From Tissierellia bacterium (GTDB taxonomy: Bacteria > Bacillota > Clostridia > Tissierellales > Peptoniphilaceae): 24,000 nt of DNA. Under the pieces are notes generated by a model. The model worked only from the letters and a program-made list of their open reading frames with translations, was not told the origin of the DNA and searched no databases. Positions 1 through 24,000 of the stretch are shown one piece after another. Made by a program: the position numbers and the translations under genes. Location: positions 18,439-42,438 of the forward strand of contig JAAYQA010000015.1 of NCBI GenBank assembly GCA_012519495.1, given 5' to 3'. Numbering within the stretch: position 1 is the stretch's first letter; each line of letters opens with the position of its first letter.

Positions 1-183
1 AACTTCAACATCGACAACGAAACCATTCTTATGGCACCGGCTGAAGGTTTCTATGCAACGCCCGGTCTTGGAAAAAATGAAGTACGTTTCTCCTACTGCA
101 TTAAGTCCGAAGAACTGGAACGTTCCATGAAGATTCTGGAAAAAGCGCTTGAAGCTTATCCCGGCCGCACAGAAGTCGAATAA
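1..183 (+). CDS. PLP-dependent aminotransferase (class I/II), C-terminal fragment; the 5' end lies outside the window
   Basis: Frame 1 is open from nt 1 to a TAA at 181-183. It translates to ...MAPAEGFYATPGLGKNEVRFSYCIKSEELERSMKILEKALEAYPGR, which resembles the C-terminal (G..VR.SY...eel.e.l.rl) end of AspC/AlaT-like aminotransferases. It is followed by a terminator hairpin. Confidence 0.6.
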   Translation, partial: NFNIDNETILMAPAEGFYATPGLGKNEVRFSYCIKSEELERSMKILEKALEAYPGRTEVE

Positions 184-195
184 TTCCCTTCTACA

Positions 196-239
196 AAAAA
201 TAAAAAATCGATGAGCCTCGGCTCATCGATTTTTGTTTT
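196..239. terminator. Bidirectional rho-independent terminator between the convergent aminotransferase and ispH-S1 genes
   Basis: A perfect 10-bp stem, atcgatgagc (207-216) / gctcatcgat (221-230), encloses a 4-nt loop. An A-run lies upstream (196-206) and a T-run downstream (231-239), so each strand reads stem followed by a U-tract. Confidence 0.8.
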
Positions 240-246
240 ATGCGGA

Positions 247-2562
247 TTATGCTTCCGTTTCGGTATCTTCTTCTGCCGTTTCTTCTTCTGCAACGGTCTC
301 TTCCGTTTCCGATTCCTCGGTTGCTGTTTCCGGTACTTCTTCTGTATCTTCTGCAACGGTTTCTTCGTTTTCTTCCGCTGCAGCCGGCTCTACCGTTTCG
401 GTTTCTACGGCTTCTTCTGTATCTTGTTCTTCAACCATTTGCTCTTCCGGAGCCGTCTCCGGTGCATCCGCTACCGGCTCTCCAAGATCGAGCATATCGA
501 AGTCGAAGTCCACCAGGGAGCCGATCGTGTTTTCAAAATCGTCCCCTTTAAAGACCGGTGTGCTGCGTTTTTCCACCGTTTGTCTGCGCGGGCGACGCGG
601 CTGTTGTTGCTGTTGTCCGGGTTGCTGCTCAAACTGTGCGGTACGACGCGATTGACGTTGCGGGCGTTCTTTTTTTTCCTGCGGTTTCGTTTCTTTGATA
701 CTTAAACCGATGCGCTGTGCCTCTTGGTTGATATCAAGAATCTTTACCTCAATTTCTTGCCCGATATTCAGTTCGTCCGAGGGTTTTTCCACGCGCTCGT
801 GACTGATTTGCGAAACGTGCACAAGGCCTTCCACGCCCTCTTTCATGCGGACGAAGGCACCAAAATCAAGCATATTCACCACGGTACCGGGTACAATATC
901 GCCCACTTCATTGTTTTTCACAAACTCGTCGAAGGGTTTATCCAGGAGTTGTTTTCTGCCCAGGGAAATACGGTTGGTTTCCCGATTGGCGCGCAGGATT
1001 TTCACTTCGATTTCGTCGCCGACAGTAAGTGCATCGGAAGGATGTTTCAGGCGTTTCCAGGAAATATCCGAAACGTGCAGCAGTCCGTCGACACCGCCGA
1101 GATCAATAAATGCACCAAAGTCTGTCAGACGGGCTACTTTTCCGGTTACGACATCGCCCACATGGATTTTTTCCCAGGCTTCGTCCAGAATACGTTCTTT
1201 TTCTGCTTCAATGACGACTTTTCTGGAAAGTACCAGTCTGCGTTTTCTTTCATCGATCGAGATGATTTTTGCTTCGACGGTTTGACCCACAAATGCCGAC
1301 AAGTCGCGTACATAATGTGTATCTACATGGGAACCCGGGATAAATCCGTTAATGCCCATTGTTGTAACAAGAAGACCGCCTTTGACATCTTTTTCGATCG
1401 TGGCTTCTACTGTTTCGCCGGCTTCATGGATGTCCATGAGCTTTTGCCAGTTTTTATATTTTTCAACGCGTCGGGAGGACAGAATCACATTGCCTTCACC
1501 GTCATCCAGTTTAATGACATATACTTCAATCGTCTGGCCCGGTGTGAACAGATCTTTCGGTTTAGCATTGGTGTTCTCCGAAAGTTCGTCCTGTTTGATA
1601 ATGCCGTCCGATTTGTAGTTAATGTTCACCATTACTTCACTGTCGGTGACATAGATGACTTCACCCTCGATGATTTCCCGGGGGTGAACCGGCTTCATGG
1701 TGTCTTCCACCTGCTCCATAAACTCGTCTTTGCTGTAATTGTCCATTCTTTTCACTACCTCCTCGATTAACCAATCCGGTGTAGATGCACCAGCGGTTAT
1801 TCCTATTCTTTTCATTTTTACCAACTGATCGATCGGTAAGTCTACCGCTGACTCAATAGGATACACCCTTTTACAATACTGTGATGCGACTTGCGCCAGC
1901 TTTTGCGTGTTCGAACTGTGCGCCCCACCGATCACAATCATTGCATCTACTTCCTTAGCAATCTCGGCGCAGGCTTCCTGACGAAGCCTGGTAGCGTTGC
2001 ATATGGTGTTCAGTATCACTACGTTCTGATTGTTTGCGGCAATCAAAGCTGAGAGCTGCTCAAATTTTTCCTCTCGGTTGGTCGTTTGGGACAATACGAA
2101 AACATCGGTCAGGCCGGTAACGGCTTTTGCCTCCTCCTCCGAGTTTACCACGGTAGCCTTATAGTCGGTCCGGCTGGAGAGAGCAACGACCTCCGGGTGC
2201 ATACTGTCGCCAATAATAATAACATTATAACCCTTTTCTGTCATTTCTTCCAGTTTTTCATACATTTTTATTAAGGAAGGACAGGTCGTATCAACGATTC
2301 TGTGGCCTTTTTCTTCCAAGGCCGCTTTGGTTTCCTTGCAAATGCCATGGCTACGGCTGATAATGACCGCATCTGATGCGGGTTCCTCTTTTAGCGCGTC
2401 TTTTAATCCCATTTCACCGAGTTTTTCCACTACATGGCGATTATGAACCAAAGGTCCCAAACCGTATGCCTGTTTTTCTTCTTTTAAGGTGCTTTCCGCC
2501 AAAAGGACGGCGCGCTTGACCCCGCCACAGAATCCGGCATGTTCAGCGATGATGATTTCCAT
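247..2562 (-). CDS. ispH: Bifunctional 4-hydroxy-3-methylbut-2-enyl diphosphate reductase (IspH/LytB) fused to four ribosomal protein S1 repeats, with a basic/Q-rich linker and an acidic E/T-rich tail
   Basis: IspH Cys motifs are present: [35 protein letters not shown]. Four S1/OB repeats follow, e.g. [30 protein letters not shown] and [30 protein letters not shown] moved the start to the ATG at 2562 (MEIIIAEH) because GGAGG sits 6-7 nt upstream, inside the longer ORF's MRRKY extension. Confidence 0.9.
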
Positions 2563-3148
2563 GTACTTCCTCCTCATAGATCGACTCGAATACGGCGCGG
2601 GTGAGCGCTTGAACCGCCTCTTCTTTGGCTAAGCCGGCGGTTACTTCCCGGGTTTTAATCACTTCCCGAAAATGCACGTCGACCCGGGAAAACAATTTGT
2701 AGGTGGCGTGAATACGGACCGGAACAATATCCGCCTTTGCGCGCATGGCAATGACGGAAACACCCTCTTTGAAATTGCGGATATCGATCGTGTCCACACG
2801 CGTTCCCTCCGGAAAGATGCCCAGCACGTCTTCCTCTTTCAGAATCGACAAGGCCGTTTTTAAGGCCCGAATATCGGTTCCTTCCCGGTGCACCGGAAAC
2901 ACGCCTACCTTGCGTAGGATCCAGGCGAGCGGCTTGAACGAGAACAATTGATCTTTTGCCATAAACCGGATCGGACGTTCTGTATAAATACCGAGAAAAA
3001 CCGGATCCAACATCGACTGATGATTTCCGCATACGATGACCCGCCCTTCCTGCGGCATGCGCTCTTCCCGGTGTACGCGGGGCCAATAAAAGGGCGTCAG
3101 AAGGATACGGACCAGACCGGCCGCAAAACGGTACCAATTATAGCGCAT
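2543..3148 (-). CDS. plsC: 1-acyl-sn-glycerol-3-phosphate acyltransferase
   Basis: It has the acyltransferase motifs NHQSMLDP (HX4D) and FPEGTR. The start is set at the ATG at 3148 (MRYNWYRF), preceded by GGAGG-N6. The ORF-track start at 3163 is a TTG that lies within the SD. Confidence 0.85.
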
Positions 3149-3788
3149 CCTTTGCCTCCACAAATTCCATCATAAGATCGACTGTTTCCTGCACCGACAG
3201 ATTTGTATTGTCAATGACAATGGCACCTTCCGCAATGGTTAACGGAGCGATTGCACGGTTCATGTCCTGGGTGTCCCGCTCTTTCATGGCCACCAGCACT
3301 TCCTCAAACGTATACCGGGTTTTTTCCCCCTGTTCATACCGGCGCCGGGCGCGCTCTTCCACATTTGCATCCAGATAAAACTTGTAGGGAGTTTCCGGAA
3401 TCACACAAGTTCCGATATCCCGGCCGTCCATAATCAAGGAATACCGGATCGCCAAATCTTTTTGTTTTTCCTGCATTTCCTTGCGCACGCCGGGAATCGC
3501 GCTGATAACAGAAGCCGCTTTGGCAAATTGCTGCGCCCGGATGGCCGCAGGCAACGGTGCCCCGCTCTCCCTTAATTCGTGTCCTTCTATGGAAAACTGC
3601 AATCGGCCCGCCAATTTCTCCAGTACTTCCGTATCGTCGTTTGGTATACCGGCTGCATCGGCTTTCCATGCCAACATACGATACATCGCGCCGGTATCCA
3701 GATGCAGCATGCCCAGTTTTTCGGCCAATGCCTTGGCTACCGTACTTTTCCCGGAGCCGGACGGTCCGTCTATTGCAATACTTTTCAT
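3138..3788 (-). CDS. cmk: Cytidylate kinase
   Basis: The P-loop IAIDGPSGSGKST is present and the protein looks like Cmk along its full length. Its start forms an ATGA overlap with the upstream gene's stop. Confidence 0.95.
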   Translation of the reverse strand: MKSIAIDGPSGSGKSTVAKALAEKLGMLHLDTGAMYRMLAWKADAAGIPNDDTEVLEKLAGRLQFSIEGHELRESGAPLPAAIRAQQFAKAASVISAIPGVRKEMQEKQKDLAIRYSLIMDGRDIGTCVIPETPYKFYLDANVEERARRRYEQGEKTRYTFEEVLVAMKERDTQDMNRAIAPLTIAEGAIVIDNTNLSVQETVDLMMEFVEAKDAL

Positions 3789-4126
3789 ATTTCCATCCCC
3801 CAGGATTCACAGCCCAACAGGCGGTTTTTCGGATCTTTCAACCGCTGTTTCGGATACATGACAATCTGTATGCAACGGTCCATTCCGGACTGATAGCGGA
3901 ACTGTTGGATCCCAAAGAGCGGAACATCCGAAAGAGAGGCTTTTTCCATCGCTTTTTCCGCAAATCCTCCGGGCAGATCATCCGTTGCACCGATCAGTAC
4001 CGATGCCAGATCATTCGCTGTCAGTTGATTGTCCTGCAGCATGCCCGATAAGAGAGCTGCCGTCTTTTCTTCGATCTGATCCACCTCTGCATGGGTAATT
4101 TGAATCGAACCTTTTATCGTTTTCAT
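3785..4126 (-). CDS. AroH-type (B. subtilis class) chorismate mutase-like protein, divergent
   Basis: The 113-aa product aligns by eye with my recollection of B. subtilis AroH (IRGIRGATT.. vs IKGSIQIT.., SATPDL..FPAKA vs GATDDL..FAEKA, KKCIRVMM vs DRCIQIVM). An AAGGAGG SD lies 7 nt upstream and the start overlaps the upstream stop as ATGA. Confidence 0.5.
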   Translation of the reverse strand: MKTIKGSIQITHAEVDQIEEKTAALLSGMLQDNQLTANDLASVLIGATDDLPGGFAEKAMEKASLSDVPLFGIQQFRYQSGMDRCIQIVMYPKQRLKDPKNRLLGCESWGMEI

Positions 4127-5352
4127 TCATTCGCCTCCTTGCCAAAGCCTGCCGCATGGGTACCTGCCACAAAGCCCGTAGACCATGCAATCTGCATATT
4201 ATACCCACCGGTATCGGCGTCTATGTCGAGCACTTCTCCGCAAAAGTACAAGCCTTCCACCTTTTTTGACTGCATACTTTTCGCGTCCACCTCCTGCACA
4301 AAGACCCCGCCGCGTGTAATGATCGCCTCGGAGAATCCGCGAAAAGAGCCCACATCCAGCGGGAAGTGCAATAGAGTATCCGTGAGATTCCGACGGTCCT
4401 TTGCAGTAAAAACGGCACCGCGTGTTTTCGGATCTATACCTGCGGCCCGAATCACATGGGGAACCAGACTCTGCGGCAACAGGCGGTTCGCAATCGTGCC
4501 GATTTCTTTCAGCGGATCCTTGTCCACTTCTCTTTGGATCCGGGCAGATAGTTGTTCTGCATGCAGAGCCGGTTTGAAATTCAGATACAACGGAAAGGCA
4601 GCAAAAGGCACCGGCGCTTCGGCGCTCATCTGCAAAACCACCGGACCGGATATCCCGTAGTGCGTAAACAGCAATTCACCGAACCACTCTTTTGCTTTCT
4701 TTCCCCACTTTGCCTCCAGTCGTATATTTCGCAGACTCAGACCCGATAAGTCCGGATACGGATGAAGCAGGTTTAACCCCACCAAAGAAGGATACAGCGG
4801 CTTGATCCGGTGACCGAAGTGTTTGGCCCAACGATACCCGTCTCCTGTGGACCCGGTTACCGGATACGACAGACCCCCGGTGGCAATAATGACCGCACGG
4901 GCCCGGTATTCTTTTCCCTTCGCCTGTACGGTGAAATAATCCTCTTTCTTTTCGATCTGATCGACTTTCGTATTTAAAAGGATTTGCACGCCGGCTTCCT
5001 TTAGCGCTCGCTGAAAGGCGGAAATTGTATCGCTGCTCTTGTCGCTTACCGGAAATACGCGCTCCCCGCGCTCGGTTTTTACCGCAACGCCACAGGAGAT
5101 AAAAAAACGTTTAATATCCTCTTTTGTATAGCGGGCAAATGCGCCCATCAAAAACTTAGGATTTCTTCGTATGTGTGAAAGATGCATGGACATATCCGCA
5201 TCGTTTGTTAAATTGCATCGTCCTTTCCCGGTAATATACCACTTCTTTCCGATCTTTTCGTTTTGCTCTAACAATATAACCGGAGCACCTTGTTTCGCAG
5301 CAGACAAAGCGGCCATGCATCCGGCCGGCCCGCCCCCTATCACAAGAATCAT
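4123..5352 (-). CDS. NAD(P)/FAD-dependent oxidoreductase, HI0933/YhiN/BaiN flavoprotein family
   Basis: The N-terminus carries a Rossmann motif (ILVIGGGPAGCMAALSAA) followed by the family-typical KIGKK.YITGKGRCNLTN. A C-terminal GGY motif precedes ...AWSTG. A GGAGGAAAGG SD is present. Confidence 0.8.
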   Translation of the reverse strand: MILVIGGGPAGCMAALSAAKQGAPVILLEQNEKIGKKWYITGKGRCNLTNDADMSMHLSHIRRNPKFLMGAFARYTKEDIKRFFISCGVAVKTERGERVFPVSDKSSDTISAFQRALKEAGVQILLNTKVDQIEKKEDYFTVQAKGKEYRARAVIIATGGLSYPVTGSTGDGYRWAKHFGHRIKPLYPSLVGLNLLHPYPDLSGLSLRNIRLEAKWGKKAKEWFGELLFTHYGISGPVVLQMSAEAPVPFAAFPLYLNFKPALHAEQLSARIQREVDKDPLKEIGTIANRLLPQSLVPHVIRAAGIDPKTRGAVFTAKDRRNLTDTLLHFPLDVGSFRGFSEAIITRGGVFVQEVDAKSMQSKKVEGLYFCGEVLDIDADTGGYNMQIAWSTGFVAGTHAAGFGKEANE

Positions 5353-5894
5353 TTCCTTTCCTCCGGGGTAAGCATATAGACGATCGGTGCATGCCCGTCA
5401 TCGGGTACCCGCTGCCAGCTATACACTCGGTATAAAGACTGGCTGCTGAACCAGCGGGCAAGCGCGTTTGCCTCTTCTTCCTTGTCGTGGGTGCGATAAG
5501 CTGTCAGAGAGATTCGGCCGTCCGATTGGATTTTTGCCCGCAGCTTCGTAAGGCTCTCGATTGTCGAATCGGCTTTGGTGGTCACCGTTTTGTCTGAACC
5601 GGGCAAATAACCGAGATTATAGACCGCAAATCGAAAAGGCGCCAAATCATCGCAGTGGACATGACTTTCATGCCGTAAGTCAATGGAATAATCCGGATAA
5701 AGGCGGGCGATCTCCGAGCAACGCCGGATTGCTTCTTCTGCTATATCAAAACCGGTGAATCGTCCCTGATCGGTGCACAAAGACAGAAGTTTTTTCATAT
5801 CATGCCCGTTACCCAGCGTCATATCCACAACATGATCCCCCGGCTGTACGGTTATTTCCATTAACAGATGTGCCATCTGCAAGTGATTCATCAT
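5349..5894 (-). CDS. mnmM: Class I SAM-dependent methyltransferase of the YtqB/MnmM (tRNA mnm5s2U34 methyltransferase, 'putative rRNA methylase') family
   Basis: DMTLGNGHD and YNLGYLPGSDKTVTT closely match the B. subtilis YtqB motifs as I recall them (DATMGNGHD, FNLGYLPGGDKSITT). The size is also similar, about 180 aa. Confidence 0.75.
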   Translation of the reverse strand: MMNHLQMAHLLMEITVQPGDHVVDMTLGNGHDMKKLLSLCTDQGRFTGFDIAEEAIRRCSEIARLYPDYSIDLRHESHVHCDDLAPFRFAVYNLGYLPGSDKTVTTKADSTIESLTKLRAKIQSDGRISLTAYRTHDKEEEANALARWFSSQSLYRVYSWQRVPDDGHAPIVYMLTPEERK

Positions 5895-6577
5895 AGTCCT
5901 TTCCGTTCTTCACGGGATAGTTTCCGAAAATGTCCTTCCGGTAGATCGCCCAGTTTTATGCCATCCATTTCGGTCCGATGCAGTTTTTTAACCTCATAAC
6001 CCAGCAGCGCCCACATGCGCCGGATTTGCCGGTTTCTCCCTTCTCTCATGCGAATCTGAAGACCGTTCGCATGACGGGTGATTTTAGCCGGGCGGGTTTT
6101 GATTCCGTCAAGCAGAATTCCTTGTTCGAACCGGGCAATATCCCGTCCTTTCGGCACCCGATTCAGACGGACTTCATACACTTTTTCCTTTTGAAAAGAA
6201 GGATGTGTCAGGCGATGAACCAACGGGCCGTCATTTGTCAGCAATAAGAGCCCGCTGGAGTCTTTATCCAAACGACCGACCGGCACAACGCGCTCGGGAA
6301 TATCCTTTACATGATCTGCCAGCAGATTCTTCTGTTTTGGATCGGCCAGACTCACCGTTACCCCTATGGGTTTATGATAGGCATATACGACGGTTCGTTC
6401 CGGTAAAAACAGAGGCTTTCCGTCAACCGCTACGCGATCGGTCTCTCCGATACGCGTGGCCAGGGAATGAATGACCTCTCCATTGCATGTTACCCGACCG
6501 TCCAAAACGTATTGTTCGGCATCCCTGCGGCTGCATAATCCCGCTGCAGCCAGATACTTGTTAATCCGCACGGTCAT
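5891..6577 (-). CDS. rluB: Pseudouridine synthase, RsuA/RluB family (S4 domain plus catalytic domain)
   Basis: An S4 domain (RINKYLAAAGLCSRRDAEQYVLDGRV) is followed by the catalytic motif GRLDKDSSGLLLLTNDG. The ORF-track N-terminus at 6643 was trimmed. GGAGG directly abuts the ATG at 6577, so the GTG at 6571 (MRINKYL) is an equally good start. Confidence 0.85.
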   Translation of the reverse strand: MTVRINKYLAAAGLCSRRDAEQYVLDGRVTCNGEVIHSLATRIGETDRVAVDGKPLFLPERTVVYAYHKPIGVTVSLADPKQKNLLADHVKDIPERVVPVGRLDKDSSGLLLLTNDGPLVHRLTHPSFQKEKVYEVRLNRVPKGRDIARFEQGILLDGIKTRPAKITRHANGLQIRMREGRNRQIRRMWALLGYEVKKLHRTEMDGIKLGDLPEGHFRKLSREERKGL

Positions 6578-7115
6578 CCTCCGTTTCTTCCAATGGAGGT
6601 AATTCCGAAAGATCCGACAGCGAAAAATAACGCAGGAATTCATCCGTTGTTTTGTAGAGATAGGGCTTTCCGATCGTTTCCAGCCGTCCGGCTTCCTGAA
6701 TCAGGTTCTTACCGAGGAGCGTTTCAATGATTCCGGCCGACTGCACGCCGCGGATCTGCTCCACAACCATGCGGGTTGTCGGTTGCTTGTAGGCGATAAT
6801 GGACAGAACCTCCAGTGCCTGCCTGCTCAGACTCTTTTGCGGGCGCGTATGCAATAAGCCCGCTATCGTGTCATGTAAAGCCTCATGGGTCACAAATAAG
6901 CGGGTATCGCCGTGTTTTGCATATACGATCCCGCTGTTATTACCGTACTTGGTTTCAAGCTGTTCTTCAATGGCGATCCATTGCGTCTGCGATACCGAAA
7001 GCGCGTCCCGTAATTGCTTGACGGTTAATCCGTCCGACCACAGATACAATAGGGCTTCCGCTTTCATTAGGGGTTCGGTCTTAATACGCTTCTCTCCTGT
7101 GCAAATAGATTTCAT
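6561..7115 (-). CDS. scpB: Segregation and condensation protein B
   Basis: It follows scpA and has ScpB-type winged-helix repeats, including the motif GRLETIGKPYLYKTTDEFL. The start is ambiguous: ATG at 7115, or ATG at 7067 (MKAEALLYLW). Confidence 0.85.
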   Translation of the reverse strand: MKSICTGEKRIKTEPLMKAEALLYLWSDGLTVKQLRDALSVSQTQWIAIEEQLETKYGNNSGIVYAKHGDTRLFVTHEALHDTIAGLLHTRPQKSLSRQALEVLSIIAYKQPTTRMVVEQIRGVQSAGIIETLLGKNLIQEAGRLETIGKPYLYKTTDEFLRYFSLSDLSELPPLEETEDDRAD

Positions 7116-7785
7116 TTTGTTTGACCAACGCCTGTAGTATATTGCGCTTCATGAGTTCCAGCATGGCAATAAACAGGGCAATCCACTCGCCCACCGCCTG
7201 TGTCCGTACAAAATGGCCTAAGGGGGTGGGTTTTTCCAGCGGAGCATCCAGCAGGGTTTCTATGGCGGTTTCCACTTCAAATACTTCCCGTTCGATAATT
7301 TCGCCGATCGCCTCGCGTGATGCTTCTTCTCTGGCGCGTGTCTGCAATGCGTCGCGGAAAGCCAGATACAAAGCCCCGACGTCTTTGGTGATTTCTACAG
7401 GTTCGGTCGAATATGCGCTCAGATCCGACGGCAATTTGCTTAATCGGACCGCCCCGGCCTTTTCATAGGCTTGCAGGGTTTTAGAAACCGCCAAAAAGGC
7501 TTCGTATGCCTGCAGCCGTTTTACCAACGCTTCTCTGGGGTCTTCTTCCTCTTCCTCTTCTACCGGCAAAAGAATACGCGACTTAATATACAGTAATTCC
7601 GATGCCAAAACAAGGAAATCACCCATTTCTTCTTCCCGTACCGTGCTTTTGTCCTCTAAAATGCTGACATAGGCATCGGTGATTTCTGCGATCGGAATAT
7701 CCTCAATCGGTATCTCGTTTTTTCTGATCAGCTGCAGCAGAAGATCCAGCGGACCTTCAAATGCGCTCACTTCAACATGTAACAT
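7081..7785 (-). CDS. scpA: Segregation and condensation protein A (kleisin)
   Basis: The N-terminal motif FEGPLDLLLQLIRKNEI is present, and it pairs with the downstream scpB. Confidence 0.9.
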   Translation of the reverse strand: MLHVEVSAFEGPLDLLLQLIRKNEIPIEDIPIAEITDAYVSILEDKSTVREEEMGDFLVLASELLYIKSRILLPVEEEEEEDPREALVKRLQAYEAFLAVSKTLQAYEKAGAVRLSKLPSDLSAYSTEPVEITKDVGALYLAFRDALQTRAREEASREAIGEIIEREVFEVETAIETLLDAPLEKPTPLGHFVRTQAVGEWIALFIAMLELMKRNILQALVKQNEIYLHRREAY

Positions 7786-8399
7786 TATAGGAACAATCCT
7801 ACCAGGAAGCGAATGATCGCATTGGCTGCCGGTACAAGAATGCGTTGGAGTGCACCGGAAAAGACAAAAATGACGAGGATAATATAAAAATACCGTTGAT
7901 ACTGATACACCTTTCGTTCCATCTGCACCGGCAGAAAACTGAACACAATCTTTGATCCGTCCAGTGGCGGAAAAGGCAACAGATTAAACACGGCAAAATA
8001 TACATTATACAAAATCATCAACTGCAGGAATTCTGCCCAGAGAGGGTGTTTGTTTCCTGTATAGATAAAAAGGCCGACGCTCACGGTGGCCAGCAGAAGA
8101 TTCATGCCCGCCCCGGCCGCCGAAACAAACAGCATACCGGCTTTGCGGTTCCGGAAACGATTGGGATTGATCGGGACCGGTTTAGCCCAGCCGAAGCGAA
8201 AGAAGAGCAAACTCAAAGTTCCCAGCGGGTCCATATGCTTGATCGGATTCAAGCTCAACCGCCCTGCGTCTTTCGCCGTGGTATCCCCCATAAGAAGCGC
8301 TGCACCACCGTGCGCCAGTTCATGTGCCACAATCGTAAGGAGTAGGCATACGGCGGTAATCAGTATATTATCGGGTAGCAGATTCTGTATAAAAGACAT
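7785..8399 (-). CDS. Site-2 protease family (peptidase M50) membrane metalloprotease
   Basis: It has the HELAHG zinc motif, a second motif NLLPFPPLDGS, and multiple hydrophobic segments. Confidence 0.8.
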   Translation of the reverse strand: MSFIQNLLPDNILITAVCLLLTIVAHELAHGGAALLMGDTTAKDAGRLSLNPIKHMDPLGTLSLLFFRFGWAKPVPINPNRFRNRKAGMLFVSAAGAGMNLLLATVSVGLFIYTGNKHPLWAEFLQLMILYNVYFAVFNLLPFPPLDGSKIVFSFLPVQMERKVYQYQRYFYIILVIFVFSGALQRILVPAANAIIRFLVGLFL

Positions 8400-9705
8400 C
8401 GGTGTCCGTCACTTTCGCGAAAATCAAAGGTTTTTGTGCTGCGCCCTCGCCGATCGTAATGGCAGATTGCAGGATCTTGGCAGACTCTGCGCCCCGTTTT
8501 TCATCATTCGCATAAAGGACAGCAATCACATCCCCTTTTTGTACCGGCGTGCCGCTGCGGAGCTTTCTTTCGATTCCGACATCCAGATCGAGGACATCGT
8601 CTTTTTTCAAACGGCCGCTACCCAGTTCCAAGGCGGCTTCACCGGTCAGTCGCGCATCGATTTTTTCTATGATCCCGTCTTTCTCTGCCTTTACAGGAAT
8701 CTGAAAACGAGCTTTTCGCAGTTTCTCCGGTTTCTCTACAAACGATGTGTCGCCATCCTGTTCCTGTACCATTTCAAGGAACTTTTTATAGGCCGCCCCG
8801 TTGGCAATCTGTGCCCGTACGCGCTCGGTAGCACGTTCGATATTTGTTTCTTTATCGGCCAGAATCAATTCTTCCGCTGCCAAAGCAATGCTCACTGTCA
8901 GAAGAGGCCCTTCCTTCTCTCCGCGCAGAATCCGGATCGCTTCATATACTTCCAGAGCATTTCCGACAAAGTCGCCGAGCGGTTCTTCCATCGCCGTAAT
9001 CAGACAGACCGTCTCTTTGGAAAAACGTGCACCGATTTTTGCCATCGTGCCGGCCAATTCAATCGCGCGATCGGGATCCTGCATAAAAGCACCCGATCCG
9101 ACTTTTACATCCAGGAGGATTTTATCGGCACCCACCGCCAGTTTCTTGGACATAATCGAAGATGCGATCAAAGGGATTGCATCGATGGTTGCTGTTACAT
9201 CCCGCAGTGCATAGAGCTTTTTGTCGGCCGGGACCAAAGTACCTGTTTGTCCGGCGACGGCCAAATGCATGCGCCGCACCTGGTCAACGAATTCCTCTTC
9301 CTGCAGCTCCGTTCTGAGCCCCGGTATCGACGCCAGTTTATCCAGTGTACCGCCGGTATGGCCTAAGCCACGGCCGGACATCTTGGCAAACGGAATGCCC
9401 AAAGACGCAACGAGCGGGCCGGTAACCAGCGTCGTCGTGTCACCCACGCCGCCGGTAGAATGTTTATCGACGATAATACCGGGTATACCCGACAGATCGA
9501 TTACATCACCGGAATGGACCATATCGTCCGTAATGGCATACAGTTCGGCTTCGGTCATACCGCGAAGATATACCGCCATCAGCCAGGCGGCGATCTGATC
9601 GTCGGTTGCTTCGCCTGTGTGAATCATTTGAAACCATGCCCGGATGGATTCACGGGAGTGTTCTTTACCGTCCCGTTTGGTGGCAATAAAATCAGATGCG
9701 TGCAT
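8368..9705 (-). CDS. pdp: Pyrimidine-nucleoside (thymidine) phosphorylase
   Basis: The motifs KHSTGGVGD and SGRGLGHTGGTLDKL are present, and the protein resembles Pdp/DeoA along its full length. Confidence 0.92.
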   Translation of the reverse strand: MHASDFIATKRDGKEHSRESIRAWFQMIHTGEATDDQIAAWLMAVYLRGMTEAELYAITDDMVHSGDVIDLSGIPGIIVDKHSTGGVGDTTTLVTGPLVASLGIPFAKMSGRGLGHTGGTLDKLASIPGLRTELQEEEFVDQVRRMHLAVAGQTGTLVPADKKLYALRDVTATIDAIPLIASSIMSKKLAVGADKILLDVKVGSGAFMQDPDRAIELAGTMAKIGARFSKETVCLITAMEEPLGDFVGNALEVYEAIRILRGEKEGPLLTVSIALAAEELILADKETNIERATERVRAQIANGAAYKKFLEMVQEQDGDTSFVEKPEKLRKARFQIPVKAEKDGIIEKIDARLTGEAALELGSGRLKKDDVLDLDVGIERKLRSGTPVQKGDVIAVLYANDEKRGAESAKILQSAITIGEGAAQKPLIFAKVTDTDVFYTESATR

Positions 9706-10498
9706 TTTTCAGACTCCGTATAAAAGATAAAAACAATTGCCGGAAATTTTGTTCCGACAGTTTGGCTGCTTCCAATACTTCTTCATGTGACAAGGGACTA
9801 TCGATAATCCCCGCGGCCATATTGCTGATCATGGAAATCCCGCAAACTTCCATCCCCAGACGATTCGCAACCATGGCTTCCGGTACCGTCGACATTCCGA
9901 CCGCGTCAGCGCCCAATACGCGCGCTGCTTTCACTTCTGCCGGTGTTTCATAACTCGGACCGGTAAACCAGATATACACTCCCTTTTTCAGCGATACTGC
10001 CGTCTCTTGTGCCGCCTGTAAGAGTTTTTCCTGCAAATGCTTTGTGTAGACTTCACTTTGGTCGGGAAAACGTGGACCATCCTTCTCATGATAAGGACCA
10101 CGCAACGGATTGATACCGGAGAAGTTAATGTGATCGGTGATCATCATCAGATCGCCCGGGCGGAAAGTTTCGTTGACAGCGCCGGCCGCATTGGTCAAAA
10201 ACAGGCGCGGTATCCCCAATGCGTGCACGAGACGTACAATCGCTGTTACTTCGTCAATCTCTTTGCCTTCGTAATAGTGCACCCGTCCGCTCAGAAAAAG
10301 AACCGGCAAACTTTCCACATAGCCGAAGATAAATTCACCCCCATGCCCTTCCACCCCCGGACGCGGGAGCCCGGGAATCTCCTCATAGGGGATATGCACG
10401 GCATCGGTTGCGGTATCCGCCAAGCTTTTCAACCCCGAACCCAACTGCACCGCAATGACGGGCGGTTTTTTCCATAAGGATTCCAGTTTTTTATGCAT
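9692..10498 (-). CDS. punA: Purine nucleoside phosphorylase (trimeric PunA/PNP type)
   Basis: The motifs GRVHYYEG, TNAAG and GMSTVPE are present. The start is set at the ATG at 10498 (MHKKLESL), which has a GGGAGG SD 7 nt upstream. The ORF-track extension to 10582 has no SD and overlaps the NUDIX gene. Confidence 0.9.
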   Translation of the reverse strand: MHKKLESLWKKPPVIAVQLGSGLKSLADTATDAVHIPYEEIPGLPRPGVEGHGGEFIFGYVESLPVLFLSGRVHYYEGKEIDEVTAIVRLVHALGIPRLFLTNAAGAVNETFRPGDLMMITDHINFSGINPLRGPYHEKDGPRFPDQSEVYTKHLQEKLLQAAQETAVSLKKGVYIWFTGPSYETPAEVKAARVLGADAVGMSTVPEAMVANRLGMEVCGISMISNMAAGIIDSPLSHEEVLEAAKLSEQNFRQLFLSFIRSLKNARI

Positions 10499-11063
10499 TG
10501 CGGGAACCTCCCTTTGTCTCTTCAGAAAAATGCTGCGTCCAGATTCTTTCCAGATACAAAGCGCCGATGACGGTTTTCGCATCCATCACACCGCAATGAT
10601 CAATTTTCTGTAATAGTTCATCTAATGTTAACAACGCGATGGATTCGATTTCTTCGTCAATCTCTTTACTGATGAATCGCAGATCTTTTGCCAGAAAGAA
10701 TTGTTGTTTTTCATTGGTAAAGCCTGCGGAAGTAAATGTATCAAACAAATACAGCATTTCACCCGCTTCATAGCCGGTTTCTTCCTGCAATTCTCTCTGC
10801 GCCGTTTGTTTGGGTTCTTCGCCGGCTTCTATAAGACCGGCCGGCAGCTCCAGCAGCGTGCGGCCGATCGCACTTCGGTAATTTTTAACCAGCAGAATCC
10901 GGCCGTCCGGCAATACGGGAAGAACCACAGCTGCACCGGGATGCTCGATTATTTCTCGTTTGGAATACTTTTTGTTCGGCATTTCCACCGTATTCACCTT
11001 TAAGGTCAGAATACGCCCCGAATAGATTTTTTCCGATTTGATGGTTTTCTCTTTATAGCTCAT
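10491..11063 (-). CDS. nudF: NUDIX hydrolase, ADP-ribose pyrophosphatase-like
   Basis: It carries a Nudix box, G.IEAGEEPKQTAQRELQEETGY. An SD (GGGGAGGGA) lies upstream. Confidence 0.75.
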   Translation of the reverse strand: MSYKEKTIKSEKIYSGRILTLKVNTVEMPNKKYSKREIIEHPGAAVVLPVLPDGRILLVKNYRSAIGRTLLELPAGLIEAGEEPKQTAQRELQEETGYEAGEMLYLFDTFTSAGFTNEKQQFFLAKDLRFISKEIDEEIESIALLTLDELLQKIDHCGVMDAKTVIGALYLERIWTQHFSEETKGGSRNA

Positions 11064-12747
11064 GCATCCCTCCCCGCTTCCAATCCGCTGCCGATAATAA
11101 TAACTGATCCGCCTGTTGGTAAGCGCTTTCTGTTTGCTTGCTGCCGCTGATTAAGCGTGCGACTTCTTCTGTCCGTTCTTCCTTAGACAATAATTGCAGT
11201 GTACTGCTCGTTTCGTCCTGCTTCGTTTCCTTTGTAATGCGGGAATGTGCATCTCCCATCGAGGCAATCTGCGGCAAATGGGTAACCGCAATAATCTGCA
11301 TGGTATCTGACAATCGATAGAGAAATTCCGCCATCGACTGGGCCGCCCGGCCGCTGACACCGGTGTCGATCTCATCAAATACCACCGTCCCCGAGGCAAA
11401 TTCCCGGGAAAACAAAGAACGTATGGCCAGCATCACCCGCGACAATTCCCCGCCGGATGCAATTTCATGCAAAGGTCGCATGGTTTGCCCTGCATTGGTA
11501 CGTATATAAAACAGGACCTGTTCTTTTCCGTCGGCGCCCAGTTCCGTGGGTAGTAACCGCGTTGCAAACTCGGCATGGGGCATGCGCAATCCGGCTAAAA
11601 CCGCAGCGATCTCCTTATCCAGTTGCTTGCCGATCGCCGTACGAAACGCTGTCAGCTGTGCAGCCAAATGCTCCAATGTCTGTGTACAGGAATCGATCTC
11701 CTCCTGGGCCTGCTGCAAGTCTTTTTCCCTTTCGGCGAGCTGCTCCGCCTCCTGTACCGCGTTTTCATAAAAAGCAATGATTTCTTCCCGGCTTTGCCCG
11801 TATTTTCGTTGCAGGCGCATCCACTCTCCCATGCGCCGGTCCAGCTCTTCCAACCGTTGCGGATCGTTCTGATATCCTTCCGCTAAACGGGTCAGTTCGC
11901 TGCGTAATTCCTGCAATAGTTCGGACAGGGAAATAATCGGTTCAGAAAGAGAGATGGAGGAGTCCAGCCCCTCCATTTTATGTGCGAGGCTTTCTGCCGA
12001 CGCAAGTAATTGTAAGGTTCCGGGATGTTCATCGGACCAGCCTTCAATCAGTCCATGCATCTGTTCAGCCATCTGTAAAAGATCTTCAGCATGCAAGAGA
12101 CGCCGATGTTCTTGGTCCAAAGTTTCGATATCCACAGAAAACGGATCAAAAGCTGCTATTTCTTCTATCTGATAACGCAAAATATCCAGTTCGCGCTCCC
12201 GGGCGGACGGGTCTGTTCCATACCGGGACAAAAAGGTGCGCAGTCGGTTTCTTTCGTTGTACACTTTGCGATACTGCGTATATACATCCTTTTGCTCTTT
12301 TGTAAAAAAGCTGTCCACCAATTGGATTTGCCGGTCCAGATCCAGCAGGGCACGATCCTTCTGTCCATACACATCCAGCATCCGCCCGCCGATCGCTTTC
12401 AGTTCAGCAACGGTTACCAGCTGCCCCTGCACGCGTGCGCCGGAATGCCCGGACGCCTGCACCGAACGCGATAAGGTGATGGTATCTCCCGGTTCGATCC
12501 CGTAGGGTTCCAGAAGTTCCTTTTCCATGTTCTCCGGATAAGAAAAAACCCCTTCCACATACAGCGTTTTTTCCCCGTCCCGAATCATATTGCGCGATGC
12601 ACGGGCACCGGACAAAAGATTCAAGGCATGTAAAAGTATGGACTTGCCAGCCCCGGTTTCCCCGGTAATGACATGTACGCCCCGATGAAACTGCGCGGTC
12701 ATTTCTTTGATAACGGCCAAATTCCGGATCCGGACTTCCAATAGCAT
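11053..12747 (-). CDS. recN: DNA repair protein RecN
   Basis: It has Walker A (GETGAGKSILLHAL), the ABC signature ASGGELSRVMLAI, Walker B (VFDEIDTGVSG) and a long central coiled coil. It sits immediately after argR, the classical arrangement. Confidence 0.95.
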   Translation of the reverse strand: MLLEVRIRNLAVIKEMTAQFHRGVHVITGETGAGKSILLHALNLLSGARASRNMIRDGEKTLYVEGVFSYPENMEKELLEPYGIEPGDTITLSRSVQASGHSGARVQGQLVTVAELKAIGGRMLDVYGQKDRALLDLDRQIQLVDSFFTKEQKDVYTQYRKVYNERNRLRTFLSRYGTDPSARERELDILRYQIEEIAAFDPFSVDIETLDQEHRRLLHAEDLLQMAEQMHGLIEGWSDEHPGTLQLLASAESLAHKMEGLDSSISLSEPIISLSELLQELRSELTRLAEGYQNDPQRLEELDRRMGEWMRLQRKYGQSREEIIAFYENAVQEAEQLAEREKDLQQAQEEIDSCTQTLEHLAAQLTAFRTAIGKQLDKEIAAVLAGLRMPHAEFATRLLPTELGADGKEQVLFYIRTNAGQTMRPLHEIASGGELSRVMLAIRSLFSREFASGTVVFDEIDTGVSGRAAQSMAEFLYRLSDTMQIIAVTHLPQIASMGDAHSRITKETKQDETSSTLQLLSKEERTEEVARLISGSKQTESAYQQADQLLLSAADWKRGGMHEL

Positions 12748-12749
12748 AG

Positions 12750-13202
12750 CTAACGAATACTCTCCTTGATCTGATCCAGAATCGAATCCAGATCGTCTTT
12801 GTTTTCCACAGCAATAAAAATGGTATCATTTCCGGTTAATATCCCGGCGATTCCTTTTATCTTGCTGTTGGTCACCGCCATTCCGCAAACCGTACCTGTA
12901 TGTGCAATGGTCTTTATGATAATCATTTCTTCGTTTCTTTTTATGGATAAAACGGCCGAGCGAAAAATCTTGTCCAATCGTTCATTGAGTGAATCGTGCA
13001 CCGTATCAATCAGAGCATACCGGTATTCCCCTTCCGCCGACTGTACCTTCGAAATTCGAAGTTCTTTTATGTCACGGGATATGGTTGCCTGCGTTGCGCG
13101 AACGCCCCGGGTCATGAGGTATTCGGAAAGCTCTTCCTGGGTGCGGATCTCAAATTCTTCAATCAGATCGAGAATGATTCTTTGGCGCGTGTACTTTTTC
13201 AT
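12750..13202 (-). CDS. argR: Arginine repressor
   Basis: It has the winged-HTH motif TQATISRDIKEL and the C-terminal oligomerisation/arginine-binding region GILTGNDTIF. An AAGGAG SD lies 6 nt upstream. Confidence 0.92.
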   Translation of the reverse strand: MKKYTRQRIILDLIEEFEIRTQEELSEYLMTRGVRATQATISRDIKELRISKVQSAEGEYRYALIDTVHDSLNERLDKIFRSAVLSIKRNEEMIIIKTIAHTGTVCGMAVTNSKIKGIAGILTGNDTIFIAVENKDDLDSILDQIKESIR

Positions 13203-13800
13203 CTTTCGCTCCTTTATTCTTATTTTTCTTTTCCTTCAATGGAAAGAAAAAGGAAAATCGCCGGATTATTTTTGCACTGAACATAACAATTTCCTGCGCA
13301 TAGCTTATCGATATCGACTTTCCGATTGCCTTCCCGCCCACCGTCGTGGCTGAAATCGCCCCGGTGAACAATACACTCAACAGCGTACCATTTATAAAGC
13401 CAAAGGAACCGAGAATACGAAATACAATCATCGTTCCTACGGCACCGCTTACAATACCGCAAATGTCTCCAATCACATCATTGCAAAAATTGGAGACCTT
13501 ATCCGCGTTTCGAATCAACGCGATCGCATAGTCCGCAGAAGGAACGCGATTGGCTCCCATTGCATGAAAGCCCTTCACTTCCGCTGCCGTTACCGCAATT
13601 CCGATAATATCGAAAACTATGCCGATCGCGATAATTGTCAAAAGTAAAAGCGTGGCCACAAAGGTGGATACGCCTGAAACCAGAGCATCCGACAAAAAAC
13701 TGATACTAACGGATAAAACCAAAGTCCAGAAGGTGATGAACCGCACCCATTTTCCGTCGATGCTTTGCAATATTTTTTGTGTTTTTTTGGGTTTCGCCAT
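13159..13800 (-). CDS. oapA: Four-TM membrane protein, candidate OLE-associated protein A (OapA); looks CNNM/DUF21-like by eye
   Basis: The start is at the ATG at 13800 (MAKPKKTQK) with GGAG 4 nt upstream. There are four hydrophobic segments: WVRFITFWTLVLSVSISFL, FVATLLLLTIIAIGIVFDIIGIAV, VIGDICGIVSGAVGTMIVF and LLSVLFTGAISATTVGG. The C-terminus is a Lys-rich tail. The gene lies directly downstream of the large non-coding RNA candidate, in the position known for oapA. Confidence 0.6.
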   Translation of the reverse strand: MAKPKKTQKILQSIDGKWVRFITFWTLVLSVSISFLSDALVSGVSTFVATLLLLTIIAIGIVFDIIGIAVTAAEVKGFHAMGANRVPSADYAIALIRNADKVSNFCNDVIGDICGIVSGAVGTMIVFRILGSFGFINGTLLSVLFTGAISATTVGGKAIGKSISISYAQEIVMFSAKIIRRFSFFFPLKEKKNKNKGAKDEKVHAPKNHSRSD

Positions 13801-13827
13801 GTTTCTCCGTTCAAATAAGTATGTAGG

Positions 13828-14369
13828 ATAGTGAAGATGCACATAGTAAATCTTACGGCATAGGTTTAGTAGAATTTCTCCGCCTGCTACTGCGCGTCGC
13901 CGCCATCAGCGGTTTCCCTTTAAAGCAAACGCCGGACCGTCACCAAAACCGGAACTAAATCACCACTAAGTCCGCACTGTAATCCCATGTGCATCAAACA
14001 GTCTAGGAGTTTTCCTCTACAACCAGTCGGATCCTTATCCTTTTTTGCAAAGAATGTTTCGATACCAAATAGCGTTTGGCCTGGCCACAGCCTCCCCCTA
14101 CGAACGTTATCTTCCGCAGTCTTCACTCAAGGCAAGCTACGCTGCAAAATGCAGGTTTTATCATCCGCGTGTGTTGTCGCGGAAGTCTCCGCGAGGGTAG
14201 GGTCAACGCCTACATGCCATTGTAGATCGCCCCATCCCTCTTACTCCCAGAACATACCCCCGACTGGGCGTCGTGAGCATAAACCAGGAACTTCATCGAT
14301 GTGCTCTGCGACGGATTTTTAGCCCCGCCCTCCAGATCCGTTGTGCTGACTAGAATACTGCTTCACTAT
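13828..14369 (-). ncRNA. ole: Large structured non-coding RNA, candidate OLE RNA (Rfam RF01071 class)
   Basis: A ~575-nt gap (13801-14419) has no SD-supported ORF, in a window where other genes abut. It has a dedicated consensus-like promoter. Local hairpins include 14177-14194 (UCGCGGA-GACU-UCCGCGA), 14311-14316/14336-14341 and 14142-14154. A 9-bp pairing joins 14361-14369 to 13828-13836. The context, ispA upstream and a 4-TM protein downstream within xseAB-ispA...argR-recN, is characteristic of ole. The ends are approximate. Confidence 0.65.
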
Positions 14370-14375
14370 TACATG

Positions 14376-14404
14376 ATTATAGCAGAAATTATCGGATTAT
14401 TCAA
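14376..14404 (-). promoter_or_regulatory. Sigma-A type promoter with an extended -10, driving the ncRNA (and probably oapA)
   Basis: The minus-strand sense reads TTGAAT (14404-14399), a 17-nt spacer ending in TGc, then TATAAT (14381-14376). The predicted +1 is about 14369. The promoter lies only 15 nt downstream of the ispA stop codon. Confidence 0.65.
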
Positions 14405-14419
14405 TCAAAAGCCCGACTT

Positions 14420-15262
14420 TTATACATCCCGATGCATAAGTGAACGGGTAATCTGCATCAATCGATCCGTATTGCGTCCTGCCAGACGTGACAATGCGAG
14501 CAGCGCTTTTTCTGTATGAGAAACCATGTTTTCTTCCGCTTCTTCCTGCGTCATGAACCGTAAAATCGTCATATTGTCTGCTTCCAGATCCTGACCGGCG
14601 TCCAGTAAATCATCCTGTATCTGGAATGCCGCCCCGACATGCTCGGCATAGTCTCTAAGAAAAGCACGCTCCTCCTCTGTTGCCCCGCCCAAAACCGCAC
14701 CCGCTTCGCAGGCGGCAAGAATCAGTTTCCCGGTTTTCTTTTCGTATAAACGCAACAAATGCGCTAAATCTTCCACGCGATCATACAAGTCCATAATCTG
14801 GCCGCTCAGCATCCCGTCGGTACCGGCCGCACGGGTGAGAATCTGTGTTGCCATCCATTTATTCGGATCTTGTTGTGCGGCGGACATGGCCAGTTCCAAT
14901 GCGCCGTTGAGCAAGGCATCGCCTGCCAATATGCCCATAGCTTCGTCAAATTCCTTATGCAGGGAGGGACGGCCGCGCCGATAATCATCATCATCCATCG
15001 CGGGCAGATCATCGTGTACCAAAGAATAGTTGTGGATCATCTCCAGACTGACCGCAAAGGGCATGGCCGCATCCAGATCCTTCGCAAAAAGCGCATAGGA
15101 CTCCAACAGCAGAACCGGACGCAGGCGCTTGCCGCCTCCGTCCACCGCATACACGAGCGCCCGCTTAAGCAAAGGATGCATCGGCATCTCTTTTAACGAT
15201 GCCTGCAGGGCTTGTTCAAAAAGCTGTCGGTTCTTCTGGGTTATCGTCAAATAATCCGTCAT
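14420..15262 (-). CDS. ispA: Polyprenyl (farnesyl/geranyl) diphosphate synthase
   Basis: It has the first Asp-rich motif LVHDDLPAMDDDDYRRG and the second, FQIQDDLLD. The start is set at the ATG at 15262 (MTDYLTI), preceded by an AAGGGA SD. The ORF-track start at 15295 was rejected. Confidence 0.9.
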   Translation of the reverse strand: MTDYLTITQKNRQLFEQALQASLKEMPMHPLLKRALVYAVDGGGKRLRPVLLLESYALFAKDLDAAMPFAVSLEMIHNYSLVHDDLPAMDDDDYRRGRPSLHKEFDEAMGILAGDALLNGALELAMSAAQQDPNKWMATQILTRAAGTDGMLSGQIMDLYDRVEDLAHLLRLYEKKTGKLILAACEAGAVLGGATEEERAFLRDYAEHVGAAFQIQDDLLDAGQDLEADNMTILRFMTQEEAEENMVSHTEKALLALSRLAGRNTDRLMQITRSLMHRDV

Positions 15263-15479
15263 TTTCCATCCCTTCCCGTTGAAACGGCAATGCAAGCTCC
15301 CCTTCCATCTTTAGTAACTCCCCTTTGGAACGTCTCAGACACGCATCCAGCTCGCTGTATAATTGCATTCCCTTCTTGTATTCATTTAGATTCTCATCCA
15401 GCGATAATTCACCCGATTCCAATCGCGAAAGGATCGCTTTCAGTTCCTCCAGGTTTTTCTCATAGTCCTTGAATTCCAT
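15216..15479 (-). CDS. xseB: Exodeoxyribonuclease VII small subunit
   Basis: It contains LEELKAILSRLESGELSLDENLNEYKKGMQL, typical of XseB. The start is at the ATG at 15479 with a GAGGAGGAGG SD. Its 3' end overlaps the ispA start by 47 nt. Confidence 0.85.
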   Translation of the reverse strand: MEFKDYEKNLEELKAILSRLESGELSLDENLNEYKKGMQLYSELDACLRRSKGELLKMEGELALPFQREGMENDGLFDDNPEEPTAF

Positions 15480-16680
15480 CGGTTTCCTCCTCCTCAAACG
15501 CCTGCTCAATCACACTGCGGGCCTGTCCGTGTAAAAAACGCATGGATACCCGGTCGCCGGGTTTCAGCTCCCGGCTGTCCGTCACGACACCCCCGGCCTT
15601 TTGCACAACCGCGTATCCCTTTTGCAAAATGCCAAGCGGATTGGATGCTTCCAGTTTATGGTAGAACAGCGCCAGCGCGTGTTCTTTTTCGGTAAAGTAG
15701 GACGTTTTTGCCTGCAGCAAGCGTTTCGCCATATCTTGCAGCTGATCCTGCCGTTTTTCCAAGCAGAGCACCGGATTGGTTCGCAAGAGCGCATCGTGAA
15801 ACATGTCCAGCTCTTTTGAATAATCTTCCAATACTCCCTGCATTGTATGCCGCATGTTTCCAACGGTATCATCCACATCCCGTACCAGATCCTGTACATG
15901 CCGTGTCGCCAATTCACCGGCTGCTGTCGGTGTCGGTGCACGGAGATCGGCGGCAAAGTCGGTTAATACCGTGTCAGATTCATGCCCGACCGCAGAAATA
16001 ATCGGATAGCGGGAACGGGCTACTTCTCTTACCAGCTCCTCATCGTTAAAACAGAAAAGGTCTTCAAACGAACCGCCGCCACGTCCGATAATGACGGTGG
16101 ACAAATCGTTCCGGCTGTTGAAATATCGCAGCGCCTGTATCATGGACTGCGCGGCATTCGTCCCCTGTACCACCGACGGATACAAAAGAATATGCGTCAT
16201 CGGCGAACGTCTGCGAATCACATGCACAAGGTCGGTAATCGCTGCCCCTGTGTCCGATGTGATCAGACCGATCCGGTAGGGCACAGCAGGGATCGGGCGC
16301 TTTTTGTCCGTCGCAAACAGCCCTTCTGACTGCAATTTCTTTTTTCGCATTTCCAATTCCTGAAACAGTACGCCCGGCTGATGCAATACAATACTGTCTG
16401 CAATCAGCTGGTATTCGCTGCCGGCCGGGTAGGCACCGATCCGCCCCCCTACGTCGACTTCCATCCCGATATGCTCTTTCATATGGGGGTCCGAACAGCG
16501 TTTAAACATGACGCATTTCAGCACGGCGGATGCATCTTTGATCCTGAAAAAGCAATGCCCCCGCGCGGTTTCGGTAAAACTGCTCAGTTCGCCCCGCACA
16601 GTAACATTGCTTAGTAGTAGATCATCCCGCAATACTTTTTTGATATAGTTTCCAATTTCAGATACGCTTACCGGATGCAT
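15460..16680 (-). CDS. xseA: Exodeoxyribonuclease VII large subunit
   Basis: It has an N-terminal OB fold, the GRGGGSFEDL motif and a long helical C-terminus. Its start forms a TGATG junction with the nusB stop. Confidence 0.93.
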   Translation of the reverse strand: MHPVSVSEIGNYIKKVLRDDLLLSNVTVRGELSSFTETARGHCFFRIKDASAVLKCVMFKRCSDPHMKEHIGMEVDVGGRIGAYPAGSEYQLIADSIVLHQPGVLFQELEMRKKKLQSEGLFATDKKRPIPAVPYRIGLITSDTGAAITDLVHVIRRRSPMTHILLYPSVVQGTNAAQSMIQALRYFNSRNDLSTVIIGRGGGSFEDLFCFNDEELVREVARSRYPIISAVGHESDTVLTDFAADLRAPTPTAAGELATRHVQDLVRDVDDTVGNMRHTMQGVLEDYSKELDMFHDALLRTNPVLCLEKRQDQLQDMAKRLLQAKTSYFTEKEHALALFYHKLEASNPLGILQKGYAVVQKAGGVVTDSRELKPGDRVSMRFLHGQARSVIEQAFEEEETDGIQGL

Positions 16681-17216
16681 CAGGATTCCCTTTCTCTGGC
16701 AATATTCCCCAATACTCCATTCAGAAAACGAAAAGAAGTATCACTGCTGTATTTCTTGCTTAATTCGACCGCTTCGTTGATCGAAGCACCCACAGGAATA
16801 TGATCGTCATACAGAATTTCGTTAACCGCCAGACGCAGGATCGCTTTGTCCACACGAGGCAAGCGCGAATACTCCCAGCCCTTTAAATGCTTGGCGATAC
16901 AGTCGTCAATCTCTTCCAGATTCTCCACAATGGAAGAAATCGCCCTACGGATAAAAGCCATTTGCTTGTCCGATAAATGATGGGATTCTTCCTGTACCGC
17001 GCTATCCTCTTCTGCTTTGACAGGTTTTATGCTTTCCAGCACCGATGCATCCTCCGAAACGGGTTCCGTTTCTTCTTTTGCGCGGTAGATTTCAAACCAG
17101 TCATCCAATTCCTGCAGCTGCATGGCTTGCACATCCATCCCGTATAAAAAGCGCATGAGCCACTCTCTGGCCGTTCGCCGCTCTATCCATTCCTTTACGG
17201 CATCCGCTTTTTTCAT
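16680..17216 (-). CDS. nusB: Transcription antitermination factor NusB, with an acidic insertion of roughly 40-45 aa
   Basis: NusB motifs RRTAREWLMRFLY, LPRVDKAILRLAVNEI and NEAVELSKKY..FLNGVL are present. At 178 aa it is longer than typical NusB proteins, which I recall as about 130-140 aa. Confidence 0.85.
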   Translation of the reverse strand: MKKADAVKEWIERRTAREWLMRFLYGMDVQAMQLQELDDWFEIYRAKEETEPVSEDASVLESIKPVKAEEDSAVQEESHHLSDKQMAFIRRAISSIVENLEEIDDCIAKHLKGWEYSRLPRVDKAILRLAVNEILYDDHIPVGASINEAVELSKKYSSDTSFRFLNGVLGNIARERES

Positions 17217-17221
17217 CCGGT

Positions 17222-17563
17222 TTACCCTTTCAGGCCTTCAATAAAAACGTTCACCTCAACGGCGCGTAAACCTGTAATGACATGCAGTTTTTCCGTAATA
17301 TTTCTCTGGGCGGACTCTGCGATTTTTGTAAGATCTTCCGCATTGTGCGCGATCAGACGCAAATCAATTCGTACCTGTCCGTCTTTGGTTGCAATCTTCA
17401 CGCCTTTCATCGTATCCGTCGTTGTAAATTTGTCATAGGATACAAAGTCATGGCCGGGTAAAAGCTCCGCAACACCCGTTACTTCCATGGCCGCTTCCCG
17501 CACGACTTTTTCTATAATGGTATTGGCGATCTTTACGCGACCGCCAGTAAATGTATTGTCCAT
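17222..17563 (-). CDS. Asp23/Gls24 family envelope stress (alkaline shock) protein
   Basis: IANTIIEKVVREAAMEVTGV and VEVNVFIEGL are typical of the Asp23 family. The start is at the ATG at 17563 with an AGGAGGG SD. The ORF-track N-terminal extension to 17755 overlaps the upstream gene and a terminator and was rejected. Confidence 0.85.
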   Translation of the reverse strand: MDNTFTGGRVKIANTIIEKVVREAAMEVTGVAELLPGHDFVSYDKFTTTDTMKGVKIATKDGQVRIDLRLIAHNAEDLTKIAESAQRNITEKLHVITGLRAVEVNVFIEGLKG

Positions 17564-17580
17564 GTCGTTTTCCCTCCTGC

Positions 17581-17606
17581 TAAAAAGAGGGGGCAAAAGC
17601 CCCCTC
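17581..17606 (-). terminator. Rho-independent terminator after the efp / acidic-protein pair
   Basis: The minus-strand sense reads GAGGGGGC-UUUU-GCCCCCUC followed by UUUUUAG: an 8-bp GC-rich stem (17587-17594 / 17599-17606) and a U-tract (17582-17586). Confidence 0.8.
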
Positions 17607-17621
17607 CCTGTGGCAGCACTT

Positions 17622-17984
17622 TTATTGTTCCGGATCCTCTTCGTCTGCTTCGTTGTCGTCGTCTTCTTCGAAAACAACATCTTCTTCAAAATCGTCCATA
17701 TAATCGTCGAATTGGAAATCGTCAAAATCGTCGAAGTCTTCAAAATCGTCATCAAAGTCTACACCGTAAAGCTCTTCTTCCACATCCGATAAATCTTCGT
17801 CGATAAAAGCGATATAGTCTTCAATATCTTCCTGCGCTTCTACAATGGCATCCATCGTGTCCACGATTTCTTCCAGCGCATCGATAATGTGTAGAAAAAT
17901 CTTGCCTTCATCGGTCGACTCGTCAATTTTCAGGCCGTCGGTGATGCCTCTGAGATACGAAATTTTCTGATAGAGATATTGCAT
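17622..17984 (-). CDS. Small, highly acidic protein: a helical N-terminal domain plus a D/E/F-rich tail. Possibly related to the efp-adjacent clostridial 'CD1247 N-terminal domain' family, but that is from memory and unverified.
   Basis: A strong SD (TAGGAGGACAAA) precedes the ATG and overlaps the efp stop. The 120-aa product begins MQYLYQKISYLRGITDGLKIDESTDEGKIFLHIIDALEEI and ends DFDDDFEDFDDFDDFQFDDYMDDFEEDVVFEEDDDNEADEEDPEQ. A terminator follows. Confidence 0.6.
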   Translation of the reverse strand: MQYLYQKISYLRGITDGLKIDESTDEGKIFLHIIDALEEIVDTMDAIVEAQEDIEDYIAFIDEDLSDVEEELYGVDFDDDFEDFDDFDDFQFDDYMDDFEEDVVFEEDDDNEADEEDPEQ

Positions 17985-17993
17985 TTTGTCCTC

Positions 17994-18551
17994 CTATACT
18001 CTGGAAAGGTATTCGTTGGAGCGCGTGTCGATACGGATTACATCGCCCTCGTTGACAAACAGCGGCACCTGTACCACCGCCCCGGTTTCTACGGTTGCAG
18101 GCTTGCTGCCGCCCGAAGAAGTATCCCCGCGGATGCCGGGCTCGGTTTTTGTGACGGTTAATTCAACAAAATTCGGCGGAGAAACATTAAATGCCTTGCC
18201 CTGGTAAAACCGAATGGTGGCATAATCGTTCTCCTTCACATAAAGGATTGCATCTTCGACCGCATCTTTCTCCAATGGGATTTGTTCGTACGTTTCCTGG
18301 TCCATGAAATAGTACAAAGTTCCGTCATTGTAGAGATACTGCATTTCCTTCGCGTCTATCCGTGCGGACGGATAGCGGTCGTTGGGATTGAAGGTAACAT
18401 CCTTGGACGCCCCCGACATCACCGAACGAATCTTGGCGCGAACAAAGGCCGCCCCTTTTCCCGGCTTCACATGTTGAAAATCAACGATTTGATATACATC
18501 GCCGTCCATCTCAAATGTAACGCCTTTTCTGAAATCTCCTGCCGCGATCAT
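17994..18551 (-). CDS. efp: Translation elongation factor P
   Basis: It has the [15 protein letters not shown] loop and resembles EF-P along its full length. An AGGAGGG SD lies upstream. Confidence 0.95.
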
Positions 18552-18586
18552 CTATTGCATCCCTCCTGCTCTTCATTTACACATAA

Positions 18587-18615
18587 ATTATACCAATGAA
18601 TGGAAAAGGTTACAA
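18587..18615 (-). promoter_or_regulatory. Sigma-A type promoter with an extended -10, for efp
   Basis: The minus-strand sense reads TTGTAA (18615-18610), a 17-nt spacer ending in TGg, then TATAAT (18592-18587). It lies about 35 nt upstream of the efp ATG. Confidence 0.6.
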
Positions 18616-18625
18616 GGCAGGCGGT

Positions 18626-19792
18626 TTAGGGGTCAGGGAAGTTGTCCGGCGGTGGTGTATATACCCCAAGGGTCTTTAAGGACAAAAAGCCCGGTATATC
18701 CATCCCTGCAAGCATTTTGCGCGGATTCGCCCTTGTATAATCCAAAGCACCTAAGTTTACATCCCGGTCCGATTCATAATAGCCGTTGATTTTGGAGGTC
18801 TTACTGAGATGAATCGTACCCTTTTGTAAAACGATCCCTTTTATCTCGGTGCGCAGTAAATCCAAATCGCCTTCCAACAGGATCGTGCCCAAAAAAGGCG
18901 CCTTCTGCGCGATCTGCATGGCTTCGATCCGTACATGACCCGTTACGATCAAAAACACAGATTCGGTATCGGGAAAAGTGGCAATCCATTCCCATTCGGG
19001 TTCGGCAAAATCTTCTGTAGAAGGCGGCTCCGCAACCGGTTCCGAATCCTCGGGATCGGGCGGCAAGGGCTCTTCCGTATCTGTTTCGTCCGGCAAAACT
19101 TCCGGCTCGGGTTCTTCCGGATTAGATGTTTCCGTATCCGTGTCATCCGGCGGACTTTCCGGAACGGGGGTTTCTGTTTCCTGCGGCTCTGTCACCAGAA
19201 CTTCTTCGGATTCTGTGTCTTCCGGTTCTTCTTTTGATTGTAGTTGATACACTTCCCAGTGCTTTTTGTCTTTTGCCAATTGGATCCGCAAATCGGTATC
19301 GGATAAGATAAACGGCAAACCGGCTTCTATGATTTTCTCTTTCAGGAATGCCATTTTGGCATCCAAAGACAGGCCCCCCTCCCCGGATGTCTGATCCAGC
19401 GGCGTTTCTACGATCTGTTCGGCATGATAACTTCCTGCATCCGCCACAGGAGTAAAACGCCAGGATAAGCTCTGTTTATTCCCGTCGATTGCAACATGGG
19501 CCAGCGTTTGTGCGCCGTCTGCTCCTATAAGAGAAAGGGGGTATTCCTTTGATTCGGCAGCGTGCGGGCCTGTGATATGTGCTTTAAACTGTCGCATAAT
19601 CGCCTCAGCATTGCCTTTTTCCAGCAGATAGGAAATATTTCCTTCCAACTCCGCTTTGTCCCGTATCGTTGCAATCCGGTTTTCCTCTACCAAGATAGCC
19701 AGTCGCATTCTTTCCATCGAATAAAAGGCGATCATCCCGATAAAGGCCAGTAGTATAATTACATAGATCAATAAGAATCCGCGTTTTTTCAT
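18626..19792 (-). CDS. Pilus-operon terminal protein, ComGG/PilX-like (N-terminal hydrophobic anchor without a canonical G/FTLIE site), with a large acidic Pro/Glu/Thr-rich insertion
   Basis: The N-terminus MKKRGFLLIYVIILLAFIGMIAF resembles the ComGG-type RGF(I/L) anchor. Its start forms an ATGA overlap with the preceding minor pilin. The central ~85 aa is low complexity (...EEPEDTESEE...PPDDTDTETSNPEEPEPEVLPDETDTEEPLPPDPEDSEP...). Confidence 0.5.
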   Translation of the reverse strand: MKKRGFLLIYVIILLAFIGMIAFYSMERMRLAILVEENRIATIRDKAELEGNISYLLEKGNAEAIMRQFKAHITGPHAAESKEYPLSLIGADGAQTLAHVAIDGNKQSLSWRFTPVADAGSYHAEQIVETPLDQTSGEGGLSLDAKMAFLKEKIIEAGLPFILSDTDLRIQLAKDKKHWEVYQLQSKEEPEDTESEEVLVTEPQETETPVPESPPDDTDTETSNPEEPEPEVLPDETDTEEPLPPDPEDSEPVAEPPSTEDFAEPEWEWIATFPDTESVFLIVTGHVRIEAMQIAQKAPFLGTILLEGDLDLLRTEIKGIVLQKGTIHLSKTSKINGYYESDRDVNLGALDYTRANPRKMLAGMDIPGFLSLKTLGVYTPPPDNFPDP

Positions 19793-20319
19793 TCTGTTTG
19801 CTCCGGCAGTTCCAGCAGCCTGTGAAATCGGCTTTTGCGCCCGCCCTGTTCTAATTCTATCTCTACTTCCAGTATGCCGGCCTCTTTATCCAGCCGGGAG
19901 GAAATCGCGTTGATATGATGAGACAACAGATTTACACCCCTGTGCGGACTCCCGCGAAATCCGTGCAGTCCTTTCGCCGTATAGCGTCGTATGGTGCTTG
20001 TCAGCTGGGCATAGGTAACGTATTTTTCCTCATGAATCTTCAGGACAAAACCCATGGGGGTTGCGCCTTCAATAAACACATCCACCTCATCGGGACCGTA
20101 AACTTCCTGGGCAGACTTTACTTCCCGCTCGATATAGTCCATTGCAAAAGAGCCGTCCAAAAACAGGGTATCGGCGGATTCCAGGTGCTTGGAAACCAGT
20201 ATCGTTTGCGAAAACAACGCATAAATGACAAAAACAAGTATCGAACTGATGGCCATGGCGCATACCAGTTCAATGAGCGTAAAGCCTCTTCTATTCCGTA
20301 CGCAAAAGCCGAATCGCAT
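19789..20319 (-). CDS. Minor (pseudo)pilin with a prepilin-type N-terminal cleavage/methylation signal (GspJ/PilW/ComGF-like by size and position)
   Basis: It carries the class III signal RRG|FTLIELVCAMAISSILVFVIY. The start is set at the ATG at 20319 (MRFGFCVRNRRG), preceded by GGGAGGG-N8. The ORF-track start at 20388 gives an implausibly long leader. Confidence 0.65.
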   Translation of the reverse strand: MRFGFCVRNRRGFTLIELVCAMAISSILVFVIYALFSQTILVSKHLESADTLFLDGSFAMDYIEREVKSAQEVYGPDEVDVFIEGATPMGFVLKIHEEKYVTYAQLTSTIRRYTAKGLHGFRGSPHRGVNLLSHHINAISSRLDKEAGILEVEIELEQGGRKSRFHRLLELPEQTE

Positions 20320-20656
20320 CCTGCATGCCCTCCCGCCGGATCTCATACCAATACAGTCCGTTGTGATCTGTAGTGGCATGGATTTCATAAACGGTATCTC
20401 TGTACCGGATCATCCTGATATCGCCGTCCTCCAGGTCTTCTACGGGGCGGAGGGATCCGGTATCTGTCTGAATCGGCGCCTTTTTATTAACACAGGTGAT
20501 CAGATTCCTGAGAAACTGATTCTGCAATCGCAACTCTTCCAGTTCTGCAAGCTGCCGGGAGGTGGATCCCAAAACCGGAAGCATAGCCAGTACGAGAATG
20601 GAAAGCAGACTTAAGGCAACGATCACCTCGATCAGACTGTAGCCTTTGCGTTTCAT
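20291..20656 (-). CDS. Minor (pseudo)pilin with a prepilin-type N-terminal signal (ComGE/GspI-like by size and position)
   Basis: The N-terminus is MKRKG|YSLIEVIVALSLLSILVLAML. Its start forms an ATGA overlap with the upstream pilin. Confidence 0.7.
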   Translation of the reverse strand: MKRKGYSLIEVIVALSLLSILVLAMLPVLGSTSRQLAELEELRLQNQFLRNLITCVNKKAPIQTDTGSLRPVEDLEDGDIRMIRYRDTVYEIHATTDHNGLYWYEIRREGMQDAIRLLRTE

Positions 20657-21072
20657 GGTTCCGTCACCGTAAACCGCGCAACGCCAACCGTGAAATTCAA
20701 GTAAAGCGACTTTGCCCCATAGCTAATCGGAATATGTCCGCATTTGGAAAAAGCGCCGGTTGGATAAATGACCAGCGTATTCCCTATATGTCTTGGTTTA
20801 TCCATAGTAATTCTTCGCAATTGTCTTGCAAGAAGCTCGCTGCCATCTTCAGAGACGACGCGATAGCTGTTGTTATCGGTATCAAAGTGTACCCTGACCG
20901 ATTTCTGATGAGCCACGGCATAGGTACGCGCAAAACGCAGGTCTTCCAGCATATGATCCAACTCCCGTTCTTGCACCATCGTGATGCTGAGCACGGCAAC
21001 CCCCAGCATAATTGACAATATGCCGAGGACAATAACCATTTCCAGTAGTGTAAAGCCTTTGCGTTTCATCAT
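20653..21072 (-). CDS. Minor (pseudo)pilin, GspH/FimT/ComGD-like
   Basis: The N-terminus is MMKRKG|FTLLEMVIVLGILSIMLGVAV, followed by a GspH-like region (L.DLRFARTYAVAHQKSVRVHFD). A GGAGG SD is present. The second ATG, at 21069, may be the true start. Confidence 0.75.
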   Translation of the reverse strand: MMKRKGFTLLEMVIVLGILSIMLGVAVLSITMVQERELDHMLEDLRFARTYAVAHQKSVRVHFDTDNNSYRVVSEDGSELLARQLRRITMDKPRHIGNTLVIYPTGAFSKCGHIPISYGAKSLYLNFTVGVARFTVTEP

Positions 21073-21770
21073 ACGCCTCCATGAAAGAGAATCACCAGCG
21101 TAAAACCAATCGCAATAAACGGAACAAACGGGATCGGCCGTTTTTTATCCGCCCCGTGAATAAGAAGAAAGATCGCTACCCCGGCTGCTGCCCAAACAGA
21201 ATACAAGAAAAAGCGGAGTTGCAAGGGAGGTGCAAAGAGAAAAAGCAGCAGCCCGATCAGAATCTTATCCCCGTCGCCCATTCGGTCTTTTGCTGCAAAG
21301 GCAAACAGGATCCACACAAAAACACCGGGCAACGCAGAAATAACGGCCTTTTTCTCCCAAACGAGAAGAAGAAAAACCAACACACCCACCAGGATCAGAT
21401 GCCTGTCATACACATCCTGTGTAGCAAGATCGATCCCAGCCATGAGAAGCAGTATGCTCACAATCGTACAATACAGGACAAACGAAGCATTCAGGCCAAG
21501 CCGCAAATAAAACAAAACAAAAAGGAAGCCCGATAACAGCTCTGTTAGCGTGCTTGCGATTCCTATGGCTGCATGACACGTTTTGCAGCGTCCTTGTAAT
21601 GCCACATAACTAAGGATCGGCACCAGTTCGGCCGCTCCCAAAGGGGTGTGGCAATGATCGCAGTGCGATCCGGGCCGGAGCAGGGATTCTCTGGCCACCG
21701 TTCGCATGGCTGCCAGGTAGAGAAATGAACCCACACTGGCACCTAAAAAGAAAATAAGTAAGACTATCAA
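21069..21770 (-). CDS. pilD: Prepilin peptidase (A24 family; PilD/ComC)
   Basis: It has the N-terminal Cys pairs CDHC...CKTC, a polytopic membrane body, and Asp motifs (GIDLATQDV and MGDGDKILIG). It apparently starts at a TTG 3 nt after the pilin stop, with no SD, which suggests translational coupling. Confidence 0.85.
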   Translation of the reverse strand: MIVLLIFFLGASVGSFLYLAAMRTVARESLLRPGSHCDHCHTPLGAAELVPILSYVALQGRCKTCHAAIGIASTLTELLSGFLFVLFYLRLGLNASFVLYCTIVSILLLMAGIDLATQDVYDRHLILVGVLVFLLLVWEKKAVISALPGVFVWILFAFAAKDRMGDGDKILIGLLLFLFAPPLQLRFFLYSVWAAAGVAIFLLIHGADKKRPIPFVPFIAIGFTLVILFHGGV

Positions 21771-21773
21771 GGC

Positions 21774-22094
21774 TTAAGGAGTAATTCTGCTTGCTTCTCC
21801 GTTTGCATCGACCTGGAATCCTTCCGGGAAGACTTCAATATAGTCTTGCCAGTTTTCTTTGTTAGCCTGTGTCCAGGGCAGCCCGCAAGCAGCTTCGCCT
21901 TCACTGCTGATGCAAAGTATAGCTGCATTTTCCAACATCCGGATGCTTGCTTCATCTGCTTTTTCCTGGGCTCTTTCCCTGTAACCTGCGTAAGCCGGAA
22001 TTGCAATGGCCAGCAAAATAGCCAGGATGGCTACGACAACGACAAGCTCGATCAGCGTAAAACCCTTCCTCTTCCTGTTCCCTTTTTTAAACAT
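21774..22094 (-). CDS. Major type IV (pseudo)pilin, ComGC/PilA-like
   Basis: The N-terminus is MFKKGNRKRKG|FTLIELVVVVAILAILLAIAIPAY, with Glu5. The mature protein is short, about 95 aa, with a Cys pair (CISSEGEAAC). A GAAGGAGGAAGG SD lies directly upstream of the ATG at 22094. Confidence 0.8.
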   Translation of the reverse strand: MFKKGNRKRKGFTLIELVVVVAILAILLAIAIPAYAGYRERAQEKADEASIRMLENAAILCISSEGEAACGLPWTQANKENWQDYIEVFPEGFQVDANGEASRITP

Positions 22095-22107
22095 GCCTTC
22101 CTCCTTC

Positions 22108-22137
22108 AAAAATATTCACAAGCCAAAAGGCCTTGTG
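22108..22137 (-). terminator. Weak candidate terminator after comM
   Basis: The minus-strand sense reads CACAAGGCC-UUUU-GGCUUGUG (one bulge) followed by AAUAUUUUUG. The stem is imperfect and the U-tract is not contiguous with it, so confidence is low. Confidence 0.3.
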
Positions 22138-22152
22138 TCAAAGAAAAAAGTA

Positions 22153-23688
22153 CTACCTTGTAACCTGGTTCATCGTATCCGGAGAGCGATAGCGTACTGC
22201 TTCCAGCACATGCTTGTCTTCTACTAAATCGGCACCGTACAGATCGGCGATCGTACGGGATAATTTAAGGATCTTCTGGAAGCTGCGCGCACTGAATTTA
22301 TACTGATGAAAAGCCATTTCCACAATTTTTTGTGCAGAAGCACTCAGTTGAATATGCTTTTTTATCAGCCGGTTGGTCAATTGGGCATTATTTCTGACCC
22401 CGGTTCCTTTGTAGCGTGCAATTTGCCGCTGGCGTGCATCGTTTACGCGTTTTCTTATCGTCTTTGAGGTTTCCGCATTTTCATCCTGTGTCAATTCATC
22501 GTATTTTACCGGCTTGACCATAATATGAATGTCAATCCGATCCAGGATCGGATTGCTGATTTTCCCGGCATAACGCTGGATTTCCTGCATAGAACAGGTA
22601 CAGACATGCGTTTCATCCCCATAGTAGCCGCAAGGACAAGGATTCATCGAAGCAACAAGTAAAAACTCACTGGGATACGTCAGACTCGCCGTTACCCGCG
22701 AGATGGAAACCACGCCATCTTCCATTGGTTGACGCAAAACCTCAATAACCGATTTGGTGAATTCAGGGAATTCATCCAAAAACAATACGCCATTGTGCGC
22801 CAGGCTGATCTCTCCCGGCTTGGGTATGCGTCCGCCCCCGATAATTGCCACTTGTGATGCCGTATGATGCGGGGATCGAAACGGCCGGTTTCGCAAAAGA
22901 CCGGTTTCTTTCAGCAATCCTGCCACAGAATAAATCTTTGTTGATTCAATGCTCTCTTCAAACGTCATCTCCGGCAGAATTGTCGGCAAACGGCGTGCAG
23001 CCATGGTCTTTCCACCGCCAGGCGGCCCGATAATCAATATGTTGTGATGTCCGGCAGCAGCCACTTCCAGCGCGCGTTTCAGTGCATGCTGACCCCGTAT
23101 CTCAGAAAAATCCACCCCGAAATCCGGATCTTCTTCTGTGAAATCTTCCAATTCCGTCCGATGCGGCTCAATTATCTTTTCTTCATTCCGGTCATCCACT
23201 AATTGCTGCAGTGTACGTACCGGCATGATATCCATACCACGGACAACTCCGCACTCTTCTTTATTGGCTTCGGGTACATAGCAGCGGGTAAAACCTAATT
23301 CGCGCAACGAAATAACAATAGGAAGCGCACCTTCGATACCCTGTACGCGTCCATCCAGCGATAACTCTCCGATATATGCCGTTTTATCATCGGATTCGGT
23401 TTCGATTTCTCCCACCGATGAAAGTAACGATAAAGCGATGGCGAGATCCAGCTGCGAGCCTTCCTTTTTCAGATTGGCGGGCGCTAAATTTACGGTAATC
23501 CGCTGTAAGGGAAACTGATAGCCGCTGTTTGCAATTGCGCTGCGTACCCGCTCCTTACTCTCTTTGATCGATGCATCCGGCAGTCCGACAATCGTAAAAG
23601 CAGGCAGCCCATTGGATAAATCCGTTTCCACATCGACGCTGTATCCGTTTAAACCCTGTAGAACACATGTTTTTACTTTACTGTACAT
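22153..23688 (-). CDS. comM: YifB/ComM family ATPase (Mg-chelatase-like AAA+ protein with an N-terminal Lon-like domain)
   Basis: It has Walker A (GPPGGGKTMAARRL), Walker B (GVLFLDEFPEF) and the N-terminal motif LPDASIKESKERVRSAI. An AGGAG SD lies 6 nt upstream. Confidence 0.9.
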   Translation of the reverse strand: MYSKVKTCVLQGLNGYSVDVETDLSNGLPAFTIVGLPDASIKESKERVRSAIANSGYQFPLQRITVNLAPANLKKEGSQLDLAIALSLLSSVGEIETESDDKTAYIGELSLDGRVQGIEGALPIVISLRELGFTRCYVPEANKEECGVVRGMDIMPVRTLQQLVDDRNEEKIIEPHRTELEDFTEEDPDFGVDFSEIRGQHALKRALEVAAAGHHNILIIGPPGGGKTMAARRLPTILPEMTFEESIESTKIYSVAGLLKETGLLRNRPFRSPHHTASQVAIIGGGRIPKPGEISLAHNGVLFLDEFPEFTKSVIEVLRQPMEDGVVSISRVTASLTYPSEFLLVASMNPCPCGYYGDETHVCTCSMQEIQRYAGKISNPILDRIDIHIMVKPVKYDELTQDENAETSKTIRKRVNDARQRQIARYKGTGVRNNAQLTNRLIKKHIQLSASAQKIVEMAFHQYKFSARSFQKILKLSRTIADLYGADLVEDKHVLEAVRYRSPDTMNQVTR

Positions 23689-23696
23689 AGAAACTC

Positions 23697-24000
23697 CTAA
23701 CCGGCATAAAATGCATTTTCTATGTGATGCATGACATCGTCCAATATTTCAATCACATCAAAACGCACCTGCATGTGATGCAATTGATGTTTTTGTATAT
23801 ACCATTGTGTGAGGCGGATGATCTGCCGCTGTTTATGTAGGTGCACTGCTTCTCTCGGATACCCGTGTCGTGCGTTTTTACGCCGCTTAACTTCAACAAT
23901 CACGAGCAGCCCGTCCTTGCTTGCGATCAGATCCAGTTCGCCGATCTTTGTGGAAAAGTTCGCGTCCAGTATTTTATAACCTTTCTTAACAAGAAATTCT
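23697..24000 (-). CDS. yraN: YraN family (UPF0102) endonuclease-like protein; the N-terminus lies outside the window
   Basis: The frame stays open beyond the ORF-track Met to the window edge: ..EFLVKKGYKILDANFSTKIGELDLIASKDGLLVIVEVKRRK... This contains the GE(I/L)DLI and VEVK motifs of the family. Confidence 0.8.
   Translation of the reverse strand, partial: EFLVKKGYKILDANFSTKIGELDLIASKDGLLVIVEVKRRKNARHGYPREAVHLHKQRQIIRLTQWYIQKHQLHHMQVRFDVIEILDDVMHHIENAFYAG

Follow-up and report, generated by a model that had tools for sequence, protein, structure and literature searches.

The one large gene-free gap in the 24-kb stretch of DNA analysed here (the window) encodes an intact, full-length OLE RNA on the minus strand, a further member of a known RNA class, and we regard this identification as virtually certain. 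The explanation that best covers the locus as a whole, an OLE RNA with its own promoter that would form a membrane ribonucleoprotein with OapA, is one we hold with great confidence. A sequence-only reading of this DNA had proposed that the gap is ole and had named a search with the Rfam model RF01071 as the way to check it. The search returned a minus-strand match of 433.4 bits (E 2.2e-124), far above the gathering score of 50 bits, which runs untruncated over model positions 1-616 of 616 (window 14382-13815) and is the only Rfam match in the 24 kb. OLE RNAs are about 600 nt long, with some 25 helices in an ornate fold and many near-invariant nucleotides. The match here is 568 nt long, with a structured core of 538 nt; the window copy has canonical bases at 120 of the model's 135 pairs, and all of the more than 200 columns that are invariant across 20 OLE sequences are carried by it. 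The interval first marked out, 13828-14369, is almost the same as the P1-closed core (14367-13830). No evidence counted against the identification. The features of the locus, all on the minus strand, are these:

14376 to 14404, minus strand: sigma-70-type ole promoter, with a -35 box TTGAAT (14404-14399), a 17-nt spacer, TG (14384-14383) and a -10 box TATAAT (14381-14376); 10/12 match, extended -10.
13815 to 14382, minus strand: OLE RNA gene, as covered by the full RF01071 match, which at its 5' end takes in the -10 box.
13830 to 14367, minus strand: structured core closed by P1 (AGUGAA 14367-14362 with UUCACU 13835-13830); P1 paired in 94% of cells.
14334 to 14360, minus strand: 5' strands of P2 (CAGU..CUAG, 14360-14350) and of P3.1/P3 (CAGC....CGGAUCU, 14348-14334), with partners at 14034-13999.
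14310 to 14329, minus strand: P4 hairpin with the A-rich loop CUAAAAAU (14322-14315); helix 100% paired.
14193 to 14303, minus strand: region of P5/P5.1 and P6/P6.1, containing two invariant blocks, CGAUGAAG and GAGUAAG; helices 88-100% paired.
14162 to 14185, minus strand: shortened P7 of 8 pairs, core UCCGCG/CGCGGA; supported by covariation and chosen by the minimum-free-energy (MFE) fold.
14142 to 14154, minus strand: shortened P8, CUGCA-UUU-UGCAG, 5 bp; helix 98% paired.
14038 to 14133, minus strand: P9 arm of full length; palindromic loop UGGCCA (14087-14082); covariance-model match and pairing.
Within 13999 to 14034, minus strand: 3' strands of P3/P3.1 (GGAUCCG....GUUG, 14034-14020); covariation.
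14017 to 14007, minus strand: P10 hairpin GAGGAAAACUC; covariation.
14006 to 13999, minus strand: 3' strand of P2 CUAGACUG; covariation.
13836 to 13995, minus strand: 3' domain with long-range P12, P13 and P14/P14.1; helices 92-100% paired, with many compensatory changes.
13159 to 13800, minus strand: oapA, encoding a 213-aa membrane protein, with the Shine-Dalgarno (SD) sequence GGAG at 13808-13805; recognised by homologues, motif, helices and fold matches.

The gap extends from the stop codon of the ispA-like ORF (14420-14422) to the next SD-supported start codon (ATG 13800-13798), with minus-strand genes on either side, and spans 619 nt (14419-13801), not the ~575 nt initially given. As had been claimed, it stands alone in the 24 kb: by the coordinates of the ORF list, all other plausible minus-strand gene junctions measure at most ~75 nt. 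In 8 of 8 related contigs the synteny is identical and gene finders leave the same gap uncalled. The gene order here, nusB-xseA-xseB-ispA-OLE-oapA-argR-recN, is the classic OLE neighbourhood minus dxs; of the cluster expected beforehand, xseA, xseB, ispA, argR and recN are present, and dxs is not in the window. In H. halodurans dxs presumably adjoins oapA; its absence here leaves oapA abutting and overlapping argR. The products encoded in the window are NusB, XseA, XseB, IspA, ArgR, RecN and a protein of the Asp23 family, which we take to be the family of the yqhY gene. The latter gene is listed in a study of OLE RNA (PMC12265935). None of oapB, oapC and mpfA lies within the 24-kb window, and a tRNA scan of it found no tRNA or tmRNA genes. 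The host belongs to an uncultured Tissierellia/Peptoniphilaceae lineage of the Bacillota, and MAGs named as Tissierellia and Peptoniphilaceae carry the same OapA protein; both the host type and the gene cluster fit what is expected of OLE (anaerobic or extremophilic Bacillota, typical cluster), dxs being the exception. A GTDB genome scan with OapA gave a nearest relative at 51% identity among the matches listed, and closer relatives came from metagenome look-ups. In 26 of 26 related loci tested (20 of 20 in the first set), an OLE RNA scoring 404-558 bits lies directly upstream of an oapA homologue.

The identity of the RNA is established by homology and covariation, not by folding energy. Pairing holds in 88.2% of structure cells across the 20 OLE sequences, where slid controls give 39-46%. 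Double changes occur in 81 pairs (controls 32-47), and the covariation score of 0.427 compares with ~0.12 in the controls; the observed values were reached by none of 500 shuffles. For the long-range helices P2, P3 and P3.1, 97.1% of cells are paired (25-39% in slid controls). Compensatory changes affect 81 pairs in the main structure set and 7 in the P2/P3/P3.1 set, including 5 of the 7 pairs of P3, and P1 reads GUGAA/UUCAC in the window clade versus GUGGU/ACCAC in other lineages. The low covariation values of P7 and distal P9 stem from MAFFT misalignment of variable-length regions, and the helix names were assigned from the text of the papers. A covariation test on homologous gaps, likewise proposed at the outset, thus yields a strongly supported structure. 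Thermodynamic stability was dropped as evidence for a structured RNA, since the folding energy of the interval first marked out is unremarkable (MFE z = -1.57, 7 of 100 shuffles as stable). The MFE fold independently finds P1 and picks the P7 pairing 14185-14162.

The motifs described as dimer contacts are all present in the window copy: CUAAAAAU, GCCCA with AAUGGCAU, and UGGCCA. The A-rich loop of P4, a dimer contact in cryo-EM models (PMC12265935), is invariant in 19 of 20 OLE sequences. The P5.1 loop GCCCA (14269-14265) and the P6.1 loop AAUGGCAU (14221-14214) are complementary via GCC/GGC, and the P9 loop is self-complementary in relatives too (GGCC or GGGCCC). The kissing-loop role of P5.1/P6.1 and the k-turn role are taken from studied OLE RNAs (PMC12265935, PMC9723947); the P5/P6 region, in which the invariant blocks CGAUGAAG and GAGUAAG are both present, is a candidate for the alternative k-turn that takes OapC/bS21. 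P2 contains the palindromic CUAG, which is reported to be a region of contact with OapA (PMC12265935). [quoted passage not shown] In the window, P13 (13952-13932) has one bulged U and is capped by a GUGA tetraloop (13943-13940), and P14/P14.1 carries a GCGA tetraloop (13900-13897), so that both OapB-type GNRA loops are intact. The RNA is trimmed elsewhere. P7 and P8 together span 44 nt, where the median of 52 other OLEs is 85, while the P9 segment, at 74 nt against a median of 76, is of ordinary length. The small hairpin of model positions 424-434 is absent from the window copy. Functions tied to the trimmed P7/P8 or to the lost hairpin, if any, may be reduced. The J6/7 segment GGAGAC (14190-14185), 5' of P7, is invariant, and the P7 hairpin is kept with an entirely different sequence in three relatives (L086, L087 and L088).

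The hairpins picked out by the sequence-only reading are all present as complementarities, and they fared unevenly against this structure. The one at 14142-14154 is the conserved, shortened P8. The 7-bp stem at 14177-14194 (UCGCGGA-GACU-UCCGCGA) is a real complementarity; it competes with P7 at 14185-14162 and is unformable in L087 and L088. The helix 14311-14316/14336-14341, also real as a complementarity, would pair the 5' strand of P3 with the 3' strand of P4, whereas P3 itself covaries, and it is unformable in 14 of 14 sequences outside the window's clade. Two of the four hairpins are real complementarities and not the conserved pairings.

The promoter that had been proposed for the gap, TTGAAT-N17(TG)-TATAAT, is present and is conserved in five diverged relatives. 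Promoter-like matches are not above chance alone (2, versus 4.0 +/- 2.3 in shuffles); in L084-L088, TTGAAT is invariant, the -10 box reads TATAAT or TATATT, and the spacing is fixed, with the surrounding intergenic DNA scrambled. The predicted transcription start falls at about A14369/14370, 2-3 nt ahead of P1. OLE would thus be transcribed from its own conserved sigma-70-type promoter, and additional transcription probably arrives by read-through from nusB-xseA-xseB-ispA, as the -35 box follows the ispA stop after only 15 nt that contain no terminator. On the other side, 29 nt, SD included, lie between P1 and the oapA ATG in the window, and no terminator was found between OLE and oapA either in the window or in the five diverged relatives; in many other genera a hairpin and U-run follow OLE. 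Transcription would then run, terminator-free, into oapA and the overlapping argR. With no terminator before oapA, a discrete RNA 3' end would have to arise in some other way.

The gene immediately downstream encodes a protein with the hallmarks of OapA. It has 5797 homologues, many of which carry a precomputed PF01595 (CNNM/DUF21) domain or the source name of a CorB-type Mg2+/Co2+ transporter. The invariant block NFCNDVIGDICG holds the DxxxD motif, here D108-V-I-G-D112 (DVIGD), which is itself invariant in 20 homologues. Four hydrophobic segments (~18-40, 45-72, 108-130 and 133-155) lie between basic termini with net charges of +5 (N-terminus) and +8 (C-terminus), and the predicted model is all-helical (pLDDT 73). 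At default thresholds, Pfam and NCBIfam assigned no family to OapA, and in a relaxed search PF01595 scored 16.8 bits, below its cut-off of 28.4. A sequence-profile search of the PDB with 20 OapA homologues likewise gave nothing meaningful. Foldseek against the PDB placed MtCorB/CorC structures (7M1T, 7M1U, 7CFF, 7CFG) at all of ranks 1-6 with a probability of 0.99-1.0, at E-values of 0.02-0.4 and TM-scores of 0.4-0.54, a weak likeness for a model with a pLDDT of 73. The fold match to CorB/CorC is weak but specific. Public records of the lineage label OapA 'hypothetical protein' and leave the OLE gap unannotated. By analogy with studied OLE RNAs, it is highly probable that the RNA works with the adjacent OapA.

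How the RNA may act can be sketched by joining what is read directly from this DNA (the RNA's identity and conserved fold, its intact contact motifs and promoter, its gene linkage and the features of OapA) to what the literature would suggest of dimerisation, membrane localisation, partners and physiology; the mechanism is carried over from the OLE RNAs studied in Halalkalibacterium halodurans and Clostridium (PMC12265935, PMC11332333, PMC7936274, PMC9723947). The RNA would fold in two domains, Domain 1 comprising P3-P9 and Domain 2 comprising P1, P2 and P10-P15, and, as in its studied counterparts, would form a homodimer via the A-rich loop of P4, the kissing loops of P5.1/P6.1 and the palindromic loop of P9. 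OapA, probably a four-helix, DxxxD-bearing distant relative of the CNNM/CorB/MpfA Mg2+ transporters, would hold the RNA at the cell membrane, with OapB recruited to the GNRA loops of P13/P14.1 and OapC/bS21 to the k-turn region. In the likeliest mechanism, the RNA would be the half of a membrane ribonucleoprotein that regulates and scaffolds, replacing the cytosolic CBS/CorC domains that OapA is without, and would link OapA activity, as well as partner proteins, to the state of the cell (Mg2+, membrane, cold, alcohol or carbon stress). That OLE regulates or scaffolds divalent-cation and stress homeostasis linked to OapA is, on this analogy, a proposition for which we consider the chances evenly balanced; that the P3 helix actually crosses the bilayer seems to us doubtful.

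Two other readings of the gap would deny it a functional RNA. The two short ORFs noted earlier do exist (68 aa on the minus strand, 13920-14126; 111 aa on the plus strand, 13987-14322), and in the window, L084 and L085 the antisense frame runs for 92-132 codons without a stop, so either could be taken to encode a small protein. According to the sequence-only reading neither has an SD, however, and the open frames shift or break in other relatives, L006 being without an open stretch of at least 50 codons. Gene callers left the gap empty in 8 contigs, and conservation tracks RNA helices with compensatory changes, not codons. No conserved translated ORF was found among relatives, and we give the small protein next to no weight. 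A decaying relic, still recognisable but non-functional, could account for a score near the low end of the relatives' range (433 bits within 404-558) and for a P7+P8 segment among the shortest of 61 OLEs measured. Yet the trimmed architecture is shared by five relatives whose OapA proteins are only 71-83% identical, and these show compensatory changes in P1, P7, P9 and P12-P14 along with an invariant promoter; the conserved blocks and contact loops are all intact, and the shortened elements P7 and P8 are dispensable for the dimer contacts (PMC12265935). The evidence for purifying selection on this OLE copy is already strong, and decay is very improbable.

Two further readings accept the RNA and dispute how it acts. 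OLE might function chiefly in cis, forming the 5' leader of the oapA(-argR-recN) mRNA instead of being freed first, either controlling oapA expression or capturing nascent OapA co-translationally for joint membrane assembly. Such a leader would suit the short stretch from P1 to the oapA ATG in the window and all five diverged relatives (29 nt, including an SD but no terminator), as well as the adjacency of ole and oapA in 26 of 26 related loci; the hairpin and U-run behind OLE in many other genera would mean that this clade really differs. The idea that the terminator-less layout is unique to the clade was nonetheless dismissed, because ~30 other OLE loci of unrelated lineages are as compact and the arrangement is therefore not special. 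Moreover, at 540 nt, and with dimer and protein-binding motifs of its own, the RNA goes far beyond the needs of a leader, and action in cis is compatible with the main explanation, not exclusive of it. We consider a mainly cis role unlikely, and somewhat more so the specific history in which the clade lost the terminator hairpin found after OLE in neighbouring genera, made OLE, oapA and argR one transcript driven by a strictly conserved promoter, and lets the RNA capture OapA, perhaps also ArgR, during translation. If true, co-translational assembly in cis would carry the RNA to the membrane or into it, offering a route for inserting an RNA helix in the bilayer, and the trimmed OLE with its short P7/P8 would be a compact model for structural work. 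Equally improbable in our view is a ribozyme whose catalytic centre would be betrayed by size, ornate fold and ~25% invariant nucleotides, with OapA only an anchor. The Breaker laboratory has argued for catalysis from size and conservation (PMC11332333), and invariant single-stranded blocks, e.g. GCAGUAUUCUAGUCAG, CUCCUAGACUGU and AAAGGGAAACCGC, are kept in the window copy. However, dimer or protein contacts now account for many of the invariant loops (PMC12265935, PMC7936274), and four papers on OLE report no substrate or reaction and call the biochemical function still unknown (PMC12265935, PMC11332333, PMC7936274, PMC9723947). The content of the window has no bearing on catalysis.

The reading we prefer, an OLE RNA with its own promoter and OapA as its membrane partner, makes this copy an ordinary further example of a known RNA class that adds little new: thousands of OLE copies are already known, and the function of OLE is no more testable from the window copy than from the others. 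Correct annotation matters because OLE is among the largest bacterial non-coding RNAs with an unsolved biochemical function. What is documented here is an uncultured Tissierellia clade that keeps every dimer- and protein-contact motif, trims P7/P8 and drops one small hairpin, in agreement with published reports that P7/P8 and the small hairpin are dispensable, and in which OLE has a conserved promoter of its own and is fused to oapA-argR with no terminator between.

Finally, we would set this copy beside systems already described. With the full-length OLE RNAs of H. halodurans, Clostridium acetobutylicum and C. botulinum it shares the whole model, with the same helices P1-P6 and P9-P15, the single-stranded blocks, the dimer-contact loops, the GNRA loops and the OapB bulged U, as well as the downstream oapA, the xseA-xseB-ispA ... 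argR-recN context and a Bacillota anaerobe as host. Unlike them, it has a P7 of 8 bp and a P8 of 5 bp and lacks the hairpin 424-434, dxs and a terminator after OLE. A short P7/P8 and an uncultured host are also found in OLE variant 1 (the TANB77 type, with shorter P7, P8 and P9 and often without the P13 OapB site), an assignment we rejected on the normal length of P9 (74 nt, median 76) and the intact GNRA loop and bulge of P13; variant 2 (the RF39 type), in which P7 and P8 are entirely absent, is ruled out by the presence of both hairpins. Nor do the short helices define a discrete new variant, as P7+P8 lengths are continuous, with 40-51 nt in the clade and 47-51 nt in several other genera, although the upper values of the length table are unreliable since the pattern match may anchor too far upstream; the window copy stands at the short end of this continuum. 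On the protein side, the transmembrane core of OapA resembles the CNNM domain of MpfA/CorB/CorC, and the literature has proposed that OLE and OapA together do what MpfA does as a single protein. OapA differs from CorB in being without CBS/CorC domains and in having four hydrophobic helices instead of three, and from CNNM domains in carrying the DxxxD motif. GOLLD, ROOL and the raiA motif are, like OLE, large and highly structured non-coding RNAs, and cryo-EM shows GOLLD, ROOL and OLE as homo-oligomers (PMC12286853). GOLLD, ROOL and the raiA motif show no sequence or model similarity to the window, which matches RF01071 only. To our knowledge, OLE is the only one of these large ornate RNAs with a dedicated partner gene for a membrane protein.

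In this uncultured Tissierellia/Peptoniphilaceae lineage, the gap between the ispA-like gene and oapA holds an OLE RNA gene that is intact and lies beside its partner, oapA. OLE (RF01071) is the sole Rfam 15 match in the whole window: 14382-13815 on the minus strand aligns untruncated with model positions 1-616 of 616 at 433.4 bits (E 2.2e-124; gathering score 50), the test that the sequence-only reading had itself proposed, and its OLE interpretation is thereby supported in full. When mapped onto the window, 120 of the 135 model pairs are canonical. The first model positions align to the -10 box, and the RNA closed by helix P1 matches the extent first proposed, 13828-14369, to within two or three bases. 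Inspection of the sequence alone could not have proved this identity, as promoter-like matches are no commoner than in shuffles and the interval folds with unexceptional energy (z = -1.57); the proof is homology.

Features of the OLE locus
14420-15295, minus: ispA-like ORF (polyprenyl synthetase/FPP synthase), stop 14420-14422
14404-14376, minus: promoter TTGAAT-N17-TATAAT, TG upstream of the -10 box
14367-14362 with 13835-13830, minus: P1, AGUGAA with UUCACU, closing the structured RNA
Minus: P2, CAGU..CUAG with CUAGACUG
Minus: P3.1, CAGC with GUUG
Minus: P3, CGGAUCU with GGAUCCG
14322-14315, minus: A-rich P4 loop CUAAAAAU
Minus: P5.1 loop GCCCA, complementary to the P6.1 loop AAUGGCAU
14087-14082, minus: palindromic P9 loop UGGCCA
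Minus: P13, GUGA tetraloop and single bulged U
Minus: P14.1, GCGA tetraloop
13800, minus: oapA ATG, Shine-Dalgarno (SD) GGAG at 13808-13805, the next SD-supported gene after the ispA-like ORF

From the ispA stop to the oapA ATG the gap measures 619 nt rather than the ~575 nt estimated earlier. It is indeed the only large one, no other junction between plausible minus-strand genes exceeding ~75 nt by ORF-list coordinates, and the 68-aa and 111-aa frames noticed within it are both in the ORF list.

The fold was assessed in an alignment of 20 OLEs, onto which the window structure from the covariance-model alignment was projected and P1 added.

Pairing and covariation, observed and in slid controls
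Cells in standard pairs: 88.2%; controls 39-46%
Pairs with both sides changed: 81; controls 32-47
Covariation score: 0.427; controls about 0.12

None of 500 shuffles reached the observed values. P1 contributes informative changes (GUGAA/UUCAC in the window's clade, GUGGU/ACCAC in other lineages). The first 53 positions of the Rfam model carry no pairs; P2, P3.1 and P3 were located from the helix descriptions of Lyon & Breaker 2025 (PMC12265935) and are paired in 97.1% of cells versus 25-39% when slid, with compensatory changes in five of the seven P3 pairs.

Four hairpins picked out earlier all exist as complementarities, and 14142-14154 is P8, but two do not belong to the conserved fold. The pairing at 14177-14194 joins the invariant joint J6/7 (CGCGGAGAC) to the 5' strand of P7; two diverged clade members, L087 and L088, cannot form it, L086-L088 retain a P7 hairpin of unrelated sequence, and the MFE fold picks P7. 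The pairing 14311-14316/14336-14341 joins the P3 5' strand to the P4 3' strand and is impossible outside the clade, where the P3 strand is CUAAUC or similar and covaries with its true partner. CGCGGA occurs twice (14194-14189, 14167-14162) flanking UCCGCG (14183-14178), within 14195-14159 on the minus strand. Because of this duplication, the P7 5' strand could pair with either J6/7 or its normal partner in the window species; the former is probably incidental, since L087 and L088 do not conserve it.

The order xseA-xseB-ispA-[uncalled ~620-nt gap]-oapA-argR-recN-NUDIX is shared by three contigs whose near-identical OapA falls in the same 90% cluster as the window's and by five diverged relatives (OapA 71-83% identical). 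OLE matches the gap on all six contigs scanned of these eight (423-454 bits). OapA has 5797 database homologues; those nearly identical to it (same 90%-identity cluster) come from MAGs labelled Tissierellia and Peptoniphilaceae. In 20 of 20 more distant genomes, chosen by OapA similarity (39-51% identity) among the matches listed and including Tissierellaceae, Gudongella, Anaerosalibacter, Caloranaerobacter, Sporosalibacterium, Anaerosolibacter and others, OLE lies directly upstream of the oapA homologue (404-558 bits).

Elsewhere in the window, dxs is absent; the second isoprenoid-pathway gene besides ispA encodes a 776-aa protein in which IspH (HMBPP reductase) is fused to ribosomal protein S1 domains (247-2577, minus; NF000907, 729 bits). 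Minus-strand genes at 18626-22109 form a type IV pilin or pseudopilin cluster. It includes a prepilin peptidase (A24_N_bact) together with three to four N_methyl pilin-like ORFs; a further member, of 388 aa (18626-19792), has no NCBIfam match and no Pfam match on record. Between efp and an Asp23-family gene lies a small protein (17622-17984, minus) with a CD1247 N-terminal domain and an extremely acidic D/E/F-rich tail (…DFDDDFEDFDDFDDFQFDDYMDDFEEDVVFEEDDDNEADEEDPEQ). The 426-aa open frame at 8086-9366 (plus), which runs opposite the pyrimidine-nucleoside phosphorylase gene (8368-9705), is probably an artefact of composition and not a gene.

The promoter reported from the sequence is present, and all five diverged relatives have TTGAAT unchanged and at a fixed spacing from a -10 box of TATAAT or TATATT, while the rest of the post-ispA intergenic sequence is scrambled. 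This conservation is good evidence for a dedicated OLE promoter, with a predicted start near 14369. Read-through from upstream genes, as in H. halodurans (PMC12265935), is also likely, because only 15 nt, with no terminator, separate the ispA stop from the -35 box. At the other end, the 29 nt between P1 and the oapA ATG contain the SD and no hairpin, in the window or in any of the five relatives. Many other genera carry a terminator-like hairpin, GCUGAUAGC-loop-GCUAUCAGC plus a U-run, within about 10-15 nt after OLE (comparison loci L001:2896-2960, L003:2941-3000, L013:2911-2960 and at least 12 more: L002, L005, L008, L009, L011, L014, L016, L027, L038, L044, L067, L076). It is absent at window 13830-13800; the window's clade has lost it, and about 30 further loci are equally compact. 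Its stem changes little from genus to genus, apart from a few compensatory variants, an uncommon trait in a terminator, and the hairpin goes unmentioned in four OLE papers (PMC12265935, PMC11332333, PMC7936274, PMC9723947).

Sequence motifs to which contacts are ascribed in the literature are retained: the P4, P5.1/P6.1 and P9 loops (P9 still palindromic in relatives, as GGCC or GGGCCC) and the P13 and P14.1 loops with the bulged U in P13, which are OapB determinants (PMC7936274). Invariant blocks flanking the putative k-turn (PMC9723947) are present as well. OapA itself (213 aa) has four hydrophobic segments, strongly basic termini and an invariant block, NFCNDVIGDICG, with the DxxxD motif by which OapA differs from CNNM domains (PMC11332333). 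It scores a sub-threshold 16.8 bits against PF01595, and searching the PDB with a sequence profile gave no match. The six best PDB matches of its AlphaFold model (20 sequences, pLDDT 73) are archaeal CorB and bacterial CorC transmembrane domains (probability 0.99-1.0, but E only 0.02-0.4), which weakly reproduces the published OapA-CorB relationship. From the argR start at 13202 to the oapA stop at 13159 the two genes overlap by 44 nt (13159-13202), as they do in L084 and L085. The OapA of L086-L088 has no Lys-rich C-terminal tail, and the overlap is therefore missing there. PMC12265935 names ArgR as an unpublished OLE-binding candidate.

A DNA window cannot test biochemistry, so the mechanism is taken from the literature. 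By analogy, OLE RNA would form a homodimer held at the membrane by OapA and bound by OapB, OapC/bS21 and possibly other proteins, and the particle would aid adaptation to alcohol, cold, excess Mg2+ and poor carbon sources. Our preferred reading, at about even odds, is that the RNA serves as regulatory and scaffolding partner of a CNNM-like transporter core, replacing the CBS/CorC domains of MpfA. P3 and P3.1 together make 11 pairs, interrupted by a 4x4 internal loop, nearly the ~12 bp given for the proposed membrane-spanning stem (PMC12265935). P3 as a transmembrane helix is rather doubtful. A cis-acting, co-translational assembly role is allowed by the terminator-less ole-oapA layout and still strikes us as improbable; we hold a ribozyme to be just as hard to credit.

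Compared with described OLEs, the window RNA is trimmed. P7 is cut to 8 pairs (14185-14162) and P8 to 5 (14154-14142), and a small hairpin (model positions 424-434) has been deleted, as in all six clade members. The P7+P8 segment measures 44 nt against a median of 85 and a minimum of 47 in 52 other OLEs, whereas P9 is normal (74 nt, median 76). P7 and P8 make no dimer contacts (PMC12265935). Fernando & Breaker 2024 (PMC11332333) define variant 1 by shortened P7-P9, in many cases lacking the OapB site, and variant 2 by the lack of P7 and P8; the window OLE fits neither. It lies at the short end of a length continuum, and its variation within this known class is minor and of already-described kinds.
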